From assembly GCA_963624975.1 (NCBI GenBank), contig CAVFRF010000046.1, positions 2,923 to 66,922 of the forward strand: a stretch of DNA of 64,000 bases, read 5' to 3'. Source of the DNA: Bacteroidaceae bacterium (GTDB lineage Bacteria > Actinomycetota > Coriobacteriia > Coriobacteriales > CADBOM01). Shown piece after piece: positions 1 through 64,000 of the stretch. Within the stretch, counting starts at the first letter, position 1. Every line of letters starts with the position of its first letter. The position numbers and the translations under genes were made by a program. The notes below the pieces were generated by a model. That model was not told the DNA's origin. It did no database searches and saw only the letters and a list, made by a program, of their open reading frames with translations.

Positions 1-209
1 ATGGCTCCGCACGAGAGCTTCACTACCACCTGGTCTGCCAGGCTCTCGGCAGTCTTGCGGCTGTTGAGCTTTCCGGATGCCACGAACGCCTTCTCGATCG
101 CGTCCACGATCTTGGTCTTGTCGAACGGAGCAGCTCTGCCGTCCCTCTTGATGATGCTATCGACCACGTAGGTGGTTCCGAAAGTTGGGCGCACTTCCCT
201 ATCCCTCAT
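1..209 (-). CDS. Ribonucleotide reductase, N-terminal ATP-cone fragment (gene continues beyond window start)
   Basis: The reverse-strand ORF from ATG at 209 reads MRDREVRPTFGTTYVVDSIIKRDGRAAPFDKTKIVDAIEKAFVASGKLNSRKTAESLADQVV. The IKRDG..PFD..KI..AIEKAF pattern is the ATP-cone allosteric domain of NrdD/NrdA/NrdJ-type reductases. NrdR boxes lie upstream. The class (possibly anaerobic NrdD) is a guess. This ORF is not in the ORF track because it runs off the edge. Confidence 0.6.
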   Translation of the reverse strand, partial: MRDREVRPTFGTTYVVDSIIKRDGRAAPFDKTKIVDAIEKAFVASGKLNSRKTAESLADQVVVKLSCGA

Positions 210-334
210 CGCTAGGCTCCTTCTTCTGCCGTCGGGTCAACACAACGCCTCTAGGGGTGAAGAGGCGTTTTGATTCCGGATTTACAATATCTTGCGTCTT
301 TGCGAAGACCTCTGCAGTTGCGCTATGTTTCAAA

Positions 335-382
335 ACACAATATATTGTGTTTTGCCTTCGCTTGATGCAATACATATGGTAT
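335..382. promoter_or_regulatory. Tandem NrdR boxes upstream of the RNR gene
   Basis: Box 1, ACACAATATATTGTGT (335-350), is a perfect 16-bp palindrome matching the published NrdR-box consensus acaCwAtATaTwGtgt. Box 2, GCAATACATATGGTAT (367-382), matches 11/16. The centre-to-centre distance is 32 bp, the usual tandem spacing. The boxes overlap a possible TTGCAT/CAATAT promoter on the minus strand. Confidence 0.6.
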
Positions 383-539
383 CTTCTTAAGCCGCTTAAA
401 GTTTCGAGAAATCGTGCGAAGTGCCTTGTCAGTTTTGACGAAATTGCCTCGCCGCAAGCAAACCACGCGGTAGCAAGCCCATCGTTCGACGAGTGCCGAA
501 GAAGGAATTTTGGCGAACGGCTTCGAGTGCCGATGAAGG

Positions 540-1565
540 CTACACTCGGGCGTGAGGGTGGTCCTTGTGCTCCACCTCGGACAGGATCGAGAGATACGAA
601 TCCACGCGGCGCTGGGTCAGCTCGCCGGACCGCACCGCGGCGGCCACCTCGCAGCCGGGCTCGCCCGAATGGCGGCAGTCCCGGAACTTGCAGCACGCGG
701 CCAGCTCCTGGATGTCGGGGAAGGCCATCTCCACGCCTGTGCGCGAACCCGTGAGCAGAAACGAGCGCAGGCCCGGCGAGTCGATGAGAAGGCCTCCGCC
801 CGGAAGCACCACCATCCTGCGCGATATCGTGGTGTGGCGGCCCTTGCCGTCCTTCTCGCGCACCTCGCCCGTGCGCTGGAGGTCGTCTCCCAGCATGGCG
901 TTCAACAGGCTCGACTTGCCCACTCCCGACTTACCTAGGAGCGCGGCCACGTGCCCGCGCTCCACATGCGATGCGAGCTGCTCGACGCCCTCGCCCGTAG
1001 CGGCCGACTCGGCGATCACCGGCACGTCGCATGCGCTTCTGGCCACGGCCGCCAGAACCTCGGGCAGCTGGCCCTCGGGCAGCTTGTCGGCCTTGCTCAA
1101 CACGACCACGGGGTCGGCTCCGCTCTGATACGCCATGGTGAGCTGGCGCTCCAGATGGCTCAGGCTCGCCAGCGCCTCGGGAGCCGGCAGCACCACGAAC
1201 ACCGTGTCGATGTTGGCGGCCAGCACCTGCTGGCGACCCTTGCGGCCCTTGTCGGGGCGCGAAAGCATGTTCCTGCGTGGCAGCACGGCCGAGATCACCG
1301 CGTTCTCGTGCCCCTCGGGAAAGTCGACCACGACCCAGTCGCCTATGGCGGCCAGCGTCTCGGAGCCCTTCACGAGCTTCGCCGTGTGCTCGGCCCTGTA
1401 GCTGCCGCCTTCCACGCACACTAGCGGAAGGCTCCGGTCGAGCTGCACCACACGCCCCAGCACGCGTTCGCCCTCAACCGGGGCAAGGCCGGTGCACGCG
1501 GCCTCGAAGTCGGACTCGACCTCGGCAGGCACGTGCAGCGATTCGAAACTCGGAACTCCCGCCAT
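540..1565 (-). CDS. rsgA: Ribosome small-subunit-dependent GTPase A (RsgA/YjeQ)
   Basis: 341-aa ORF with a P-loop (GKSGVGKSSLLN) in the circularly permuted GTPase order and a C-terminal zinc knuckle (CKFRDCRHSGEPGC) typical of RsgA. Confidence 0.9.
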   Translation of the reverse strand: MAGVPSFESLHVPAEVESDFEAACTGLAPVEGERVLGRVVQLDRSLPLVCVEGGSYRAEHTAKLVKGSETLAAIGDWVVVDFPEGHENAVISAVLPRRNMLSRPDKGRKGRQQVLAANIDTVFVVLPAPEALASLSHLERQLTMAYQSGADPVVVLSKADKLPEGQLPEVLAAVARSACDVPVIAESAATGEGVEQLASHVERGHVAALLGKSGVGKSSLLNAMLGDDLQRTGEVREKDGKGRHTTISRRMVVLPGGGLLIDSPGLRSFLLTGSRTGVEMAFPDIQELAACCKFRDCRHSGEPGCEVAAAVRSGELTQRRVDSYLSILSEVEHKDHPHARV

Positions 1566-1568
1566 GCG

Positions 1569-2225
1569 CTACCTCAACCGCTCCGTGAGACGCCAGTACA
1601 GCACGCCCAGGCTCAGGCCCAGCACCAATATCGCGATGGCCACGAAGAACTTGAACGTATCGATCTCGTGCACTGCCGCGGAGCCGTCGGTGGTCATCTC
1701 CACCGAAGCCGCATGCACGTCGATGTCGCCGTCGTGCTCGGGGCAGTCCACATGGAAGGTGCCGCTCACGGTGATGATGTCGCCTATCTCGCCGTAGCGC
1801 CCGTAATGCTGAATGTTGTCGGCTTCGGCCACGCTCATGTAGATTCCGATGGCCGAACCGTCCTGCGAGATGGAGATCCAGCGGTGCTCGGAGTCGGCGA
1901 CTATGGCCTCGCCCACCACCTCGCCGGTAACGATTACCATTTTGCCGTCCATGTTCTCGTCCACGTTGATGAGGTCGCGTATCGAATCCTGGCCGTCGGT
2001 GCCGAAGATGTACTGCGACTCGATGGCCTGAAGCTCTCCCACGTTGCCCACCGCCAGGGTGTCGGCCTCGTTCTGAGTGGTCTCCGGGGCCTCCTCGGCA
2101 TATGCGGCCGTCGGCAACGCGACCCCGGCCGACAAAGCGACCGCCGCGGTCAGCAGCGCAGCCGGCGCGAGCACCAGCACCGCTCTCAAGCGGCGGCACA
2201 GTCTATGCACGCAAGCCTTCGTCAT
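1569..2225 (-). CDS. Hypothetical exported/membrane-anchored protein (weak OB-fold-like core)
   Basis: 218-aa ORF whose ATG overlaps the trkH stop (ATGA). It has an N-terminal signal-like segment ending AAYA and a C-terminal TM helix (FFVAIAILVLGLSLGVLYW). No motif could be assigned. Confidence 0.5.
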   Translation of the reverse strand: MTKACVHRLCRRLRAVLVLAPAALLTAAVALSAGVALPTAAYAEEAPETTQNEADTLAVGNVGELQAIESQYIFGTDGQDSIRDLINVDENMDGKMVIVTGEVVGEAIVADSEHRWISISQDGSAIGIYMSVAEADNIQHYGRYGEIGDIITVSGTFHVDCPEHDGDIDVHAASVEMTTDGSAAVHEIDTFKFFVAIAILVLGLSLGVLYWRLTERLR

Positions 2226-3748
2226 CTCGCAGCCGACCTCCTCCCCACCGGCCTAAGCGACGCGATGAGCGCGGCGATCGTGGCCATCACCGACAGGAAT
2301 TCCAGACGGCCCAGCCACATCTGCACGAAGTAGGTGATCTTGAGCGCAAGTGGCGCGGTCGAAGAGGCCAGCCCCATGGTGAGGCCGTTGTTGGACGTGG
2401 CCGAGATTGATTCGAAGAGCGCCTGGTCGCCACGGTACCCGCAGGCCACGCCCACGAACATGCCCACCATGAACGACGCGATGTAGAGCACCAGTATCAC
2501 GGCTGCCACGCGCACGGCGCTCTGCTTGAGGGGCTTCTTGCCCAGGTTCTCGTAGGTGGGCACCATCTTGGCGGAGTCGGGCGAAAGCACCTGCTTGACC
2601 TGCGTGACGAGATCCTTGGCCAGGATGCCCAGCCTTATGACCTTCATGCCGCCCGCCATCGACTCCGACATTCCGCCCACGGCCATGGCGCACGCCAGCA
2701 TCATGAACGCGCCCATCGACACGAGGTTGCCCAGCTGGGTGGGCGTGAGGTCCGAAAATCCACAGCTGGTGGCGGCCGACACCAGGGTAAACACTCCCTT
2801 GCGCATCAGCGTGCCCAGGTCGATGAAGTGGTTGCCCACCAGCAGCATCGTGAGAAAACCCGCCAGCACGGCCAGCATCCACACGGCATAGACCCTAAGC
2901 TCGTAGTTCTTGAAGAAGTCCGACAGGTGCCCCTTGAACGCGCGGATGAACAGCGCGAGGCTGATGGAGCCTATGAGCATAATGACCATGAGCATGACCT
3001 CGAGCACCCAGCTGTGGTAATAGGTGACGCCCATGGAGTTGACGGTAAAGCCGCCGGTCACGTATGCGGCGATGGTGGTGCCGATGCCGTGGAACAGCGC
3101 CATCTTGGGCGAGATGCCCTTCACGGCCAGCACGATCGCGCAGGCGATGCCGCCCACCAGCACCACGATGATCGAGAAACCGCCGATGAACCTCACCGTC
3201 TGCTTGATCTCGGGCATCACGTGGTCGTGGCGTCCTTCGGCGTAGTAGAGCGACGCCCTGCTGCCGCTGCGCACGAACGCGCCGATCGACAGCGCCACCA
3301 CCACGATGCCCTGGCCGCCGATGAACTGCAGCACGAACCTCCACATGATGTCGGACAGCGACATGTGCTCGATGTCGACGCACAGCGAAAACCCGGTGGT
3401 GGTAAAGCTCGACATGCCCTCGAACACGCTGTCGAAGTAGCTGCTGTAGTGTCCCGACAGGTAGAGCGGGATTGCGGCGAAAAGCGAGCACACCAGCCAT
3501 GCCAGCGCGGTGATCACCACAGCCTGGCGGCGCTTGAGGTTGGCGATGTTGATCTTGCACATGCACATCGCGAAGCCCGCTGCAAACGATGCGCCGATGC
3601 CGATCGTGTAGTTCACGGCGATCACGGTGTTGCGCTGCACGAGGGCTATGGCCAGCGGGATGAGCATCGCAATGCCGGTGAACACCACCAGGTAACCCAG
3701 ATAGTGAAAGACTATGCGGAAGTCCTCTGCTTTCAGACGTGGCCACAT
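2222..3748 (-). CDS. trkH: TrkH/KtrB-family potassium uptake membrane protein
   Basis: 508-aa polytopic ORF with repeated pore-loop glycine motifs (TTTGFS, GGQGIV, VTGGFT, SCGFS, SNNGLT) characteristic of the TrkH/KtrB superfamily. No trkA is adjacent. Confidence 0.85.
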   Translation of the reverse strand: MWPRLKAEDFRIVFHYLGYLVVFTGIAMLIPLAIALVQRNTVIAVNYTIGIGASFAAGFAMCMCKINIANLKRRQAVVITALAWLVCSLFAAIPLYLSGHYSSYFDSVFEGMSSFTTTGFSLCVDIEHMSLSDIMWRFVLQFIGGQGIVVVALSIGAFVRSGSRASLYYAEGRHDHVMPEIKQTVRFIGGFSIIVVLVGGIACAIVLAVKGISPKMALFHGIGTTIAAYVTGGFTVNSMGVTYYHSWVLEVMLMVIMLIGSISLALFIRAFKGHLSDFFKNYELRVYAVWMLAVLAGFLTMLLVGNHFIDLGTLMRKGVFTLVSAATSCGFSDLTPTQLGNLVSMGAFMMLACAMAVGGMSESMAGGMKVIRLGILAKDLVTQVKQVLSPDSAKMVPTYENLGKKPLKQSAVRVAAVILVLYIASFMVGMFVGVACGYRGDQALFESISATSNNGLTMGLASSTAPLALKITYFVQMWLGRLEFLSVMATIAALIASLRPVGRRSAAR

Positions 3749-3752
3749 AGCG

Positions 3753-3890
3753 CTACCCCAGCAATGCCTTCAGGATCATGGCGATCGCGTACATCACGCC
3801 GATGAACAGCAGCAACGTGAGCATCACGGTGGAGATGCCCCGGGCAAATCCCCTCGCCTTGTTGCGGTCTATGTGCTTCTTCGCGTCCAT
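3753..3890 (-). CDS. Possible small single-TM membrane protein (45 aa)
   Basis: An internal ATG at 3890 gives MDAKKHIDRNKARGFARGISTVMLTLLLFIGVMYAIAMILKALLG, with AGGAGA about 12 nt upstream. It fills the gap between punA and trkH. Only its hydrophobic-helix logic supports it. Confidence 0.3.
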   Translation of the reverse strand: MDAKKHIDRNKARGFARGISTVMLTLLLFIGVMYAIAMILKALLG

Positions 3891-3925
3891 GTCGCCAGTC
3901 CGTCTCCTGCAAGCCCCGCCGGGAG

Positions 3926-4738
3926 CTACGAGAGCGCAGCCTCCATGATCTTGCCGAGTCTCACGGCTACATCGTCCTTGAGCGTGTTGATGTCGTCGGC
4001 CGAGATCTTCTCGGGCAGGATGCCCGCCGCCATGTTGGTTACGAGCGAGATGCCGAAGACCTCCATGCCGCAGGAGCTGGCCGCGATGACCTCGGGCACG
4101 GTGGACATTCCCACGAGGTCGGCGCCCATGGTCCTGAACGCGCGGATCTCGGCAGGAGTCTCGAACGAAGGGCCGGCCACGGCGATGTACACTCCCTCGG
4201 CAAGCTCCACGCCAGCCTGAGCGGCAGCGGCCTTGGCCTTGGCGCGCATCTCGTGCGAGTACGCGAACGTCATGTCGGGATGTGGCACGCCGAGCCTGCT
4301 GTCGATGCCCATGGAGATGGGGTTTTGCCCCATGAGGTTGATGTGGTCGGAGATGAGGACGAAGTCCTCGACCTTGTAGCCGGTGTTGATGGCACCGGCC
4401 GCATTGGTGACGATGAGCTTCTCGACCCCGAGGAGCTTCATCACGAAGACGGGGAAGGCCACATCGGCTGCGGTGTAGCCCTCGTAGGTGTGGATGCGAC
4501 CCTGCATGCAGATTGTGGGCTGCCCCGCGAAGCTTCCCAGCACGAACTTGCCGGGGTGGGCGGGGTTGGTGGAGGCCTTCATGCCGGGCACCTCGTCGAA
4601 CGCGATGGTGCAATCGACCTGCATGCTGTCCACTGCGGCAGCCAGTCCGGTGCCGAGGATGATGCCCAGCTTGGGGCTGGTCGCACAACGCTGCGCTATG
4701 TAGCTGCTGGCCTTCTCGGCCTCCCCGTAGTTCACCAT
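3926..4738 (-). CDS. punA: Purine nucleoside phosphorylase (PunA-type, PNP/MTAP family)
   Basis: 270 aa with family motifs GIILGTGL, HPGKFVLG, MQGRIHTYEGY, VTNAAGA and GMSTVPEVI. Confidence 0.85.
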   Translation of the reverse strand: MVNYGEAEKASSYIAQRCATSPKLGIILGTGLAAAVDSMQVDCTIAFDEVPGMKASTNPAHPGKFVLGSFAGQPTICMQGRIHTYEGYTAADVAFPVFVMKLLGVEKLIVTNAAGAINTGYKVEDFVLISDHINLMGQNPISMGIDSRLGVPHPDMTFAYSHEMRAKAKAAAAQAGVELAEGVYIAVAGPSFETPAEIRAFRTMGADLVGMSTVPEVIAASSCGMEVFGISLVTNMAAGILPEKISADDINTLKDDVAVRLGKIMEAALS

Positions 4739-4828
4739 CTAACCCGCACCTCTCTCTGCGATCCGCGCATCTAGCTCAGAACCGGCCGTTCCCATGCACC
4801 AGAACATCGCCGGTCAAGCCCATCAATA

Positions 4829-7800
4829 CTAGCACTCTGCGGGCGAGATGGTGCTCGTCAACGCGCCCGCTATCGTTTTCTCGATTATTGGCAGCTGCGA
4901 CCTGTCGTATTGGTAGGACACCGTCTGCGGCTCGCCCTTGCTGTTGATCATCTCGACGCGCACGAACACCAGCTCCACGCTCTGCGCCCACGACGACAGC
5001 AGCGCGTAGGCATAGCACATCGACTGCAGCAGGTGCTTCTCGTGCAGGGCCGATGCCGACTCCTTGGAAGAGCCGCCGGTCTTGTAGTCCACCACGAACG
5101 CCTCGTCGCCGCCATCGTTGGAGCACAGCAGGTCGATCTCGCCGTTGATGAAGAGCGGTTCGGCGGAAGCGGCCTCCCCCGCACTGGCAACATCGCCCTC
5201 GTCCGCAGCCACGCCGTCGTCCGGTGCGGAGAACTCCATGCAGAACGGCACCTCGGCCTGAACGTTGGTGTACTTGGCGGCCCGCCTGGCAGCACTGCAT
5301 CCGCACCAGCAGTCCAGCGCGCGCATATAGCGCGTCTGCTGATTCTGCGACAGCCCATAGCGCGACACGATGGCCTTCACCCGGGTGGGACCGGGCTTCT
5401 CCACCATGCCCGAACCTGGCGCGTTTCCGCCATGCCCGCCTATCATGCCCGAAAGCGCCATGAACTCGGCGGTCGCATGAAACGCCAGACCCAGCTCGGT
5501 GGCGTTGTCTTCGTCGCCCAGCAGCAGCGCGCCCATATAGTCGTGGTCGTCGGCCTCGGAGTCGCGCACGTTCGGGGTGTGCCCCATGGCAATCGAGCTG
5601 TACGAGAACATCCCGGCAGCCTCGGCGACCCTGCGCTTCTCGATCTGCATGTCGTCTCTGGGCACCATGCGCGGAATGCTCGTGGGCACCGGCTCCTTGG
5701 GAGCCTCGGCAACCTCCACCTGCTCGCCCTCGCATAGCACCTCGCCCGTCTCCACGTCGGTCGAGAGGTTGCATGCCTTGTAGCGTCCGGTCAGCCCCTC
5801 CCCATACGAGAAGCTGCCGCTCGTCTCGGGGTATTCCAGCACGTTGCCATCGCTGCTGGCTGTCTCCGAACCGCTTCCAAAGAACGCCCTGCACATGTCT
5901 TCCGATATGGATTCCTCGGCAACTCCCGTGCTCGAGATGTGATAGGGAGTGCACACCACGAGCGCCTCGGATGCCCTGGTGAGGGCCACGTAGAACTTGC
6001 GCTTCTCCTCGCCCAGCTCCTCCTTGGCGATGAACGACCTCACGCAGTTCTCGAACTCCGCACGGTTGGAGAGCTTGCCAACGTCGTCGATGGCACATGC
6101 CTCCGAGCTGTCTGCGCATTTAGCCACCGCTTTCTTGAAGTTGTCGTACTCCGACAACGACGCGCTGGGCCGCAGGAGCGCGAAGGTCTTGCCACGATAC
6201 GACTTGCAGCAAAACGCCGACGCCTTGAAGTCCTTCTCGAACTCTGCGACCGCCACCACGGGAAACTCGAGCCCCTTGGACGCGTGGATTGTCATGATGC
6301 GCACGGCTTCGGAATCGCCCGACATCAGCACGCCGGGTCCTTCCTTGCCGCCGTTGCTCACCATCTCGAGAAACGAATCGGCCACGCAGGCGATGCCGTG
6401 GTTGCGGTCGCGCTCGAAATCCTCGACGAATCCGATGGCCTTGAGCAGGTTGGCGCATGCCGACGTGCCCTGGGCACCCTGCGCGCGCAGCCTGTCCATG
6501 TATCCCGAGTCGGAGAGCATCTGCGACACTATGGTGCTCACGGGCTGGGTGCCGATGCGCGCCACGCCATCGTCCACGAGGCTGGCCAGCAGCTGCAGCT
6601 CGGGCAGCGAGCTTTCGTCTATTGCGGAAAACCCGCGGTCCAGCCTCGTCTTAAGCCCCTCGTGCGAGCACACCACATCTACCAGCGAGCTATCGCCTGT
6701 GGACACCAGCCCCAGCGCCAGCAAGTCGTAGATGCACGTCGTGTCGTAGGGGTTGGCCAGCACGTCCAGCATCGCCGCAACGAGTTTGCACTCGTTGCTC
6801 TTCCAGAAGCCCGAGCCTCCGGCTACCACGACCTCGAAGCCCTCGGCCCTGAGCGCGTTGGCATATATCTCCACGTTGGACATCACGCCGAGCAGCAGCA
6901 CCATGTCGCCGGGATTGCAACCGTTTTCGCGATAGCAGGCAAACTCGCGCGCGATCGCTGCCGCCTCGTACTGCCTCATCGTGGCGGAGTCGACCCCCTC
7001 GGGCGTATATCTCTTGTTTCTCTTCTTGCCTCGCACCGCCACGAGCTGCGCACGGGGGATGCCGTAGTCGCGGTCTTTGGAATGCGGCCTGCCCTCGTGC
7101 AGGTACAGGAACCTGTTGCCAAACACCCGGGGCTGCTCGAAGATGCGGTTGGCAAATTCCAGCACGCCGCCGTTGGAACGGAAGTTGGTCTCGAGCTTTA
7201 CCGGCTCGGCTCCCGAATCGGCGATGAACTTGTCGTACACATTCACATCGGCTCCGCGGAAGCCATAGATGGACTGCTGCGCGTCGCCCACCGTGCACAG
7301 CTGCGCGTCGTCGCCGGTGATTAGCGAGATGATGTCGATCTGCAGCTGCGAGGTGTCCTGGAACTCGTCTACCATGAGCAGCTTGAACTGCGCCTTGTAT
7401 TCGTCGGCCACCTCGGGATGGCTGGCCAGCAGCTTGTATGCCAGCACCATGAGGTCGTCGTTGTCGAGCCAGCCCTCGGCAGCCTTGAAGTCGTCGTAGA
7501 TCTGCTTCACGCTCTTCGACAGCTCGATTGCCTCCTGCATCAGCTCATACGACCTGAACGACTTCAAGTCGCTGCAAGCCTGCTGCCATGCCGCCACATC
7601 GTCGCCAAATCTCTCCACGATACCGGGATAGTCCTTGGCCTTCATGCCGGCGATCGTGCAGTTCAGCGTCTTGGCCAGGGTCTGAAAGTCCACATCTCCC
7701 GCTTTGATGACCTGCTGCAGGCTCTCTAGCAGCTGCTGTCTGGTCAGAACGCCTTTCTTGAAATTGACGGTCTGGCAATCGCAGTCCTCGTAGATCTTGA

Positions 7801-8425
7801 GCGACTCCTCGAGCCGTCGGGCAAGACCGCCGACGATATCGTCCAGCTGTTCTGGCTCGGGGCCGATGTCTATCGAATCGAACCCGTCGGGCGACGACTT
7901 CGCGGCGCATATGAGACTCGACACGATGTCGGACACCCCGGTGCCGAACGACCCCTTCGCATCGACCCTGAAGTCGAAGAACAGCCCATCTCGCAAGTCC
8001 TGCTTTCTGGCCTGCGCTATCGAGACCTCGATCGCCTGGTCGAGCAGCCTCTTGCCCTCCTGCTCGTCGATGATGCGAAACCCCGGGTCCACCCCGGCTT
8101 CGAGGGCATGCGCCTTGAGGATCCTCGAGCACATGCCGTGGATCGTGGAAATCCAGGCACCGTCGACCAGCAGCGCCTGCGAGTGCATCCCCGCGGCCCT
8201 GAGCGTGGACCTGACCCTAGCCATGATCTCGCCCGCAGCCTTCTTGGTAAAGGTGATGGCCAGCACCTGGTCGATGCTGTCGATCATGCCGTGCTGCATC
8301 ATCCAGCAGATCTTCTGGGTGATGGTGAACGTCTTGCCGGTTCCGGCTGCGGCGGAGACCACCAGCCTCTTGTCGGTGGACTCGATGCACTTGCGTTGCG
8401 CATCGGTGTAGTTTGCAGCCATCAT
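4829..8425 (-). CDS. addA: ATP-dependent helicase/nuclease subunit A (AddA-like, UvrD/Rep SF1 helicase plus C-terminal nuclease)
   Basis: Walker A (AAAGTGKT), DEFQDTS, and a C-terminal PD-(D/E)xK block (IDLL...VVDYKTG). The start is set at ATG 8425, which forms an ATGA overlap with the addB stop and has GAGGAGG upstream. The track ORF extends to 8467. Confidence 0.85.
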   Translation of the reverse strand: MMAANYTDAQRKCIESTDKRLVVSAAAGTGKTFTITQKICWMMQHGMIDSIDQVLAITFTKKAAGEIMARVRSTLRAAGMHSQALLVDGAWISTIHGMCSRILKAHALEAGVDPGFRIIDEQEGKRLLDQAIEVSIAQARKQDLRDGLFFDFRVDAKGSFGTGVSDIVSSLICAAKSSPDGFDSIDIGPEPEQLDDIVGGLARRLEESLKIYEDCDCQTVNFKKGVLTRQQLLESLQQVIKAGDVDFQTLAKTLNCTIAGMKAKDYPGIVERFGDDVAAWQQACSDLKSFRSYELMQEAIELSKSVKQIYDDFKAAEGWLDNDDLMVLAYKLLASHPEVADEYKAQFKLLMVDEFQDTSQLQIDIISLITGDDAQLCTVGDAQQSIYGFRGADVNVYDKFIADSGAEPVKLETNFRSNGGVLEFANRIFEQPRVFGNRFLYLHEGRPHSKDRDYGIPRAQLVAVRGKKRNKRYTPEGVDSATMRQYEAAAIAREFACYRENGCNPGDMVLLLGVMSNVEIYANALRAEGFEVVVAGGSGFWKSNECKLVAAMLDVLANPYDTTCIYDLLALGLVSTGDSSLVDVVCSHEGLKTRLDRGFSAIDESSLPELQLLASLVDDGVARIGTQPVSTIVSQMLSDSGYMDRLRAQGAQGTSACANLLKAIGFVEDFERDRNHGIACVADSFLEMVSNGGKEGPGVLMSGDSEAVRIMTIHASKGLEFPVVAVAEFEKDFKASAFCCKSYRGKTFALLRPSASLSEYDNFKKAVAKCADSSEACAIDDVGKLSNRAEFENCVRSFIAKEELGEEKRKFYVALTRASEALVVCTPYHISSTGVAEESISEDMCRAFFGSGSETASSDGNVLEYPETSGSFSYGEGLTGRYKACNLSTDVETGEVLCEGEQVEVAEAPKEPVPTSIPRMVPRDDMQIEKRRVAEAAGMFSYSSIAMGHTPNVRDSEADDHDYMGALLLGDEDNATELGLAFHATAEFMALSGMIGGHGGNAPGSGMVEKPGPTRVKAIVSRYGLSQNQQTRYMRALDCWCGCSAARRAAKYTNVQAEVPFCMEFSAPDDGVAADEGDVASAGEAASAEPLFINGEIDLLCSNDGGDEAFVVDYKTGGSSKESASALHEKHLLQSMCYAYALLSSWAQSVELVFVRVEMINSKGEPQTVSYQYDRSQLPIIEKTIAGALTSTISPAEC

Positions 8426-11421
8426 ATCCTCCTCTCGGGGCATCCCACGGCCTTGCAGTACTCGCATGAATGCTTGCTTCTGGGCATCGGCTCGATGTTG
8501 CCCTCGGCCATGCGCGCGATTGCTTCGGCCACGGCATCCTCCGTTGCCGATTCGAGCTGGGCCAGCTCGTCGGGTCTAAGCCCCAGCAGGTTCTTGCTCG
8601 CAAACAGCTGTTCCTCGCCCACCACGTGGTTGTCGAACACCGCCGCTATCTCCCTACGATGCGAGTACGACCGGTAGACCGTGCCCACCACATCGAGGCC
8701 CAGGACCCGCCTTGCCGCAGTGGCGTACACCATCGTCTGCATCTTCTCGGGAATGCGGGGGTCGATGCACGATGCGGAGTTCAGGTCGTCTTCGCCCGGA
8801 ATCTCATACGCCTCGCCCACCGAGCCCTTGTAGTCGATCACCATGGCCCTGCCCGATTCGTCCACGTCGACCCTGTCGATGATCCCCGAGAACTTGTGCC
8901 CGGCGTACTCGAACGAGCCGTCTTCGCCGAACTTCTTCTCGAACATCGTGGGCGTAAAGCCTCGCAGGAAGCCGGCATCGTCGGCGAGCAGATGACAGAT
9001 CTGCCGCTCGTAACGGGCGATCTCGAGCTTCTCCGACTCCAGAAGCGCGGCAAAGGGCGTCTGCGGATTGCGCTCCTCCTCGCCCGCTATGTACTCCTGC
9101 GCACACACGTCTACCAGGTTGGATATCTGTGCCCGCGACATTCCGTCCGTTCTAGCGGGGCCTTTGCGGTTCTCGCATATCTTGCCGTATGCCAGGCTCA
9201 GCACCCCGTGGAAGAAGTTGCCCCTGGCTATGGCGTCGATGCTGCATCCCACCATATTGGGGTCGATCATCTTATCCACGAACCACCTGTAGGGGCACTG
9301 CATGTAGGACTCCATGAACGTGGCCGAAAGCATCCGAGGCGCATCCGCGGATCCAAGGGCCGCCGTAGCGATCCGCCTTCTCTCGTTCTCGGTGAGGTCG
9401 GCAGCCGCACGCGGGTCGATGGGCACGTCGAACTGCGGTCCCGCCGCGTCTACGACGACCGGCGAGCCGCCCTCGTATGCCGGCTTGCGCACCAGCGTGG
9501 AGAGGTCGTGCTCGTCCATCACCCGCACGACCCGAGGGTCGCGCCGAGCCGCCTGCATAACTGGCTGCGGCAGCGCCGTTGCCCTGTCGAGCGAGTCGAA
9601 GTCGTCGAGGTCTTCCCGATACACGTCTACCAGCTCTTCGAACAGCACGCTGGGGCGCTGCTCGTTGCCGTCTTTGTCGGCGAGAGATCTTTCCAGCACC
9701 AGCGCCCCGGACACGCTGCCGAGCGCCAGGTAGAAGTCGAACCTCTTGGATGCCAGATAGTCGTCATCGTCGGCAACGCCCACCTTGGCCAGAAGCTGCA
9801 CGCTCACGTCCTCGTCCTTCGACACCGGAAACGCTTCTGCGGTAAACCCGGGAATTACGATGGCCTGCCTGGGCTTGGCACCGGCTGCCGTCAGGCTGCC
9901 GAACTCGACGCATCTGGTCTCGTCGGAGCCCTCAGCCACGATCTGGTACCTCGCGTTGGCATCCATGAGCTGCAGCATCCGCACGCATTCCTCGCGTTCG
10001 AGACCGAGCGCGATGCCAAACTCCATGACCGACGAAATGGTTGCGGCGGTGCTCTGCGCATACGACGGCAGCAGGTTCTCCACGTCGGATTCGGAGAACT
10101 CGCCGCACCTGCTCCTGTATGCGCGCATCATCGAATCCAGCACCTTGCGGAAGTCCCCATCTTCAAACGCCTTGGCGATCTGGGCCGACGTGTCGGAGCA
10201 ACCTGCGATGTCGTCGAGAACGTTCTTGAGCATCAGGTCTTTCATGGAGCGCCACGATGCTCCGGTCTTGCGCGCCTGAGCGGCCGACATCCCAGAAAAC
10301 GGGCTGATGGCAAAGTCGCACATCTTCGTCACGTTGGTGGAGAGTAGCCCTGCGAACGCCTTGCCAATCTGCGTTTGCGCCACGTTCTGGCTCAGCTTGC
10401 CGCAACTCGATATGCCCAGCCTGCGCAGCCTCTCCTGAACGTCGAGTGCAGGCGGCAGCGCATCGTTGACCACATATATGTGTTGAGGCTCCACGCCATC
10501 GGCCACGAGCTGCGCCACCTGTTCGGCCACGAGCTGGGGTTCGACCTTCGTGCCGGTTGAGAACGCGAACCTCACGTCGCCGATTGGCTCTACGATGCCT
10601 TCGCCTGTGTAGATGGCCTCGCGAACCTCGTAAAGCTCTCGCGACCAGCCATCGGGGCACGCGCCAGCTGCAACAGAATCGCCATCCGCGCTAGACTCGC
10701 CGCCGGCGCCGATCGCACGCAGAGCGCTCTCCCCGTTGCCAAACCTGCGCACCAGCGCATCGATCTGGGCGAACGCGGCATCGTTGTGCCCGCGCTCGAA
10801 GAACACGTCGCAGCCTCGCCTTTCCAAGAAGGCGATCTGGCACCCCGTGAAGCTAGAGAACCCAGCTGCAACCTCCACTGGCTCTTCCGGCAGCGTGCAC
10901 GCCAGGTTGAGCAGCGCCTCGCCCTGCTCGATCAACCCGTTGCCGGCCAGCAGCCCCGAGTATCTGCGCAAGGCCGCCCAGATGCGGCCTTCGGCGCTGG
11001 AACAGTCCTCGCCACCAGCCAGCATCTCGCTCATGCCCGGCATGCCGAACCCCTTGGCCGCCACTCTGCTCAGCATATCCACGGTACCTGGAGTCGGAGG
11101 CAGCTTCTCGCCATCCGTCCCAGCCGGAGTCTGCTTCACTGCCGCCATCATCGCCATGATGCGCGACCCCGTGCTAGCCACAACGCGCCCGTCGCCAAAC
11201 AGTTCCCATTTTTCCTCGATGTACTCCGTCATAGTCGCGACCTTGGTGCCGAAGGCCAACTCGGGATACGAGGTTGCAAACAAGCTCCGCCACGCGTCCA
11301 CATCGGCCGACGTGGGCACCAGCAGCACCCGGGTCACACCGCGCGGCGCATCCTCCAAATGTTGCGCCACCATGTGACGCAGCTGCTCGCTGCTATCAGA
11401 CAAACGAACGGTTGCCGGCAT
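8422..11421 (-). CDS. addB: ATP-dependent helicase/nuclease subunit B (AddB-like, RecB-family nuclease with Fe-S cysteines)
   Basis: 999 aa with a C-terminal nuclease motif (MVIDYKGS). One upstream Cys (MQCPYRWF) and a terminal CEYCKAVGCP cluster match the AddB iron-staple arrangement. It is translationally coupled to addA. Confidence 0.8.
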   Translation of the reverse strand: MPATVRLSDSSEQLRHMVAQHLEDAPRGVTRVLLVPTSADVDAWRSLFATSYPELAFGTKVATMTEYIEEKWELFGDGRVVASTGSRIMAMMAAVKQTPAGTDGEKLPPTPGTVDMLSRVAAKGFGMPGMSEMLAGGEDCSSAEGRIWAALRRYSGLLAGNGLIEQGEALLNLACTLPEEPVEVAAGFSSFTGCQIAFLERRGCDVFFERGHNDAAFAQIDALVRRFGNGESALRAIGAGGESSADGDSVAAGACPDGWSRELYEVREAIYTGEGIVEPIGDVRFAFSTGTKVEPQLVAEQVAQLVADGVEPQHIYVVNDALPPALDVQERLRRLGISSCGKLSQNVAQTQIGKAFAGLLSTNVTKMCDFAISPFSGMSAAQARKTGASWRSMKDLMLKNVLDDIAGCSDTSAQIAKAFEDGDFRKVLDSMMRAYRSRCGEFSESDVENLLPSYAQSTAATISSVMEFGIALGLEREECVRMLQLMDANARYQIVAEGSDETRCVEFGSLTAAGAKPRQAIVIPGFTAEAFPVSKDEDVSVQLLAKVGVADDDDYLASKRFDFYLALGSVSGALVLERSLADKDGNEQRPSVLFEELVDVYREDLDDFDSLDRATALPQPVMQAARRDPRVVRVMDEHDLSTLVRKPAYEGGSPVVVDAAGPQFDVPIDPRAAADLTENERRRIATAALGSADAPRMLSATFMESYMQCPYRWFVDKMIDPNMVGCSIDAIARGNFFHGVLSLAYGKICENRKGPARTDGMSRAQISNLVDVCAQEYIAGEEERNPQTPFAALLESEKLEIARYERQICHLLADDAGFLRGFTPTMFEKKFGEDGSFEYAGHKFSGIIDRVDVDESGRAMVIDYKGSVGEAYEIPGEDDLNSASCIDPRIPEKMQTMVYATAARRVLGLDVVGTVYRSYSHRREIAAVFDNHVVGEEQLFASKNLLGLRPDELAQLESATEDAVAEAIARMAEGNIEPMPRSKHSCEYCKAVGCPERRI

Positions 11422-11815
11422 AAACCGACCCCTTTCTCAAACGATTCGTGCAATTCCGCGTGCGCCAAATGCTACCCACCGGGGCGGACATTAATTCCCG
11501 CTAACAAGAGTGGCTCGTCTTCGTTAAACATAATAGTCATCTACAACCGGCACCGTGGGTAGTCTCTAGCCGGTTCCACTAGTCCTAGGCACTTTCCTCT
11601 TGCCTGGGCCTGGCGAGGTACTCCCTCGTGTAGTGGCCGTCGATGTCCATGTACCTGCCGGTCACAGCGGTCCCAATGAAACAAATAATTCGCGTCTTGA
11701 AAGCTGACGGCCGACAAGGCCAGTTTGGGCGGGGAATTGAATCGATTGCGGTAGCGAGCACACCCGAAGGCGTGATGGCAGTTGTCGTCTGAAATCAATG
11801 CCGGCGGAGCAAACG

Positions 11816-12100
11816 CTACGCTATTGCGGCAACTTCAACTTTCATGCCAAGGGCGTTGATAACCTTTTGCACGGTCGCAAAGGAGGGATTTCCCGTAGGA
11901 GAAAGCGCTTTGTAGAGTCCGTCGCGGGAAATGCCAGTTTCGCGGGCAAGCTGCGTCATGCCTTTTGCTCGGGCAATATCCCCCAGGGCGGCAGATAGCA
12001 CCGCAGGGTCGCCATCTTCAAGAGCGGCATTGAGATAGGCAGCCATGTCCTCTTCGGTTTCCAGATATTCGGTTACGCCGTATGCTTTAGCCGTCTTCAT
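11816..12100 (-). CDS. Addiction-module antidote protein (HigA-like HTH antitoxin)
   Basis: C-terminal HTH GMTQLARETGISRDGLYKALSPTGNPSFATVQKVINALG and an N-terminal TEYLETEEDMAAYLNAALEDGDP, typical of the 'putative addiction module antidote' family. ATG 12100 is preferred over the GTG at 12109 used by the track. Confidence 0.75.
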   Translation of the reverse strand: MKTAKAYGVTEYLETEEDMAAYLNAALEDGDPAVLSAALGDIARAKGMTQLARETGISRDGLYKALSPTGNPSFATVQKVINALGMKVEVAAIA

Positions 12101-12125
12101 AATCCTCACCTGCTACTCATATTCC

Positions 12126-12206
12126 CTACTTAGCGCTTTCGCGCGCTCTATATATCAAACGCTTGAGCCATTTGGAAAATTCATCTGTTTGCCGAATCTC
12201 TATCAT
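12126..12206 (-). pseudogene. Truncated RelE/ParE-superfamily 'addiction module killer' toxin remnant (26 codons)
   Basis: The minus-strand ORF MIEIRQTDEFSKWLKRLIYRARESAK* was translated by hand. The first 17 residues match the conserved N-terminus of the cognate killer-protein family (about 100 aa, starting MIEI.qTd.F.kWl..L). The body of the toxin is missing. Confidence 0.6.
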
Positions 12207-12214
12207 GCACAAAC

Positions 12215-12241
12215 TGTATACTGCAATCTACACTCTGTCAA
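12215..12241 (-). promoter_or_regulatory. Candidate promoter of the toxin-remnant/antitoxin unit
   Basis: The minus strand reads TTGACA (12241-12236), a 15-nt spacer, then TATACA (12220-12215). It ends 8 nt before the remnant ATG, which would give a near-leaderless transcript. The spacer is shorter than optimal. Confidence 0.35.
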
Positions 12242-12500
12242 CAAGAGTTTTGCTCTCTGCAGCCTACATATTCGGGCAGCATTTTTGAGAATAGCGGCGA
12301 ACTCTGATGTTCGTTCGTCAAGCTTTAGGATGCAGCTAGTTCTCCGACAGCTTCGCAGGCTGCGACTTTGCCGCCTCGTGGCGGGTCTGTACCAGCTCCT
12401 CCAGCAAGCCCGCCGCATGTCAACGCCATCGCACGTCAAACGCCCTTGCGGGTAAAATGCAAAGCGGATCGGCCACGACGACCAGAAAGAGAGCACCAAC

Positions 12501-13868
12501 ATGAAAGAACTGCGTCAGGAGTACATCGACGACGTTATCGCGCTCGACGGCGACGTCGAGGGGCGCCGCCAGGCGCTCGACCTCATCGAGAACTCCGACG
12601 TGATGGTCCATGGCCAGCCCGCCCCGTTTCCGTACGTGCCCTACCTCTTCAGCGACGGCGACCTCGCCACGGTCTTCGCCGACATGCGCACGGCCCACCG
12701 CATACTCTGCAAGGTGATCCGACGCTTCCTCGACGACCCATCCTACCGGCAGATATTCCACTTCCCACCCGAGGTAGAGCGGCTCATCCTGCTACCCTGC
12801 GGATACGACCAGCTGCTGCCCATGGGGCGCTTCGACGTCTTCCTTTCCGAAGACGACGGCAGCTACAAGTTCTGCGAGTTCAACACCGACGGCAGCGGCG
12901 CCATGTCGCGCGACCTCATGATCGGCCGCGCGCTCATGCAGGGCAGCGCGTTCAAGCGCTTCGCCTCCAAGCACGACGTGGAGCAGTTCGAGCTGTTCGA
13001 CTCGTGGGCCGCCGCCTTCATGCGCATATACGAGAGCGACCCGGGACACGTGACCAATCCAACGGTGTGCATCACCGACTTCCGCGAGAGCGGAGTGTTC
13101 AGCGACTTCGACCGCTTCATCGAAGCGTTCGAGCGGGCGGGGATGAGCGCGCGCTTCGTGGACATCCGCGACTTCGAGTTCGACGGGGAGCACCTAGTCG
13201 ACCCGTCGGACGGCACCGCGATCGACGCGATCTACCGCAGGTCGGTCACCAGCGAGATTCTGCAGCATCCGGGCGAATGCGATGCAATGATCGACGCGGT
13301 AGCCGCCGGCAAGGTGAGCCTCATCGGACACTTCCGCACCACGGTGGTGCACTCCAAGATGGTCAACGTGGCGCTGTTCGACCCGCGCACCGCAGAGTTC
13401 CTTACCCCAGAGGAGCTTGCGTTCGTGCACGCGCACGTGCCGCGCACCTACCGGATGGTTTCCGGCGAGAGCGCGAACGCGGGCGAAGGCAACGCCAGAG
13501 CCGCCTTCGACATCGCCGAGGTGAAAGCCCACAAAGACAGCTGGATCATCAAGCCCGAGGACGACTACGGCTCGCACGGCGTGCATCCCGGAGTAGACTG
13601 CACGCAAACCGAATGGGAGCAGCTGGTAGATGCCAGCATCGACTGCGGCTGCATCGTGCAGGAGTTCTGCAACCCGCCGCTGGTCGACGTGGTCGACACC
13701 CGCATCGACGAGTCGAATCCCTGCGCCATCACAAGTTGGAAATCGATGCCGGGCATATATATGTACGACGGCGAGCCGGTGGGATTCTACTGCCGCCTCG
13801 GCAGCGAGGGAGTGATCGCCATCGACCACGGCGGCCTGTGCTCGTGCAGCTTCCGGGTGCGCAGCTAG
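12501..13868 (+). CDS. Glutathionylspermidine-synthase-like ATP-grasp family protein
   Basis: 455 aa. The block MGRFDVFLSEDDGSYKFCEFNTDGSGAM matches the GSP_synth/pre-ATP-grasp signature (RfDf...K.lE.N.D.P). The substrate is unknown. Confidence 0.55.
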   Translation: MKELRQEYIDDVIALDGDVEGRRQALDLIENSDVMVHGQPAPFPYVPYLFSDGDLATVFADMRTAHRILCKVIRRFLDDPSYRQIFHFPPEVERLILLPCGYDQLLPMGRFDVFLSEDDGSYKFCEFNTDGSGAMSRDLMIGRALMQGSAFKRFASKHDVEQFELFDSWAAAFMRIYESDPGHVTNPTVCITDFRESGVFSDFDRFIEAFERAGMSARFVDIRDFEFDGEHLVDPSDGTAIDAIYRRSVTSEILQHPGECDAMIDAVAAGKVSLIGHFRTTVVHSKMVNVALFDPRTAEFLTPEELAFVHAHVPRTYRMVSGESANAGEGNARAAFDIAEVKAHKDSWIIKPEDDYGSHGVHPGVDCTQTEWEQLVDASIDCGCIVQEFCNPPLVDVVDTRIDESNPCAITSWKSMPGIYMYDGEPVGFYCRLGSEGVIAIDHGGLCSCSFRVRS

Positions 13869-14437
13869 GCGCGCGCCTCCTTCACCATGATGTGGTCGGT
13901 CATCACGAAACCCTCGCCGATCGGGTTGTCCACATCCTCGATCACGTAGAACCCGCGGCCCAGGTAGGCGCGCACGCCCATCACGTTGTCGCGGTTGACG
14001 GTGAGGTACATCGCAGGCAGGTCCTCGTCCACGATCAGCTTGGCATAGAACTCCAGCACCTCGCTCGAGTAGTGCTTGCCGCGCTCGCTGGCATATAGGT
14101 AGATCTTGCTGATGAAGAACCTCTCGGGAAACTCCGCGTCCACCGCGGGGCTGTGGCTGATGTGCGCGTCGTGCTCCGCATCGCCGGTGAGCTTCTCGGT
14201 GGCTCCGCCCGTGTAGCCCACGACGTTGCCGGCCTCGTCGCGCAAGACCCAGTACCTGTAGGAGTTGTTGGCTATGTCGTTGGCAATGGCCTTCTCGCTC
14301 TGGAACATCTCCACCATGTAGTCGGTCTGCTCCTGCCCGATGATGTCGGGCCAGTACTCGTTCCAGATGCTGCTCGCAATCTGCGCAAGCTCGGCGATTT
14401 CGTCCTGCGTGCGTACCGGTTGAAAGCTAAGTGCCAT
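13865..14437 (-). CDS. GNAT-family N-acetyltransferase
   Basis: 190 aa with GNAT-like layout and size (YWVLRDEAGNVVGY..., RGKHYSSEVLEF..., LTVNRDNVMGVRAYLGRGF). It makes a 4-nt convergent overlap with the ATP-grasp gene. Confidence 0.65.
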   Translation of the reverse strand: MALSFQPVRTQDEIAELAQIASSIWNEYWPDIIGQEQTDYMVEMFQSEKAIANDIANNSYRYWVLRDEAGNVVGYTGGATEKLTGDAEHDAHISHSPAVDAEFPERFFISKIYLYASERGKHYSSEVLEFYAKLIVDEDLPAMYLTVNRDNVMGVRAYLGRGFYVIEDVDNPIGEGFVMTDHIMVKEARA

Positions 14438-14659
14438 GTGCGAATCCTCCTGATTTCTGCGATCGGTGCGACCGCCCTCCCGCTTTCAACGCTAACACCG
14501 CCGCCGCTCGGGCAGCCGCACGCTCTCGCCAATCGGGCTTGCAAGCCGTCTCGTCATGCGAGCACCTGAGCGCCGCGCTTCAACCGCGCCGGCATAGGCC
14601 TATAATGTGGTTGCCCATCCGCAAGCGTCCACGCGGCGCGCCCAACGTTAGGAATTCCC

Positions 14660-15652
14660 ATGAAGATGGTCACCAACTTCCCGCTGTTCAACGGCTGCCT
14701 CGACGAGTACGGCTCGATGGAGGGGCTGCTCGAATGCTGCCGCGAATGCGGCGTCGACGGAATCGAGGCCATCTGGGATTGCGCGCCCTACACCGATCAG
14801 CTGCCGCTGCCGGGCATGGCCATCGGGCACCATCTGGTGTTCTGGTCGTGCTGGGTGGACTTCTGGATCCACGACGAGGAAGCGCTCATGCGCGAGTACC
14901 CCGACTGGGACACCGTGTACGAGTACTACCGCGGCAAAAGCAAGGACAGCATCGTGGAGGAGTACGGCCGCGACATAGAGCGTGCGATGCAAAACGGCGC
15001 GGAGTACCTCGTGTTCCACGTGTCGGAAGTCAACCTCGAGGAGTGCTTTACCTACAGCTTCGTGCACAGCGACGACCTGGTGATCGACTGCGCGCTGGAG
15101 TGCATCAACCGCATCACGCCATACATCACCAACGGGGCGGCCCTCTTGGTGGAAAACCAGTGGTGGCCCGGATTCACGTTCACCAGACCCGAGATCACGA
15201 AGCGCCTGCTCGATGGCATCGAGTACGACAACAAGGGCATCATGCTCGACATCGGGCATCTCATGAACGCCAACACCGGTCTCCGTACCGAGCAAGACGG
15301 CATCGCCTACATCAACCAGATGCTCGACGAGCATGGCGAGCTGGCCAAGATGGTGAGGGGCTTGCACCTTCACCAGTCGCTTTCGGGCAAGTATGTGGAG
15401 TCCAACGGCTACAGGTTCACGCAGAAGTTCCTGGACTCCCCCACCTATTGGGAGAAGTACGCCAGCTGCTACGACCACATCCTGCACGTCGACCTGCACC
15501 AGCCCTGGACCGACCCGGGCATCGCGCAGGTGGTGCAGCGCATCGATCCGGAGTGGGTCAACCACGAGCTGAGCGCATATGGAAAGGGCCCGCATTCGCA
15601 GGCCCTCAAGACTCAAATCGAAACTCTTCGCCGCGGCGGGCTGAGCTGGTAG
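14660..15652 (+). CDS. Sugar phosphate isomerase/epimerase-like (xylose-isomerase-type TIM barrel) protein
   Basis: 330 aa with conserved acid/His positions in a TIM-barrel pattern (LVFHVSE, LLVENQWW, MLDIGHL, LHLHQS). Confidence 0.5.
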   Translation: MKMVTNFPLFNGCLDEYGSMEGLLECCRECGVDGIEAIWDCAPYTDQLPLPGMAIGHHLVFWSCWVDFWIHDEEALMREYPDWDTVYEYYRGKSKDSIVEEYGRDIERAMQNGAEYLVFHVSEVNLEECFTYSFVHSDDLVIDCALECINRITPYITNGAALLVENQWWPGFTFTRPEITKRLLDGIEYDNKGIMLDIGHLMNANTGLRTEQDGIAYINQMLDEHGELAKMVRGLHLHQSLSGKYVESNGYRFTQKFLDSPTYWEKYASCYDHILHVDLHQPWTDPGIAQVVQRIDPEWVNHELSAYGKGPHSQALKTQIETLRRGGLSW

Positions 15653-15727
15653 CCGCCCTGCGGCGCGAATCGCGTCCATTAGCTGCGGGGCTGTGCCCCG
15701 ACCCGCGAGCCGCAAGGCCCGCAGCCG

Positions 15728-16963
15728 CTAGTACCTGTTGTCGTAGATGCGCTGCGTCTTCTTCTCCGACCTCGGCAGCTCGCCGATGGCCACGCCCTTC
15801 GCCACCGGCGTCATGCCGATGCGGTCCTTGAACGTGCGCGCCACCTCGTGCTCCACCTTCTCGCGGTCCTCGCCGGTGGTGGCCGTCTCGAAGAACAGCG
15901 TGAGGATGTCCTTGCCCATCAGGTGGTCGATCATCACCTGGTACTCCGACGAGGCGCCGTCCACCATCTTGATGACTTCCTCGAACTGAGCCGGGAACAT
16001 GTTCACGCCCTTGACCTTCACCATGTCGTCGGTGCGGCCCATGATGATGTCGATGCGCGGATGCGGGCTGCCGCAGTCGCACTGGCCCGGCACGATGCGG
16101 GTGAGGTCGTGCGTGCGGAACCTGATGAGCGGTGCGCCCTCCTTCTGCAGCGTGGTGAGCACAAGCTCGCCCATCTCGCCGTCGGGCAGGTTCTCGCCGG
16201 TACGCGGGTCCACAACCTCCACGTACACGTAGTCGTTCCACATGTGCATGGCGCTGTCGGCCTTGCAGTTGATGCCGATGCCGGGGCCGTACACCTCGGT
16301 GAGGCCGTAGATGTCGTAAAGCTCCACGCCCAGCTCGCCGGCGATGCGCTGGCGCATCTTGTCGCCCCAGCGCTCGGAGCCGATGATGCCCTTGCGCAGC
16401 TTGATCTGGTCGCCGATGCCGCGCTTGGCGATCTCTTCGGCCAGCAGCAGCGCGTACGAGCTGGTGGCGCACAGCACCGTGGACTCCATGTCGATCATCA
16501 TCTTGAGCTGCTTGTCGGTGTTGCCCGGCCCCATGGGAATGGCCATGGCGCCCAGCCTCTCGCAGCCGGCCTGGAAGCCGATGCCTGCGGTCCACAGCCC
16601 GTATCCCGGGGTGATGTGGATCCTGTCGGCCGGAGTCACGCCCGCATACTCGTAGCAGCGCGCGAACTGCACGGCCCAGTCCTCCACGTCCTTCTTGGTG
16701 TAGGGAATGATCACCGGCGTGCCCGTGGTGCCCGACGACGAGTGGATCCTCACGATCTTCTCGGGCGGCACCGCGGCTAGCCCCAGCGGGTAGGCCTCGC
16801 GCAGGTCGGCCTTCTCGGTGAAGGGCAGCTTGGCGAAGTCGTCCTGCGTCTTCACGTCGCCAAGCTCGATGTCGGCGAACTTGCGAGCGTAGAACGGCGA
16901 CCTCTCCTTGAGCGTGGACAGCTGGTTGAGAATGGTCGAAAGCTGTTCGGATGTCATGTCCAT
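15728..16963 (-). CDS. paaK: Phenylacetate-CoA ligase family (PaaK-like adenylate-forming enzyme)
   Basis: 411 aa with SSGTTGTPVIIPYT (AMP-binding), FTEKADLREAYP, GYGLWTAGIGF and YGLTE, as in PaaK/coenzyme F390 synthetase-type ligases. Confidence 0.8.
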   Translation of the reverse strand: MDMTSEQLSTILNQLSTLKERSPFYARKFADIELGDVKTQDDFAKLPFTEKADLREAYPLGLAAVPPEKIVRIHSSSGTTGTPVIIPYTKKDVEDWAVQFARCYEYAGVTPADRIHITPGYGLWTAGIGFQAGCERLGAMAIPMGPGNTDKQLKMMIDMESTVLCATSSYALLLAEEIAKRGIGDQIKLRKGIIGSERWGDKMRQRIAGELGVELYDIYGLTEVYGPGIGINCKADSAMHMWNDYVYVEVVDPRTGENLPDGEMGELVLTTLQKEGAPLIRFRTHDLTRIVPGQCDCGSPHPRIDIIMGRTDDMVKVKGVNMFPAQFEEVIKMVDGASSEYQVMIDHLMGKDILTLFFETATTGEDREKVEHEVARTFKDRIGMTPVAKGVAIGELPRSEKKTQRIYDNRY

Positions 16964-17333
16964 GAAGAAGGCTCCTTGCCTTGGCCTGCGTTACATATTC
17001 GAAGCGAGCGGCGCTCGTATGGACGCGCCCGGGGTTTGCAGAAAGCCGCACGCCCTCGCGCCGCTTGCCCGATTTCAGCCCATTGATTCTACTCCAATAA
17101 GACCCCGTGTCGGCAGCGCATAACGCGAACGCCGCGCAGCACGACACCGCACTGCGCCGCAACGGGGCGATTTGAGCAGCTCGCACGTGCACCTACGGGC
17201 AAATATCGCGCTTCGGGGGCACCTACTTTGGCACTTTTCGACTCTAAAGCGCAAAAGTAGTGTAAAATCCGTGTTTCAAGTGTGTTTTTGCAAGTAAAGT
17301 TCCAACGTATCCAAGAAAGATGTAGGAGGGAAA

Positions 17334-18107
17334 ATGAAGAAGTTTGCAAAGATCGTCTGCGTCGCGGCAATGGGCGCGCTCCTGGTGATGGGCCTGGCGG
17401 CCTGCGGCGAGAGCAGCTCCAGCTCCACCGACAAGACCTACAAGATCGCCACCGACACCACGTTCGCACCGTTCGAGTTCCAGAACGCCGATGGCAACTA
17501 CGAGGGCATCGACGTCGACATCCTGGCCGCTATCGCCGAGGACCAGGGCTTCAAGTACGAGCTCGAGCCCCTCGGATTCGACGCAGCTCTCCAGGCTGTG
17601 CAGTCCAACCAGAGCGATGCCGTGATCGCTGGCATGACCATCACCGACGAGCGTGCAGAGGTCTTCGACTTCTCCGCTTCCTACTATGATTCCGGCGTGA
17701 TCATGGCAGTGGCTTCCGACAGCACGATCAGCAGCTACAGCGACCTGTCCGGCAAGAACGTGGCCGTCAAGAAGGGCACCATGGGTGCCGACTATGCGGC
17801 TTCGATCGCTGACCAGTACGGCTTCACCACCGTGACCTTCAACGACTCGCCCACCATGTATCAGGACGTGCTGGCCGGCAACACCGTGGCCTGCTTCGAG
17901 GACTACCCCGTGATGGGCTATGCCATCACCACCGGCATGAACCTCAAGATGGTCGGTGACCTGCAGTCGCCCAACCAGTACGGCTTCGCAGTGGCCAAGG
18001 GCCAGAACGCCGATCTGCTCAGCATGTTCAACAAGGGCCTCGAGAACATCAAGGCCAACGGCAAGTACGCCGAGATCTGCAACAAGTACGTTTCCAGCGG
18101 AAACTAA
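17334..18107 (+). CDS. Polar amino-acid ABC transporter substrate-binding lipoprotein
   Basis: 257 aa with a lipoprotein signal (LVMGLAACGES) and a family-3 SBP body (YKIATDTTFAPFEF..., DAVIAGMTIT.ER). AGGAGG RBS. Confidence 0.85.
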   Translation: MKKFAKIVCVAAMGALLVMGLAACGESSSSSTDKTYKIATDTTFAPFEFQNADGNYEGIDVDILAAIAEDQGFKYELEPLGFDAALQAVQSNQSDAVIAGMTITDERAEVFDFSASYYDSGVIMAVASDSTISSYSDLSGKNVAVKKGTMGADYAASIADQYGFTTVTFNDSPTMYQDVLAGNTVACFEDYPVMGYAITTGMNLKMVGDLQSPNQYGFAVAKGQNADLLSMFNKGLENIKANGKYAEICNKYVSSGN

Positions 18108-18125
18108 ATAGCTTGACCTGAACGA

Positions 18126-18157
18126 GAAGCCCCGCTCGCCACGAGCGGGGCTTCTTT
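18126..18157 (+). terminator. Intercistronic GC hairpin after the binding-protein gene (partial terminator/mRNA stabiliser)
   Basis: Stem GAAGCCCCGCTCG (18126-18138), a 3-nt loop, and CGAGCGGGGCTTC (18142-18154), followed by TTTG. Confidence 0.5.
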
Positions 18158-18187
18158 GCGGGATTAGGAACGGAGTTAGTAGGTTAG

Positions 18188-18862
18188 ATGGGCTTCATCG
18201 ATGCAATCACCGGGTTCTGGGACCTGTTCGTAGAGTCCCTCCCCATGCTTCTAAGCGGGCTGGGCCTCACGCTCGAGCTTGCTGCCGTATCACTCATAAT
18301 CGCCATGATTCTCGGGCTTTTCTCGTCTCTCATGGGAATGTCCAAGATCAAGGTGCTCAGGTGGATCTCGCAGATCTACGTCGCCATCATCCGTGGCACT
18401 CCGCTTCTGGTCCAGGCGTTCTTCATCTACTTCGGAATCACCGGCCTTCTGGGCATTCGCATGACGGCGTTCATGGCCGGCATCATAGCCCTGAGCCTCA
18501 ACGCCGGAGGCTATCTCTCCGAGATATTCCGCGGCGGCATCCAGGCCGTAGACCCCGGCCAGAGCGAGGCGGCGCGCAGCCTTGGCCTCTCCAAGGCGCA
18601 GACGCTGCGCAAGGTCGTGATTCCGCAGGCAGTGCGCATCTGCATCCCGTCTGTGGTCAACCAGTGGTGCATCACCATCAAGGACACGTCGATCATCTGC
18701 GTCATCGGCCTGGCGGAGCTTACCTGGGCCGGCCAGCAGATCATCGCCCGCACCTATCAGTCCTTCCAGGTCTGGCTCATGGTGGGCATCCTGTACTTCG
18801 TAATCATCTATGTTCTGACGGTGCTTTCGCGCATCCTGGAGAAGAAGGTGTCTCTTGGCTAA
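18188..18862 (+). CDS. Polar amino-acid ABC transporter permease
   Basis: 224 aa, His/Glu/Gln/Arg/opine-type permease with the EAA-like loop ([24 protein letters not shown]). Confidence 0.85.
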
Positions 18863-19583
18863 GATCGAGATTAGAGACCTGCACAAGTACTTCGACAAAA
18901 ACGAGGTTCTGCGCGGCATTTCAACCGATATCGAAGAGGGCGAGGTCGTGTGCCTCATCGGCCCCTCGGGTTCGGGCAAGTCCACGTTCCTGCGCTGCAT
19001 GAACTGCCTCGAGGAGCCTACCTCGGGCACCGTTACTGTAGACGGGCACGTGCTCACTGCCAAGCACAAGGACATCGACAAGTTCCGCGAAGACATCGGC
19101 ATGGTGTTCCAGCAGTTCAACCTGTTCCCCCATCTCACCGTGATGGAGAACATCACGCTGGCGCCGGTGATGCGCAAGAAGATGTCACAGCAGGAGGCGG
19201 TCGAGACCGGCCGCAGGCTTCTGGCCAGAGTCGGCCTCGCCGAGAAGGAGAACGCGTATCCGCGCAACCTCTCTGGCGGACAGAAGCAGCGCGTCGCCAT
19301 CGCACGCGCACTTGCCATGAAGCCCGACCTCATGCTATTCGACGAGCCCACGTCGGCGCTCGACCCCGAGATGGTGGGCGAGGTTCTCGACGTTATGAAG
19401 AAGCTCGCCCAAGAGGGCATGACCATGGTCGTGGTCACGCACGAGATGGGATTCGCGAAGTCGGTGGCCGACAGGGTCATGTTCATCGACGGCGGCGTGA
19501 TCGCCGAGGAGGGCACTCCCACCCAAGTGTTCGACAACCCGCAGAACCCCAGGACTCAGAGCTTCCTCAACAAGGTTCTGTAA
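18855..19583 (+). CDS. Polar amino-acid ABC transporter ATP-binding protein
   Basis: 242 aa with Walker A (GPSGSGKST), signature (LSGGQKQR) and Walker B ([12 protein letters not shown]). The TTG start overlaps the permease stop. Confidence 0.9.
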
Positions 19584-19639
19584 GGGCTCGCAGCGCAGGC
19601 TCGAGCCAGCGGGTTTCAGCCTGCGAAACATAGCACACA

Positions 19640-19684
19640 AAACTAAAGGACGCCGGTTGAACAACCAGCGTCCTTTAGTTTTGC
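19640..19684. terminator. Bidirectional hairpin between convergent ABC ATPase and TetR genes
   Basis: AAACTAAAGGACGC (19640-19653) pairs with GCGTCCTTTAGTTT (19668-19681), and there is inner GGTTG/CAACC pairing. Both flanks are T/A-rich. Confidence 0.55.
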
Positions 19685-19750
19685 CTTATAGTGCTGTCTG
19701 CCGCTTCGGAACCCCAGCTTGGACTCGCCCAAGAACGGGCAGGCAACTTC

Positions 19751-20401
19751 CTACTCCACGATCACGGGCTCGAAGTCCACGATATCGAGCTTGATCTTCG
19801 AAAGGGTCTCCACGGCCTTCTTGGCTCGCTCTGCAACCTCTTCGTTGGGCAGGTAGCCGAAGTACATCTCCAGGTAGAACGTGTAGTTCTGCTCGAACGA
19901 CTGCTTCTCGGGGTGGCGGCTGAAATACGCGTCCACGGCGGCCTCGATGCCCTTGTAGGCCACGAACAGGAAGTCGGCCTTGTCCCTGCCCACTCTGTCG
20001 GCAGCGGCGCGATATGCCGCATAGCTCGTGTCGAGGTACTTCGACTCGTCGTCGTTGGCAAGGTCGTCGAGCATGAACTCCATCACGAACCTGCGATAGG
20101 CCTCGTTGTCGTTGATGAGCTTCCTGTGAAGGCCCAGTCCCAAGAACGCCTTCTGCATATCGTCTTCGTCGGCGAACATCGTGAATGCCATCTCGGTGAG
20201 CTTCTTCATGAACTCGTCGTAGAGCATCGATGCGATGTTGCGCTTGTTTCCAAAGTGATGCGCGATGGTTCCGGGGTTGACCATGGCGGCCTTGTAGATC
20301 TCGGAATACGTGGTGTTCTTGTAGCCCTTCTCCATGAAAAGCTTCTTGCATGTGTCCACGATTATGCTTCGAGTCTCGACGCCGTTCGCGTAGTTGACCA
20401 T
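19751..20401 (-). CDS. TetR/AcrR-family transcriptional regulator
   Basis: 216 aa with an N-terminal TetR HTH (TRSIIVDTCKKLFMEKGYKNTTYSEIYKAAMVNPGTIAHHFGNK). Confidence 0.85.
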   Translation of the reverse strand: MVNYANGVETRSIIVDTCKKLFMEKGYKNTTYSEIYKAAMVNPGTIAHHFGNKRNIASMLYDEFMKKLTEMAFTMFADEDDMQKAFLGLGLHRKLINDNEAYRRFVMEFMLDDLANDDESKYLDTSYAAYRAAADRVGRDKADFLFVAYKGIEAAVDAYFSRHPEKQSFEQNYTFYLEMYFGYLPNEEVAERAKKAVETLSKIKLDIVDFEPVIVE

Positions 20402-20635
20402 CTCTTCTCCTGACTATGTATTAACGCAGCTGCCGGACCCAGTCCGGCTTGATAGCGAACCGCATGAACCCACGCGCATCCAACTCATGCGTTTCGCGTT
20501 CGCACACAGAGGTTATGCTAACTCAAATTTGAGCGCAAAGAAATTGAGCGTCTACAAGTACACTAAAAGCACACCGCAGACGGACACGGCATGGCAAAGC
20601 CCTCCAATAATCAACCGCTCGCCGCCGATGGTCCA

Positions 20636-21391
20636 CTAGGGAAGCTTCATAACCCAGTAGCTAAGGTTGGACTCGTCGTATCCCGCTGCCCTGATTACCT
20701 CCATCTTGTCCACATGTTCTGGGACCTTGACCTTGATATGCAGCCTCTCTGCGGGAATATCTTCCTTAATCGTGAGCTGCGACCCATGTGGCTGCCACGT
20801 AAAGCGGTGTTTTCCGGATTGCTTTTCGCGACCTTCGAGATTGTGGTTCTTGTTCCAGCTGAATTCGTATGCTTCCGGATCGTACCGCACGGTATCGGTT
20901 TCGAATATCAGAAACTCAGCGCAGTTCTCGCCTTTAACCAGCACGACCGTTCTCGCGACTTTGAAGAAGCTCCTTATCTCCGAAACCCTCTCGTTCCATA
21001 TGCTCAGAACCATCTTGCCTATGAGGTTAGGGTCGTCATCTGGTCCGACCGCGCCCTTTTCGAAGCTGAACACAGGCGAGCACCTACCGCTTATCAGCCT
21101 GACTTCCTTCTGCGCCCCAAGGTTGTTCTTACTCCCCTTCACGGTCTTGGCGCTCCAACAGCAGCTTCCAAGCTGAACATCATCAAGACCGATGTTGGAA
21201 GGCTTCCATTCTGCATCTATGCAACGCGCAAAGACCTGTTCCCACTCCTCGCCTTCGATCGTTACCGGATCCTTGGTCGCGTGCAGATAGATCATATCTT
21301 CGGTGAAACGCTTGATGAAGCTATGGGGAAACTGATTGATCGGATACGGAGCTGCAGCCTTACTGGCATGTCTGAGCCTAGGTTCTTTCAT
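20636..21391 (-). CDS. Putative type II restriction endonuclease (family not assignable)
   Basis: 251-aa ORF 14 bp downstream of, and co-oriented with, the C5-methyltransferase. It shares the lower GC of the island. No family motif was recognised with confidence, so the call rests on context. Confidence 0.55.
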   Translation of the reverse strand: MKEPRLRHASKAAAPYPINQFPHSFIKRFTEDMIYLHATKDPVTIEGEEWEQVFARCIDAEWKPSNIGLDDVQLGSCCWSAKTVKGSKNNLGAQKEVRLISGRCSPVFSFEKGAVGPDDDPNLIGKMVLSIWNERVSEIRSFFKVARTVVLVKGENCAEFLIFETDTVRYDPEAYEFSWNKNHNLEGREKQSGKHRFTWQPHGSQLTIKEDIPAERLHIKVKVPEHVDKMEVIRAAGYDESNLSYWVMKLP

Positions 21392-21405
21392 ATGGACTTC
21401 CTTTG

Positions 21406-22566
21406 TTACTCGGAGCGATAGTCAGGAGGGAATGCCAGTGGCACGAACCGGTCCAAAACAGCCTCCACCAGAGAAACCGGAACCGCATTCCCTGCCTGAT
21501 GACGCGTCTGGTAATCGGACACCACAATCTTGAATGAATCAGGAAAGCCCTGCAACCTCAACATCTCGCGAGGCGTGAGGCGCCGAACGCCATCGACCAG
21601 AAGATAGTTGTAGCTTGCGCCGGCTCGCAACGCACAGCTATATGGATACGAGGTGATGTTTCCCGACTTGTTCTCGTGCCAGATTGCCGGTTGGTATTTC
21701 GAAGTATGGGCAGCCTTTCGCTTTTGAATGATTCTGTCGGATGCGTAGTACTTCTGGTCGACATCCTTTTCCAGAATCTCGCTCAGGGAAACTCGTTCGT
21801 CCGAGGGTTCTGGCCATTCCATCCGCAACGGCCTTTTGGATCCGACCAAGATAATTCGCTCGCGCTTCTGGGGCAGACCGAAATCCAGTGCATTCAGAAT
21901 CTTGTAGTCAACGTAGTATCCAAGCTCCTCCCGAAGCGTGGTCAATATGACGTTGAGCGTCTTGCCCTTATCGTGCGTAGCAAGCTGCTTGACGTTTTCT
22001 AGAACAAACGCCTGCGGCTGCTTGGCTTTCAAAATGCGCGCGATGTCGAAGAACAGCGTCCCCCGCGTCTTATCTTCAAAGCCTTCCCTCTTGCCACAAA
22101 TAGAAAACGCTTGGCAAGGGAAGCCCCCGAAGAGCAGGTCGAAATCTGGAATGGCATTCTCGTCCACTTCCTTGATGTCGCCTGTTGGCATTTCTCCAAA
22201 ATTCGCCTCGTAGCTCTTCTGTGCATTCGCATCGATGTCGCAGCTAAAGACGCATTCTCCTTCTATCCCATATTTCTCGAAGACATCGTTGGCTGCGTAC
22301 CGAAAGCCGCCGATGCCGCAAAACAAATCGATATACTTGATTTTTCTGGGAAGCTGCCCATTCTCCAGAGGTTCGCCCGGAGTGAAGAAAAGCCTATCGA
22401 TGGGCATGTTGAGCGACGACGCTATATCTTCCGCCGTCTTGCACGAAGGAGTGCTCTTGCCATTCTCGATATCGGATAACGCACGGCGGCTGATATTCGA
22501 CATCGATGCCAGAGACTCTTGCGACAGCCCTTGCTCTTTGCGAACTTCTTGGAGAATATTGTGCAT
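21406..22566 (-). CDS. DNA (cytosine-5)-methyltransferase with N-terminal XRE-type HTH domain
   Basis: 386 aa. Residues 1-60 form an HTH (EQGLSQESLASMSNISRRALSDIENGKSTPS). The m5C motifs follow: I (DLFCGIGGF), IV (GGFPCQAFS), VI (ENV), VIII (QKRERI) and IX/X (RRLTPREMLRLQGFPDSF, GNAVPV). Confidence 0.9.
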   Translation of the reverse strand: MHNILQEVRKEQGLSQESLASMSNISRRALSDIENGKSTPSCKTAEDIASSLNMPIDRLFFTPGEPLENGQLPRKIKYIDLFCGIGGFRYAANDVFEKYGIEGECVFSCDIDANAQKSYEANFGEMPTGDIKEVDENAIPDFDLLFGGFPCQAFSICGKREGFEDKTRGTLFFDIARILKAKQPQAFVLENVKQLATHDKGKTLNVILTTLREELGYYVDYKILNALDFGLPQKRERIILVGSKRPLRMEWPEPSDERVSLSEILEKDVDQKYYASDRIIQKRKAAHTSKYQPAIWHENKSGNITSYPYSCALRAGASYNYLLVDGVRRLTPREMLRLQGFPDSFKIVVSDYQTRHQAGNAVPVSLVEAVLDRFVPLAFPPDYRSE

Positions 22567-22595
22567 GGATACAACCTCGTATATGAAGATAACTT

Positions 22596-22624
22596 CTCAT
22601 TTCACTCATTTCCGCTTAATTATA
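22596..22624 (-). promoter_or_regulatory. Candidate R-M promoter (-10 TATAAT) with adjacent direct repeat GAAATGAG x2
   Basis: The minus strand reads TATAAT (22624-22619), then GAAATGAGTGAAATGAG (22612-22596) around the expected transcription start, about 30 nt upstream of the methyltransferase ATG. Confidence 0.35.
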
Positions 22625-22659
22625 CAGTCCCATAAGAGCAATTAAAATCATGCATATGC

Positions 22660-22695
22660 AAAAAGGTCCGGGCGGCTCTTCTTGCCTCCCGGACC
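22660..22695 (-). terminator. Rho-independent terminator of the DtxR/MntR-family gene
   Basis: Minus-strand stem GGTCCGGG/CCCGGACC (22695-22688 and 22672-22665) with a 15-nt loop, followed by TTTTT. Confidence 0.6.
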
Positions 22696-22722
22696 CTCTA
22701 TGGGCTGCTTATCTGCTGAGCG

Positions 22723-23139
22723 CTACTTGATGCGGGCGGCCTCCACCACTTCGGGCACGCTGGTCTCCATGTAGCCTATCCAGCGATTGAGCGTGTCGTC
22801 GCTGATGGCGTGCTCCATCTTGCAAGCCTCTTCCTCGGCGGTCTTGGGGTCGACGCCCAGCACGTCCATGAGGAAGTGGAAGAGCAGCTTGTGGCGCTTG
22901 AACACCGATTTGCCGTAGTCGGCACCCTTTTTGGTGAGGAAGATGTCGCCGTAGGGCTCCTGCTCCACGTATCCATGCTCCCTGAGCACCGACACCGCCT
23001 TGTTGACGCTGGCCTTCGAAACGTCGAGCTTGGTCGCCAGATCCACGCTGCGCACCGGCACGTTCACGGCGCCTGCCAGCTCGTACACGGCTTCAAGGTA
23101 GTCTTCGTTGGCCTGCGTCATTCGCAGTTCTTCGCGCAT
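22723..23139 (-). CDS. DtxR/MntR-family metal-dependent transcriptional repressor
   Basis: 138 aa with the family opening EDYLEAVYEL, a winged HTH (LDVSKASVNKAVSVLREHGYV), and RHKLLFHFL plus a dimerisation helix as in MntR-size members. Confidence 0.8.
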   Translation of the reverse strand: MREELRMTQANEDYLEAVYELAGAVNVPVRSVDLATKLDVSKASVNKAVSVLREHGYVEQEPYGDIFLTKKGADYGKSVFKRHKLLFHFLMDVLGVDPKTAEEEACKMEHAISDDTLNRWIGYMETSVPEVVEAARIK

Positions 23140-23419
23140 AGCTTGTCTCCATCAGCTTTGTCGAAGCACCGATAAACCTGCAGCGCAGACCCCTTCGTTG
23201 CCCTGCCCGGTGCGTTGATTCCCATTGGTTACCTAATTTTATTACTCCAAAGCGGAGTTTATTTCGGCAAACTCTTTTACAAATCCGCTTGCCCGGATTA
23301 TTGGCGGCTATCCGGCAGCTCCGCAACGCATCGGAGGCTGCGAGTTCCGGAAACTCTCCGACTCGTTGAACCCCTTGCGGGCGCATGCCCGCGTCCGCCT
23401 TCCCCTTGCACGTGGGCTG

Positions 23420-23466
23420 GTGTAGATTGTCACTTGCAGATGCGTTTCGCGGGTGACAATCTACAC
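23420..23466. promoter_or_regulatory. Candidate BirA operator upstream of bioY
   Basis: Perfect 14-bp inverted repeat GTGTAGATTGTCAC (23420-23433) and GTGACAATCTACAC (23453-23466) with a 19-nt spacer, 57 bp upstream of the bioY ATG. An HTH-bearing BirA is encoded immediately downstream. Confidence 0.55.
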
Positions 23467-23522
23467 GCCTCCAGCATCAGCCAATTAACACGCCAACCAA
23501 TCTATCGAGAATCGAGGTTATC

Positions 23523-24089
23523 ATGACGGCCAATAGCATTGCCGCTCGTTCTTCGGCTGCAGCTTCCAAGAGTTCGCTTCGCACGAGCATCGCGCTCGTA
23601 GCTCTCTTCGTGGGGCTTCTCGCCATCTCTGCCTGGGTGAGGGTTCCCGTGGGACCCGTGCCCGTGACCTTGCAGACCCTCGTGGTGTTTCTAGCCGCAG
23701 TTGTGCTTGGCCCCAAGCGCGGTGCCATCGCCGTGGCCTCGTACATCGCTCTGGGATTCGCAGGCCTGCCGATGTTCTCCGGCTTCGTTGGAGGCAGCGC
23801 GGCGATTCTGGGCGCTACCGGCGGATACCTCGTTGGATTCATCCTGAGCGCGGTCGTGACGGGCGCAATCGTGCAGAAGTTCGGCAAGAGCGTCGCGGTG
23901 CTTGCCGTGGCGATGGTCGCTGGTCTCGCGATCTGCTATGCGTTCGGCACCGTGTGGTTCATGGCCATCTCGGGTGCCGAGGCAAGCTACGTGATGTCGG
24001 TCTGCGTGCTGCCGTTCGTGCTTCCCGATGCCATCAAGATCGCGCTCGCCATCTCGGCGGTCAAGCTCATCGGAGCCGTCAGGCACTAG
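23523..24089 (+). CDS. bioY: Biotin transporter BioY (ECF S-component)
   Basis: 188 aa with six TM segments and BioY signatures (VPVTLQTLVVFLAAVVLGPKRG, GGYLVGF). Confidence 0.85.
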   Translation: MTANSIAARSSAAASKSSLRTSIALVALFVGLLAISAWVRVPVGPVPVTLQTLVVFLAAVVLGPKRGAIAVASYIALGFAGLPMFSGFVGGSAAILGATGGYLVGFILSAVVTGAIVQKFGKSVAVLAVAMVAGLAICYAFGTVWFMAISGAEASYVMSVCVLPFVLPDAIKIALAISAVKLIGAVRH

Positions 24090-24182
24090 CAGGATCTTTG
24101 CTCGAGCAGAAGACGAGGGGCGGTTGCACAATAGCAGCCGCCCCTCTTTGTTTCTCGCAACTACATTGCAGCGGCGAACTCG

Positions 24183-25172
24183 CTAGAAACGAATCGAAAT
24201 CTCCCCTGCTCGCAGAACATGCTCGGTACCGTCGTCGTCCAGCACCTTGAGTCCACCGTCGTCTTCCACGGCGATCGCCTTGGCCACATGAGTGCCGCCG
24301 CCCATCTCGTACTCGATCTGCATGCCGATCACAAACGACAGCTCTCGATACTCGTCCACTACGCGCTTGCGAATCGCCTCGGCATCTCCAGCAGCCTCGG
24401 CCGGGTCGAACACGCCCGAGTCCAGCAGGTTCTCGATAATCGCAGCCAGCAGCTGGCTTCGCGTGCGTTCCGGCAGCAGCTCCACGAATCCGGCTCTGTC
24501 GGCGATGTCGTCGGGAAAATCCTGCTCCCCCACGTTCACGCCAATTCCGATTGCCACGTTGTGCATCGTGCGGCTCTCGAGGTCGGCTGTGCCCTCCGAC
24601 AAGATGCCGCAGACCTTGCGTCCATCCACGTAGATGTCGTTCACCCACTTCACGCGGGGCTGGCAACCGCAGTTTGCCTCGATGGCCCGCGAGGTGGCAA
24701 CAGCGGCGCACATGGTCATGGTGGCAGCGTCGGATGCAAGCTCGTTCCCGTTCACAAGCAGGGTAAAGTAGACTCCGCCCGAAGGTGAGAAGAAGCTGCG
24801 ACCACGCCTGCCTCGGCCACCTGTCTGATGTCTGGCTACTATCGCCGCGGTGCCGCGAAAGCCGTCTGCAATCATCCGCTTGGCTTCGTCTTGGGTGGAA
24901 TCCAGCTCGTCGAACACCGCAAGCTCGAGCTGCGGCCTCGGATGAGCAAAAGCCCTCGCAATCGCCAACGCGCTGATCGCGTCGCAACCTTCATCCAGCT
25001 TGTAGCCCCTGTTGGTGGTCGATCCGATCTTGCACCCCTCGGAACGCAGGGAGTTTATCGCCTTCCACACCGCGTTGCGCGACACGCCAAGCTCGTCGGC
25101 CATCGCCTGCCCCGACACGTGATCGCCGCTGTTGCGTTGCAGGATATCGAGAACCTGGTCTTTCACGCTCAT
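24183..25172 (-). CDS. birA: Bifunctional biotin-[acetyl-CoA-carboxylase] ligase / biotin operon repressor BirA
   Basis: N-terminal HTH (VSGQAMADELGVSRNAVWKAINSLRSEG), ligase motif GRGRRGRSF and KWVNDI. ATG 25172 is preferred because GGGAGGA lies 8 nt upstream. The track ORF starts at 25181. Confidence 0.9.
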   Translation of the reverse strand: MSVKDQVLDILQRNSGDHVSGQAMADELGVSRNAVWKAINSLRSEGCKIGSTTNRGYKLDEGCDAISALAIARAFAHPRPQLELAVFDELDSTQDEAKRMIADGFRGTAAIVARHQTGGRGRRGRSFFSPSGGVYFTLLVNGNELASDAATMTMCAAVATSRAIEANCGCQPRVKWVNDIYVDGRKVCGILSEGTADLESRTMHNVAIGIGVNVGEQDFPDDIADRAGFVELLPERTRSQLLAAIIENLLDSGVFDPAEAAGDAEAIRKRVVDEYRELSFVIGMQIEYEMGGGTHVAKAIAVEDDGGLKVLDDDGTEHVLRAGEISIRF

Positions 25173-25266
25173 CCGATGCATCCTCCCAAAATCCAGTCAA
25201 CCACCGTGCCTGCGGATTTTGCCCCAATATGAAAAAAGCCCGCTTGCGCAGGCTCTGAATTCTATT

Positions 25267-25342
25267 TGGTGGAGCTAAGGGGGATCGAACCCCTGACCTC
25301 ATGACTGCCAGTCATGCGCTCTCCCAGCTGAGCTATAGCCCC
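25267..25342 (-). tRNA. tRNA-Ala (anticodon GGC)
   Basis: Hand-folded cloverleaf: GGGGCTA acceptor with a G3:U70 pair, anticodon loop CTGGCAG, GGTTCGATCCC T-arm, encoded CCA. Confidence 0.9.
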
Positions 25343-25358
25343 AAATAGGTACTAGTGC

Positions 25359-25386
25359 AGTATAGCCGACGACCGCTTCTTTGCAA
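25359..25386 (-). promoter_or_regulatory. Candidate promoter of tRNA-Ala
   Basis: The minus strand reads TTGCAA (25386-25381), a 16-nt spacer and TATACT (25364-25359), about 17 nt upstream of the mature 5' end. Confidence 0.4.
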
Positions 25387-25651
25387 GGCAATTTCTCACT
25401 TCGAAGCCCAAATTTGCCATGAGCGGAAAGTTCGGCGGCAACCTTGCGCCAGCTTACGCGAAGCCTTGGCGGCACCTATTCGGACAGCACCTATTGCTCC
25501 TGCCAGCAAAGCCTTGCAACCACCTGAAAACGCCCTGAAGGCGTTCGTGGACTAATGCGGCCAAACGTCCGCAGATTGGCCTTTTAGCCGGTATCTTTGA
25601 ATGTCTAGGAACTAAAATGTTCCAGACATAACCTTCGACACGAGGATAACG

Positions 25652-27634
25652 ATGGGTCTTTTCAACCGAAGCTCAAACGACGCAGACGAGACTCTTCCCA
25701 ACGAGGGAGATTCCACGACGTTTCTACACACGAACGGCCAGAACGATTCCTGGTCGACGCAATACGACGAGACGCAGGCCTTCGGGGGCTACGACTCTCG
25801 TCTCAACTCCGAGATTCCAATGGTGGGTATGAACGAAGATCTGCGCTACGGAGCCACTTCGACGTTCGATGCTAACCAGACTGCCTACGTGGGCAACAAC
25901 GGCACAGCCGATTTCCCCGGAGTAAACGCGTCGAGCACGACGCAGGTCTACAATGCGGCCGCCACCTCGCCCAATGGCACGCTTGGCGGTGGCTATTTTT
26001 CGGCCTCGCATATAGCTGAGGGCAACGGCGGCTCTGGCCGCAACGTCAAGCGCACTGTGCTTATCGTGCTGTGCGTGCTGGTTGGCATCCTTGCCGTGGC
26101 CTACATCGGCATGTCGATCTTCTTCATGTCGCACTTCGGGTTCAACACGCAGATTGGCGGGATCGACTGCTCGTTCAAGTCTGTGGACGAGGTCACCTCG
26201 CTTATCGAAACCGGGGCGAAATCCTACGAGCTGACCATCTACGAGCGTACTGCCGACGAGGCCACTCAGGTGGCGAGTGCCAGCAGCTCCACTGCATCTT
26301 CGAGCAGCAGCTCGACTGGCAGCGATTCCAGCTCGAGCAGCGACTCTGCCAGCTCGCAGGGCACTACCACGACGACCAGTGCCGACAGCACTAGCAGCTC
26401 TTCCTCCACGGCGACCACCGGCGTAACCGGCTCCCATACCGAGACCATCGCCGGATCCAGCGTCGACTTCGCCTACAAGGGCGGCTCGGCGGAGGTTCAG
26501 TCGCTTCTGGACAGCCAGAACGCGTTCGCGTGGGTTGCAAGGCTCTTCGCCAAAGACGACGGCTCCGCAACCCTCACGTTCGAATACGACCAGACCAAGC
26601 TGCAGGAGCACATGAAGACCCTCGCTTGCATGGACAACACCAACGCGGTGGCTCCCAAGGATGCCTACCCCGAGTTCAACGGCACCAACTACGTGGTGCA
26701 CAACGAGGTACCGGGCAACACCGTGGACACCGAGAAGGCGCAGCAGGCCATCGTCGACGCGCTTACGCACGGCGAGCCCGAGCTGGACTTCAGCAGCGCT
26801 GGATGCTACTTCTCGCCCTCGGTGCTCTCGAGCAATGCCGACCTTCAGGAGAGGGTCAAGCTGCTCGACAAGTATGTGCCGTTCGCCCTCACCTACACCT
26901 TTACCGATGGCAGCACCGAGCTTCTCGACGGCGCGACCATCTTCGATTGGCTCACCATCAACGACGATGGCAGCTACACGGTAGACGACGATCAGATTTC
27001 GAGCTGGGTCGAAGACTTCGCCAGCCGTCACAACACCGTGGGGCACGAGCGCACGTTTACCTCAGTCGATGGCAACACCTACACGGTTTCGGGCGGCACC
27101 TACGGCTGGTCGGTGGACCAGGATGCCGAAATCGAGTCGATCAAGTCGATGCTCGAGTCCAAGCAGAGCGAGACCCGCGAGCCGCACTGGGCAACGCAGG
27201 CTGCATCGAGCGATGCCACCGGCACACAGCCCGACTGGGGTAGCACCTACATCGACCTCAACCTCACCGACCAGCACGTCTACTACGTGAAGGACGGCCA
27301 GAAGGTCTTCGAAGCCGACGTGGTCACCGGCATGCCCACCGCCGAGAAGCAGACCCCCGCCGGCGTGTACTACGTGATGGAGAAGATGCGCAACAAGACT
27401 CTCAAAGGCGAAATGACCGCTGCTGGAGTTCCCGAATACGAGACGCCGGTTTCCTACTGGATGCGCATGACCAACTCCGGCGTGGGCTTCCACGACGCTA
27501 CCTGGCAGTCGTCTTTCGGCGGTGATGCCTACAAGACGCGCGGCTCGCACGGATGCATCAACATGTCGATGTCCGACGTGGCCGAGCTTTACGACCTGGT
27601 GGAGACTGGCTGCCCCATCGTGAGCCACTACTAA
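25652..27634 (+). CDS. L,D-transpeptidase family protein (YkuD domain) with N-terminal TM anchor and Ser/Thr-rich linker
   Basis: 660 aa. The C-terminal catalytic block GVGFHDATWQ...RGSHGCINMSMSD carries the His/Cys of YkuD. One TM helix (VLIVLCVLVGILAVAYIGMSIFF). Poly-Ser/Thr linker around 26270-26420. Confidence 0.85.
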   Translation: MGLFNRSSNDADETLPNEGDSTTFLHTNGQNDSWSTQYDETQAFGGYDSRLNSEIPMVGMNEDLRYGATSTFDANQTAYVGNNGTADFPGVNASSTTQVYNAAATSPNGTLGGGYFSASHIAEGNGGSGRNVKRTVLIVLCVLVGILAVAYIGMSIFFMSHFGFNTQIGGIDCSFKSVDEVTSLIETGAKSYELTIYERTADEATQVASASSSTASSSSSSTGSDSSSSSDSASSQGTTTTTSADSTSSSSSTATTGVTGSHTETIAGSSVDFAYKGGSAEVQSLLDSQNAFAWVARLFAKDDGSATLTFEYDQTKLQEHMKTLACMDNTNAVAPKDAYPEFNGTNYVVHNEVPGNTVDTEKAQQAIVDALTHGEPELDFSSAGCYFSPSVLSSNADLQERVKLLDKYVPFALTYTFTDGSTELLDGATIFDWLTINDDGSYTVDDDQISSWVEDFASRHNTVGHERTFTSVDGNTYTVSGGTYGWSVDQDAEIESIKSMLESKQSETREPHWATQAASSDATGTQPDWGSTYIDLNLTDQHVYYVKDGQKVFEADVVTGMPTAEKQTPAGVYYVMEKMRNKTLKGEMTAAGVPEYETPVSYWMRMTNSGVGFHDATWQSSFGGDAYKTRGSHGCINMSMSDVAELYDLVETGCPIVSHY

Positions 27635-27902
27635 GACATCTACCTGCATCGATAGTCGATACCGGTAGATGCCGATACTTTGTCGTCCATCAACCTGGGT
27701 GCCGCTTAAAGCCGGCACCTACAAAGTTGGGTATAGCGATCGCCACTGATGCAATTCGACCTCGAATCCCTATGCCTGGGGAATTCGAGGTCGAAACGTG
27801 GCGCCATTCCGAATTTGAGTTCTAGACGCTGTACTTCTCTCGCAACCGCGCGGTTGCGAGAAAGCCCGAATCAAAACACACTCCGAGCTACAAAAAACCG
27901 TT

Positions 27903-28433
27903 TTACAGCTCGATTCCCTTTCGAGCCTTGATGCCCTGGTCGAAGGGGTGCTTGTGCTTCTTCATCTCGGTGATGTAGTCTGCATGCTCGAACACCCACT
28001 CCGTGGGCTTGTGGCCTGTGATCACCAGCTCGAGACCATCGGGCTTCTCGCACACAACTTTGTGGAAGAGGTCGTCGTCCAGCACGTCTAGCTGGTATGC
28101 ATCGAGCACCTCGTCGAGGATGAGCAGGTCGCACTCCCCCTCCTCAACGAGCTTCATGGCTTCCTCGAGATGCGAGTCGTGGATTCGCTTGGTCTCGGCA
28201 ATCTGCTCGGGAGTCATGTCCTTCACGAAGCAAGGTGCCGCAGTACCTCTGATCACCTTCACGTTGTCTAGCTTGGCAAACTGGGTAAGCTCGCCGGTCT
28301 GCATGTCCTTGAGGAACTGCAGGATCACAACTTTTAGGCCGCGACCGCTGGCACGCACTGCAAGCCCCAGAGCCGCCGTGGTCTTGCCCTTGCCGTATCC
28401 GTAGTAAACGTGAATCAGTCCCTTGCCCTTCAT
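27903..28433 (-). CDS. cobO: Cob(I)yrinic acid a,c-diamide / cob(I)alamin adenosyltransferase (CobO/BtuR type)
   Basis: 176 aa from ATG 28433 (GGAGG 7 nt upstream). P-loop YGYGKGKTTAALG, ILDE, and the C-terminal HPFD.G..ARKGIE typical of CobO. The track ORF is extended upstream to 28565. Confidence 0.85.
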   Translation of the reverse strand: MKGKGLIHVYYGYGKGKTTAALGLAVRASGRGLKVVILQFLKDMQTGELTQFAKLDNVKVIRGTAAPCFVKDMTPEQIAETKRIHDSHLEEAMKLVEEGECDLLILDEVLDAYQLDVLDDDLFHKVVCEKPDGLELVITGHKPTEWVFEHADYITEMKKHKHPFDQGIKARKGIEL

Positions 28434-28524
28434 ATGGAGGCCTCCTTTGTTTGGTTTTCCGCGCATCCATGCTCGCGATTGGGCTATATTCGAATATGTA
28501 TAATTTCCCACCGAAAGGCATCTA

Positions 28525-29148
28525 ATGCAAGTCGCTTTGATAAGACATGGACAAATTCCCGGCAACGTCGAACGCCGCTATGTTGGAACCACGGACGAGT
28601 CGCTCACGGAAATCGGGAGGCAGCAGGCTTCGAGCTTGGCGGCTCCCGAAGCCAACAAGGTGTTTGCAAGCCCCTACAAGCGCTGCATCGAGACTGCCAA
28701 GCTTGTATATCCTCCGCTAGAGCCAACGATAGTCGATGGACTCAAGGAGATGGATTTCGGGCTTTTCGAAAACAAGAGCGCCGACGAGATGGTGAATTTC
28801 AAGCCGTATCGCGACTGGGTCGATGGCATGTGCATGGGCAAGATTCCCGAAGGAGAGTCGCGAGAAGAGTTCGACGAGCGAGTTTGCGCGGCTTTTGTGA
28901 GGATAGTCGAAAAGTGCAGGCACAGCGACAAGATAGCTCTCGTGGTGCATGGTGGCACCATCATGTCGATCATGGGTGCCTTCAACGACGAGGGCAAGAG
29001 CTACTTCGAGTACCACGTAGGCAACTGCGGCACGATAGTGTGCAATCTCGATAGAGCTGGCACGAGTGCGGGCGACGGCCACAGGAGGGGTTACGTGCTG
29101 CACCGAATCGACGGCGGCTCCACGAAGGGCACGTTGCCGCCAAAGTAA
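28525..29148 (+). CDS. Histidine phosphatase family protein (possible alpha-ribazole phosphatase CobC)
   Basis: 207 aa with the RHG catalytic motif (LIRHGQIPGN) and a later HGG. Its divergent pairing with cobO suggests CobC, but the specificity is inferred. Confidence 0.6.
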   Translation: MQVALIRHGQIPGNVERRYVGTTDESLTEIGRQQASSLAAPEANKVFASPYKRCIETAKLVYPPLEPTIVDGLKEMDFGLFENKSADEMVNFKPYRDWVDGMCMGKIPEGESREEFDERVCAAFVRIVEKCRHSDKIALVVHGGTIMSIMGAFNDEGKSYFEYHVGNCGTIVCNLDRAGTSAGDGHRRGYVLHRIDGGSTKGTLPPK

Positions 29149-29176
29149 CCGACAAAGTGACATATGCAATAAAAGG

Positions 29177-29217
29177 AACGGGCCTCCGGTTATTGCACCG
29201 GAGGCCCGTTTTGTTTT
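29177..29217. terminator. Bidirectional Rho-independent terminator (cobC-like gene / atp operon)
   Basis: 13-bp stem AACGGGCCTCCGG (29177-29189) and CCGGAGGCCCGTT (29198-29210), with TTGTTTT on the plus side and an A-run on the other. Confidence 0.8.
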
Positions 29218-29274
29218 AATGCAATCCTGCATCTTTGCGGCCACTCAGACGGCTTGAGCCGCCTTCTCAGGCCA

Positions 29275-29691
29275 TTAAGATGCTTGCGAGATATGCTGCA
29301 GCAACTTGTTCCACTCGAGATTGCTACGCACCAGGAAGCCGTTTTCGTCGTCGGCATCAAACCCGGCAGCCTGAGCCTCGAGCTCAGATACGGCCTTGTT
29401 GACCTCCTCGACATCCACTTCGCTCATGAGCGCAGCCCTATCGGCGAGAACAGTAACCTGCTTTCCGTCAACCTCGACGTAGCCTCCGCACACAGCGAGC
29501 TTCACGCAGGTGCTCTCCCCTGCAGGGGTGATCCTGATGCAGCCCTTGTCGATCGTGCACATATAGGGCGCACGATCGATGCAGAAGCCGATTTCGCCAG
29601 TGGTTGCAGGAACGACGACGTAGTCAGCCGACTGTGAGAACATCAGGCGTTCCGGAGTGACTATCTCGCATTGCAGCGGCTGCTCGCTCAT
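29275..29691 (-). CDS. atpC: F1 ATP synthase subunit epsilon
   Basis: 138 aa, last gene of the atp operon, with an epsilon-type N-terminal beta-sandwich sequence (CEIVTPERLMF...). Confidence 0.85.
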   Translation of the reverse strand: MSEQPLQCEIVTPERLMFSQSADYVVVPATTGEIGFCIDRAPYMCTIDKGCIRITPAGESTCVKLAVCGGYVEVDGKQVTVLADRAALMSEVDVEEVNKAVSELEAQAAGFDADDENGFLVRSNLEWNKLLQHISQAS

Positions 29692-31125
<1,434 letters not shown>

Positions 31126-32016
31126 TTACTCCTCCGAGGCGGCAGCACCGCTGACGATCTCGGTTAGCTCCGTGGTGATGGCACCCTGACGCAGCCTGTT
31201 GTAGACCCTCGAGAGGGTCTCGATCATGTCGCTGGCGTTGTCGGTCGCGGCCTTCATGGCCTTGCGCCTAGCGCCCTGCTCGGCGGCAGCGGAGTCCACC
31301 AGCGCCGAGTACACGGCGTTCACGAAGTAGCTCGGGAGAAGGTCGGAGAGAACCACGGCCGAGCTCGGGTCGAACTCGTAGGTCTTCTCGTACTGAGCAT
31401 CGGTTTCCGACTGCTCTTCCACCTCGGCCTCGGGGGTCTCGATGGGAAGGATCTTCTCCTCGATGAGGTCCTGGTCCGCAGAGTTGCGTGCGTGGTTGTA
31501 CACCACGTAGACCTCGTCCACAGAGCCATCCAGGTACCGCTTCGTGCAGATGTTGGCGATGTCGCGGGCCTCGTTGAGAGTGGGGTCCGCCGACACGTCG
31601 GCGTACGACTTGGCAACATCGTACTTGCGGTACTTGAAATAGCCGATGGCCTTCTTGCCGCAGGCGATGAAGCTCACGGCGGTGCCGTTGGCTTCCAGCC
31701 CGGCCTTAATCTTGTCGCAGGCACGCAGCACGTTGGTGTTGAAGCCTCCGGCAAGACCCCTGTCCGACACGACGGCGATGATAATCGCGTTCTTCACCTC
31801 GTCGTGCTTCTGCAGAAGCGGACTGGCCGACGAGACGTCGCCATCGGAAAGGCGATGGAGCATGTTGCCGATGGCGATCGCGTAGGGACGCCCGGCCTCC
31901 ATCCTCCTGGTAGCCTTGCCGATCTTGGCGGAGGAGACCATCTCCATGGTGCGAGTAATCTGCTTCGTGGATTGCACGGAGTTGATTCTCTTCTGTATGT
32001 CACGTAGATTGGCCAT
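31126..32016 (-). CDS. atpG: F1 ATP synthase subunit gamma
   Basis: 296 aa with an N-terminus (ANLRDIQKRINSVQSTKQITRTMEMVS) and C-terminal helix typical of gamma. Confidence 0.92.
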   Translation of the reverse strand: MANLRDIQKRINSVQSTKQITRTMEMVSSAKIGKATRRMEAGRPYAIAIGNMLHRLSDGDVSSASPLLQKHDEVKNAIIIAVVSDRGLAGGFNTNVLRACDKIKAGLEANGTAVSFIACGKKAIGYFKYRKYDVAKSYADVSADPTLNEARDIANICTKRYLDGSVDEVYVVYNHARNSADQDLIEEKILPIETPEAEVEEQSETDAQYEKTYEFDPSSAVVLSDLLPSYFVNAVYSALVDSAAAEQGARRKAMKAATDNASDMIETLSRVYNRLRQGAITTELTEIVSGAAASEE

Positions 32017-32030
32017 TTGCGTTACTAACC

Positions 32031-33602
<1,572 letters not shown>

Positions 33603-34175
33603 TTACCTCTCACCTCCAGTAGGCGTACTCGATAGCGTTGCACGGGCGACCTCGAGCTGCGATGCGATGCTCGCGTCGATCCTGCGCCCATGAGCGCTCA
33701 TTGTTATTCCTCCGATGATCTTCGGGTCGATGTGCTCCCTGAGGATGGCCTTCTTCCCGAAGTCTTTGTAAAGCTTGTTTCCGATGACTTCCCTCAGATG
33801 GTCGTCGAGGGTGACCACCGTGACGATATCCACGATCACGGCATCCAGCGCCTCTTCGGCCAGCTCGGTGTATGCCTCGGAAATCCTATGGATGAGCGGG
33901 ATGTCTCCCCTCACGGCCATAGTAACCACTATTGGACGCAGCATGTCGTCGAAGCCCTCGAACACCTCTGCAGCAAGTTTCTCGCGCTCGGCCTCCGAAT
34001 TTGTGCCCTCGGAAAACACGATGGCCATCTTCTTGTTCACGTAGTAGGCCTGCACGAGTTCGCGCAGCTGCGTGTCGAGCATGACGATTCTGTCCCTATC
34101 GCCGCCTGCGCATTCAAGAATGCTCTTGGCGTAAAGGGCGACCTTGCCGCTTTCGATGTTGCGATCAGCCGACAT
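33603..34175 (-). CDS. atpH: F1 ATP synthase subunit delta (OSCP)
   Basis: Called from its position between atpF and atpA, its size and its OSCP-like sequence. The start is set at ATG 34175 (GAGGAGG upstream, overlapping the atpF end). An alternative start at 34208 is possible. Confidence 0.8.
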   Translation of the reverse strand: MSADRNIESGKVALYAKSILECAGGDRDRIVMLDTQLRELVQAYYVNKKMAIVFSEGTNSEAEREKLAAEVFEGFDDMLRPIVVTMAVRGDIPLIHRISEAYTELAEEALDAVIVDIVTVVTLDDHLREVIGNKLYKDFGKKAILREHIDPKIIGGITMSAHGRRIDASIASQLEVARATLSSTPTGGER

Positions 34176-34773
34176 TGAGACTACCTGCCTCCTCGACATA
34201 GCGTTCAACGATCTTGCGGTGCTCTTCGTCGCTCAGGTCCTTGCCGATGAGCTTTCCAGCCACGGCGATGGAGATGTCCGCGATGGACTTCTGAAGCTCC
34301 GCTGCCGCCATCTGGCGATCGTTGGCGATCACCACATTGGCCTTGTCGAGCATCGCCTTGGCCTGGTCCTGCGCGTCGGCCTGAATCTGGCTGCTCTGCG
34401 CCTTAGCAGACTTCTTGGCGTCCTCGACGATCTGAGCTGCCTCAGACTTGGCTCCGTCGAGCTCCTTCTTCCTCTGCTCTTCGAGCTTGGAAGCCTCGAT
34501 CTTGCTATCCTCGGCGCTCTGCAGGTTTTCCTTGATGGTGTTGGCGCGCTTGTCGATCATCCCCATAACGGTGGGGTAGGCGAACTTGGCAAACACCACC
34601 CACAGCAGCAGAAACGCGATGACCATGGGGATAAACTCCACCATGTTGGGCATAAGCAAGGCGAGTCCGCTCTTCTCCTCCTCGGCCAGAGCCAAGGCAG
34701 GCATGCCCAGCGTCATGATCGTGCCCATGGCACCGACCCCGAGGGCCTTTCCCGCGATTCTCTCGTATCTCAC
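34165..34773 (-). CDS. atpF: Fo ATP synthase subunit b
   Basis: 202 aa with a GTG start and GGAGG 7 nt upstream. It has one N-terminal TM segment followed by a long charged helix (KEL, AQ-rich). Confidence 0.85.
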   Translation of the reverse strand: MRYERIAGKALGVGAMGTIMTLGMPALALAEEEKSGLALLMPNMVEFIPMVIAFLLLWVVFAKFAYPTVMGMIDKRANTIKENLQSAEDSKIEASKLEEQRKKELDGAKSEAAQIVEDAKKSAKAQSSQIQADAQDQAKAMLDKANVVIANDRQMAAAELQKSIADISIAVAGKLIGKDLSDEEHRKIVERYVEEAGSLNVG

Positions 34774-34822
34774 CTTATTACCTCCAGATTGCCACTAAAG
34801 ACGTAAATTTGCGGCAACCAGG

Positions 34823-35014
34823 CTAAGAGATGAGCACGAGCACGAATCCGAGCAGAGCCAGAGCCTCGCAGAATGCTGCACCGAGGATGAACACGGTGAA
34901 CAGACGACCCTGCATTTCGGGCTGACGTGCGATGCCGCTGGCAGCGCCATAGGCACCCAAGCCGATTCCCAAACCCGCACCTATAACTGCGATACCATAT
35001 CCGATAACTGACAC
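34823..35014 (-). CDS. atpE: Fo ATP synthase subunit c
   Basis: 63-aa hairpin protein (GLGAYGAASGIARQPE...) with the conserved carboxylate in helix 2 (FCEALALLGF). GTG start with an AGGAGG RBS. Confidence 0.9.
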   Translation of the reverse strand: MSVIGYGIAVIGAGLGIGLGAYGAASGIARQPEMQGRLFTVFILGAAFCEALALLGFVLVLIS

Positions 35015-35137
35015 GATTCCTCCTAATAAGTCCGGTTGTCTTCCTCGTCAACAACCTTGCCTACACTACCAAAGCCGCAAATCGTATCAACTTGCGACAA
35101 TGTGCCATGATTGCCGGGTCCTTCGGACCCCGTCTTG

Positions 35138-35920
35138 CTAGTGCCCTGCGGCCAGCTGAATGTACACTGCCGAGAGCAGGGTGAACACGTACGCCTGGAT
35201 GCATGCCACCAGCATCTCCATGCAGTACATGGCCAGCAGCAGGACAATCCACGCGATGCTGGGAAGCGCTCCCGTGAAGGTCGCTACCGTCATGTCCTGA
35301 ATGAACGGCGTGATGAACACCGTGGTGAGAATCGCGAAGGCACCCAGCGCGAGATGTCCGGCGAACATGTTGCCGAAGAGTCGGACCGACAGGGTGATGA
35401 TCCTCAGGAAGGTCGAGAACACCTCGATGATCCAAATCATGATCGCAAGGGGAAGAACCAGGCCTGCGGGAGCAAACGATGCGATGTACCTCCAGAAGCC
35501 CTGCTTCTTGATGCCGTATGCGAAGAAGTAGACGAACGAAATGATGGCCAAGGCCACGTTGACGCCCATGCAGCCCGTTGCCACGGAAACTCCGGGGATA
35601 AGGCCGATGAGGTTCGAAGTGAGAATGAAGAAAAGAATGGTCATGAGGAAGGGCATGTGCTTGTCGGCCTCGGGACCGATGTTGTTGTAGCCCACGTCCT
35701 GACGCAGCCACTCCATGAGGTGATCGATGCCGCCAGCGAAGAATCCCTGGGGAATGAGCTGAACCTTCTTAGCCGCATAGACCACGACTATGAGGCACAC
35801 GATGGCGGAGATGATGAGCCAGAACGTGTACTGGCTCATGAACGGAGCGACGAGGGTGCTGTACTTCCCGTCGACCATCTCCGTCATGTGGTGGGAGAAT
35901 TCCTGCATCGTTTCTTCCAT
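35138..35920 (-). CDS. atpB: Fo ATP synthase subunit a
   Basis: 260 aa, polytopic, with the conserved Arg motif (LSVRLFGNMFAGH). Confidence 0.92.
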   Translation of the reverse strand: MEETMQEFSHHMTEMVDGKYSTLVAPFMSQYTFWLIISAIVCLIVVVYAAKKVQLIPQGFFAGGIDHLMEWLRQDVGYNNIGPEADKHMPFLMTILFFILTSNLIGLIPGVSVATGCMGVNVALAIISFVYFFAYGIKKQGFWRYIASFAPAGLVLPLAIMIWIIEVFSTFLRIITLSVRLFGNMFAGHLALGAFAILTTVFITPFIQDMTVATFTGALPSIAWIVLLLAMYCMEMLVACIQAYVFTLLSAVYIQLAAGH

Positions 35921-35959
35921 GAAAACCTGCCCTCCGCAAACTCTCTTTGTCTTGCCGCG

Positions 35960-36241
35960 CTACGACCTGTGGCCTATTGCCTCAATCGCAACGTACACAA
36001 CTACGCATCCTAGGAATGCGGCAACTTCCGATATCGCGAATGGGATGAGAGATCCTGGCGCAATCAGCTTGCAAAGCAAGATTGCCAGCAGCATGGTGAG
36101 AAACGAGATCGCAACCATTGCCACCAATAGCCCCAAAGACAAGTCTTCACCGCGGCGCCTCATACGCCTTGCGATCCTCTTGTTGAAGAGGAACGGCAGG
36201 CCACAGCACAATCCCACTGCAATCGCCACGATGATAGACAA
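35960..36241 (-). CDS. Small membrane protein at head of atp operon (AtpI/AtpZ-like)
   Basis: 93 aa with three hydrophobic helices, a TTG start, and a position immediately upstream of atpB. Called from context only. Confidence 0.4.
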   Translation of the reverse strand: MSIIVAIAVGLCCGLPFLFNKRIARRMRRRGEDLSLGLLVAMVAISFLTMLLAILLCKLIAPGSLIPFAISEVAAFLGCVVVYVAIEAIGHRS

Positions 36242-36556
36242 GCCATCACCCCAAACAACGAAGAGTTTCCGACCTTTTCGAAAACCCCGCGAGCCGCATT
36301 CTCCACAATGCCGCCCGCCACTAGAATTGCCTACTCCAATACCTTGTCAACCGAAAACCCGAGCCCTGCACTCGTTTCATCGGAGCTTCCCGCCTTCTCC
36401 ACTTTCGGCGAGCCTTGCTAACGTTGCCCCGATGGGTGTTGCGGGTGCCAGCCGCAAGTTTTCGTTTCAGAAACTATAGGCCTAAATTCGAGAAGATGTA
36501 CACACAAAATCTGCAAATTTAAGTAATCCGCCGAAACTAGTTGGCTAACGGAAACC

Positions 36557-37030
36557 CTATGCGGACTTTGACGGCATGTGCACCAGCTCGATGCCGGCCT
36601 CGGCTATCATCTTCTCCGAAAGCTCGTCGGGATAGGAGTTCTCGTACACGATCTTGGCGATTCCGGCGTTGATGAGGATCTTCGCGCACACTATGCAGGG
36701 CTGGTTGGTGCAATACACCGTGGCTCCGTCGATGGACACGCCGTAGCGGGCCGCCTGGATCACCGCGTTCTGCTCGGCGTGCGCTCCGCGGCACAGCTCG
36801 TGCTTCTGCCCCGAGGGAATGCCCAGCTGTTCGCGCAGGCATCCGGTGGACAGGCAGTGCTCGAGGCCGGTGGGGGCGCCGTTGTAGCCCGTGGCCAGAA
36901 TGCGCTTGTCCTTCACGATGATGGCGCCCACGTGCCTGCGGATGCAGGTGGACCTTTCGGCCACGTCGCGCGTGATGGTCTGGAAGTACTCGTCCCAGCT
37001 GGGGCGGTTCGCGGTGTTCAGCTCCGACAT
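36557..37030 (-). CDS. dCMP deaminase (ComEB-type cytidine/deoxycytidylate deaminase)
   Basis: 157 aa from ATG 37030. Zinc motifs HAEQNA and PCIVCAK, plus the N-terminal RPSWDEYF typical of dCMP deaminases. The track ORF over-extends to 37273. Confidence 0.88.
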
Positions 37031-37064
37031 GTGTGTTCTCCTTATCTGGCGACGTTTGACGGCG

Positions 37065-37508
37065 TTACCTCTCGTCTTCGATCTGGGCGATCTTGGCCAG
37101 GCGGCCTGCATGCCTGCCGCCCTCGAACTGGGCGTTGAGGAAGTTTGCGATGATCTGCTCGTTGGTCGGCTCGTCCACGAACCTGGCCGAAAGCGTGAGC
37201 ACGTTGGCATCGTTGTGCTGCCTTGCCAGCGGAGCCACCTCGGGCAGCGTGACGTTGGCGGCCCTGATGCCACGGAACTTGTTGGCCGCGATGCTCATGC
37301 CTATGCCGGTGCCGCACACGAGGATGCCGAGGTCGGCCTCGCCTTTCTGCACCGCCTCGCACACCTTGCGCGCGAAGTCGGGGTAGTCGACCCTGTCGGG
37401 CCCGTTGGTTCCGAGGTTTGCGACCTGGTGCCCCAACCCCTCGACGAAGCTTGCGAGCTGGTCCTTCATCTCGGGGTCGGCATGGTCGCCGGCGATGGCA
37501 ATGCGCAT
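37065..37508 (-). CDS. rpiB: Ribose-5-phosphate isomerase B
   Basis: 147 aa with MRIAIAGDH..., [18 protein letters not shown] and [10 protein letters not shown], as in RpiB/LacAB. Confidence 0.92.
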
Positions 37509-37594
37509 CTTTCGTCTCCTTTACATGTATGCGATATGCAGCTTGCTTTCATTCTAGGCGTTAGTGTGGATGATGCTCTGCGAGATGGGTCTTG

Positions 37595-38257
37595 TCAAAC
37601 GAAGCGTCGGGCGCCAATCGCGCCCTCGCGAACCACCTCGGGACGCTCGCCGGTGCACACCACGACGGTCGAGGGCACGCCTCCCTCGATGGTGCCTCCG
37701 GCCAGCACCACCGGCACCAGCTCGCAGATGCGCGGGTCCAGCTCGCCGGAGTCGCCCACCGCGTCGATGCCGCTCATGTTGGCGCTGGTGGTGGCCAGCG
37801 GCGATTGCAGCTCGCGCATGAGGGCCAGCGCCACCGGGCTGTCGGGCACGCGTAGCGCGATGGTCGAGCCGCTGCCCCGGAAGGCCTCGGGCACCGCATC
37901 GCCAGCTTCGACGACCAGGGTGAGAGGCCCCGGCCACAGCTCGCGTGCAAAATCGAGGCAGTAGCCGCGGACGTTGCGGCCATAGCGCTCGATGTCGTCG
38001 GCGCCGGGCACCAGCCAGGGAATGGCCTTGCTGCGGTCGCGCTGCTTTATATCGAAGAGAAGGCCCGGGTCGGTGGTATCGCGCACCGCCACCCCGATGC
38101 CGTACACGGTGTCGGTTGGAAAGATGGCGGCGTGACCTTCGGCGAGAAATCCAGCGGCACGCTCGATTGCGTGCTGGTCGGGATGTTCGAGGTCGACTTG
38201 CACGAAGTTCTCTGCGTCGCGATGCCCCTCCGGAATGCGCGTTGGTTCTGCCATCAT
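37595..38257 (-). CDS. tsaC: L-threonylcarbamoyladenylate synthase (TsaC/YwlC, Sua5/YrdC domain)
   Basis: 220 aa with FPTDTVYGIG and TSANMSG motifs. Confidence 0.88.
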   Translation of the reverse strand: MMAEPTRIPEGHRDAENFVQVDLEHPDQHAIERAAGFLAEGHAAIFPTDTVYGIGVAVRDTTDPGLLFDIKQRDRSKAIPWLVPGADDIERYGRNVRGYCLDFARELWPGPLTLVVEAGDAVPEAFRGSGSTIALRVPDSPVALALMRELQSPLATTSANMSGIDAVGDSGELDPRICELVPVVLAGGTIEGGVPSTVVVCTGERPEVVREGAIGARRFV

Positions 38258-39171
38258 CTGGACCTCCTCGCCTCGATGATCCTATCCCTGCCCGCAAGGT
38301 CGCGCACGACCTCCACGTGGTCGAACCCGATGCCGGCTGCGCTGCGGCATACCTCGCATGCCGCGTCCAGCGTGTCTTCGTCAAGCTCGCAGATCAGATA
38401 GCCTCCCGGCGCCAGATGTCCGGCGCACCCTGCCACTATGCGGCGGAAGGTGTCGAGCCCGTCGGCTCCCCCGTCGAGCGCCGCCATGGGTTCGAAGTCC
38501 ACGACCTCGCGCGGCATCGCCGCGATCTTGGCAGTTGGGATATACGGAGGGTTGGAGAGCACGATGTCGAACATGGCATCCCCCATCGGCTCGAAGAGGT
38601 CGCCCTCGCGGGCATCGACCCTGTCGCCCACGCCCAAGGCGCGAGCATTGTCGGAAGTGAGGGCGACTGCCTCGCTCGAAATGTCGCTGGCCATCACCCG
38701 CACGTGCGCGCATTCGGAAGCCATCGACACCGCGATGGTTCCGCTGCCGCAGCAGAGGTCGGCCACGAGGAGACCGTCGTCGCGTTCGCCCAGCAGCGCG
38801 TTCGCCGCTGCTAGCGCGCGGTCGACCAGCACCTCGGTCTCGGGCCTGGGGATGAAAACGCCGCGCCTGCATTCGAGGTCGGCGAATCGGAATGGAGCCT
38901 TGCCGCAGATGTACTGCACAGGCTCGCCGGCAGCGCGCCTCTCGAGGGCGCCTGCAAGGGTCGCCAGCCCCTGCTCGCCGATCGAAGCATCGGGCCGCAT
39001 GGCCATGTCGCTGGGCGACACGTCGAGCAGGTACCACATGAAGAGCCTTGCGTTCTGCTGCGCCTGCTCGTCGCCGGCCTCGGCCAGAAAGCCGGCGGCT
39101 GCACGAAAGGCCTCGCTCGCAGAGCGCGCCGTGGCAAGCGCCGCCAGAGCCGCGCCTTCGCTAGACTGCAT
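38254..39171 (-). CDS. prmC: Release-factor glutamine N5-methyltransferase PrmC (HemK)
   Basis: 305 aa with a SAM motif (VADLCCGSG) and NPPY (LSNPPYIP). It overlaps both prfA and tsaC. Confidence 0.9.
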
Positions 39172-40237
39172 CTTCCAGACGCTTCGCGCGGTCGGCAGCC
39201 ACCAGCGCCGTTACCAGCTCCTCGAGGCCGCTGCTGCCCTGCCCGAGCAGCACTCCGTTGTAGGTGCCGTTGTAGCCGATGCGGTGGTCGGTGACCCTGT
39301 CCTGCGGCGCGTTGTAGGTGCGGATCTTCTCCGCCCTGTCGCCCGAGCCGATCTGGCTGCGCCTCTCGGCGCCGATGGCCGCCTGCTGCTCGGCCAGCAT
39401 CTTGTCGTAGATCCTGGCGCGCAGCATCTGCATTGCCACCACCTTGTTCTGCAGCTGCGACTTCTGGTCCTGCGACTGCGCCACTATACCGGTGGGAAGG
39501 TGCGTGATGCGCACGGCGGAGTCGGTGGTGTTCACGCACTGGCCGCCAGGTCCGCTCGCGCGGTACACGTCCACGCGGATGTCGTTCTGGTCGATCTCGA
39601 CCTCCACGTCGTCCACTTCGGGAAGCACGGCCACCGTGGCGGTGGAGGTGTGGATGCGGCCTTGCGACTCGGTCTTGGGCACGCGCTGCACGCGGTGCAC
39701 GCCGCTCTCGAACTTCATGATCGAGTAGACCTTGTCGCCCGAAACCTTGAACGACACTTCCTTGTATCCGCCCGCATCGGACGGAGAGGAGCCGAGCATC
39801 TCGGTCTTCCAGCCGCGATGGTCGGCGAAGCTCGTGTACATCTTGAAGAGGTCGCCAGCGAAGATGGCCGCCTCGTCGCCGCCGGCGCCGGCGCGGATCT
39901 CGACGATGATGTCCTTGTCGTCGTTGGGATCGGAGGGCAGGAGCATGATCTTGATGTCGTCCTCCAGCTCGGCCAGGCTCTTCTCGTTCTCGGCAATTTC
40001 TTCCTGAGCCATGGCCTTCATGTCGGGGTCGTTCTCGGTCTTGAGCAGCTCCTTGGCATACTCGATTTCGTCCAGCGCGTGGATGTACTCCTGCGCCTTC
40101 TTGGCCAGCGGCGCCTGGTTGGCATGCTCCTTGGCCACCTTGGCGTACTCTTTCTGATTGCCCACGACGCTCGGGTCGCCCAGGCGACCTTCAAGCTCTT
40201 CGAATGCCTTTATGATTTTCTCGAGTTTGTCTCGCAT
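39161..40237 (-). CDS. prfA: Peptide chain release factor 1
   Basis: 358 aa with the GGQ motif ([23 protein letters not shown]) and a PxT-type RF1 sequence. Confidence 0.97.
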
Positions 40238-40325
40238 TTTGCAACTGCTCCTATTGACCCCAAAGCGAACAGAACCGATGATAGCACACGCATATGCTGC
40301 AAAACCGGATGCCTAGGGGATATGG

Positions 40326-41384
40326 ATGCACTTGAAGGATGCCAGCGATAGCCAAACCACCGCTCGCAAGCCAGAAGAGAGACGTGCCGCAGACGACTTG
40401 GCCCGCTGGGGCGATGCCATGCAGCCCGCCACTTTCGCGTTTCCGCTTGCCGCGGCGCTCGTGGTCGGAGGCGTGTGCGGCTACTTCGGAAAGGCCTCGG
40501 CACTCCAGCTGGCGCTCACCGCGCTCACCGCGGTGAGCATGCAGCTCGCAAACAACGTGGCACGGGTCTACGGCGACCGCATCGACCGGCACAGCGCGCA
40601 CACCGAATACTACGAGCGCAAGTTCGCCAAGTACCGCAGCGCGGGTGCCGCGGGCAGGATGGAGGCACCGATGCAGGGAGCCGTGATCGACTCGTCCGCG
40701 ATTCGCCTGCGCGCGATGCTGGCGCTCTCGGCCGCTGCCGCGCTGGTGCTGGGCTACGCGCTGATCGTGTCGTGCATCGGGGCCGGCAACGCCGCGGCCA
40801 GCATGGCGGCGCTCACGTGCCATGTGCTCGCCGTGGGAATCCTGCTGACGAGGTACCTCGGCCCATGGTGCTTCGGCTACCGCACTTATGGCAACATCGT
40901 GCTGTTCGTTCTGCTGGCCGTGTGCTCGGGCGAAAGCCTCCTGCTGCTGATGGGAACGTTCGTGCCGGTGCTGGCCTACCCCGCGCTCGCGCTGGCCTCG
41001 CTCGGCGTGGCCGCGGCCAACATGCGCGACCTCGCATGCGAGAGGCACGACGTGGAGATGTCGCACACGCGCACCCCGAGACGCACCATTCCGCTTTCCG
41101 CAGGGTTCAAGGGAGCTGTGATCTGCCAGGCCGCATTCGAGACGCTCGGCGCGGTGTGGCTGGTGATGTTCCCGGCCGCCGTCGGAGCGGCCAACATCTG
41201 GAACTACGCGTTCGCCATATTCTTCATCCCCATGGCGAGCGACCTCGTGTCTATCCTGCGCGCCAAGCCCGACGACGTCGGGGCGTTGCAGAAGTCGCTG
41301 AGCGTATCGATGCTGTTGCTTGGAGCGGCATTCTTCCTGAGCCTGGCATCGGGCAACATGGCGACGCTGCTGGCGCTCGCCTAG
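40326..41384 (+). CDS. UbiA-superfamily prenyltransferase-like membrane protein (MenA-like, divergent first Asp motif)
   Basis: 352 aa, polytopic. The second motif NMRDLACERHD...RRTIPLSAG aligns with the MenA pattern NxRDxxxDxxxGxxT. The first motif is degenerate (QLANNVARVYGDRID versus ANDYxDxxxGxD). Confidence 0.45.
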   Translation: MHLKDASDSQTTARKPEERRAADDLARWGDAMQPATFAFPLAAALVVGGVCGYFGKASALQLALTALTAVSMQLANNVARVYGDRIDRHSAHTEYYERKFAKYRSAGAAGRMEAPMQGAVIDSSAIRLRAMLALSAAAALVLGYALIVSCIGAGNAAASMAALTCHVLAVGILLTRYLGPWCFGYRTYGNIVLFVLLAVCSGESLLLLMGTFVPVLAYPALALASLGVAAANMRDLACERHDVEMSHTRTPRRTIPLSAGFKGAVICQAAFETLGAVWLVMFPAAVGAANIWNYAFAIFFIPMASDLVSILRAKPDDVGALQKSLSVSMLLLGAAFFLSLASGNMATLLALA

Positions 41385-42724
41385 CGCATGCCGGCGGTCG
41401 TGATGGAAGCCGTGACGACGGACGAAGCTGTCGCGGCATGCGGAGCGCTCGCGGTCACGGCGTCGCCGCTCATTCGCGCGGCGCGGCAAGCGGCCTCCTC
41501 GCAGGCAGGATCGCCCTCGGCAGCCGCAGCTTCCGCAGCCTCCGCACAGCCAGAGCCCTCTCCCGCTGCTGCGGCGGCCTCCGCCTCTTCACGCGCAAGC
41601 ACCGCCTTCATGGCGGCTATGGCGCACTCGAGCATCGACTCGTCAGGCTCGGCCGTGGTGAGCTTCTGCATCTGCAGGCCCGGCCACAGCACCACCTTCA
41701 CCAGCTTCTTCTCCGGGTGCGCGCCCGCCCACTTGACCGTAAGCTCGTAGCCCAGACCTGCCACCACCGGCACCAGCACGATGCGCGAAAGCACGATCAC
41801 GGCGAACTGCCCGGGTCCCGCCTCGAGTCCCATCGCCAGGCAGACCTCTTTGATGGGCGCAAACGAGAACACGATGATGGCCAATATGAGCGTCATTATC
41901 AGAAACGCGGTGCCGCACCTCACGTGCAGGGTGGTGAACTGCGCGGCGTTTTGCGGAGTAAGTTCGAGACCGTGCTCGAAGCAGTGGATGGTCTTGTGCT
42001 CGGCGCCGTGGTACATGTACATGCGCTTGATGTCTTTCATGAACGAGATGCCCCACACATACAGGATGAAGATGGCCACGCGCACGATGCCGTCCACGAT
42101 GTTCCACACGATGGGGTTGGAGTTGTAGTCGCCCACCACGAGGTTGGTGAGAAATGCCGGCAGCATGATGAACGCCGCAAGGCCCAGCGCAACTCCCAGC
42201 ACGGTGCCCAGGATGAGCACGCCCTTGCTTTCGGGATCGCCGCCTTCGGCAGACGCGGCTTCAGCAGCAGCGCCGGTCGCAGGCGCATCAACCTGCGCAT
42301 CGCCCGGCGCGTCGGCAAGCAGGACCTCCGCAGGATCCGCCTCGCTGGTAACGGTGAGCGAATCGAGCGCGGCCTGGACATCGTCCTGCGAGCCGCCGTC
42401 GCTCTCCTCCTCGTTCTCGAAGTCGAAGGCGTTGTCGGCTGCAATCTCGAGCGCCTTGTAGCCTAAAACCAGCGACTCCACGAGCGCGCGGCACCCGCGA
42501 ACCACGGGCCAGTACAGCCACTTGTGCTTGTCGGGACGCGTGGGCAAGTCGTGTTCTTCGATGTAGATGCCGCCGTCGGGGGTCCTCACCGCGGCAGCCC
42601 AGTTGTACTTGCCGCGCATCATCACGCCCTCGATGAGCGCCTGCCCGCCGATGTGGGTCTGGCACAGCACGCCCTCGGTGTCTTGCGCCCTCTTTATGTC
42701 GCTTGCCTGCTTGCTTCGGGACAT
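41381..42724 (-). CDS. DUF1385 (YqhQ-like) membrane protein with Ala-rich C-terminal tail
   Basis: 447 aa from ATG 42724 (the track ORF extends into thyX). It has the hallmark IGGQALIEGVMMRG, TM segments, and a C-terminal tail of about 70 aa rich in A/E. Confidence 0.8.
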   Translation of the reverse strand: MSRSKQASDIKRAQDTEGVLCQTHIGGQALIEGVMMRGKYNWAAAVRTPDGGIYIEEHDLPTRPDKHKWLYWPVVRGCRALVESLVLGYKALEIAADNAFDFENEEESDGGSQDDVQAALDSLTVTSEADPAEVLLADAPGDAQVDAPATGAAAEAASAEGGDPESKGVLILGTVLGVALGLAAFIMLPAFLTNLVVGDYNSNPIVWNIVDGIVRVAIFILYVWGISFMKDIKRMYMYHGAEHKTIHCFEHGLELTPQNAAQFTTLHVRCGTAFLIMTLILAIIVFSFAPIKEVCLAMGLEAGPGQFAVIVLSRIVLVPVVAGLGYELTVKWAGAHPEKKLVKVVLWPGLQMQKLTTAEPDESMLECAIAAMKAVLAREEAEAAAAAGEGSGCAEAAEAAAAEGDPACEEAACRAARMSGDAVTASAPHAATASSVVTASITTAGMR

Positions 42725-42753
42725 GTTGGTGAGCAAACTCTCTGTCGCAGCGG

Positions 42754-43446
42754 CTAGCCGCGCGAAACCTTCTCGAACGGATGACCGCACGACATGCGGC
42801 CCTCGGGGCATCCGGTGCGCACGCAGGGCGCTCCGGCATCCATGAAGATGAACGGCGCCGTGGGCCTTGCCAGCTCCAGCATGCGGTCGGCCAGCTCGCG
42901 AATCTCCCACTGGGCCCTGTTGCAGCAGCGCACCTCGAAGAAGTGCAGCAGCTCGCGGATGTTCATGGTCACCACGATCTTGGTCTCGCAGGCGTTGGGC
43001 AGCACGTAGCGCGCGTCCTCGGCGGGCACTCCGGCCTCGGCCAGCCTGCGGTAGGCATCGTAGGACGCGGCCATGGCCTCGTCGAAGATCGCCCTGAGCT
43101 TGGGGTCGGCGTTCACCGTGTCGGGCACCACCACGTTGGGAGCCTCGTCGAAGCGCACGTAGCGCTGCGACTGCTGGTTGAAGCTCGCAAGTCGATGCCT
43201 CACGAGCTGGTGGGTGAGCGCACGGCTCACGCCATCTATGGCGAAGGTGTAGGAGGCGTGCTCGAGCGTCGAGTGATGACCGGAGGCCAGAATCGTCGAC
43301 AGCACCTTGTGCACGGCCTCGTCCGACATCTTCTCGTTAAGCTCTGCCGCGCCCACCGGCGAATAGCAGAGCCTGGCCGCAGTGGCCACGACCCTCTCGG
43401 GGTCTTGAGTGTGATAGAGAAGCTCGACGTTCATGCTGTGCACCAT
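42754..43446 (-). CDS. thyX: FAD-dependent thymidylate synthase ThyX
   Basis: 230 aa with the ThyX signature RHRLASFNQQSQRY (RHRxxSxxxxSxR). Confidence 0.95.
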   Translation of the reverse strand: MVHSMNVELLYHTQDPERVVATAARLCYSPVGAAELNEKMSDEAVHKVLSTILASGHHSTLEHASYTFAIDGVSRALTHQLVRHRLASFNQQSQRYVRFDEAPNVVVPDTVNADPKLRAIFDEAMAASYDAYRRLAEAGVPAEDARYVLPNACETKIVVTMNIRELLHFFEVRCCNRAQWEIRELADRMLELARPTAPFIFMDAGAPCVRTGCPEGRMSCGHPFEKVSRG

Positions 43447-43571
43447 CCTCCCTGGTATAGCGGGCCCGGCGCCGCCGCACGGCTCGAAACCCGCTCACAT
43501 ACACAGATAGCCGCGACGGGATTCCAAACTCCCATGTCGCGGCTATCTGAGCTAGCTCAACTTGGAAAACG

Positions 43572-44039
43572 CTACTCGGCGGCTTCCTCGGCTGCGACCT
43601 CCTCGGCAGGAGCGGCCTCCTCTGCGGGAGCCTCCTCGGCGGGAGCAGCAGCGGCAGCCTCGGCAGCTGCAGCAGCAGCGGCGGCTTCCTCGGCAGCGGC
43701 CTTCTTGGCGTACTCCTCGGCCCTCTTGGCCTTGGCAGCGGCCTTGGCCTCGCGTGCAGCCTTGGCCTCGGCCTCTGCAGCTGCAACAGCCTCGGCCTTG
43801 GCGGCCTTCTTGGCCTGCTCGCGCTCGAACACTGCAGCCGAAGCCGAACCGTACTTGTCGGAGAAGCGCTGGACGCGTCCGCCGGTGTCCACGAACTTCT
43901 GCTGGCCGGTGTAGAACGGGTGGCACTTGTTGCACAGGTCGATGCGAAGCTCCGACTTGGTGGAACGCGTGGTGAACGTGTTGCCGCAGGAGCACTTGAC
44001 GGTGCACTCTACGTATTCGGGATGGATATCCTTCTTCAT
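43572..44039 (-). CDS. rpmE: 50S ribosomal protein L31 (Zn-ribbon type) with ~85-aa Ala/Glu/Lys-rich C-terminal extension
   Basis: The N-terminal 70 aa ([22 protein letters not shown]...[29 protein letters not shown]) are canonical L31. The ORF continues for 85 more residues of AEK-rich low complexity before the first stop. Confidence 0.9.
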
Positions 44040-44182
44040 GTTTCTAACTCCTTATGGTGAGACCTTGGTTTCCGACCAAGGCAAATTAAGCTTGAACAGA
44101 ATACCACTAGGCAGCCGGCGAGGCACTATCCCGCCTCGAATGCGGCCACGACTCATCCCCCAGCGGTCGCCCAGCACGCCCA

Positions 44183-44227
44183 CAAAACGTGCAGATGCCC
44201 CGTGCAGCCTGGCTGCGACGGGGCATC
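44183..44227 (-). terminator. Probable terminator after the second ABC transporter operon
   Basis: 10-bp stem GATGCCCCGT (44194-44203) and ACGGGGCATC (44218-44227). On the minus strand it is followed, after a few nt, by TTTTG. Confidence 0.4.
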
Positions 44228-44282
44228 ACGGGGTAGCAGGTCGTATCGCTGCGCGCAGGCGCGAACGCTTTGCGCGACAGGC

Positions 44283-45149
44283 CTACTTGCCGGGCTCGAC
44301 TACCAGCGTATCCTCGTAGTCGGCGCCGTAGGTAGCGAGCAGGGTCTTCTCGTAGTCGGTGTGGAAGAAGTTCTCGGCACCAAGCTTGGCCATGTCCTCG
44401 TTGATCCACTCCAGCAGGGTGGTGTTGCCCTTCGTCACGGCAGGCGCGATGGTGTCGGCATCGCCCAGAGTCTCGATGCCCACCACGTACTCGCCGGCGG
44501 TCGCCTGGTTGGCGAATGCGATCACCTCGGTGTTGTCGTTGGCCCACACCGCGTCGGCGTTGTTCTCGAAGGCCGACTTGGCGGCCGCGTAGGTGTCGTA
44601 CTTCTCGAGCGTAAGCTCGGGGTTGTGCTCGGTGAGGTAGGTCTCGGCGGTGGTGCCCGAGATCACGATGACCTTGCGGTCGCCGACCTGGCTGAGGTCG
44701 GTTACCACGTGGTCCTTATGCGACACCACGCCCAGCGCCACGTTCATGTATGCAGAGGCGAAGTCGACTGCCTCGGCACGCTCGGGGGTGATGGTGAAGT
44801 TGGCCAGGATCACGTCGACCTTGGCGGTCTGCAGGTACTCCACGCGGTTGGCGGCCTCGGTAGAAACGAACTCGACCTCGACGCCCAGGTCCTCGCCCAG
44901 GCGCTTGGCCAGCTCGATGTCGTATCCCTGATAGTCGCCGTTCTCGTCAACGTAGCCGAACGGGCTCTTGTCGCTGAACACTCCGATCGTGATCTTGCCG
45001 CTCTCCTTGATCTGGTCGAGCGTGCGGAAAGATCCGCCTGTCGAGCTGCTGCTGGAACCGCAACCAGACAGCATCATCACGCTTCCAAACGCCATGACCG
45101 CTGCCAGCGCCAGAACGAGCAGGAACTTCGAAGTCTTGAACTTAGTCAT
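44283..45149 (-). CDS. Polar amino-acid ABC transporter substrate-binding lipoprotein
   Basis: 288 aa with a lipobox (MMLSGCGSS) and a family-3 SBP body (ITIGVFSDKSPFGYVD..., DVILANFTITPERA). Confidence 0.85.
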   Translation of the reverse strand: MTKFKTSKFLLVLALAAVMAFGSVMMLSGCGSSSSSTGGSFRTLDQIKESGKITIGVFSDKSPFGYVDENGDYQGYDIELAKRLGEDLGVEVEFVSTEAANRVEYLQTAKVDVILANFTITPERAEAVDFASAYMNVALGVVSHKDHVVTDLSQVGDRKVIVISGTTAETYLTEHNPELTLEKYDTYAAAKSAFENNADAVWANDNTEVIAFANQATAGEYVVGIETLGDADTIAPAVTKGNTTLLEWINEDMAKLGAENFFHTDYEKTLLATYGADYEDTLVVEPGK

Positions 45150-45306
45150 CTCACTCTCCTTGCAACAATCCCCCTCCAGGGAATTTCCAATGCAGAACAG
45201 TAAAGACTTTAAGTCCTACTAAGTCAATAGGAATTCTAGTTTTTGATGAGCGGCACCGCCGAGCGGGCACATCGGCGTCCAGGCGCTGAGCGCAAGCAGC
45301 GCGACC

Positions 45307-46122
45307 CTATGCGTCGTGGTGGCGCACCGCGTCGAACTCGAAGGTGTTGAGGAACTTCTTGGCGCGGTCGGTCGCAGGCGAGTCGAAGAACCTCTCGGGA
45401 ATGTCCTGCTCCACGATGCCGCCGTCGTCGAAGAACAGCACCCTGTCGGCCACGGCTCGGGCGAACTGCATCTCGTGCGTCACGATGATCATGGTCTTGC
45501 CCTCTTTGGCCAGCCCCAGGATCACGTCGAGCACCTCGCGCACCATCTCGGGGTCGAGCGCCGCCGTGACCTCGTCGAGCAGCAGCACCTCCGGCTCCAT
45601 CGCCATGGCGCGGGCGATCGCCACGCGCTGCTTCTGCCCGCCCGAGAGCTGTCGGGGGAAACTGTCCTCCTTGTCGGCAAGCCCCACGCGGTCGAGCAGC
45701 GCACGAGCGGTGGCCTGCGCCTCCTCCTTCGACTTGCCCAGCACGCGCACGGGCGCGAGCGTGATGTTGTCGATCACCGTCATGTGCGGAAACAGGTCGT
45801 AGCTCTGAAACACCATGCCCACCTTCTGGCGCAGCTTGGAGAGGTCGACTCCCTCGCCCGACACCACCTTTCCGTCGAGCTTGATGGTGCCGCCCTGGAT
45901 GGGTTCGAGCGCGTTGATGCAGCGCAGGAACGTGGACTTGCCGCAGCCCGACGGGCCGATGACCACGATCACCTCGCCCCTGGCCACGTCGAGGTTGATG
46001 TCTTCGAGCACGACGTTGCCGTCGTAGGCCTTCTTCAGATGCTCGACGGAAAGCAGCGGCGCTTCGGCCGTTTCGTTCATGGTGTCGGTATCGCTCATGG
46101 TGTCGCTCATGATCAGCTCCAT
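45307..46122 (-). CDS. Polar amino-acid ABC transporter ATP-binding protein
   Basis: 271 aa with Walker A (GPSGCGKST), LSGGQKQR and [11 protein letters not shown]. Confidence 0.9.
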
Positions 46123-46787
46123 TTTTTCTCAAGATGGGTAGCCAGCATGCTGATGGGCCAGCACACCAGGAAGTACAGAAGCATTATGGTGCCGTAGATG
46201 CCGAACACGGCGTTGGGCGAGGTCATCCTGTTGGCCTCGATGATCTGCTGCCCGACCTTCATCACCTCTATAACGCCAATCATGAGCAGCAGGCTCGTGG
46301 TCTTGACCATGCGGGTGATGAGGTTGATGGACGTGGGGATCAGGCGCCTCACGGCCTGCGGGATGATCACGTAGCGGTACACGTCGGCGCGCGACAGGCC
46401 CAGCGCCTCGGCGCTCTCGTACTGGTGCGGCGGAATGCTGGTGAGCGCGCCTCGCACGAGGTCGCCCATCTCGCCCGTGCCCCAGAATGTGAACACGATC
46501 ACCGACGACAGCTCGGCCGACAGGTTGATGCCCAGCACGCGCGTGGCTCCGAAGAACACGATGTAGAGCAGCACCAGCTGCGGCATGATGCGCACTATCT
46601 CGAGGTAGATGCGCGAGATGACCTTGGCCACGATGTTGTCCCACGTCATGAAGATGCCGAAGAGCATGCCCAGCACGATGCTCAGCACCACCGATATGGC
46701 GCTGATCTGCACCGCCACCCACAGCCCTTGGAGAAGGCGCGCGGCGTTCGAACCCATGAAGAGGACATCAAGCCCCAAAGCTTCCAT
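46113..46787 (-). CDS. Polar amino-acid ABC transporter permease (second of two)
   Basis: 224 aa with the EAA-like loop (YESAEALGLSRADVYRYVIIPQA). Confidence 0.85.
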   Translation of the reverse strand: MEALGLDVLFMGSNAARLLQGLWVAVQISAISVVLSIVLGMLFGIFMTWDNIVAKVISRIYLEIVRIMPQLVLLYIVFFGATRVLGINLSAELSSVIVFTFWGTGEMGDLVRGALTSIPPHQYESAEALGLSRADVYRYVIIPQAVRRLIPTSINLITRMVKTTSLLLMIGVIEVMKVGQQIIEANRMTSPNAVFGIYGTIMLLYFLVCWPISMLATHLEKKWS

Positions 46788-47427
46788 AGCGCATCCTCCT
46801 CTCCAGGTACGAGCCGATGAGCGACACCGGCACCAGGATAGCCAGGTAGAACAGCACCAGCATCACGAGGCACTCCGTGGTCTTGTAGTAGAGGCCCATG
46901 AGGTCCTTGGTCACGAACATGAGGTCCATGAGGCTGATGGCGCTGAACACGCTGGTTTCCTTGAGCAGGAATATCACGTTGGCCACGAACGACGGCATGC
47001 TCAGCGACACCGCCTGCGGCAAGATCACGAAGCGCATGGCCTGCAGCTTGGTGAGCCCCAACGCCGCGGCGCTCTCGTGCTGGATGGTGTCGACCGACTC
47101 GAGGCCGCTGCGAAACGACTCCGCCATGTAGGCGCCGCCGTGCAGGGCGAGGCCGATCATTCCGCAAAGCTCGGGCGTGATGCTCGCGCCCAGCCTGGGC
47201 AGGCCGAAGTAGAAGAAGAACAGCTGGATCAGCAACGGGGTGTTGCGGAACAGCTCGATGTACACGCGGCAGATCTGGCGGAGCACCGGTATGCGAAAAT
47301 GCACGATCATGGCCACGACCAGTCCGATGACGATAGATCCCGCAATGCCTATCCAGCCAATGCTCAACGTCAGCAGCGCAGCATCCCAGAAAAGCGGGAA
47401 GTATTGCGCCATGGCGTCAAAATTCAA
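46768..47427 (-). CDS. Polar amino-acid ABC transporter permease (first of two)
   Basis: Permease body with HESAAALGLTKLQAMRFVILPQA. The start is set at TTG 47427 (GGAGAAGGGG 6 nt upstream), with ATG 47412 as an alternative. The track ORF, extended to 47583, is Arg/Pro-rich and unlikely to be real. Confidence 0.8.
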   Translation of the reverse strand: MNFDAMAQYFPLFWDAALLTLSIGWIGIAGSIVIGLVVAMIVHFRIPVLRQICRVYIELFRNTPLLIQLFFFYFGLPRLGASITPELCGMIGLALHGGAYMAESFRSGLESVDTIQHESAAALGLTKLQAMRFVILPQAVSLSMPSFVANVIFLLKETSVFSAISLMDLMFVTKDLMGLYYKTTECLVMLVLFYLAILVPVSLIGSYLERRMRYGSFGA

Positions 47428-47681
47428 TTCGTACCCCTTCTCCAATACACGTTGTTCGAGCGACCCGATGCCTTCGCGCGTGGCGCGAGGTGAGGCGCGA
47501 AGCACGCGCCTTGCGGCAGGGTCACGAACGCATGCGCATCTGGCACGCGGGCGCGGCGGCGCCAGCATGCGAAATTCGCACACCGGTTCACATTAGCAGC
47601 TTTTGCTCGCGTTATGCGCGAGTAGTCCCGTATTCAGCGCAAGCACTACGGGAGTGGGAGGGCACTAATCGGGGCAGCGCA

Positions 47682-47716
47682 TAAAAAAGCCCGCCGGGTG
47701 GCGGGCTTTTGCTTTT
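47682..47716 (-). terminator. Rho-independent terminator downstream of tRNA-His (bidirectional shape)
   Basis: Stem AAGCCCGCC (47687-47695) and GGCGGGCTT (47700-47708) with loop GGGT. There is an A6 run on the plus side (a U-run for the minus transcript) and TTTT on the other side. Confidence 0.75.
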
Positions 47717-47719
47717 GTA

Positions 47720-47796
47720 TGGGGTGGGTGAAGGGGCTCGAACCCTCGACCTACGGAGCCACAGTCCGTCGCTCTGCCAATTGAGCTACACCCACC
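47720..47796 (-). tRNA. tRNA-His (anticodon GTG)
   Basis: Hand-folded: an extra G-1 paired to C73, acceptor GTGGGTG, anticodon loop CTGTGGC, T-arm GGTTCGAGCCC, encoded CCA. Confidence 0.9.
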
Positions 47797-47953
47797 ATCT
47801 CGTGCGCAACTCGGAGTTGCGAGTTGCTAGTATACCATCTTCTGCCGTCGGGGCAACGCCTATGTGCATAAATCGCGGTGGATAGCATCGGCCAGCGTTA
47901 TTGGAGCGTTGCAAGCCCACCGTCGCGCGTCCGCGCGAGCGCGAACGTTGGCC

Positions 47954-48220
47954 CTAGCCGCGCAGGCCGGGGTTCTTCTCCAAGTGCTCGGTGAGGGCGT
48001 TGTGCAGCGACACCAGCTGGTTGTGCGACAAGATCACGCGCGACACCAGATACGAGGGCGCCTTGCTGTCGGGGCTGGGCGAATGGTCGTTGTAGATGAA
48101 GTCGATGCGCGACTCCGACGGGGTCGAGGCGATGATCGACATGTTGGCGTACACGCCGCGCAGGTCTTCGGGCCTGGCGGTGATGTTGAGGTTCGCGGGT
48201 TTGGGGTTCTGGTCGGGCAT
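47954..48220 (-). CDS. DUF3467 domain-containing protein
   Basis: 88 aa from ATG 48220 (GGAAGGAG RBS). The segment LRGVYANMSIIASTPSESRIDFIY resembles the DUF3467 core (GvYAN...s..EF.lDF). Confidence 0.6.
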   Translation of the reverse strand: MPDQNPKPANLNITARPEDLRGVYANMSIIASTPSESRIDFIYNDHSPSPDSKAPSYLVSRVILSHNQLVSLHNALTEHLEKNPGLRG

Positions 48221-48519
48221 GTTGGCTCCTTCCGGGGTCGTGAACTTGAGATTTGCATCTGGCGGCGGGATGCCCGCCAGACGAACGAGCTGCATGGATG
48301 CAAAGACGCGACCGAAAGCGCAAGCTGCACTGCCCGCGATGCTCGCCGCCCGTTCGCGTTCCCACTATAGTACATGCCACGCCGGTTGCGCGGCTAAACC
48401 ATTATCATCGAGAAGGTCTGCCGTGCCGAAGGCGGGGCGCACGCCTCGCTTCCGGCAGCGTGCCGCAACGGCCCGGCGAGACGCAAGCTCTAGATTCTCC
48501 AAGACTAGGAGTTCCGCAT

Positions 48520-49527
48520 ATGAACATCATCAAGCTCATCAAGAAGCCCGGCCAGGGCAAGATCGACTTCTTCGCCACCGTCGACGGCGAGACCGTCGAC
48601 GACGCGATCGACTACGCCATCGAGGCCATCTGCGCGCAAACCGGCGTGTACGGCAACGACGACGGCGATGCGGAGCCGGCCCTGCGCGACCGCTTGGGCG
48701 ACCGCCAGTTCGACATGCTGCTGCAGCATCACGTGATGAGCCGGATCATGCCCTTCGTGATCAAGGATCAAGCCGACCTCAACATGGCGTTCGAGCCGCA
48801 GTGCTCTGGCGAGGAGATCCCGCATCGCGGCGAGAACTTCACCTTCCAGATCCACGTGCTGCAGCGTCCCACGTGCATCCTTTCGTCGTACGACCCGGTG
48901 GAGGTCACGGTGGCGCGCTACATCGTGACCGACGACGCGGTGGACAAGCGCATCGCGCAGCTGGGCGCCGAGAACCCCGACTATGCCGAGGCCGCCGGCG
49001 ACCTCGAGGTGGCCGACGTGATGCGCGAGCAGGTGCGCGCCGACCTCGAGAGGGAGGCCGAGCACCAGTCCAACCAGGACCTCAACGTGGTGGTCGATGC
49101 GATGCTGGCCCACAGGCTGCAGGGCAAGATCCCCAACGAGCTGTACGAGAGCGCGGCCAACAGCGTCTACGCCAACCTGCTTAGCACCCTCAGACAGCAG
49201 GGCAGCACGCTCGAGCAGTTCGCCGCCGCCCAGGGCCTCGACCAGAACCAGGTGCGCATGCAGGTGGCCATGCAAGCGCAGAGCATAGTGATGCAGGGAC
49301 TGGCGCTCGACAAGCTCTTCGACATGAAGGTCGGACAGCTCACCGACGAGGACATCGAGGCGGCGTACACCTCCTTCTCCCCCGGCCACGAGGACGAGGT
49401 GAAGAAGCAGTTCGAGGAGAGCGGCCGCATCTACGCAGTGCACGAGGTGGCCAAGCGCATGGCCGCGCACAAATGGCTGCTGGCCAACGCCAAGATCACC
49501 TACAAGGACGAGGACTACCAGATCTAG
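48520..49527 (+). CDS. Trigger-factor-like protein lacking the FKBP PPIase domain
   Basis: 335 aa from ATG 48520 (AGGAG RBS). The N-domain end and linker pattern (FTFQIHVLQRPTCILSSYDPVEVTVARYIVTDDAVDKRIAQL) and the helical C-terminal arm resemble trigger factor. No GFRxGxxP motif and no PPIase segment are present. Confidence 0.5.
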   Translation: MNIIKLIKKPGQGKIDFFATVDGETVDDAIDYAIEAICAQTGVYGNDDGDAEPALRDRLGDRQFDMLLQHHVMSRIMPFVIKDQADLNMAFEPQCSGEEIPHRGENFTFQIHVLQRPTCILSSYDPVEVTVARYIVTDDAVDKRIAQLGAENPDYAEAAGDLEVADVMREQVRADLEREAEHQSNQDLNVVVDAMLAHRLQGKIPNELYESAANSVYANLLSTLRQQGSTLEQFAAAQGLDQNQVRMQVAMQAQSIVMQGLALDKLFDMKVGQLTDEDIEAAYTSFSPGHEDEVKKQFEESGRIYAVHEVAKRMAAHKWLLANAKITYKDEDYQI

Positions 49528-49588
49528 CATCCTCGCATGTCGCACGAAGCGCCCACGGGCGACCCAACGCGCGACGACCCAGCAATCA

Positions 49589-49626
49589 ACGGGCTGCATG
49601 CACCACCGCATGCAGCCCGTAATTTT
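49589..49626 (+). terminator. Rho-independent terminator after the trigger-factor-like gene
   Basis: 13-bp stem ACGGGCTGCATGC/GCATGCAGCCCGT with loop ACCACC, followed by AATTTT. Confidence 0.7.
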
Positions 49627-49656
49627 GAAGGCAGGCATCTACCCTAGGAGCGTCAA

Positions 49657-50571
49657 ATGCCGGTTCTGGCACAGGTTATTCTTCTCACATGCATCACCGG
49701 CATCGGCAGCGGAGCGCTGGGCGCGGGCATCGCGGCGCTCGTGAACTTCGAGTCCAACCGCATCGCCAGCATCATGCTGAGCTTTGCCGCCGGTCTGATG
49801 CTGGCCATCGTGTGCTTTGACTTCGTGCCCGAGGCGGTGGAGCTGGAAGAGGGCAACGCGCACCTCATGCTGGTGGTGCTGTGCATCGCCGCCGGCGCCG
49901 CGTTCGTGGGCGCGCTGGTGCACGTGATCGACAAGAAGGCCGAGAAGCACGCGCACTGCTGCGCGCTGGACGACCCCGAGATCGCCGCGGCCCTCGACGA
50001 GGCCGCCAAGAAGGCGCACATGCAGATGCACGACGACCTCGCGGCGCACTCCCGCGAGCATGGGCACGACCACCACGGCCATCATCACCATGCGGCCCCG
50101 TTCGAGGGCAAAAGTCCCGAGGCCCTCAAGATCGCGGGACTCGTGCTGGCAGCCGCGATCGCCATGCACAACATCCCCGCGGGCATGAGCATCGGCGCCT
50201 CGTTCGCCGACTCAACCGGCACTTTGGTGAGCGACGCGGTGGTAATCGCCCTGCTCATGGGGCTGCACAGCATCCCGGAGTCGATGTCGCTGGGCGTGCC
50301 GTTCCTGCGTGCAGGGTACAGCAAGGGCACGACCGTGGCCATCGCCGCGGTCGTGGGAGCCACCATGGTGGTGGGTGCGGCGATAGGATACCTCGTTGGC
50401 GGCATCGGCCTCTTCTGGCTGGGCATGAGCCTGGCCTTCGCCAGCGGCGCCATGCTCTACGTGCTCTTCGGCGAGATCCTGCCCGAGGCCTTCTCGCTCT
50501 TCCACTCAAAGCGTCCCACAGTGGCCGTGATCGTGGGCATTCTCTGCGGTCTGATGCTGGTGCATCTGTAG
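49657..50571 (+). CDS. ZIP-family divalent metal transporter (ZupT-like) with His-rich loop
   Basis: 304 aa with eight TM segments, a cytoplasmic HSREHGHDHHGHHHH loop, and the conserved HNIPEG-like (HNIPAG) and HSIPES motifs. Confidence 0.85.
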   Translation: MPVLAQVILLTCITGIGSGALGAGIAALVNFESNRIASIMLSFAAGLMLAIVCFDFVPEAVELEEGNAHLMLVVLCIAAGAAFVGALVHVIDKKAEKHAHCCALDDPEIAAALDEAAKKAHMQMHDDLAAHSREHGHDHHGHHHHAAPFEGKSPEALKIAGLVLAAAIAMHNIPAGMSIGASFADSTGTLVSDAVVIALLMGLHSIPESMSLGVPFLRAGYSKGTTVAIAAVVGATMVVGAAIGYLVGGIGLFWLGMSLAFASGAMLYVLFGEILPEAFSLFHSKRPTVAVIVGILCGLMLVHL

Positions 50572-50810
50572 ACGCGAGGCCGGCTCCCGCACTCAAAACA
50601 GAAGCGACCCTCGTAGAGAGGGCCGCTTCCGCGAAGGGTTAGCAGGCAACGCCTGCCCGACAAGCCGCCCTCTGGAAGGAGGGGGTCAGGCACTTTTGGA
50701 GGAATGTTGCCAAGGCTTGGAGGGGATGTCTCCATCGGATAGGGGCAGCACTCGACCTCGAGAGCGGCTATGTCGCAACTATGCAAACTCGTTCATGCCA
50801 ACCAACGTTT

Positions 50811-51620
50811 CTACTCTTCGGGCTTCACGGGGAACAGCCCGGCCTTGTAGGCCCTGAGATAGGCTCCGCAATAGGGGTCGACGCCCATAAGAGCCGTGGT
50901 GGCGTGCATCGTGGCCAGCATATCCTCGCTCATGGAGTCCATGATGGCGCTGTCCATGCCAGCCTGCATGGTGAGCGACAGGAACTGCGTGTTGATGGCC
51001 TTGCGGTACGGCATGCCAAACGAGATGTTGGAGAGTCCCGAGGTAATGTGCACGTCGGGATACTCGGCCTTGATGCGATGGATGGTCTCGATGAAGCTCA
51101 CCATCGACTGCTGGTTGGTGGCCAACGTGGTCACAAGCGGGTCGATGAGGATGTTGTCGTGCGGAATGCCGTAGGCCTCGGCCCTCTTGATGATCTCTTT
51201 GGCGATGTCGAACTTGGTGGCCGGGTCGTCCGGGATTCCGTTGGTGTCGCAGGTAAGCGCCACGACCTTCCAGTCGGTTCCCTGGATGGCCGGCAGCACG
51301 GTCTCGCACTTGCCCTCCTCGAGGGAGATGGAGTTCATGCATCCCACCTTGTTGGCCATTGGCATGCACTTGACGATAACCGAGGGGTCGGGGCTGTCGA
51401 TGCACAGCGGAGTGTCCACGGTGTCCTGCACCAGGTTGATGAGCCACTCCATGACCTCCATCTCCACGTCGGGCTTGACGCCCGCGCACACGTCGATGTA
51501 GGTGGCGCCGCCGTCGGCCTGGCCCTTGGCGATGTACTTGATGTAATCGTCGTCCCTGGCCTCGATGGCAGCCAGGGTCTTGGGGATGAAGCCGTTGATC
51601 TTCTCGCCGATGATAATCAT
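50811..51620 (-). CDS. Methyltetrahydrofolate:corrinoid methyltransferase (pterin-binding TIM barrel, MtgA/MtqA/AcsE-like)
   Basis: 269 aa from ATG 51620 (AGGAGG RBS). It shows IIIGEKINGF, YIDVCAG, PLCIDS, NSISLEE and LSNISFG, the pterin-binding/MeTr pattern. Confidence 0.8.
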   Translation of the reverse strand: MIIIGEKINGFIPKTLAAIEARDDDYIKYIAKGQADGGATYIDVCAGVKPDVEMEVMEWLINLVQDTVDTPLCIDSPDPSVIVKCMPMANKVGCMNSISLEEGKCETVLPAIQGTDWKVVALTCDTNGIPDDPATKFDIAKEIIKRAEAYGIPHDNILIDPLVTTLATNQQSMVSFIETIHRIKAEYPDVHITSGLSNISFGMPYRKAINTQFLSLTMQAGMDSAIMDSMSEDMLATMHATTALMGVDPYCGAYLRAYKAGLFPVKPEE

Positions 51621-51777
51621 TTCCTTACCTCCTGTCGTTGTGGCTGAGGCAGATGCCTTTCGCATCTACGCCAGCTCCGGTTCCAGTCCAACAAACAATG
51701 CGCTACCTCTTGACCGCCTATGAACTCGCCTTCTCGCGCGTCCGGCCGTGCCTTCGCACGAGAAGGCGCTTGCCACC

Positions 51778-53805
51778 CTAGTCGTTGAGCGTCATTCCCC
51801 TTCCGCGGGTGTCCACGAAGAAGTGCTCTTTCCTGTCGCCGCGTTCCCACTCGGGCTGCTCGGTTGCGATGGCCTCGATACGGGTCTCGATGTAGATGTC
51901 TTTGTCGCCCGTGCCCGATTGCGCCTGAACGTCCTCGCAGTTGAGCGTGATCTCGATGTTCCTGGCACCGCTTTGCTGCGCAGCCTCGCGGGCCCTGTCC
52001 ACGGCGTACTGCCTGCCATACTCGACGGCGTCTTCGAGACGCTCGAACATCTTCATCTCCCATGCCGAGTGCAGGTTGAAGCCATCGTTGTTCTCGCCGG
52101 GGGTCACAAGGATCTTTACCGACTCGATAACCTTGCCCACTGCCGAGCCTATGGCGTTGGCCACCTCGGAGTTCTCGGGGATGATGAGCTGCGTTCCGAT
52201 GCGCTCGGCAGCGCGGGGCAGCCAGGCCTCGACGGGCGCGCCGATGCCGATGAGAGGAATGTTGGTCTTGATGGAGCAGGTCACGTACTCCCCGGCTCTG
52301 GGATGCAGCTGCTTGGCGAAGAAGTATGCCGCACCCGGGTCTTCCTTGAGATTGAACCTCGCGCCTTCGTGGATAGCCAGGCTCTGGATGCTGCAGTAGC
52401 AAAGCTCGTCGACGATGCGGTCGGCGGCCACGGCTATGAACTCGTCCATCTGCATGTCGAAGCGCTTGGCAAGAAGGCTCACCGCTCGTTTGGATGCATC
52501 GACGTCGAACGTGGAGAGCTTGCCCGCCGCATGCAGGATGTCGGTCGGCGTGACCGAAACCCTGCTCAGCACGCCCACGTTCACGAGCCTGTCGAGGTTG
52601 AGCAGGTTGGGCTCGGCCTCGATGCGCTCGGCGATGGTGAAGAACGTGTGCGGACCATCCTTGACGGCTTCGACCACCTTCTGCTCCGTGGCCGACAGCG
52701 ATGCCGTGGCATGCTTGTTGAGCAGCTTGAAGCAGTCGACCACCTGCACGTAGCGCAGCAGATAGGCGTACGGCACTATGACCCTGCGCAGCTCGTCGTT
52801 GAGATAGGGGAATTCCGATGCCGCCACGCAGATCGGAATCACGCGCTGCGGCCCCACCTGGAGGTTGCGGCCCATATCCATCTGGATGTAGCTGTCGCCG
52901 CCAAGCCCGTAGGTGTTGATCGAGGCGGCCTCCACCTGGGTGAGGAAGCCTCCCACGCGGGCTCCTTCCTCGTCGACCCTGGGCACGCCATCCTTTACCA
53001 CCGCGATGTCGGTGGTGGTACCGCCCATGTCCAGCACGAAGCCGTCCTTCACACCGGACAAGAAGCCCGCGCCTATGATCGAAGCCGCAGGACCGGAGAG
53101 CAGGGTCTCGATCGGCTTCTCCTGCGCCAGCTTCTCGCCCACCAGCGTGCCGTCGCCCTTCACCACCATGATCGGGGCATCCACGCCCTTCTCGTCGAGA
53201 GAAGCGCGCACCGACATCAGCAGTCGCTTGATGATCGGGATGAGCTTGGCGTTGAGCACCGCGGTAACGGTGCGCTCGTGAATCCCGAGCGAGCGCGTGA
53301 GGTGATGGGCGCACACCACTGGCAAGTCCAGCACCTCACGAACTAGCTCTTGCACACGCAGCTCGTGCTCTGGATTGCGCACGCTCAGATATCCCGAGAT
53401 GGCTATCGCGTCTACCTGGCCGCGCATCGACTCCAGCGCCTCGCGCACTGCATCTTCGTCGAGCGGCTCCTTGGCGATGCCCTTCACGTTGTGCCCGCCG
53501 GGCACGACGCGCAGCTCCGAGCACGGGATGTTGCCGTTTGGCTCGAAGCCTATCATCACCAGCCCGACCTCGCAGCCGGCGCCTTCCACGATGGCGTTGG
53601 TGGCGAGCGTGGTCGAAAGCGACACGATCTCGATGCTATCGAAGTCGTCGAACTCCATGCCGTTTATGCAACCGATGATGCCCCGGCTCAGGTCGTCGCG
53701 CGTCGTGAGGCTCTTGGCCTTCGCAAGCACCTTGCGAGCCGACCTGTCGATCACCACTCCGTCGGTATAGGTGCCACCTGTATCGATCCCAAGTACCAAC
53801 GACAT
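51778..53805 (-). CDS. Hydantoinase/oxoprolinase (HyuA-type) ASKHA-fold ATPase family protein, orphan (no HyuB partner)
   Basis: 675 aa. The N-terminal phosphate-1 motif LGIDTGGTYTDGVV and the second motif VLDMGGTTTDIAVV are typical of the Hydantoinase_A family. No Fe-S-type cysteine cluster is present. Confidence 0.75.
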   Translation of the reverse strand: MSLVLGIDTGGTYTDGVVIDRSARKVLAKAKSLTTRDDLSRGIIGCINGMEFDDFDSIEIVSLSTTLATNAIVEGAGCEVGLVMIGFEPNGNIPCSELRVVPGGHNVKGIAKEPLDEDAVREALESMRGQVDAIAISGYLSVRNPEHELRVQELVREVLDLPVVCAHHLTRSLGIHERTVTAVLNAKLIPIIKRLLMSVRASLDEKGVDAPIMVVKGDGTLVGEKLAQEKPIETLLSGPAASIIGAGFLSGVKDGFVLDMGGTTTDIAVVKDGVPRVDEEGARVGGFLTQVEAASINTYGLGGDSYIQMDMGRNLQVGPQRVIPICVAASEFPYLNDELRRVIVPYAYLLRYVQVVDCFKLLNKHATASLSATEQKVVEAVKDGPHTFFTIAERIEAEPNLLNLDRLVNVGVLSRVSVTPTDILHAAGKLSTFDVDASKRAVSLLAKRFDMQMDEFIAVAADRIVDELCYCSIQSLAIHEGARFNLKEDPGAAYFFAKQLHPRAGEYVTCSIKTNIPLIGIGAPVEAWLPRAAERIGTQLIIPENSEVANAIGSAVGKVIESVKILVTPGENNDGFNLHSAWEMKMFERLEDAVEYGRQYAVDRAREAAQQSGARNIEITLNCEDVQAQSGTGDKDIYIETRIEAIATEQPEWERGDRKEHFFVDTRGRGMTLND

Positions 53806-53992
53806 GATCTCTCACTCCTCAAACATGCTTCTCGAACTCCGGCAGCCCTGTGCTGCCCGCTAACCTCTTCGCTTTTCGGGGCTTGCGGAGGGGCTGCGAT
53901 CCGCAGATGCAACCCCTCCGCGCTCTTGTGCTGCTAGCCGCCCCGGGCCTCTCATGACCTTGTGCAAACCCAGCTAGCAGTACAGCCTGGCT

Positions 53993-55471
53993 CTATTCGC
54001 CGGGCATGTGTCCGACGGCGTTCTCAACGATGTCGCGCACCTGGGCTACGACGTCCTTGGGAAGCGGCTTGGCCTCGTGGTTCTCGATGATGTCGCGAAC
54101 CTTCTCGTTGGCCACCTGAGTGAGGCTCTTCGAGCCGGCCTTCTGCCAGATCTCGCGAGCGCCGCGGTTAACCAGGCGGTTCTTGTAGTCCACGCGGCTC
54201 TGCTTGGGAGTGAAGATGCCCTCTTCCTCCTCGATGGGCTCTGCCGGGGAGAACCGTCCACCGGGTCCGACCTTCTCGATCTCTTCGAGGGAGAGGGTCT
54301 CTTCGGTGGTCTGGATGCCGGCCGTGATCCTGCGGGCCATGCCCAGAACCTCGTCGGCGATAACGACCAGGTCGAGGTTGGAGGTGGTGCCGTACTCTGC
54401 ATAGCCGGTGTCGTGGTTGAGGTTTGCACCCGACATGTTGGTCATCGCCATGGAGATGGCGGCCTCGACGCCGGCCTGCTCGTCGATGATGCAGGAGTCG
54501 GTGCAGCCTGCGGTACCGAACATCGGTATGTGCAGGTAGTGGGCCACGTCGGCTAGTCCGGCCAGCAGGATGCTCAGCTCGGGAGCGCCGTAGGAGAAGA
54601 TCGTGGACCCCATGTCGAGCACCGTGTACACGCCGCCCATGATGAACGGGGCGCCCTCGTTGGTGCACTGGCTGAGCACGAGGCCGCTGAGCGACTCGCA
54701 CAGGCCCTGGACCATAACGCCTGCCATAGTCGCAGGTGCGGTTCCGCCTGCCATGATGCAGGGCGTGTAGATGGTGGGCAGGCCCTTCTTGGCGCCGTAG
54801 ACCATCTTCTGCGCTGCCTCGATGCAGTGGACGCCAGGCGAGATGGGCTCGGCGTACAGGCAGATGAACGGGTTGTTGCGAAGCTCTTCCTCGCCGCCAG
54901 CCACGATCTCGGCCATCTTGATGCAGTCTTCCTGACCATACTGGTCGACGCACACCGTGATGATGGGCTTCTCGGTGTTGAGGATCTGCTGCTCGAACTC
55001 ATGACGGTCGGAGATGAGCAGCGGCACGTCCTGCACGATGCCCAGCGACATCGCATAGTCGATGTTGGGCAGCGCGTCGAGAACCTTGGTAGCCCAGCCT
55101 ACGCTCTGACGTGTCGCGCGGTGGCGCTCGCCGGTGTAGGGGTTGCGGGTAAACGGGGTGCACGGGCCGGACCCGAAGTAGGAGTTGCCTCCCTCGAGGA
55201 ACAGCTCGCGCTCGCCGGTCCTGCTGTTGCACAGCACGATGTGCTTCTGGCACGTCTGCAGTGCGCGCTCGGTGATGTGAGCGGGGATGCGGACCCTAAT
55301 TCCGTCTACCGTGCATCCCGCCTTCTTCAGAATCTCGATGGATTCCGGATCATGGAACTCGGTGCCGGTCTTCCACATGGCCTCAGTTGCCGCGAACACA
55401 AGCTCCTGGCACTGGGCCTCGGAGAAGACGTTCATCTTCACACCGGTATTTGCATACAGGTTTGTTCTCAT
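53993..55471 (-). CDS. MttB-superfamily methyltransferase, non-pyrrolysine paralog 1
   Basis: 492 aa, an uninterrupted ORF with no in-frame TAG. Trimethylamine-methyltransferase-family blocks (GGTAPATMAG, YGAPE, GANLNHDTGY, VGPGG). It has an unusual acidic insert, SPAEPIEEEEGIF, after the GPGG motif. Confidence 0.85.
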   Translation of the reverse strand: MRTNLYANTGVKMNVFSEAQCQELVFAATEAMWKTGTEFHDPESIEILKKAGCTVDGIRVRIPAHITERALQTCQKHIVLCNSRTGERELFLEGGNSYFGSGPCTPFTRNPYTGERHRATRQSVGWATKVLDALPNIDYAMSLGIVQDVPLLISDRHEFEQQILNTEKPIITVCVDQYGQEDCIKMAEIVAGGEEELRNNPFICLYAEPISPGVHCIEAAQKMVYGAKKGLPTIYTPCIMAGGTAPATMAGVMVQGLCESLSGLVLSQCTNEGAPFIMGGVYTVLDMGSTIFSYGAPELSILLAGLADVAHYLHIPMFGTAGCTDSCIIDEQAGVEAAISMAMTNMSGANLNHDTGYAEYGTTSNLDLVVIADEVLGMARRITAGIQTTEETLSLEEIEKVGPGGRFSPAEPIEEEEGIFTPKQSRVDYKNRLVNRGAREIWQKAGSKSLTQVANEKVRDIIENHEAKPLPKDVVAQVRDIVENAVGHMPGE

Positions 55472-55483
55472 TTCTGCTTCTCC

Positions 55484-56953
55484 TTATCCAGCCGCATCGA
55501 CTTTGTCGACGATTGCAGCGAACTCCTTGGAGCCGTCCGCCAGAATCGCTGCCTTCTGATACGAGTTGAGCAGGTCCTCGGTCTTGTTGACCGTGCGGTC
55601 GCCCAGCGACAGGGAGCCTTCTGCTGCCCAGTCGTCGATGCGCTTGCGGTTCATGAGCGTGGGCCAGAACTGCTCCGACTTGAAGTAGTAGCGCGTGTGC
55701 AACGTGCCGAGGTAGTGTCCGCCGGGCTCGACCTCGTCGATCACGCCGCGGGCGAGGCGATCCTCGTCCATCTCGACGCCGCGCATGATGCGCCTGGTGA
55801 TGGCCGCCAGCTCATCGGCCAGGGTGAGCAGCATGAGGCTGAACGCGCATCCGCTCTCGACGGTGCCCGCGCCGTGAATCAGGTTGGTGCCCGCAAGGCC
55901 GGCCGTGAGGGTCGACATGGCGGACTCGAGACCTAGCTGGGCATCGGACATCTTGGAGTCGGTGGCTGCCGCGAATCCGAACGAGGGGATGCGCAGGTAG
56001 CGAAGCACTCCGGCGTAGCCGGCGCCGAGGAGGCTCACCTCGGGTGCGCCATAGGGCACCATCTGGTTGTCCACGTCGCAGCTGCCAAAGAATCCGCCGG
56101 TGATGAACGGTGCGCCTTCGGCAACCGCCTGCGACAGCACAAGAGCTGCGATGGAGTTGGCCAGCGCCACGATGAGCACGCCGGCGCTCTCGGAGGGAGC
56201 GGTGTGGCCGGCGATCAGCTCGTTGGAGAACACCACGGGGATGCCCTTCTCGGCTGCAAAGGCCACGATGTCGAGTGCCTCGCCACTGATGAGCAGGCTC
56301 TCGTCGGCTGCCACGTGCAGCACCACGCAGGGATCCCAGCGCAGCTTGTCTTCGGAACCCACGGCCGCGACTGCGAGGTCGTAGACGGCCTTGGCCTGGT
56401 TCATGCACTTCACGTTCTGAACGATCGGCTTGACGGTGGTTTCCAGCAGCGCCTTGAACGCGTGGACCTCGGCGGTCTTCGCCGGCACGTCGGTGGGCAC
56501 GCCGCCCGACATCGCGAAGTCGATTCCGGGAAGGCTGTCGACCAGCATTCCGACCTTCTCCACATCGGCGATCGTGAAGTCGCGAGGTGCCTCGGCATTG
56601 GCGTCCAGAATCTGCTTGCAGGCAAATCCGGGGCCGTAGTGCACGTGGTTGGTCTCGAGGACCATGGCCCTGTTGCCCTCGCGGTCGCAAAGCGTCACGC
56701 GGGAAGGCGCCACGCGCAAAGCCCATTCGCTCTTAGCGGAGGGAATGCGCACGCGGCCTCCCTCGACTCGGCATCCTGCGTCGGCAAAGATCTTGCAGGC
56801 TGCATCGCTCTTCGCCTCGAAGCCGGTCCTCTCGAGCAGCTCGAGCGCCCTTACGAGAACCGCCTCGCACTGGTCGTCTGTCAGCATCTCCCAGTGAAGG
56901 TTCTGCTGAACCTGGAAACCAGCCGTGGTGTACAAACTCTTGGTCCTATACAC
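55484..56953 (-). CDS. MttB-superfamily methyltransferase, non-pyrrolysine paralog 2
   Basis: 489 aa with a GTG start and AGGAGGAG 5 nt upstream. It has the same family blocks (TAPSESAG, YGAPE, GTNLIHGAGT, VEPGGHYLGTLHTRYYF). It is uninterrupted and sits 12 bp upstream of paralog 1. Confidence 0.85.
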   Translation of the reverse strand: MYRTKSLYTTAGFQVQQNLHWEMLTDDQCEAVLVRALELLERTGFEAKSDAACKIFADAGCRVEGGRVRIPSAKSEWALRVAPSRVTLCDREGNRAMVLETNHVHYGPGFACKQILDANAEAPRDFTIADVEKVGMLVDSLPGIDFAMSGGVPTDVPAKTAEVHAFKALLETTVKPIVQNVKCMNQAKAVYDLAVAAVGSEDKLRWDPCVVLHVAADESLLISGEALDIVAFAAEKGIPVVFSNELIAGHTAPSESAGVLIVALANSIAALVLSQAVAEGAPFITGGFFGSCDVDNQMVPYGAPEVSLLGAGYAGVLRYLRIPSFGFAAATDSKMSDAQLGLESAMSTLTAGLAGTNLIHGAGTVESGCAFSLMLLTLADELAAITRRIMRGVEMDEDRLARGVIDEVEPGGHYLGTLHTRYYFKSEQFWPTLMNRKRIDDWAAEGSLSLGDRTVNKTEDLLNSYQKAAILADGSKEFAAIVDKVDAAG

Positions 56954-56998
56954 AACAACTCCTCCTAACGTTTCCTCAAATCAGTCTTTCCTGTACGC

Positions 56999-57637
56999 CT
57001 ACTCGACGTTCATCAGCCTCTTGCAGAGGTCGGCTGCCGAAACCGCGTCGGGCGAATAGCCGTCGGCCGTGATCTCGTCGCAGAAGTCCTGCGATACGGG
57101 AGCGCCGCCGATGATGACCTTCACGTCGTCGCGCAGGCCCTCCTCCTTGAGCAGCTCGATGGTGTCCTTCATGTGCAGCATGGTGGTGGTGAGAAGAGCG
57201 GACATAGCCACGATGTCGGGCTTGTGCTCCTTCACGCCCTCGATGAAGGTCTCGGGCGCCACGTCGATGCCTGCGTTGATGACCTTGAAGCCGGCGCTCT
57301 CGAGCATCATGAGCACGAGGTTCTTGCCGATGTCGTGCAGGTCGCCCTTGACGGTGCCCAGGTACACGGTGCCCAGGCTCTTCATGTCGCCAGCTGCGAT
57401 AAGCGGCTTGACGATCGAAACGCCCTTGTCCATGGCCTCTGCCGCCGCGATAACCTCGGGAACGAACACCTTGTTGGCCTTGAACAGCACGCCCACCTCG
57501 GTCATGCCTGCAATCAGGCCATCGTTGATGATCTCGAGCGGAGCCACGCCCTGGTCGAGCAGCTCCTTGCTAAGCTTGTCTGCCTTTACCGCGTTGCCCT
57601 GTACAACAGCCTTCTGCAGATCTTCCATCGTTGCCAT
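56999..57637 (-). CDS. Corrinoid (B12-binding) protein of the MttC/MtgC/MtqC type
   Basis: 212 aa from ATG 57637 (AAGGAGG RBS). It has an N-terminal helical cap and a Rossmann B12-binding domain with the DxHxxG motif (GDLHDIGKN) and SALLTTT. Confidence 0.88.
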   Translation of the reverse strand: MATMEDLQKAVVQGNAVKADKLSKELLDQGVAPLEIINDGLIAGMTEVGVLFKANKVFVPEVIAAAEAMDKGVSIVKPLIAAGDMKSLGTVYLGTVKGDLHDIGKNLVLMMLESAGFKVINAGIDVAPETFIEGVKEHKPDIVAMSALLTTTMLHMKDTIELLKEEGLRDDVKVIIGGAPVSQDFCDEITADGYSPDAVSAADLCKRLMNVE

Positions 57638-57662
57638 AGCTAGCCTCCTTAAAACTGTTTGC

Positions 57663-57728
57663 CTTGCCTTACCGGTCCAACCAACTTGACACTTGCTACT
57701 TGCCACTTGCATGCATTTGCGACTTGCC
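57663..57728. repeat. Heptamer tandem repeat ACTTGNN x4 plus extra CTTGC copies in the BCCT/corrinoid-gene spacer
   Basis: Plus strand: ACTTGAC ACTTGCT ACTTGCC ACTTGCA (57684-57711), ACTTGCC again at 57722-57728, and CCTTGCC at 57662-57668. On the coding (minus) strand these read as GCAAG(T) repeats 45-90 nt upstream of the corrinoid-protein ATG. Confidence 0.8.
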
Positions 57729-57784
57729 TGCCATCGTCCATCGCCTCGTCAGGCGATTAGAGCCTTGTTCGAACCTCCCTGTGC

Positions 57785-57829
57785 AGCGGGCCTCGCGCCT
57801 CGCATTCCCTGTGTATCGCGAGGCCCGCT
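57785..57829 (-). terminator. Strong stem-loop after the BCCT gene (no U-tract; attenuator/processing site candidate)
   Basis: Perfect 13-bp stem AGCGGGCCTCGCG (57785-57797) and CGCGAGGCCCGCT (57817-57829) with a 19-nt loop. Confidence 0.4.
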
Positions 57830-57854
57830 TCGGGGTCCTTGCGCCCAGCTTGCG

Positions 57855-59459
57855 CTAGGCTCCATCGGGTGCTTCGAGCGCTTCGAGTGTTTCTGGCTCT
57901 TCCGGCACCCTGTCTTTCTTCTTCTTGCGCCGGTCCATTAGCGGAGTTGTGTCTGCATCGGGGTCGAACTCCTGCTTGAGCGATATGTAGATGCCGGCGC
58001 ACATGAATATCAGCACGAATATGAACGGGAAGGCCGCCACCACCGAAGCTGTCTGCAGCGTCTTGAGCGCCGCCTCGCCTCCCGCAAGGATGAGCACGAT
58101 CGTCACGGCTCCCTGTGCGATGCCCCAGAATGCGCGGTACTTCTTGGGCGGATCCATCTCGCCGCCCATCGTGAGCATGGGGAGCACGAATGTCGCAGAA
58201 TCGGCAGCTCCCACGAAGCAGATGAGTACGAGGAACAGAGCCAGAGGTCCGGTGACCTGATACAGCGGCAGCTGCTGGAGCAGTGCGTAGAGCGCCGTGG
58301 TGTAGTCGTTGTTCACAGCGGCCTGGATTGCTCCGCCAGAAGCGGCATCTTGGAAGAAAGCCGCACCACCGTAGATCGTCATCCAGAAGAAGGAGAAGCC
58401 TGCCGGCAGAAACGTTCCGCCCAACACCATCTGGCGCACCGTGCGGCCCCTGGACACTCGGGCAAAGAACTGCCCGCAGAAGGGAGACCATGCGATCCAC
58501 CATGCCCAGTAGAACACCGTCCAGGACGAGAGCCATTCGGGGTCTCCGTACCACAGCGACTGGCCTATGAACGAGGAGATATAGGCTCCGAGGGTGTCGG
58601 TCATGTGCTGCATGATGAACACAAAGCCACCGAACACCAGCAGGAACACCATGAACGCGACTGCCAGCCAAACCTTGATGTTCACGATCTTGGCCATCCA
58701 CTTGTGCAGACCCGAAACCGTAGCCAGGGTAAACACCGCCGTGATGATGCCTATGAGTATCGCCGTGAACGCCGGATTGGTTTCGATAGCCCATATATAT
58801 CCGAACCCGCCGGCTATCTGCAAAGCTCCAAGACCGAGGCTCGTGGATATGCCGAACACCGTGGCGAACACCGAGATGATGTCGACGGTATATCCGATCC
58901 ATCCGTTAACGCGCTCTCCGATGAGCGGGTAGAACGACGAACTGATGAGGAACGGGCGATTCTTGCGGTACTGGGCGTACGCCAGCGCCAGTCCGACCAC
59001 TCCGAACAGCCCCCAGCAGTGCACGCCTTCGTGCATGAACGCGAGCCTCATGCCCGTTCGCATGGCTTCTGCCGTGAAAGGATCGTCCATCGGACCTGTG
59101 GCGTAGTGTATCATCGGCTCCGCAACGGCCCAGAACACTAGACCGATTCCGATTCCGCCACCGAACAGAAGGGCGAACCACTGGAAGTTGCTGAACTCCG
59201 GTTTTTCGTCGTCTCTGCCGAGTCTGATCTTTCCATATTTGGAGATGGCTATTGCCAGTCCAAAGATCAGGAAAGCGAACGTCATTATGAGGTAGAACCA
59301 CCCCAGGTCGTCGCAGAGGAACGAGTTGACTGCGTTCACGCCTACGGCCAGAGCATCCGGAAACACCGCCCCGAAGAGCGTGAATCCGATCACTATGATC
59401 ATAGAGACGATCAGCACGGTCCTGTTCTTGCCGCCCGCTGCGCCATTTGCTCCTGACAT
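57855..59459 (-). CDS. BCCT-family (betaine/carnitine/choline) transporter
   Basis: 534 aa from ATG 59459 (GGGAGGGGG 4 nt upstream; the track start is 59474). It has 12 TM segments and BCCT signatures (FQWFALLFGGGIGIGLVFWAVAEP, WTVFYWAWWIAWSPF). Confidence 0.88.
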   Translation of the reverse strand: MSGANGAAGGKNRTVLIVSMIIVIGFTLFGAVFPDALAVGVNAVNSFLCDDLGWFYLIMTFAFLIFGLAIAISKYGKIRLGRDDEKPEFSNFQWFALLFGGGIGIGLVFWAVAEPMIHYATGPMDDPFTAEAMRTGMRLAFMHEGVHCWGLFGVVGLALAYAQYRKNRPFLISSSFYPLIGERVNGWIGYTVDIISVFATVFGISTSLGLGALQIAGGFGYIWAIETNPAFTAILIGIITAVFTLATVSGLHKWMAKIVNIKVWLAVAFMVFLLVFGGFVFIMQHMTDTLGAYISSFIGQSLWYGDPEWLSSWTVFYWAWWIAWSPFCGQFFARVSRGRTVRQMVLGGTFLPAGFSFFWMTIYGGAAFFQDAASGGAIQAAVNNDYTTALYALLQQLPLYQVTGPLALFLVLICFVGAADSATFVLPMLTMGGEMDPPKKYRAFWGIAQGAVTIVLILAGGEAALKTLQTASVVAAFPFIFVLIFMCAGIYISLKQEFDPDADTTPLMDRRKKKKDRVPEEPETLEALEAPDGA

Positions 59460-59486
59460 TGCGCCCCCTCCCATCTATCTGCTAGT

Positions 59487-59557
59487 TGCTTGTCCTGTGC
59501 TTGCATGTGCTTGCTTTGATTGCATCGGGTTCGTCCTTGCGTCGACTGTTTCGACTG
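59487..59557. repeat. Helical-phase short direct repeats in the BCCT leader (TGCTTG x3; TCGACTG x2)
   Basis: TGCTTG occurs at 59487, 59498 and 59508 (11- and 10-bp spacing), including the tandem decamers GTGCTTGCAT/GTGCTTGCTT. TCGACTG occurs at 59542 and 59551. On the minus strand these read CAAGCA, sharing the GCAAG core with the repeats at 57663-57728. Confidence 0.75.
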
Positions 59558-59925
59558 CTCGGACCCTCGAACCCTTTGCGCACCTTGAAGTTTATGGAGC
59601 GCGATTTGCGGAAGATAGGAATTTGCAAGCCTGCATTGAGAGGTCAATTTTTTCGATTTTTAATCGGTTTTGGGAAAAGCTTGCCGAGGTCTGCGATTTT
59701 TGAACAAGAATTTGCCAAAGGAAGAATTGATTGTGCTTAATGTTGACCAGCTTTGGTGATTTATTTGCTATAACCTATCTCTGGGGTTGGCGAGAAGGTT
59801 ATTTGTACCGTTTGACTATTCAACGCGATACCAGCCAGCTTGGCTGTCGCGCCCGCATCTTTCACTTGCATATGCGTTGTTCGCCTGCGCCCCGATGTCA
59901 TTCGATAGCGTGAAGGGAGTCTGTC

Positions 59926-60882
59926 ATGACTCAAAACGAACTCGACCTCGAGAGAGAAAATCGGGCGGCAATGCCCCAGATATTCGACCGTCTGTGCGTG
60001 GCAGCCAAGCTCATCAACGTAACCATGGATCACGAATGCCTCGTGATCGGGCGATCCAACGGAATCGCCATGGAGATTCCCCCGCACCATCTCGGAAAGT
60101 GCTTTTGCAAGCGCCTGGCCGCCATCAGCGGCGAGAGCATCAACATCGAGCACTTGTTCGAGAAGTCGGCCGACATGAGCGCCAACAGCACGCATCTAAT
60201 ATATACGTGCCCGTTCGGCCTCACCAACATCATGGTTCCGGTGGTCAAGAACGGCCACGTGATGTCGGTGCTGCAGGTTGGCCCCATCCTCACCACTGAT
60301 CCCAACGAGATATTGCAGAAACACGCCCTTTCGCGCAACAACATCGATGCGGCAAGCCTGCACGACTTGAGGGCATATCTGGAGGGACTGCCACATGGCG
60401 ACATCGACTACGTGATGGCGCTTGCCGAGATGGTTACCATCCTCATCGGCGAGAAGGTGGTAGACGTTGCCAACCCGATCGTGAACCTAGAGGAGGTAGA
60501 GCAGCACTCCGCACCCGAGGCGTGTTCTGAGGTCATCGATGCTGCACTCGACTTTATCGACAAGCACTTTACCGACAACGAGATTTCGCTCAACACCGTG
60601 GCGGAGGGCGTGTACGTGCATCCCTCGCATCTTTCGAGGCTGTTCTCCCAGCAGATGAACTGCCGGTTTCGCGGATACATCAACCAGCTCAGGGTCAATC
60701 TGGCATCCAAGTTGCTAACAGAAACAGGCGAGAGCATCAACGACATATGCCACGAAGTGGGCTTTTCGGACCAGTCGTACTTCGTGAAGATCTTCAAGCA
60801 ATACCATGGAGTAACGCCCAGCCAGTACCGCAAGCAGACCACCTACAAGAACGACCCGCTTCCGCGCGACTTCATACCATAG
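59926..60882 (+). CDS. AraC-family transcriptional regulator with N-terminal PocR-type sensor domain
   Basis: 318 aa. The N-terminal half carries PocR-like features (LIYTCPFGLTNIMVPVVKNGHVMSVLQVGP). The C-terminal AraC double HTH includes LNTVAEGVYVHPSHLSRLFSQ and ICHEVGFSDQSYFVKIFKQYHGVTPSQYR. It is divergent from the BCCT operon. Confidence 0.85.
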   Translation: MTQNELDLERENRAAMPQIFDRLCVAAKLINVTMDHECLVIGRSNGIAMEIPPHHLGKCFCKRLAAISGESINIEHLFEKSADMSANSTHLIYTCPFGLTNIMVPVVKNGHVMSVLQVGPILTTDPNEILQKHALSRNNIDAASLHDLRAYLEGLPHGDIDYVMALAEMVTILIGEKVVDVANPIVNLEEVEQHSAPEACSEVIDAALDFIDKHFTDNEISLNTVAEGVYVHPSHLSRLFSQQMNCRFRGYINQLRVNLASKLLTETGESINDICHEVGFSDQSYFVKIFKQYHGVTPSQYRKQTTYKNDPLPRDFIP

Positions 60883-60937
60883 AGCACGTCCGGCGCGATC
60901 GAGGCTGCGCTTTCGCGCACCGCCTGCCAGACGCACG

Positions 60938-60990
60938 ACGGGGGATGCGGCTTGCCGATTGGTTCGGCTAGCCGCATCCCCCGTTTGCTG
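60938..60990. terminator. Terminator hairpin between convergent AraC-family and mrp genes
   Basis: 15-bp stem ACGGGGGATGCGGCT (60938-60952) and AGCCGCATCCCCCGT (60970-60984), followed by TTGCTG. Confidence 0.6.
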
Positions 60991-61032
60991 CTGCGTTCGC
61001 GCTGTGCGAGCACGCGCGTGACACGGCGGCTG

Positions 61033-61878
61033 CTACTCCACTACCGCCTTGTAGAAATCGTCGAGCCAGCTCTGCTCGAAGCTCTCGATGGCGCCCGCGT
61101 CCACGGCCTTGGCGGCCTGCGGATCCATCGGAAGGCTGGCCTTGTTGGCGATGCCGTACTCCTCGGCGATCTCGTCCAGATGGCTCTCGCCAAAGAGGTC
61201 GATGCGCTTGCCGCAATCGGGGCACACGATGTGGCTCATGTTCTCCACGATGCCCAGCACCGGAACCTTCATATCCTTGGCCATGTTGACGGCCTTGCCC
61301 ACGATCATGCCCACCAGCTCCTGCGGCGACGTTACGATCACGATGCCGTCGATGGGCAGCGACTGGAACACGGTGAGGGCCACGTCGCCCGTTCCGGGAG
61401 GCATGTCCACGAACATCACGTCGATGTCGCCCCACGCGACCTCCGACCAGAACTGCTTGACCACGCCCGCGATGATCGGACCGCGCCAGATCACGGGGTC
61501 GGTGTCGTTTTTGAGCAGCAGGTTGAGCGACATCACCTTGATGCCGCCCTTGGACTCCACCGGCAGCATGTTGCCGTCGACCATCGTGCTCACGTGTTCG
61601 GAGATGCCGAACGCGCGCGGAATCGAGGGGCCGGTGATGTCGGAGTCGAGCACCGCGGTCTTCAGACCCTCGCGTGCGGCCTTGGAAGCCAGCAGCGTGG
61701 TGACCAGCGACTTGCCCACGCCGCCCTTGCCGCTCACAACTCCGATGACCTTCTTGACGCTCGAGCCCTCGGCCAGCGGGGCCTTGGCGTTGCGCATCTT
61801 CTTGAGGTCGGGAATGTTGTACTTGTGCTTGGGCGCGTCTTCCTGCTCGGTGGGCCCGTTCGTGCTCTCGTCTGCCAT
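61033..61878 (-). CDS. Mrp/NBP35 (ApbC-like) Fe-S cluster carrier ATPase
   Basis: 281 aa from ATG 61878 (AAGGAGG RBS). It has the deviant Walker A (SGKGGVGKS) and a CPDCG (CxxC) motif. Confidence 0.85.
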   Translation of the reverse strand: MADESTNGPTEQEDAPKHKYNIPDLKKMRNAKAPLAEGSSVKKVIGVVSGKGGVGKSLVTTLLASKAAREGLKTAVLDSDITGPSIPRAFGISEHVSTMVDGNMLPVESKGGIKVMSLNLLLKNDTDPVIWRGPIIAGVVKQFWSEVAWGDIDVMFVDMPPGTGDVALTVFQSLPIDGIVIVTSPQELVGMIVGKAVNMAKDMKVPVLGIVENMSHIVCPDCGKRIDLFGESHLDEIAEEYGIANKASLPMDPQAAKAVDAGAIESFEQSWLDDFYKAVVE

Positions 61879-62114
61879 CGTGTTCCTCCTTGCATGCGGA
61901 CCGCAGCATGCAGCTATGCGCTGCCTAGCGTGCGGCAATGGGATTGTGTGGTACGTGCAAGATCGAACAGAAGCGGCTAGGGGTGTCCGGCTTCTATCAT
62001 CCGCACTCCATGGTAGCCCCTTTTCGTGCTACTTGCAGTCCGAAAAGCGCGAGTGCGGTCGTCGACGCGCCCGCGTCGACGCGCCCGCGCTGCCAGCACG
62101 GTGCCGCGCCCGGG

Positions 62115-63407
62115 CTAGCCGAAGTCGACGGCCAGCCAGCAGGCGTAGCGCTCGCCTATGGGGGCGAATGTGCCCTGCGACATCTCCTCAAGCTGCTCTT
62201 GCGGGAACCTGCGGATTATGCGCCACGTGCCCTCGCCCAGGTTCTCCACCTCGTAGGTGACCTGGAACTGGTCGCCCTGATAGAGCGGCGTGACCATCAG
62301 CGCGTCTACCCCCGGGTCGGTCGTGATGGTGGCCGCATAGGCGCTGCCGTCGCCGTCGGCGCCTACCGATGCGAATGCGGCTATGCCGGCGCTGCTGGAA
62401 TCCACCCGGAATCCGTCGAGCGCACCTGCGATCGAGCCAGCGCTCAGCGAGTCGAGCGATGCCGACTCGGCGCTCACGCTGCCGAACGTCGACGTGCCGG
62501 CCGCCATACTGCCCGAGCTGAGGCTGCCGAACTCGCCTCGCTGCGCGCTGAGGTTGGAGCTGCCGACGCTGCCGGCATCCACGCTGCCGGCAGAAAGCGA
62601 ACCGATGGAGGCAGAGTTGGCGTTTAGGTTCTCGACGTTCGCGGTCACGGCATCCACGATGCGCAGGACCGAGGCCACGGCCGAGATGCTGGCGGCGCTC
62701 ACGTCTTCGGCAGCCAGGTAGCCCACGCCGGCTTCGCTCAGCACTGCGTAGTCCGACGACAGCGAAGCGGCCTGCGCGACCTCGGCGATCGTCTTGCCAA
62801 ACACCGAGCTGTCGGCCTCGAGGCCCGTGGCCTTCACCGCGCTGGCTTGCAGGTCGTCTGCGTTCAGCGCTTCGGTGCTCAGGTCGAAGGCCAGCACGTG
62901 GTCTATCTCTGCATCTCCCGAGAGCAGCGATCCGGCCCGCACCGAACCCGAGGTCGCCATCCACTCCGACCTCACCCCGCCCGAGGCGGCCAGAGCACCG
63001 TCTATCTCAAGGTTCGCCCACGTGCGCGTGCGCCATGCCGTGGGGTCTATCTCGAACAGCAGGTTGCTGCCCGTGCCGTCGGTTACCGAGAGCTTGCCCT
63101 GCGACCACAGCGCGAAGCCGTCCGAGCCCGCATCTGCCACCAGCGAGGTGAGCTGCGACTGCGAGCCGCCTTGCCCGCTGCCGGTGCCATTCGCACTGCC
63201 CGCGCCGGCGGTTGCCCCGCCGATTCCTGCTCCCCCATCGCCTCCACTTTCCTGAAAGTCCTCGGGGGATTGTTCAACACGGTTGGAATCGGTTAAGGAT
63301 TCGTTTGGATTTGGTTTAACAGAACAGGAAGATACGGATGCTATACCTGCTAGCAAGGTCATGCAGGCAAGGCATGTGCGACCTGCGTTGCGGTATCTGG
63401 TTTTCAT
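62115..63407 (-). CDS. Uncharacterised lipoprotein with Gly-rich linker and degenerate Ser/Gly/Ala repeat region
   Basis: 430 aa with a signal peptide and lipobox (LLAGIASVSSC), a linker (GGDGGAGIGGATAGAGSANGTGSGQGG), and about 70 aa of degenerate repeats (SIGSLSAGSVDAGSVGSSNLS...GSLSSGSMAAGTSTFGSVSAESASLDSLSAGSIAG). No family was recognised. Confidence 0.6.
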   Translation of the reverse strand: MKTRYRNAGRTCLACMTLLAGIASVSSCSVKPNPNESLTDSNRVEQSPEDFQESGGDGGAGIGGATAGAGSANGTGSGQGGSQSQLTSLVADAGSDGFALWSQGKLSVTDGTGSNLLFEIDPTAWRTRTWANLEIDGALAASGGVRSEWMATSGSVRAGSLLSGDAEIDHVLAFDLSTEALNADDLQASAVKATGLEADSSVFGKTIAEVAQAASLSSDYAVLSEAGVGYLAAEDVSAASISAVASVLRIVDAVTANVENLNANSASIGSLSAGSVDAGSVGSSNLSAQRGEFGSLSSGSMAAGTSTFGSVSAESASLDSLSAGSIAGALDGFRVDSSSAGIAAFASVGADGDGSAYAATITTDPGVDALMVTPLYQGDQFQVTYEVENLGEGTWRIIRRFPQEQLEEMSQGTFAPIGERYACWLAVDFG

Positions 63408-63453
63408 TGGAAATCACCTCTCTGGAAACGAGAGGCCTTGGGGAGTTCGAAGT

Positions 63454-64000
63454 ATGAACGTAAACGATGGCAAAATCAATGGCATTGGCAGGATTCTCGA
63501 ATTCTGCACACCGAAGGGCAGGCGCGGCACGGTGCGCATCGAGTCTGCGCTGGGAGAAGGCTCGGCCAGCCGGGTGTTCGCGGGGCGCGCCACGCTCGAC
63601 ACGCGGCAGCAGCTAGACGTGGCCGTGAAGGTCCTGCGTCCCGAGCTTGCGGGCACGGCGATGGCGGAGCGCTTCGCCCGCGAGTCGCTGCTGCTGTGCA
63701 GCCTGTCGCATCCATCGATCGTGCGCGGCCTCGCGAGGGGCACGGCCGGGGGCGCCGCCGGGGGCGTTGTCGGGAGTGCTGCAGGTCTCCCCTTCCTGGT
63801 GATGGAGCGCGTGCGCGGCATCTCGCTTCTCGACGCGATGCGCAGGGGCGGCATCTCGCCCGAGACCTCCATCGGCGTGGCGATCGGCATCGTCAGCGCG
63901 CTCGAGCACATCCGGCTCGACGGCCGGGTGCTGGCTCACCGCGACATCAAGCCTGCCAACATCATGCTCTTGCCCGACAGCTCGCCCAAGCTCATGGACC
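63454..64000 (+). CDS. Ser/Thr protein kinase, N-terminal part (continues beyond window end)
   Basis: Hand translation from ATG 63454 (GGGGAG RBS) gives a G-loop (LGEGSASRVFAG), VAVKVL, and the catalytic loop HRDIKPANIML. It is absent from the ORF track because there is no stop before the edge. Confidence 0.85.
   Translation, partial: MNVNDGKINGIGRILEFCTPKGRRGTVRIESALGEGSASRVFAGRATLDTRQQLDVAVKVLRPELAGTAMAERFARESLLLCSLSHPSIVRGLARGTAGGAAGGVVGSAAGLPFLVMERVRGISLLDAMRRGGISPETSIGVAIGIVSALEHIRLDGRVLAHRDIKPANIMLLPDSSPKLMD

What the first reader, a model, noticed from the sequence alone, without database searches (positions are those of the whole stretch)
50811..60882. Corrinoid-dependent methyltransferase locus with two divergent non-Pyl MttB paralogs and unassigned substrate(s)
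Six co-oriented minus-strand genes form a complete import-and-demethylate-to-THF module: a BCCT importer, a B12-binding protein, MttB paralog 2, MttB paralog 1, a HyuA-like ASKHA ATPase and a methylcorrinoid:THF methyltransferase. A divergent PocR-AraC regulator is adjacent. Characterised non-pyrrolysine MttB-superfamily members each act on one quaternary amine: MtgB on glycine betaine, MtpB on proline betaine, MtcB on carnitine and MtyB on gamma-butyrobetaine. Here two paralogs sit 12 bp apart behind a single corrinoid protein. Both are uninterrupted, with no in-frame TAG. By eye, well under half of their aligned residues are identical. They differ sharply after the GPGG block: paralog 1 has an acidic insert SPAEPIEEEEGIF where paralog 2 has YLGTLHTRYYF. 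This suggests two substrates, or two successive demethylations, feeding one corrinoid carrier. The substrate cannot be read from the sequence.
Basis: partly seen in the sequence, partly recalled or inferred. Interest (0 to 1): 0.75.

Follow-up and report, generated by a model that had tools for sequence, protein, structure and literature searches.

The report
Paired MttB methyltransferase operon, probable dimethylglycine demethylase
This gut-actinobacterial operon is a vitamin-B12-dependent system that strips methyl groups from a glycine-betaine-type compound, and its two look-alike enzymes appear to be one working subunit (with cysteines where related enzymes carry the rare amino acid pyrrolysine) plus one degenerate partner, which points to a still-uncharacterised way of demethylating dimethylglycine without oxygen.

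Summary
Six co-oriented minus-strand genes are present: BCCT importer, corrinoid protein, two uninterrupted MttB paralogs 12 bp apart (32% identical), a HyuA-type ATPase and a methyl-corrinoid:THF methyltransferase. A divergent PocR-AraC regulator sits alongside.

The pair is not a local oddity. It is an ancient, co-inherited tandem found in about 45 loci, in Eggerthellaceae, Sporomusa, Desulfosporosinus, Ca. Formimonas and Tissierella. Holland et al. 2022 already drew it as a second "glycine-betaine" cluster type and showed it is induced on betaine. No one has characterised it biochemically.

What I add is mainly this:
- Paralog 1 is about 80% conserved across phyla. It has invariant Cys238, Cys323 (exactly the pyrrolysine position), His353-Asp354, and Phe where MtgB has its carboxylate-binding Arg.
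- Paralog 2 has lost this site but keeps the conserved C-terminal dimerisation-loop motif, which paralog 1 has lost.
- This reciprocal pattern predicts a heterodimer with one active site.

In related loci, canonical MtgB, sarcosine-type reductase or the glycine cleavage system lies beside the pair. That context, with published physiology, points to dimethylglycine to sarcosine as the reaction.

The HyuA-like protein keeps company with B12-reactivation genes, so it is probably a corrinoid-maintenance accessory.

All mechanisms are inferred. My verdict is a new variant of a known kind.

The parts
59926..60882 (+). Divergent PocR-sensor/AraC-type transcription regulator
   Evidence: Pfam PocR, HTH_18 and HTH_AraC. 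It is below the PocR equivalog cut-off, 124 against 500 bits. Homologs at 34-45% identity occupy the same divergent position in L005, L008, L010, L011, L013, L014, L035 and L039.
57855..59474 (-). BCCT-family importer (start codon uncertain; called as 530 aa in L001)
   Evidence: Pfam BCCT, 561 bits. NCBIfam glycine-betaine-uptake BCCT model, 638 bits against a cut-off of 650. BCCT subfamily TIGR00842, 441 against 408.
56999..57712 (-). Cognate corrinoid protein (likely start at 57637, giving 212 aa)
   Evidence: B12-binding_2 plus B12-binding. The GDLHDIG (DxHxxG) motif is read from the translation. It is below the MtgC cut-offs. It is 64-74% identical to the corrinoid proteins of the homologous clusters.
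55484..56953 (-). MttB paralog 2 ('Mtt2-I'): barrel site degenerate, dimerisation-loop motif intact; proposed non-catalytic partner
   Evidence: PF06253. At the family's active-site columns it reads E245, F325, A330, H360, G361, and these columns vary across 30 orthologs in loci and 117 database relatives. The loop residues Y/L/H/T are 30 of 30 conserved. Mean identity to orthologs is 53%.
53993..55471 (-). MttB paralog 1 ('Mtt1-I'): proposed catalytic methyltransferase I
   Evidence: PF06253. Mean identity to orthologs in Firmicutes and Synergistota is 80%. The best PDB relative is the pyrrolysine enzyme MttB 7xcl.
54401..55009 (-). Invariant barrel signature of paralog 1: D155, D182, Y206, T236-P237-C238, F318, C323 (pyrrolysine position), H353-D354, Y357
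   Evidence: 46 of 46 sequences in loci and 116-119 of 119 database representatives carry it. The phmmer alignment to 7xcl gives C238=M249, C323=Pyl334 and H353=Y364.
54200..54265 (-). Degenerate C-terminal loop of paralog 1, containing the lineage-specific acidic insert PIEEEEGIF
   Evidence: The PGG-H-(F/Y)-L...H-T motif is invariant in Mtt2-I, in both group II paralogs and in the MtgB clade. In Mtt1-I it is replaced by R/N/K, A/G/E/D, H/F/Y and T/E/V/I.
51778..53805 (-). Stand-alone HyuA-type ASKHA ATPase ('HydA')
   Evidence: Pfam Hydant_A_N plus Hydantoinase_A. AF2 model with pLDDT 84.8. Full-length Foldseek matches to N-methylhydantoinase 9h03, acetone carboxylase beta 5svc_B, Apc 5l9w and caprolactamase 6yra_A. 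It has no Fe-S motif, and there is no HyuB gene in the gene calls within about 10 kb on either side.
50811..51665 (-). Methyl-corrinoid:tetrahydrofolate methyltransferase (MTII, MtgA-like; likely start at 51620, giving 269 aa)
   Evidence: Pterin_bind. NF005719, 340 bits against a cut-off of 259.
55867..55968 (-). PYLIS_3-like sequence inside paralog 2 (probably a coding-sequence homology relic)
   Evidence: Rfam RF02510, 45.3 bits against a gathering score of 38, E=7e-7. It starts one codon before the pyrrolysine-equivalent codon A330. A similar hit lies in the Frackibacter Mtt1-II gene.

Best explanation
The locus is a member of a widespread but biochemically uncharacterised operon type. I call it the HydA-linked MttB-pair cluster.

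Proposed mechanism, step by step:
1. A betaine-type substrate enters through the BCCT carrier.
2. An N-methyl group is transferred to the Co(I) corrinoid protein by a heterodimer of the two MttB paralogs.
3. The MtgA-like enzyme passes the methyl group on to tetrahydrofolate.

Paralog 1 is the catalytic subunit. Pyrrolysine-MttB has Met249, Pyl334 and Tyr364 around the substrate site. At the same positions paralog 1 has invariant Cys238, Cys323 and His353-Asp354. It also has Phe318 where MtgB has its carboxylate-binding Arg312. I infer a Cys2-His(-Asp) metal site, most likely Zn. It would bind the amine and/or carboxylate of a non-quaternary substrate and polarise the N-CH3 bond for attack by Co(I). 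This would do the job that pyrrolysine does for trimethylamine and that Zn does for methanol in MtaB.

Paralog 2 has lost that site. It retains the conserved C-terminal loop that, in solved family structures, reaches into the partner's active-site rim and helps dock the corrinoid protein. It is therefore the structural, loop-donating subunit.

The most likely reaction is N,N-dimethylglycine to sarcosine. Glycine betaine itself may be handled by a canonical MtgB elsewhere in the genome.

The HyuA-type ATPase is most likely an ATP-dependent accessory for keeping the corrinoid cofactor active, rather than a substrate enzyme.

Shown: gene content, orthology, conservation patterns, and co-expression on betaine in an orthologous system. 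Inferred: the heterodimer, the metal, the substrate and the HydA role.
For: Conserved unit and ancient duplication:
- CoP-Mtt2-(CoP)-Mtt1-HydA recurs in about 33 'group I' loci, and a sister arrangement in about 13 'group II' loci.
- It also appears in three loci found by anchoring on paralog 1 rather than on HydA.
- In the NJ tree, Mtt1 and Mtt2 are sister clades with mirrored sub-clades. Together they lie nearer to pyrrolysine-MttB than to the MtgB clade.

Active site:
- The C238/F318/C323/H353/D354 pattern is 46 of 46 in Mtt1, 12 of 12 in the first MttB gene of group II loci, and 117-119 of 119 in database representatives.
- Position equivalences are confirmed by phmmer alignment.
- Those MttB positions line the substrate cavity (PMC9842639).

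Reciprocal degeneration:
- Sixteen columns conserved in all Cys-type clades are lost only in Mtt2-I, and all sixteen lie in the barrel.
- The loop motif is invariant in Mtt2-I but degenerate in the otherwise ultra-conserved Mtt1-I. Fisher p=0.004.
- The same pattern holds in L084, L085 and L086.
- The loop completes the partner's site and docks the corrinoid protein in MttB and MtgB structures.
- A second corrinoid protein lies between the two genes in 11 of 12 group II loci but in only 6 of about 31 group I loci.

Substrate:
- The orthologs Ga0180325_114734-38 are strongly induced on glycine betaine in strain DCMF.
- DCMF performs exactly two demethylations, GB to DMG to sarcosine, and grows on DMG.
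- Canonical MtgB does not use DMG or sarcosine.
- Canonical MtgB and sarcosine-type GrdG/GrdF flank the pair in one operon in D. fructosivorans.
- GrdX-GrdG/F lies next to the pair in Sporomusa, Dehalobacterium and two Coriobacteriia MAGs.
- The glycine cleavage system lies next to the pair in L086.
- Sporomusa ferments DMG and sarcosine.

HydA:
- It is a full-length HyuA fold.
- Its homologs neighbour DUF1638 (20 loci), RACo (8 loci), MetH-activation-domain-like proteins (13 loci), URO-D methyltransferases with a corrinoid protein, and a protein with a B12-binding domain.
- DUF1638 and RamA-like proteins are genetically tied to B12 reactivation.
- In L084 a MetH-activation-like gene sits where HydA normally sits.
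Against: - There is no biochemical evidence for any member of this clade.
- Spatial clustering of the Cys and His residues is inferred from alignment to published structures. It was not measured on coordinates.
- Position 104 is not conserved (C, D or G), so the metal ligand set is uncertain.
- Some group I loci (DCMF, Desulfosporosinus, Thermacetogenium) keep a corrinoid protein in front of each paralog, and both paralogs are abundant in the DCMF proteome. That would also fit two active enzymes.
- Paralog 2's rate of change (about 53% identity) is ordinary for a working enzyme. It is paralog 1 that is unusually slow.
- DCMF has a second betaine-induced MttB cluster that could be the DMG enzyme instead.
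- The window itself has no canonical MtgB, Grd, RACo or DUF1638, and its importer scores as a near-glycine-betaine BCCT. GB could therefore be the true substrate here.
- HydA co-occurs with RACo in several loci, so its role is not simply that of RACo.
Confidence: 0.5

Rival explanations
1. Both paralogs are independent, catalytically active methyltransferases that share one corrinoid protein. Paralog 2 demethylates the quaternary amine glycine betaine to DMG and needs no activating site. Paralog 1 demethylates DMG to sarcosine.
For: - The operon has a betaine-type BCCT importer and no canonical MtgB within 64 kb.
- Related Coriobacteriia loci go directly from this module to GrdX-GrdG/F, which would need two demethylations if they start from GB.
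- Some Firmicutes keep a corrinoid protein before each paralog, and both paralogs are induced on GB.
- Paralog 2 has aromatic residues F325 and F327 near the pyrrolysine position that could form a cation-pi box.
Against: - Paralog 2's pocket columns vary even between close relatives: E, K, R or N at 245; H, Y, A, S or G at 360. That is not expected for a fixed substrate.
- It lacks the Arg312 equivalent, which is reported as conserved in MtgB, MtcB, MtpB, MtyB and MthB.
- Paralog 1 as a homodimer would lack the loop motif conserved in every clade examined here except Mtt1-I.
- In DCMF and D. fructosivorans a canonical MtgB sits in the same cluster, which would make a second GB enzyme redundant.
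Confidence: 0.25
2. The pair acts on sulfur-methyl compounds, for example DMSP to methylmercaptopropionate to mercaptopropionate. The Cys/His site would be a zinc site that stabilises a thiolate leaving group, as in MetH, MetE and MtaA-type enzymes.
For: - Zinc with thiolate chemistry is the commonest use of Zn in methyl transfer (general knowledge).
- BCCT carriers can import DMSP (general knowledge).
- The invariant Cys2-His pattern fits.
Against: - Orthologs are induced by glycine betaine.
- The pair lies in a betaine-induced cluster in Sporomusa.
- It is linked to sarcosine-type reductase and glycine cleavage genes.
- The hosts are gut, groundwater and sludge anaerobes, not marine DMSP specialists.
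Confidence: 0.07
3. Paralog 1 is a pyrrolysine-independent methyltransferase for trimethylamine or another simple methylamine. Reductive cleavage of betaine would supply the amine.
For: - The clade is the nearest neighbour of pyrrolysine-MttB.
- The Sporomusa sphaeroides multi-omics paper labels betaine-induced genes in this region mttBC and proposes TMA oxidation.
Against: - TMA needs no BCCT importer.
- Strain DCMF carries the cluster, was tested on TMA, and TMA is not among its listed substrates. It also makes no TMA from betaine.
- Sporomusa additionally has genuine pyrrolysine-type methylamine methyltransferases.
Confidence: 0.05
4. The HyuA-like ATPase activates the substrate, for example by phosphorylating it, before demethylation. 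This would parallel the choline kinase MthK in the E. limosum phosphocholine system. It would not be servicing the corrinoid.
For: - Known HyuA-type subunits are generally held to be ATP-dependent activators of inert carbonyl substrates (general knowledge); the fold match is.
- MthK sets a precedent for ATP use in an MttB pathway.
- HydA lies immediately downstream of the catalytic paralog in nearly every locus.
Against: - HydA homologs accompany unrelated MttB subtypes, URO-D-type methyltransferases and a B12-domain protein, so the common denominator is the cofactor.
- Their recurrent neighbours are B12-reactivation genes.
- In D. fructosivorans a MetH-activation-like gene replaces HydA.
- In L086 the pair lacks HydA altogether.
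Confidence: 0.2

Closest known systems
'Type B' glycine-betaine methyltransferase cluster of Ca. Formimonas warabiya DCMF (Ga0180325_114734-114738), Sporomusa ovata (SOV_3c09370-09310) and Ca. Frackibacter (Holland et al. 2022, PMC9768040)
   Same: It is orthologous. Identity to the DCMF proteins is 82% for paralog 1, 53% for paralog 2, 56% for HydA and 67-68% for the corrinoid protein. The order CoP-MTI-MTI-HydA is the same.
   Different: The window has a single corrinoid protein, a PocR-AraC regulator instead of a sigma-54 activator, and no canonical MtgB or Grd genes alongside. It sits in an actinobacterial (Coriobacteriia-like) genome. The published work gives proteomics and synteny only. 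It labels both MTIs 'MtgB' and HydA 'unknown'.
MtgB, glycine betaine:corrinoid methyltransferase (D. hafniense DSY3156; PDB 2QNE/9YCE)
   Same: It belongs to the same superfamily, with a TIM-barrel dimer. It has the same partners: corrinoid protein, THF methyltransferase and BCCT importer.
   Different: Identity is 26-29% and the clade is separate. The GB-binding residues Y97, R312 and F356 are replaced by P/F, F and G; only H348 is kept.
MttB, pyrrolysine-dependent trimethylamine methyltransferase (M. barkeri; PDB 7XCL)
   Same: It is the nearest solved relative of paralog 1, at 30% identity and 192 bits. The active-site positions map one to one.
   Different: There is no UAG codon and no pyrrolysine. 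Cys replaces Pyl334 and Met249, and His replaces Tyr364. Both paralogs are below the TIGR02369 cut-off, 353 and 335 against 525 bits.
MtaB, methanol:corrinoid methyltransferase with a Glu/Cys/Cys zinc site
   Same: This is an analogy of mechanism only. MtaB is a TIM-barrel MT1 that uses a Cys-rich metal site to activate a poor leaving group. This rests on my knowledge of the literature; zinc dependence is cited, reference 32.
   Different: It is an unrelated family. Zinc in paralog 1 is untested.
MthB/MthK phosphocholine system of Eubacterium limosum (PMC12155760)
   Same: It is an MttB-family operon with an ATP-using accessory protein.
   Different: MthK is a serine-kinase-like choline kinase, not a HyuA fold. 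MthB is reported to keep the Arg312 equivalent.
RamA/RACo reductive activators, and GlmL/MutL accessory proteins of B12 enzymes
   Same: They are ASKHA-type ATPases encoded next to corrinoid enzymes. HydA gives a faint MutL/GlmL match.
   Different: HydA has no Fe-S domain. It co-occurs with RACo in at least 8 loci. Its fold is that of HyuA subunits.

Membership tests
MttB superfamily (PF06253) | Full-length match to the MTTB profile | tested here: met
   Paralog 1 scores 261.5 bits and paralog 2 scores 254.9 bits, against a cut-off of 25.
Pyrrolysine trimethylamine methyltransferase MttB (TIGR02369 equivalog) | In-frame UAG (pyrrolysine) and a score above the equivalog cut-off | tested here: not met
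   Neither gene has an in-frame TAG. Scores are 352.7 and 334.7 against 525 bits. The pyrrolysine position is Cys in paralog 1 and Ala in paralog 2.
MtgB glycine betaine methyltransferase | GB-binding residues Y97, R312, H348, F356 (PMC13080624) | tested here: not met
   Paralog 1 reads P103, F318, H353, G361. Paralog 2 reads F110, F325, H360, G368. The canonical clade reads Y/R/H/(Y,F) in 12 of 12 sequences.
MtgB glycine betaine methyltransferase | Placement in the clade that contains D. hafniense MtgB | tested here: not met
   In the NJ tree of 121 sequences both paralogs fall in a separate clade, sister to pyrrolysine-MttB. This is a distance tree only, without bootstrap support.
MtcB / MtpB / MtyB / MthB (E. 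limosum quaternary-amine enzymes) | Sequence orthology, and the conserved Arg312 equivalent reported for these enzymes | tested here: inconclusive
   I could not fetch their sequences. The literature states that they conserve R312, and both window paralogs have Phe there. Direct identity was not measured.
HydA-linked MttB-pair ('type B') cluster | Order CoP-MttB(degenerate)-MttB(Cys-type)-HyuA-like, with orthologous proteins | tested here: met
Cys-type MttB clade (defined here) | D155, D182, Y206, TPC238, F318, C323, H353-D354, Y357 | tested here: met
   Paralog 1 has all of these residues. Paralog 2 has only F325, the F318 equivalent, and H360, the H353 equivalent.
Zinc-dependent corrinoid methyltransferase (mechanistic class) | Bound catalytic metal | not testable with these tools
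   Only the ligand-like residues are seen. The tools give no coordinates and no metal analysis.
Methyltransferase-cognate corrinoid protein | B12-binding cap plus Rossmann domain with DxHxxG | tested here: met
   PF02607 plus PF02310. The motif GDLHDIG is in the translation. TIGR02370 scores 213.6 against 215.3, just under the cut-off, and the MtgC models are below their cut-offs.
Methyl-corrinoid:THF methyltransferase (MTII) | Pterin-binding domain above the NF005719 cut-off | tested here: met
   340.5 against 259 bits.
Glycine betaine uptake BCCT (NF047988 equivalog) | Score above the equivalog cut-off | tested here: not met
   638 against 650 bits, a narrow miss. The BCCT subfamily TIGR00842 is met, 441 against 408.
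Hydantoinase/oxoprolinase/acetone-carboxylase enzymes | HyuA-type subunit fold | tested here: met
   Pfam domains. Full-length Foldseek matches with TMq 0.56-0.62.
Hydantoinase/oxoprolinase/acetone-carboxylase enzymes | A partner HyuB-type subunit | tested here: not met
   There is no Hydantoinase_B gene in the Pfam-annotated gene calls within about 10 kb on either side, nor in L003 and L084-L086.
RamA/RACo reductive activase | Fe-S (Fer2 or 4Fe-4S) domain plus RACo middle and C-terminal domains | tested here: not met
   HydA gives no such Pfam hits. Genuine RACo genes are separate neighbours in 8-9 related loci, and none is in the window.

The most novel reading that the evidence does not exclude
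Paralog 1 would represent a pyrrolysine-independent solution, within the MttB fold, to the problem of activating non-quaternary methylamines. A Cys2-His(-Asp) metal site sits exactly where pyrrolysine sits. It would let Co(I) remove a methyl group from N,N-dimethylglycine, and in some lineages from sarcosine. The enzyme would be an obligate heterodimer with a catalytically dead paralog that donates the active-site and corrinoid-docking loop. A stand-alone HyuA-type ATPase would serve it as a new kind of corrinoid-maintenance factor. This would identify the missing anaerobic dimethylglycine demethylase.
Probability: 0.3. Interest if true: 0.85.

Novelty: new variant of a known kind. Interest (0 to 1): 0.62.

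Why it matters
The enzyme for anaerobic demethylation of glycine betaine to dimethylglycine is well characterised (MtgB). The enzyme that removes the next methyl group in anaerobes such as Sporomusa and Ca. Formimonas has never been identified. MtgB does not touch dimethylglycine.

The field's working rule is that non-pyrrolysine MttB homologs act on quaternary amines, and that simple or partly methylated amines need pyrrolysine. A conserved clade with cysteines at the pyrrolysine position, tied by gene context to sarcosine reductase and glycine cleavage, would break that rule. It would also give a directly testable candidate.

Dimethylglycine is a common product of gut betaine metabolism. A Coriobacteriia operon that consumes it would add a cross-feeding link in methylamine and TMA-related gut chemistry.

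The catalytic-plus-degenerate heterodimer and the HyuA-type accessory would be new features for corrinoid methyltransferase systems. They also bear on annotation: thousands of 'trimethylamine methyltransferase family' genes are currently lumped together.

Tried and rejected
- **Acidic insert as a specificity determinant.** Rejected. It occurs only in the Eggerthellaceae-type copies, Tissierella has a different insert at the same spot, and Sporomusa and DCMF have none.
- **HydA simply replacing RACo.** Rejected. The two co-occur in 8-9 loci.
- **HydA specific to Cys-type MttB.** Rejected. It also neighbours 'TAYVDA'-type MttBs, URO-D methyltransferases and a B12-domain protein.
- **Position 104.** The MAFFT alignment placed C104 opposite MttB Thr111. 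phmmer puts G100-S101 there and C104 next to the MtgB-Y97 equivalent. I therefore dropped the 'fourth ligand = T111 position' claim. Position 104 is in any case C, D or G.
- **Cobalamin riboswitch or other RNA element in the leader and intergenic regions.** None found at E<=1.
- **Promoter and terminator scan.** No excess over shuffles.
- **Grd, RACo or DUF1638 genes in the window.** None found by tblastn. Ten of the larger genes sampled outside the locus are housekeeping or have no Pfam match: RsgA, TrkH, AddAB-like, F1 ATPase and an L,D-transpeptidase.
- **Direct phylogeny with MtcB, MtpB, MtyB and MthB.** Not possible. Their sequences could not be retrieved with the scans that remained, so I relied on the published statement about R312.
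- **Organism name.** Exact-sequence cluster look-up returned no names. Taxonomy is inferred from the nearest loci, which are Eggerthellaceae and Coriobacteriaceae MAGs.
- **Literature on a Cys/zinc-type MttB.** I found nothing in the searchable library. Ticak et al. 2014 was not held.

Full report
**1. Observation**

- an MtgA-like pterin-binding methyltransferase, 50811-51665(-)
- a 675-aa HyuA-type protein, 51778-53805(-)
- two MTTB-family genes, 53993-55471(-), 'paralog 1', and 55484-56953(-), 'paralog 2'
- a corrinoid protein, 56999-57712(-)
- a BCCT carrier, 57855-59474(-)
- a divergent PocR/AraC regulator, 59926-60882(+)

The paralogs are 12 bp apart, have no in-frame TAG, and are 32% identical. 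The quoted sequence strings are real.

The same locus occurs on a public MAG contig, GCA_964395585.1, and in a Logan assembly. The nearest relatives of all its proteins are from Eggerthellaceae and Coriobacteriaceae MAGs of ruminant and human guts. Ten of the larger genes sampled outside the locus are ordinary chromosomal genes or have no Pfam match.

**2. The pair is a conserved, co-inherited unit, and it has been seen before**

Homolog searches showed that relatives of paralog 1 and of paralog 2 repeatedly share the same contigs.

In Sporomusa sphaeroides the order is corrinoid protein, paralog-2-like, paralog-1-like, HyuA-like. This lies next to glycine/sarcosine/betaine-reductase genes, SelB and two BCCT genes.

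A genome-collection scan anchored on the HyuA-like protein returned 79 loci. I annotated them by BLAST against the window proteins. Two groups emerged:
- **Group I, about 33 loci.** Order: CoP-Mtt2(~50% id)-(CoP)-Mtt1(~80% id)-HydA. Hosts include Eggerthellaceae, Sporomusa, Desulfosporosinus, Ca. Formimonas, Syntrophaceticus, Thermacetogenium, Tissierella, Acidaminobacter and a Synergistaceae MAG.
- **Group II, about 13 loci.** Order: CoP-MttB-CoP-MttB-HydA-MtgA. Hosts include Ca. Frackibacter, Acididesulfobacillus, Desulfosporosinus, Moorella and Fuchsiella.

Three further loci found by anchoring on paralog 1 also carry the pair.

Holland et al. 2022 (PMC9768040) drew this architecture as a second type of 'glycine betaine methyltransferase cluster'. 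They found all of Ga0180325_114734-114742 strongly induced on glycine betaine in strain DCMF. Within that cluster the two MttB genes of the pair, the two corrinoid proteins and the HyuA-like 'unknown' are the orthologs of the window genes, at 82%, 53%, 56% and 67-68% identity. A Sporomusa sphaeroides multi-omics study likewise reports a betaine-induced 58-kb cluster holding such genes. No member has been assayed.

**3. Where the paralogs sit in the family**

I built a distance tree of 121 MttB ORFs from these loci, adding D. hafniense MtgB (9YCE) and M. barkeri MttB (7XCL). Mtt1 and Mtt2 are sister clades with mirrored internal structure. Together they lie next to pyrrolysine-MttB, away from the canonical MtgB clade, which includes DCMF 114740.

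Identity to MtgB and to MttB is only 26-30%. Both paralogs are below the TIGR02369 cut-off.

**4. Active-site comparison**

The MtgB structure and mutagenesis paper defines Y97 and F356 (cation-pi) and R312 and H348 (carboxylate) as the glycine-betaine site. It states that R312 is conserved in MtcB, MtpB, MtyB and MthB (PMC13080624).

Both window paralogs have Phe at the R312 position and Gly at F356. Only the His is kept. Neither is therefore an MtgB by this test.

In MttB, the residues Gly110/Thr111, Met249, Pyl334 and Tyr364 surround the substrate cavity (PMC9842639). phmmer aligns paralog 1 as follows:

| Paralog 1 | MttB position |
|---|---|
| C238 | Met249 |
| C323 | Pyl334 |
| H353 | Tyr364 |

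The pattern C238/F318/C323/H353/D354 is invariant in 46 of 46 Mtt1 sequences and in 12 of 12 first-gene (upstream) MttB sequences of group II loci. Together with D155, D182, Y206, T236, P237 and Y357 it is found in 116-119 of 119 database representatives at 53-89% identity.

Position 104, which lies next to the MtgB-Y97 equivalent, is C, D or G. An initial MAFFT placement of it opposite Thr111 was wrong.

I found no description of this signature in the searchable literature.

**5. Reciprocal degeneration**

- **What paralog 2's clade (Mtt2-I) has lost.** Sixteen columns are conserved in all Cys-type clades and lost only in Mtt2-I. All sixteen lie in the TIM barrel. Its residues at the key columns vary even among close relatives: E/K/R/N; A/G/I; H/Y/A/S/G.
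- **What paralog 1's clade (Mtt1-I) has lost.** In Mtt1-I, 68% of columns are at least 90% conserved, against 28% in Mtt2-I. Mean identity to the window is 80%, against 53%. The same motif is invariant in Mtt2-I (Y, L, H, T each 30 of 30), in both group II paralogs and in the MtgB clade.

In the solved MttB and MtgB dimers this C-terminal loop forms part of the rim of the partner's cavity, and in MttB-MttC it stabilises docking of the corrinoid protein.

The pattern is what a heterodimer with a single functional site predicts. That site would lie in paralog 1's barrel and be completed by paralog 2's loop. The other site, and the loop serving it, would be released from constraint.

Two further points agree with this:
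- A corrinoid-protein gene lies between the two MttB genes in 11 of 12 group II loci, where both sites are intact. It does so in only 6 of about 31 group I loci. Elsewhere the two genes abut, as in the window.
- The same reciprocal pattern holds in the independently retrieved L084, L085 and L086.

This remains an inference. Some group I loci keep two corrinoid proteins, and both paralogs are abundant in the DCMF proteome.

**6. Substrate**

The physiological and genomic evidence runs as follows:
- Strain DCMF converts glycine betaine to about 1 monomethylamine, grows on dimethylglycine, and uses sarcosine only reductively with H2. It therefore performs exactly two demethylations, GB to DMG to sarcosine (PMC8163858).
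- D. hafniense MtgB does not accept DMG or sarcosine.
- Sporomusa ovata ferments betaine, DMG and sarcosine.
- In D. fructosivorans one operon reads GrdX, GrdG-like, selenoprotein, MtgA, CoP, Mtt2, CoP, Mtt1, MetH-activation-like, MtrH, canonical-type MttB (Y/R/L/H pattern), CoP, BCCT, DUF1638.
- GrdX with reductase subunits is adjacent to the pair in Sporomusa, Dehalobacterium and two Coriobacteriia MAGs, with SECIS and tRNA-Sec nearby. The best model match of the subunits tested (S. ovata L017 and Coriobacteriaceae L005) is sarcosine GrdG/GrdF, below cut-off partly because the ORFs stop at the Sec codon.
- In a metagenomic contig the pair follows the glycine cleavage system and lipoylation genes.

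With GB covered by canonical MtgB and sarcosine covered by Grd, the unfilled step is DMG to sarcosine. I therefore favour DMG as the substrate, with sarcosine as well in some lineages.

Caveats:
- DCMF has another betaine-induced MttB cluster.
- The window shows no MtgB or Grd within 64 kb.
- Its BCCT scores just under the glycine-betaine-uptake model. GB, or a role for paralog 2 in GB demethylation, cannot be excluded here.

**7. Mechanistic proposal for the Cys site**

A protonated or metal-coordinated tertiary amine is the functional equivalent of a quaternary amine. Pyrrolysine achieves this for TMA by forming an adduct.

A Cys2-His(-Asp) site at the same place suggests a catalytic metal, most likely Zn. 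It would bind the amine, and perhaps the carboxylate, which would explain the loss of Arg312. It would make the N-methyl group electrophilic. This is analogous to the Zn(Glu,Cys,Cys) site that activates methanol in MtaB, a comparison I draw from my knowledge of the literature.

Alternatives such as thiolate or S-methyl chemistry are listed as rivals. Nothing here demonstrates a metal.

**8. The HyuA-like protein**

The AF2 model has pLDDT 84.8. It matches HyuA-type subunits over its full length: N-methylhydantoinase, acetone carboxylase beta, acetophenone carboxylase and caprolactamase alpha.

ASKHA phosphate motifs are invariant. There is no Fe-S motif and no HyuB partner gene.

Across the loci its homologs sit beside:
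- several MttB subtypes
- URO-D-type methyltransferases with a corrinoid protein
- a 591-aa protein with a B12-binding domain, next to an aminotransferase
- DUF1638, in 20 loci
- RACo, in 8 loci
- a MetH-activation-domain-like protein, in 13 loci and often immediately upstream of HydA

DUF1638 and RamA-like proteins are genetically linked to B12 reactivation (PMC5764234). In D. fructosivorans the MetH-activation-like gene occupies HydA's usual slot.

The common denominator is the corrinoid cofactor. I therefore favour an ATP-dependent corrinoid-maintenance role at about 0.55, over substrate activation of the MthK kind at about 0.2.

**9. Verdict**

It is not unprecedented as an architecture. 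It is, however, an uncharacterised and mechanistically distinctive variant of the corrinoid methyltransferase systems.

The most valuable outcome of this check is a concrete, testable hypothesis: a Cys-type catalytic MttB, a degenerate loop-donating paralog and a HyuA-type accessory together make up the candidate anaerobic dimethylglycine demethylase.

Noticed in passing
window 55867-55968 (-), inside paralog 2; also L042 9408-9507: There is an Rfam PYLIS_3 hit ('pyrrolysine insertion sequence mttB') above the gathering score, 45.3 against 38 bits. It starts within one codon of the pyrrolysine-equivalent codon, although the gene has no UAG. A similar hit lies in the Frackibacter Cys-type gene. 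It probably reflects coding-sequence homology with true mttB, or a relic of a pyrrolysine-using ancestor.
   Followed up: partly
window 49657-50571 (+): [quoted passage not shown] This is notable given the proposed Zn site. However, it was found only in this strain's contigs (L001, L002) and not in the other related loci, so it may be coincidence.
   Followed up: partly
L005 12954-15785 and L006 5120-8000 (Coriobacteriaceae/Eggerthellaceae MAGs): In close relatives the same operon continues directly into GrdX, a GrdG-like subunit and a GrdF-like selenoprotein. In L005 a SECIS_4 element, tRNA-Sec and SelB lie nearby. The best matches of the subunits tested (GrdF-like from L005, GrdG-like from S. 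ovata) are to sarcosine reductase models. The window lacks these genes.
   Followed up: partly
L017 2050-2706, L071 3299-3985, L040/L060/L061/L075/L078 immediately upstream of HydA, L084 8641-9297: A protein family of about 220-240 aa has a C-terminal CxxC...C motif and no Pfam hit for most members. By profile search it is related to the methionine-synthase activation domain (PDB 1J6R at 2e-9; Met_synt_B12 in 4 of 7 members). It is a recurrent partner of the HyuA-like gene.
   Followed up: partly
L076, L080, L081 (Bacteroidaceae/Eubacteriales MAGs): More distant HyuA-like homologs, at 40-42% identity, sit next to a 591-aa protein with a C-terminal B12-binding domain, a class-III aminotransferase, a 464-aa protein that looks like an aldehyde dehydrogenase (not run through Pfam) and a GntR-like regulator. 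This may be an unrelated B12-dependent pathway that uses the same accessory.
   Followed up: no
L086 1-8488 (JGI metagenome contig, 439 kb): The degenerate plus Cys-type MttB pair occurs without a corrinoid protein or HydA nearby. It lies directly after the glycine cleavage system (GcvT/H/PA/PB) and LplA/LipA, and before an amino-acid ABC transporter.
   Followed up: partly
L046, L048, L051, L052, L058 (Syntrophomonadaceae, Thermacetogenium and Syntrophaceticus MAGs): Here the HyuA-like homologs sit in a housekeeping context, followed by RecO and what look like the two glycyl-tRNA synthetase subunits (these two were not run through Pfam). There is no corrinoid gene adjacent, apart from a DUF1638 gene in L048. 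The family is therefore not always operon-linked to methyltransferases.
   Followed up: no
window 50811-51665, 56999-57712, 57855-59474: The longest ORFs overshoot the likely starts. Public gene calls on the near-identical contig give 269 aa (MTII), 212 aa (corrinoid protein) and 530 aa (BCCT). The window is a close strain of L001 rather than identical to it: the ZIP protein is 98.7% identical.
   Followed up: partly

What the first reader, a model, noticed from the sequence alone, without database searches (positions are those of the whole stretch)
51778..53805. Orphan HyuA-like ASKHA ATPase embedded in the corrinoid operon: candidate Fe-S-less reductive activase or chaperone
Known corrinoid methyltransferase systems re-reduce inactive Co(II) with ATP-dependent activases (RamA in methanogens, RACE proteins in bacteria). 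These combine an ASKHA ATPase with a ferredoxin-type Fe-S domain. The only ATPase in this operon is a 675-aa hydantoinase/oxoprolinase A-family protein (GIDTGGTYTDG and DMGGTTTDIA). It has no HyuB partner anywhere in the window and no Cys-cluster motif, only scattered Cys residues and one CYC. A true hydantoinase needs HyuB, so a different role is likely. It could be an ATP-driven activation or repair factor for the corrinoid protein that uses an external electron donor. Alternatively it could act on the substrate itself, for example by ATP-dependent ring opening. Either role would be undescribed for this family in this context. It is also bracketed by 187-bp and 157-bp spacers, each with a strong hairpin.
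Basis: inference. Interest (0 to 1): 0.7.

Follow-up and report, generated by a model that had tools for sequence, protein, structure and literature searches.

The report
Partnerless HyuA-like ATPase of B12 operons
A 675-residue ATPase related to hydantoinase subunit A, but lacking the usual B subunit, sits in a vitamin-B12-dependent betaine-type demethylation operon; its relatives almost always lie next to B12-binding proteins, so it is most likely an uncharacterised ATP-driven helper that keeps B12 proteins active.

Summary
Window 51778-53805(-) encodes a 675-aa ASKHA ATPase (Hydant_A_N plus the first half of Hydantoinase_A). It lies in the operon BCCT, corrinoid protein, MttB, MttB, this gene, methyl-THF methyltransferase. 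The 64-kb window has no HyuB, RACE/RamA or DUF1638.

The protein belongs to a large HyuB-less subfamily (about 1,400 clusters at 50% identity). Sequence homology to true HyuA stops near residue 322, though the predicted fold is HyuA-like throughout.

Of 42 related loci with at least 3 kb on both sides, 29 have corrinoid-methyltransferase genes within 3 kb. Others sit beside a B12-domain protein plus corrinoid adenosyltransferase, or beside a B12 radical-SAM enzyme. Some members are fused to DUF1638, a domain genetically tied to B12 reactivation. Only one of 93 loci has HyuB, and it has its own canonical HyuA.

The best reading is an ATP-dependent maintenance factor for B12-binding proteins. 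The "replacement for RACE" version is weakened, because RACE is encoded beside it in nine loci. "Fe-S-less" is unproven: three invariant Cys are subfamily-specific.

The gene was drawn as "HydA" in a 2022 paper, but no function was proposed.

The parts
51778..53805 (-). HyuA-like ASKHA ATPase, 675 aa, member of a HyuB-less subfamily associated with B12 proteins
   Evidence: ORF. Pfam Hydant_A_N 5-158 and Hydantoinase_A 178-320. AF2 model pLDDT 82.5. HyuA-like fold over the full length, TMq 0.56-0.59. More than 8000 homologues.
53761..53790 (-). ASKHA phosphate-1 motif, GIDTGGTYTD (residues 6-15)
   Evidence: D8 T9 G10 G11 T12 are invariant in 35 homologues.
53002..53031 (-). ASKHA phosphate-2 motif, DMGGTTTDIA (residues 259-268)
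   Evidence: D259 G261 G262 T263 T264 D266 are invariant.
51778..52842 (-). Subfamily-specific C-terminal half (residues 321-675). No Pfam match and no sequence homology to canonical HyuA.
   Evidence: Pfam covers only residues 5-320. PDB sequence hits stop at residue 321. hhalign to a canonical HyuA ends near residue 322. A search with this half finds 1413 representative clusters.
53806..53992 (-). 187-bp MttB-to-HyuA-like spacer with a 13-bp stem-loop at 53885-53921
   Evidence: MFE -82.5 kcal/mol, z -2.9. No U-tract and not called as a terminator. A strong hairpin occupies the same position in 8 of 10 related loci.
51621..51777 (-). Spacer between the HyuA-like gene and the methyltransferase, with a 14-bp stem-loop at 51727-51768
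   Evidence: MFE -65 kcal/mol, z -3.1. The start of the methyltransferase at 51620 follows the gene calls.
53993..55471 (-). MttB-family (non-pyrrolysine) methyltransferase, 492 aa
   Evidence: Pfam MTTB 1.2e-77. Below the cut-off of the NCBIfam TMA methyltransferase model.
55484..56953 (-). MttB-family (non-pyrrolysine) methyltransferase, 489 aa
   Evidence: Pfam MTTB 1.2e-75.
56999..57712 (-). Corrinoid protein (B12-binding_2 + B12-binding). Gene callers place the start at 57637, giving 212 aa.
57855..59474 (-). BCCT betaine/carnitine/choline transporter
   Evidence: Pfam BCCT 2.9e-168.
50811..51665 (-). Methyl-corrinoid:tetrahydrofolate methyltransferase (Pterin_bind). Probable start at 51620.
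   Evidence: Pfam Pterin_bind. NCBIfam PRK07535, 340 bits against a cut-off of 259.
59926..60882 (+). Divergent AraC-type regulator with a PocR sensory domain

Best explanation
The gene encodes a HyuB-independent paralogue of hydantoinase/oxoprolinase subunit A. This paralogue has been recruited as an ATP-dependent maintenance factor for proteins that carry a B12-binding domain, here the corrinoid protein of an MttB-type quaternary-amine demethylation system.

Proposed mechanism (inferred, not shown): the intact ASKHA nucleotide site binds and hydrolyses ATP. This drives a conformational change in an inactive corrinoid protein, for example one in the Co(II) state or wrongly loaded. The cofactor can then be re-reduced by a separate electron-delivering partner (RACE, DUF1638 or ferredoxin) or be exchanged or re-loaded. 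The subfamily-specific C-terminal half would be the client-binding part.

What is shown: the domain anatomy, the absence of HyuB, the conserved gene neighbourhood, the DUF1638 fusions, and published co-induction of a 56%-identical homologue on glycine betaine. What is inferred: the client, the ATP dependence and the outcome.
For: (1) Anatomy. Both ASKHA phosphate motifs are invariant. The fold is HyuA-like over the full length.

(2) No HyuB. None is found in the 64-kb window or in 92 of 93 loci. The one exception, L018, has its own canonical HyuA (full Hydantoinase_A at 350 bits plus Hydant_A_C) paired with HyuB, in addition to the HyuA-like gene.

(3) Neighbourhood. The module corrinoid protein, MttB, MttB, HyuA-like is conserved in Eggerthellaceae, Formimonas, Sporomusa, Dehalobacterium, Tissierella and Desulfocicer. 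Of 42 loci with at least 3 kb on both flanks, 29 have a corrinoid-methyltransferase gene within 3 kb.

(4) The link is to the B12 protein rather than to the substrate. In L008 the gene is paired only with a corrinoid protein. In L031, L062, L071 and L057 it lies with URO-D-type methyltransferases and no MttB. In L019 and L068 it lies beside a 593-aa protein with a mutase-S-like B12 domain, and in L019 it is followed by a CobA/BtuR adenosyltransferase. In L091 and L066 it lies beside a conserved roughly 600-aa ORF, which Pfam shows in L091 to be a B12-binding radical-SAM enzyme; the L066 copy falls in the same ORF cluster.

(5) Fusions. DUF1638 plus HyuA-like proteins of 859-1016 aa exist. Free-standing DUF1638 genes lie beside the gene in 14 loci, including three of the four related Eggerthellaceae loci recovered (L004, L006 and L007, but not L005). 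DUF1638 mutants are methionine auxotrophs alongside RamA-like mutants (bioRxiv 10.1101/192971). DUF1638 is induced with the corrinoid glycine betaine system (PMC12478193).

(6) Expression. The Formimonas homologue P0046 lies in the nine-gene glycine betaine cluster that is strongly induced on glycine betaine (PMC9768040).

(7) Precedent, from established knowledge. The other ATP-dependent B12 helpers are also ASKHA-fold ATPases: the RACo/RamA ATPase domain, DdrA/GdrA and EutA. Pfam and NCBIfam give weak N-terminal GlmL/MutL matches for this protein.
Against: There is no biochemical or genetic evidence for any member of the family. Guilt by association cannot separate action on the corrinoid protein from action on MttB or on a shared metabolite.

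In the closest clade (50% identity or more) the gene almost always follows a tandem MttB pair, which would also fit an MttB-specific role. About nine of 42 well-flanked loci show no B12 gene nearby, although two of those proteins are themselves DUF1638 fusions.

The loci with B12 radical-SAM or adenosyltransferase neighbours are only 36-44% identical to the window protein and could have diverged in function. Whether this genome has RACE, DUF1638 or HyuB elsewhere is unknown. In known HyuAB enzymes the A subunit phosphorylates small molecules, so a small-molecule kinase role is not excluded.
Confidence: 0.5

Rival explanations
1. The protein is itself the reductive activase. It replaces RACE/RamA and couples ATP hydrolysis to Co(II)-to-Co(I) reduction using an external donor, without an Fe-S domain of its own.
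For: The window and the orthologous Eggerthellaceae loci L004-L007 show no RACE within 10 kb. It is the only ATPase in the operon. DUF1638 fused to HyuA-like resembles the two-part layout of RACE, if DUF1638 with its invariant C14, H42, C72 and C94 carries a redox centre.
Against: A complete RACE gene lies in the same cluster as the HyuA-like gene in nine loci: L012, L016, L018, L057, L067, L071, L077, L084 and L086. The two are therefore not alternatives there. In Alphaproteobacteria DUF1638 co-occurs with a RamA-like protein rather than replacing it (10.1101/192971). The rest of this genome could not be searched for RACE.
Confidence: 0.13
2. The protein acts on the small-molecule substrate. 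It could perform ATP-dependent phosphorylation, or activation or ring-opening of the methyl donor or its product, before or after demethylation by the MttB pair.
For: In acetone carboxylase and related enzymes the HyuA-type subunit holds the nucleotide site where substrates are phosphorylated (established knowledge for the family; PDB 5svb and 5m45 were matched). In the closest clade the gene always follows the same tandem MttB pair. L018 places canonical HyuAB next to such a cluster.
Against: The family also sits beside corrinoid proteins with no MttB, beside URO-D-type systems, beside a B12 radical-SAM enzyme, and beside a mutase-like B12 protein with an adenosyltransferase. These share the B12 domain but not a substrate. 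DUF1638 fusions occur in housekeeping contexts. No hydrolytic HyuB partner is present.
Confidence: 0.12
3. The protein is an assembly or maturation chaperone specific to the tandem MttB pair, for example one that forms or remodels an MttB heteromer or its complex with the corrinoid protein.
For: MttB is the nearest recognised upstream gene in about 31 of 89 loci. The two-MttB arrangement is conserved in all close relatives.
Against: The pairing with only a corrinoid protein in L008, and the many loci without MttB but with other B12 proteins.
Confidence: 0.1
4. The protein is an ordinary hydantoinase/oxoprolinase A subunit whose HyuB partner is encoded elsewhere in the genome.
For: Pfam Hydant_A_N and Hydantoinase_A exceed their gathering scores. 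The closest solved folds are N-methylhydantoinase, caprolactamase and acetone carboxylase.
Against: HyuB is absent from the 10-kb flanks of 92 of 93 loci. Where HyuB does occur, a canonical HyuA accompanies it. The C-terminal 350 residues have no sequence homology to HyuA. No Hydant_A_C match is found.
Confidence: 0.03

Closest known systems
RACE / RamA reductive activases of corrinoid enzymes (COG3894; Pfam Fer2 + Raco_middle + RACo_C_ter)
   Same: An ASKHA-fold ATPase encoded in corrinoid methyltransferase clusters. The presumed client is the corrinoid protein.
   Different: It has no Fe-S domain and no Raco_middle or RACo_C_ter match. It belongs to a different ASKHA family (HyuA). It is often encoded alongside a RACE gene rather than instead of one.
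ATP-dependent reactivases and accessory proteins of adenosylcobalamin enzymes (DdrAB/GdrAB, EutA, GlmL/MutL)
   Same: ASKHA ATPases placed next to their B12 enzyme. Locus L019 has the classic layout of B12 enzyme, ATPase, adenosyltransferase. There is a weak N-terminal GlmL/MutL match.
   Different: Full-length membership is not met: only about 50 residues match MutL, at 27.6 bits. In the window the client is a methyl-transfer corrinoid protein, not a radical enzyme. Cofactor exchange was not demonstrated.
Hydantoinase/oxoprolinase/acetone carboxylase A-type subunits (HyuA, CapA, ApcA/C, AcxA)
   Same: Residues 5-320 are homologous (PDB hits 1e-34 to 1e-13). The overall fold matches.
   Different: There is no HyuB partner. 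The C-terminal half is unrelated in sequence. C46, C78 and C165 are subfamily-specific. The neighbours are B12 proteins rather than amidohydrolase or carboxylase subunits.
DUF1638 plus RamA-like B12 reactivation pair of split methionine synthases (Price et al. 2018) and MecG/MecH of the mec cassette
   Same: DUF1638 is fused to, or adjacent to, members of this family. The setting is a corrinoid methyltransferase in both cases.
   Different: In those systems the ATPase partner is RamA-like, not HyuA-like. The window operon itself has no DUF1638.

Membership tests
Hydantoinase/oxoprolinase subunit A (HyuA) | Hydant_A_N and Hydantoinase_A domains above Pfam gathering scores | tested here: met
   109.8 and 113.3 bits against cut-offs of 25.2 and 22.9. 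Hydantoinase_A covers only profile positions 1-145 of 291.
Hydantoinase/oxoprolinase subunit A (HyuA) | Complete Hydantoinase_A core plus the Hydant_A_C C-terminal domain | tested here: not met
   No match beyond residue 320. The canonical HyuA in L018 scores 350 bits over profile positions 1-290 and also matches Hydant_A_C. The predicted fold is nevertheless HyuA-like throughout.
Hydantoinase/oxoprolinase subunit A (HyuA) | An adjacent or fused HyuB (Hydantoinase_B) partner | tested here: not met
   No HyuB in the window in six frames or in 92 of 93 loci. The rest of the genome was not available.
Hydantoinase/oxoprolinase subunit A (HyuA) | ATP-dependent hydrolysis or carboxylation activity | not testable with these tools
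   Requires an enzyme assay.
RACE / RamA reductive activase | RACo_C_ter ASKHA domain and Raco_middle domain | tested here: not met
   No such Pfam hit at E <= 0.01. Genuine RACE proteins from L012 and L067 score 258 and 199 bits.
RACE / RamA reductive activase | Fe-S domain ([2Fe-2S] Fer2 or 2x[4Fe-4S]) | tested here: not met
   No Fer2 or Fer4 domain and no CxxC-type cluster motif. Dispersed conserved Cys (C78, C165, C358) leave a non-canonical site untested.
RACE / RamA reductive activase | ATP-dependent Co(II)-to-Co(I) reduction of a corrinoid protein | not testable with these tools
   Requires spectroscopy with purified proteins.
GlmL/MutL-type accessory protein of B12 mutases | Full-length match to PF13941 / NF040745 | tested here: not met
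   Only residues 5-53 match. The scores are 27.6 bits (Pfam cut-off 27) and 26.7 bits (NCBIfam cut-off 475).
B12-associated HyuA-like subfamily (defined here) | Length of about 650-700 aa, HyuA N-terminal half, and the subfamily-specific C-terminal half | tested here: met
   Full-length homologues at 35-85% identity. A search with the C-terminal half finds 1413 clusters, most of 640-700 aa.
B12-associated HyuA-like subfamily (defined here) | Encoded beside a protein with a B12-binding domain, or fused to or beside DUF1638 | tested here: met
   The window has the corrinoid protein two genes upstream. The same holds for 33 of 42 well-flanked relatives when the B12-domain, radical-SAM and fusion cases are counted.

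The most novel reading that the evidence does not exclude
The HyuA-like ATPase, together with DUF1638 (encoded separately or fused), forms a previously unrecognised and widespread class of ATP-dependent B12 reactivase or cofactor-handling machine. It would serve methyl-transfer corrinoid proteins, B12 radical-SAM enzymes and adenosylcobalamin-type enzymes alike. It would act alongside or upstream of RACE, for example by opening the B12 domain for reduction, exchange or repair of the cofactor. Its subfamily-specific Cys residues might form a new metal or redox site.
Probability: 0.3. Interest if true: 0.8.

Novelty: new variant of a known kind. Interest (0 to 1): 0.62.

Why it matters
MttB-family and other corrinoid methyltransferase systems control how gut and sediment anaerobes consume betaines, carnitine and choline. 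That consumption affects trimethylamine and methane production.

This is a large uncharacterised ATPase family, about 1,400 clusters at 50% identity. It is embedded in these operons, fused to DUF1638, and also found next to other classes of B12 enzymes. It would give a concrete, testable candidate for a missing B12-protein repair or loading step. It would also correct thousands of "hydantoinase/oxoprolinase" annotations.

Tried and rejected
- The genome-contig scan was run with the single protein and returned only four close Eggerthellaceae loci.
- A structure prediction of DUF1638 was confident (pLDDT 94.1), but Foldseek found no significant PDB match (best E 4e-3, TM below 0.3). Its fold gave no functional clue.
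- Model coordinates are not exposed, so I could not test whether C46, C78, C165 and C358 cluster in space.
- Rfam found no riboswitch or known RNA in the operon spacers. The only hit was PYLIS_3 inside an MttB coding region.
- The consensus scan did not call the spacer hairpins as terminators.
- Literature searches combining hydantoinase or oxoprolinase with corrinoid, MttB, reactivase or cobalamin found only Holland 2022, which does not discuss the gene's function.
- MecG/MecH of the mec cassette were checked as possible relatives. MecG is described only as a protein with a domain of unknown function whose organisation, with MecH, matches the B12-activation pair of Price et al.; MecH is a RACE. 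Neither is HyuA-like.
- The "genuine HyuA with a distant HyuB" reading was rejected on the HyuB searches.
Full report
**What is there.** The window comes from an Eggerthellaceae metagenome-assembled genome (GCA_963628975.1) with about 62% G+C. On the minus strand lies an operon-like row of genes:
- a BCCT transporter (57855-59474);
- a corrinoid protein with B12-binding_2 and B12-binding domains (56999-57712);
- two MttB-family methyltransferases without an in-frame amber codon (55484-56953 and 53993-55471);
- the gene in question (51778-53805, 675 aa);
- a Pterin_bind methyl-corrinoid:tetrahydrofolate methyltransferase (50811-51665).

An AraC/PocR regulator is divergent upstream.

The 675-aa protein matches Pfam Hydant_A_N (residues 5-158) and the first half of Hydantoinase_A (residues 178-320, profile positions 1-145 of 291). 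It has a marginal GlmL/MutL match at the N-terminus, and nothing is recognised after residue 320.

I scanned most upstream proteins of the window against Pfam. The scan found RsgA, TrkH, purine nucleoside phosphorylase, an amino-acid ABC transporter, BirA/BioY, a CobA/BtuR adenosyltransferase and others. The AddAB, ATP-synthase, RF1 and DUF1385 genes were left out of the scan and recognised by reading. No Hydantoinase_B and no RACo domains appeared.

Profiles built from neighbours of relatives (RACE, DUF1638, CobW, URO-D and a 228-aa family) hit nothing in six frames of the window beyond the six operon genes. A genuine HyuB, found later in locus L018, gave no phmmer or tblastn hit in the window. 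So "no HyuB in the window" and "no RACE in the window" are confirmed. The rest of the genome could not be examined.

The spacers are 187 bp and 157 bp, the latter only if the methyltransferase starts at 51620. Each holds a long perfect stem, and the whole-spacer folding z-scores are about -3.

**The Cys residues.** The "no Fe-S" statement needs a caveat. There is no cluster motif. However, C78 and C358 are invariant, C165 is present in 33 of 35 homologues, and four further Cys columns are 26-31 of 35. C46, C78 and C165 align with G, A and L in a canonical HyuA.

**The family.** The protein has more than 8000 database relatives. The best 120 are full-length (622-693 aa, nearly all above 650) and 52-100% identical. 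They come from Eggerthellaceae, Formimonas, Sporomusa, Dehalobacterium, Desulfosporosinus, Zhaonella, Tissierella, Syntrophaceticus and others.

Sequence comparison with solved structures (caprolactamase, N-methylhydantoinase, acetophenone and acetone carboxylases) and with a canonical HyuA aligns only residues 5 to about 322. The AlphaFold model (pLDDT 82.5) nevertheless superposes on those HyuA-type subunits over the whole length, with TMq 0.56-0.59.

A search of 1.84 billion representatives with the C-terminal 354 residues alone found 1413 clusters (941 at E <= 1e-10). Among the full-length hits listed, most are 640-700 aa; many others are shorter fragments. This is therefore a distinct, sizeable subfamily of HyuA-like proteins.

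**Neighbourhoods.** Seven look-ups of exact homologues returned the window's own contigs plus six further loci. Five of those six show the same core, corrinoid protein then MttB then MttB then HyuA-like, usually with a Pterin_bind methyltransferase and BCCT transporters. They come from Formimonas, Sporomusa, Dehalobacterium, Tissierella and Desulfocicer. The sixth, the second Formimonas copy, is paired only with a divergently transcribed corrinoid protein.

A metagenome scan with the family alignment returned 80 further loci at 35-57% identity. I clustered all ORFs within 7 kb of the anchor gene, annotated the recurrent clusters with Pfam, built HMMs from them and re-scanned all loci. The recurrent neighbours are:
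- MttB;
- corrinoid protein;
- Pterin_bind methyltransferase;
- URO-D-type methyltransferase;
- DUF1638;
- RACE;
- a CobW-type GTPase;
- a 228-aa family with a faint MetH activation-domain match;
- GntR regulators;
- BCCT transporters.

Of 42 loci with at least 3 kb on both sides, 29 have a corrinoid-methyltransferase gene within 3 kb.

I then examined the 13 loci with no such neighbour:
- L019 and L068 have an adjacent 593-aa protein with a mutase-S-like B12-binding domain. In L019 a CobA/BtuR adenosyltransferase follows directly.
- L091 has an adjacent B12-binding radical-SAM enzyme.
- The HyuA-like protein of L070 is itself fused to DUF1638.
- The remainder lie in unrelated housekeeping contexts.

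Two less well-flanked loci extend these cases: L066 carries a homologous roughly 600-aa ORF in the L091 position (same ORF cluster), and L046 is a second DUF1638 fusion.

No locus has HyuB except L018. There, a canonical HyuA (full Hydantoinase_A at 350 bits plus Hydant_A_C) and HyuB sit next to a separate HyuA-like gene within an MttB, corrinoid-protein and DUF1638 cluster.

**Fusions.** Six representatives of 859-949 aa and two metagenome ORFs of 982 and 1016 aa carry an N-terminal DUF1638 domain joined to the HyuA-like protein. Free-standing DUF1638 genes flank the gene in 14 loci, including three of the four Eggerthellaceae orthologous operons.

DUF1638 has published genetic links to B12. 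In Phaeobacter inhibens its mutants, like those of a RamA-like protein, are rescued by methionine, and the two genes have nearly identical phylogenetic profiles (bioRxiv 10.1101/192971). In Ruegeria pomeroyi it is induced together with the corrinoid glycine betaine system (PMC12478193). MecG of the dichloromethane mec cassette, described there as carrying a domain of unknown function, shares with the RACE protein MecH the domain organisation of that B12-activation pair (10.1101/2021.08.30.458270).

DUF1638 has invariant C14, H42, C72, D93 and C94. Its predicted alpha/beta fold is confident but has no solved relative.

**Interpretation.** The common denominator of the neighbourhoods is a protein with a B12-binding domain. 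It is not a particular substrate, and it is never a HyuB. This pattern and the DUF1638 fusions point to an ATP-dependent accessory role directed at B12 proteins. The L019 layout (B12 enzyme, ATPase, adenosyltransferase) and the fact that the known ATP-dependent B12 helpers (RACo/RamA, DdrA, EutA) are ASKHA ATPases (established knowledge) point the same way.

Published proteomics show that the Formimonas cluster containing homologue P0046 is strongly induced on glycine betaine. The authors listed the gene as "HydA" and did not discuss it (PMC9768040).

I therefore favour a maintenance factor, meaning a reactivase, chaperone or loading aid for the corrinoid protein. The mechanistic details are inferred.

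A complete RACE gene lies in the same cluster in nine loci. At least in those organisms the HyuA-like protein does not replace RACE. The substrate ring-opening alternative fits poorly with the substrate-independent association. It cannot be excluded for the closest clade, where the gene always follows the same tandem MttB pair.

**Spacer hairpins.** A strong stem-loop (-20 to -30 kcal/mol within 50 nt) occupies the MttB-to-HyuA-like spacer in 8 of 10 related loci examined. The sequences differ, and several are followed by U-runs. This conservation of position suggests a partial terminator or a transcript-stabilising element. Such an element would separate the abundant catalytic genes from the downstream accessory genes. 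That would fit a sub-stoichiometric helper, but it is only an inference.

**Novelty and limits.** Searches of the held literature found no functional proposal for this family. The kind of thing, an ASKHA ATPase serving a B12 protein, is known. The family, its HyuA ancestry, its DUF1638 fusion and its breadth of B12 clients are not. Everything functional here rests on gene context, domain fusion and one published proteome. No activity was measured.

Noticed in passing
window 55867-55968 (-): Rfam PYLIS_3 (pyrrolysine insertion sequence of mttB) matches at 45.3 bits, above its gathering score of 38. The match lies inside the first MttB gene, which has no in-frame amber codon. It probably reflects coding-sequence homology around the position that holds pyrrolysine in true MttB.
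   Followed up: partly
window 53885-53921 (-); L004, L006, L007, L009, L011, L012, L013 and L016, in the MttB-to-HyuA-like spacers: A long GC-rich stem-loop sits between the second MttB gene and the HyuA-like gene in most relatives. The sequences differ, and some are followed by a U-run. It may be a leaky internal terminator or an mRNA stabiliser.
   Followed up: partly
window 53993-56953 (-), and the same position in L004-L013 and L016: Two paralogous non-Pyl MttB genes in tandem are conserved directly upstream of the HyuA-like gene across distant taxa. This suggests a heteromeric methyltransferase or a two-step one, for example betaine then dimethylglycine. The substrate is unknown, and NCBIfam names neither protein.
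   Followed up: no
L018 3687-7482 and 7551-13813: A canonical HyuA+HyuB pair lies immediately upstream of an MttB, corrinoid protein, HyuA-like, methyltransferase and DUF1638 cluster, behind a sigma-54 regulator. This may link hydantoin or creatinine-type degradation to corrinoid demethylation.
   Followed up: partly
L019 8203-12513; L068 5750-9224: An uncharacterised 593-aa protein has a C-terminal mutase-S-like B12 domain and no recognisable N-terminal domain. It is adjacent to the HyuA-like gene in both loci, and in L019 a CobA/BtuR adenosyltransferase follows. Aminotransferase, aldehyde dehydrogenase and AFOR genes lie nearby. It may be a new B12 enzyme with its own reactivase.
   Followed up: partly
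L012 2299-2985, L013 13568-14254, L016 3789-4475 and seven other loci: A conserved 228-aa protein family has no Pfam domain, only a faint MetH activation-domain match (E 4e-4). It recurs next to RACE, URO-D and CobW genes in these clusters.
   Followed up: partly
L007 13164-13844, and alignment A2: DUF1638 has invariant C14, H42, C72, D93, C94 and W121. Its predicted alpha/beta fold is very confident (pLDDT 94) but has no significant match in the PDB.
   Followed up: yes
window 27903-28565 (-) and 28525-29148 (+): A CobA/CobO/BtuR-type corrinoid adenosyltransferase and a histidine-phosphatase (CobC-like) gene lie about 23 kb from the operon. This shows the organism handles corrinoids.
   Followed up: no
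window 61033-61938 (-): A ParA/Mrp(ApbC)-type ATPase gene (PF10609, PF01656) sits just beyond the AraC/PocR regulator of the operon. The same position is seen in the identical contigs recovered for this sequence. No link to the operon was tested.
   Followed up: no
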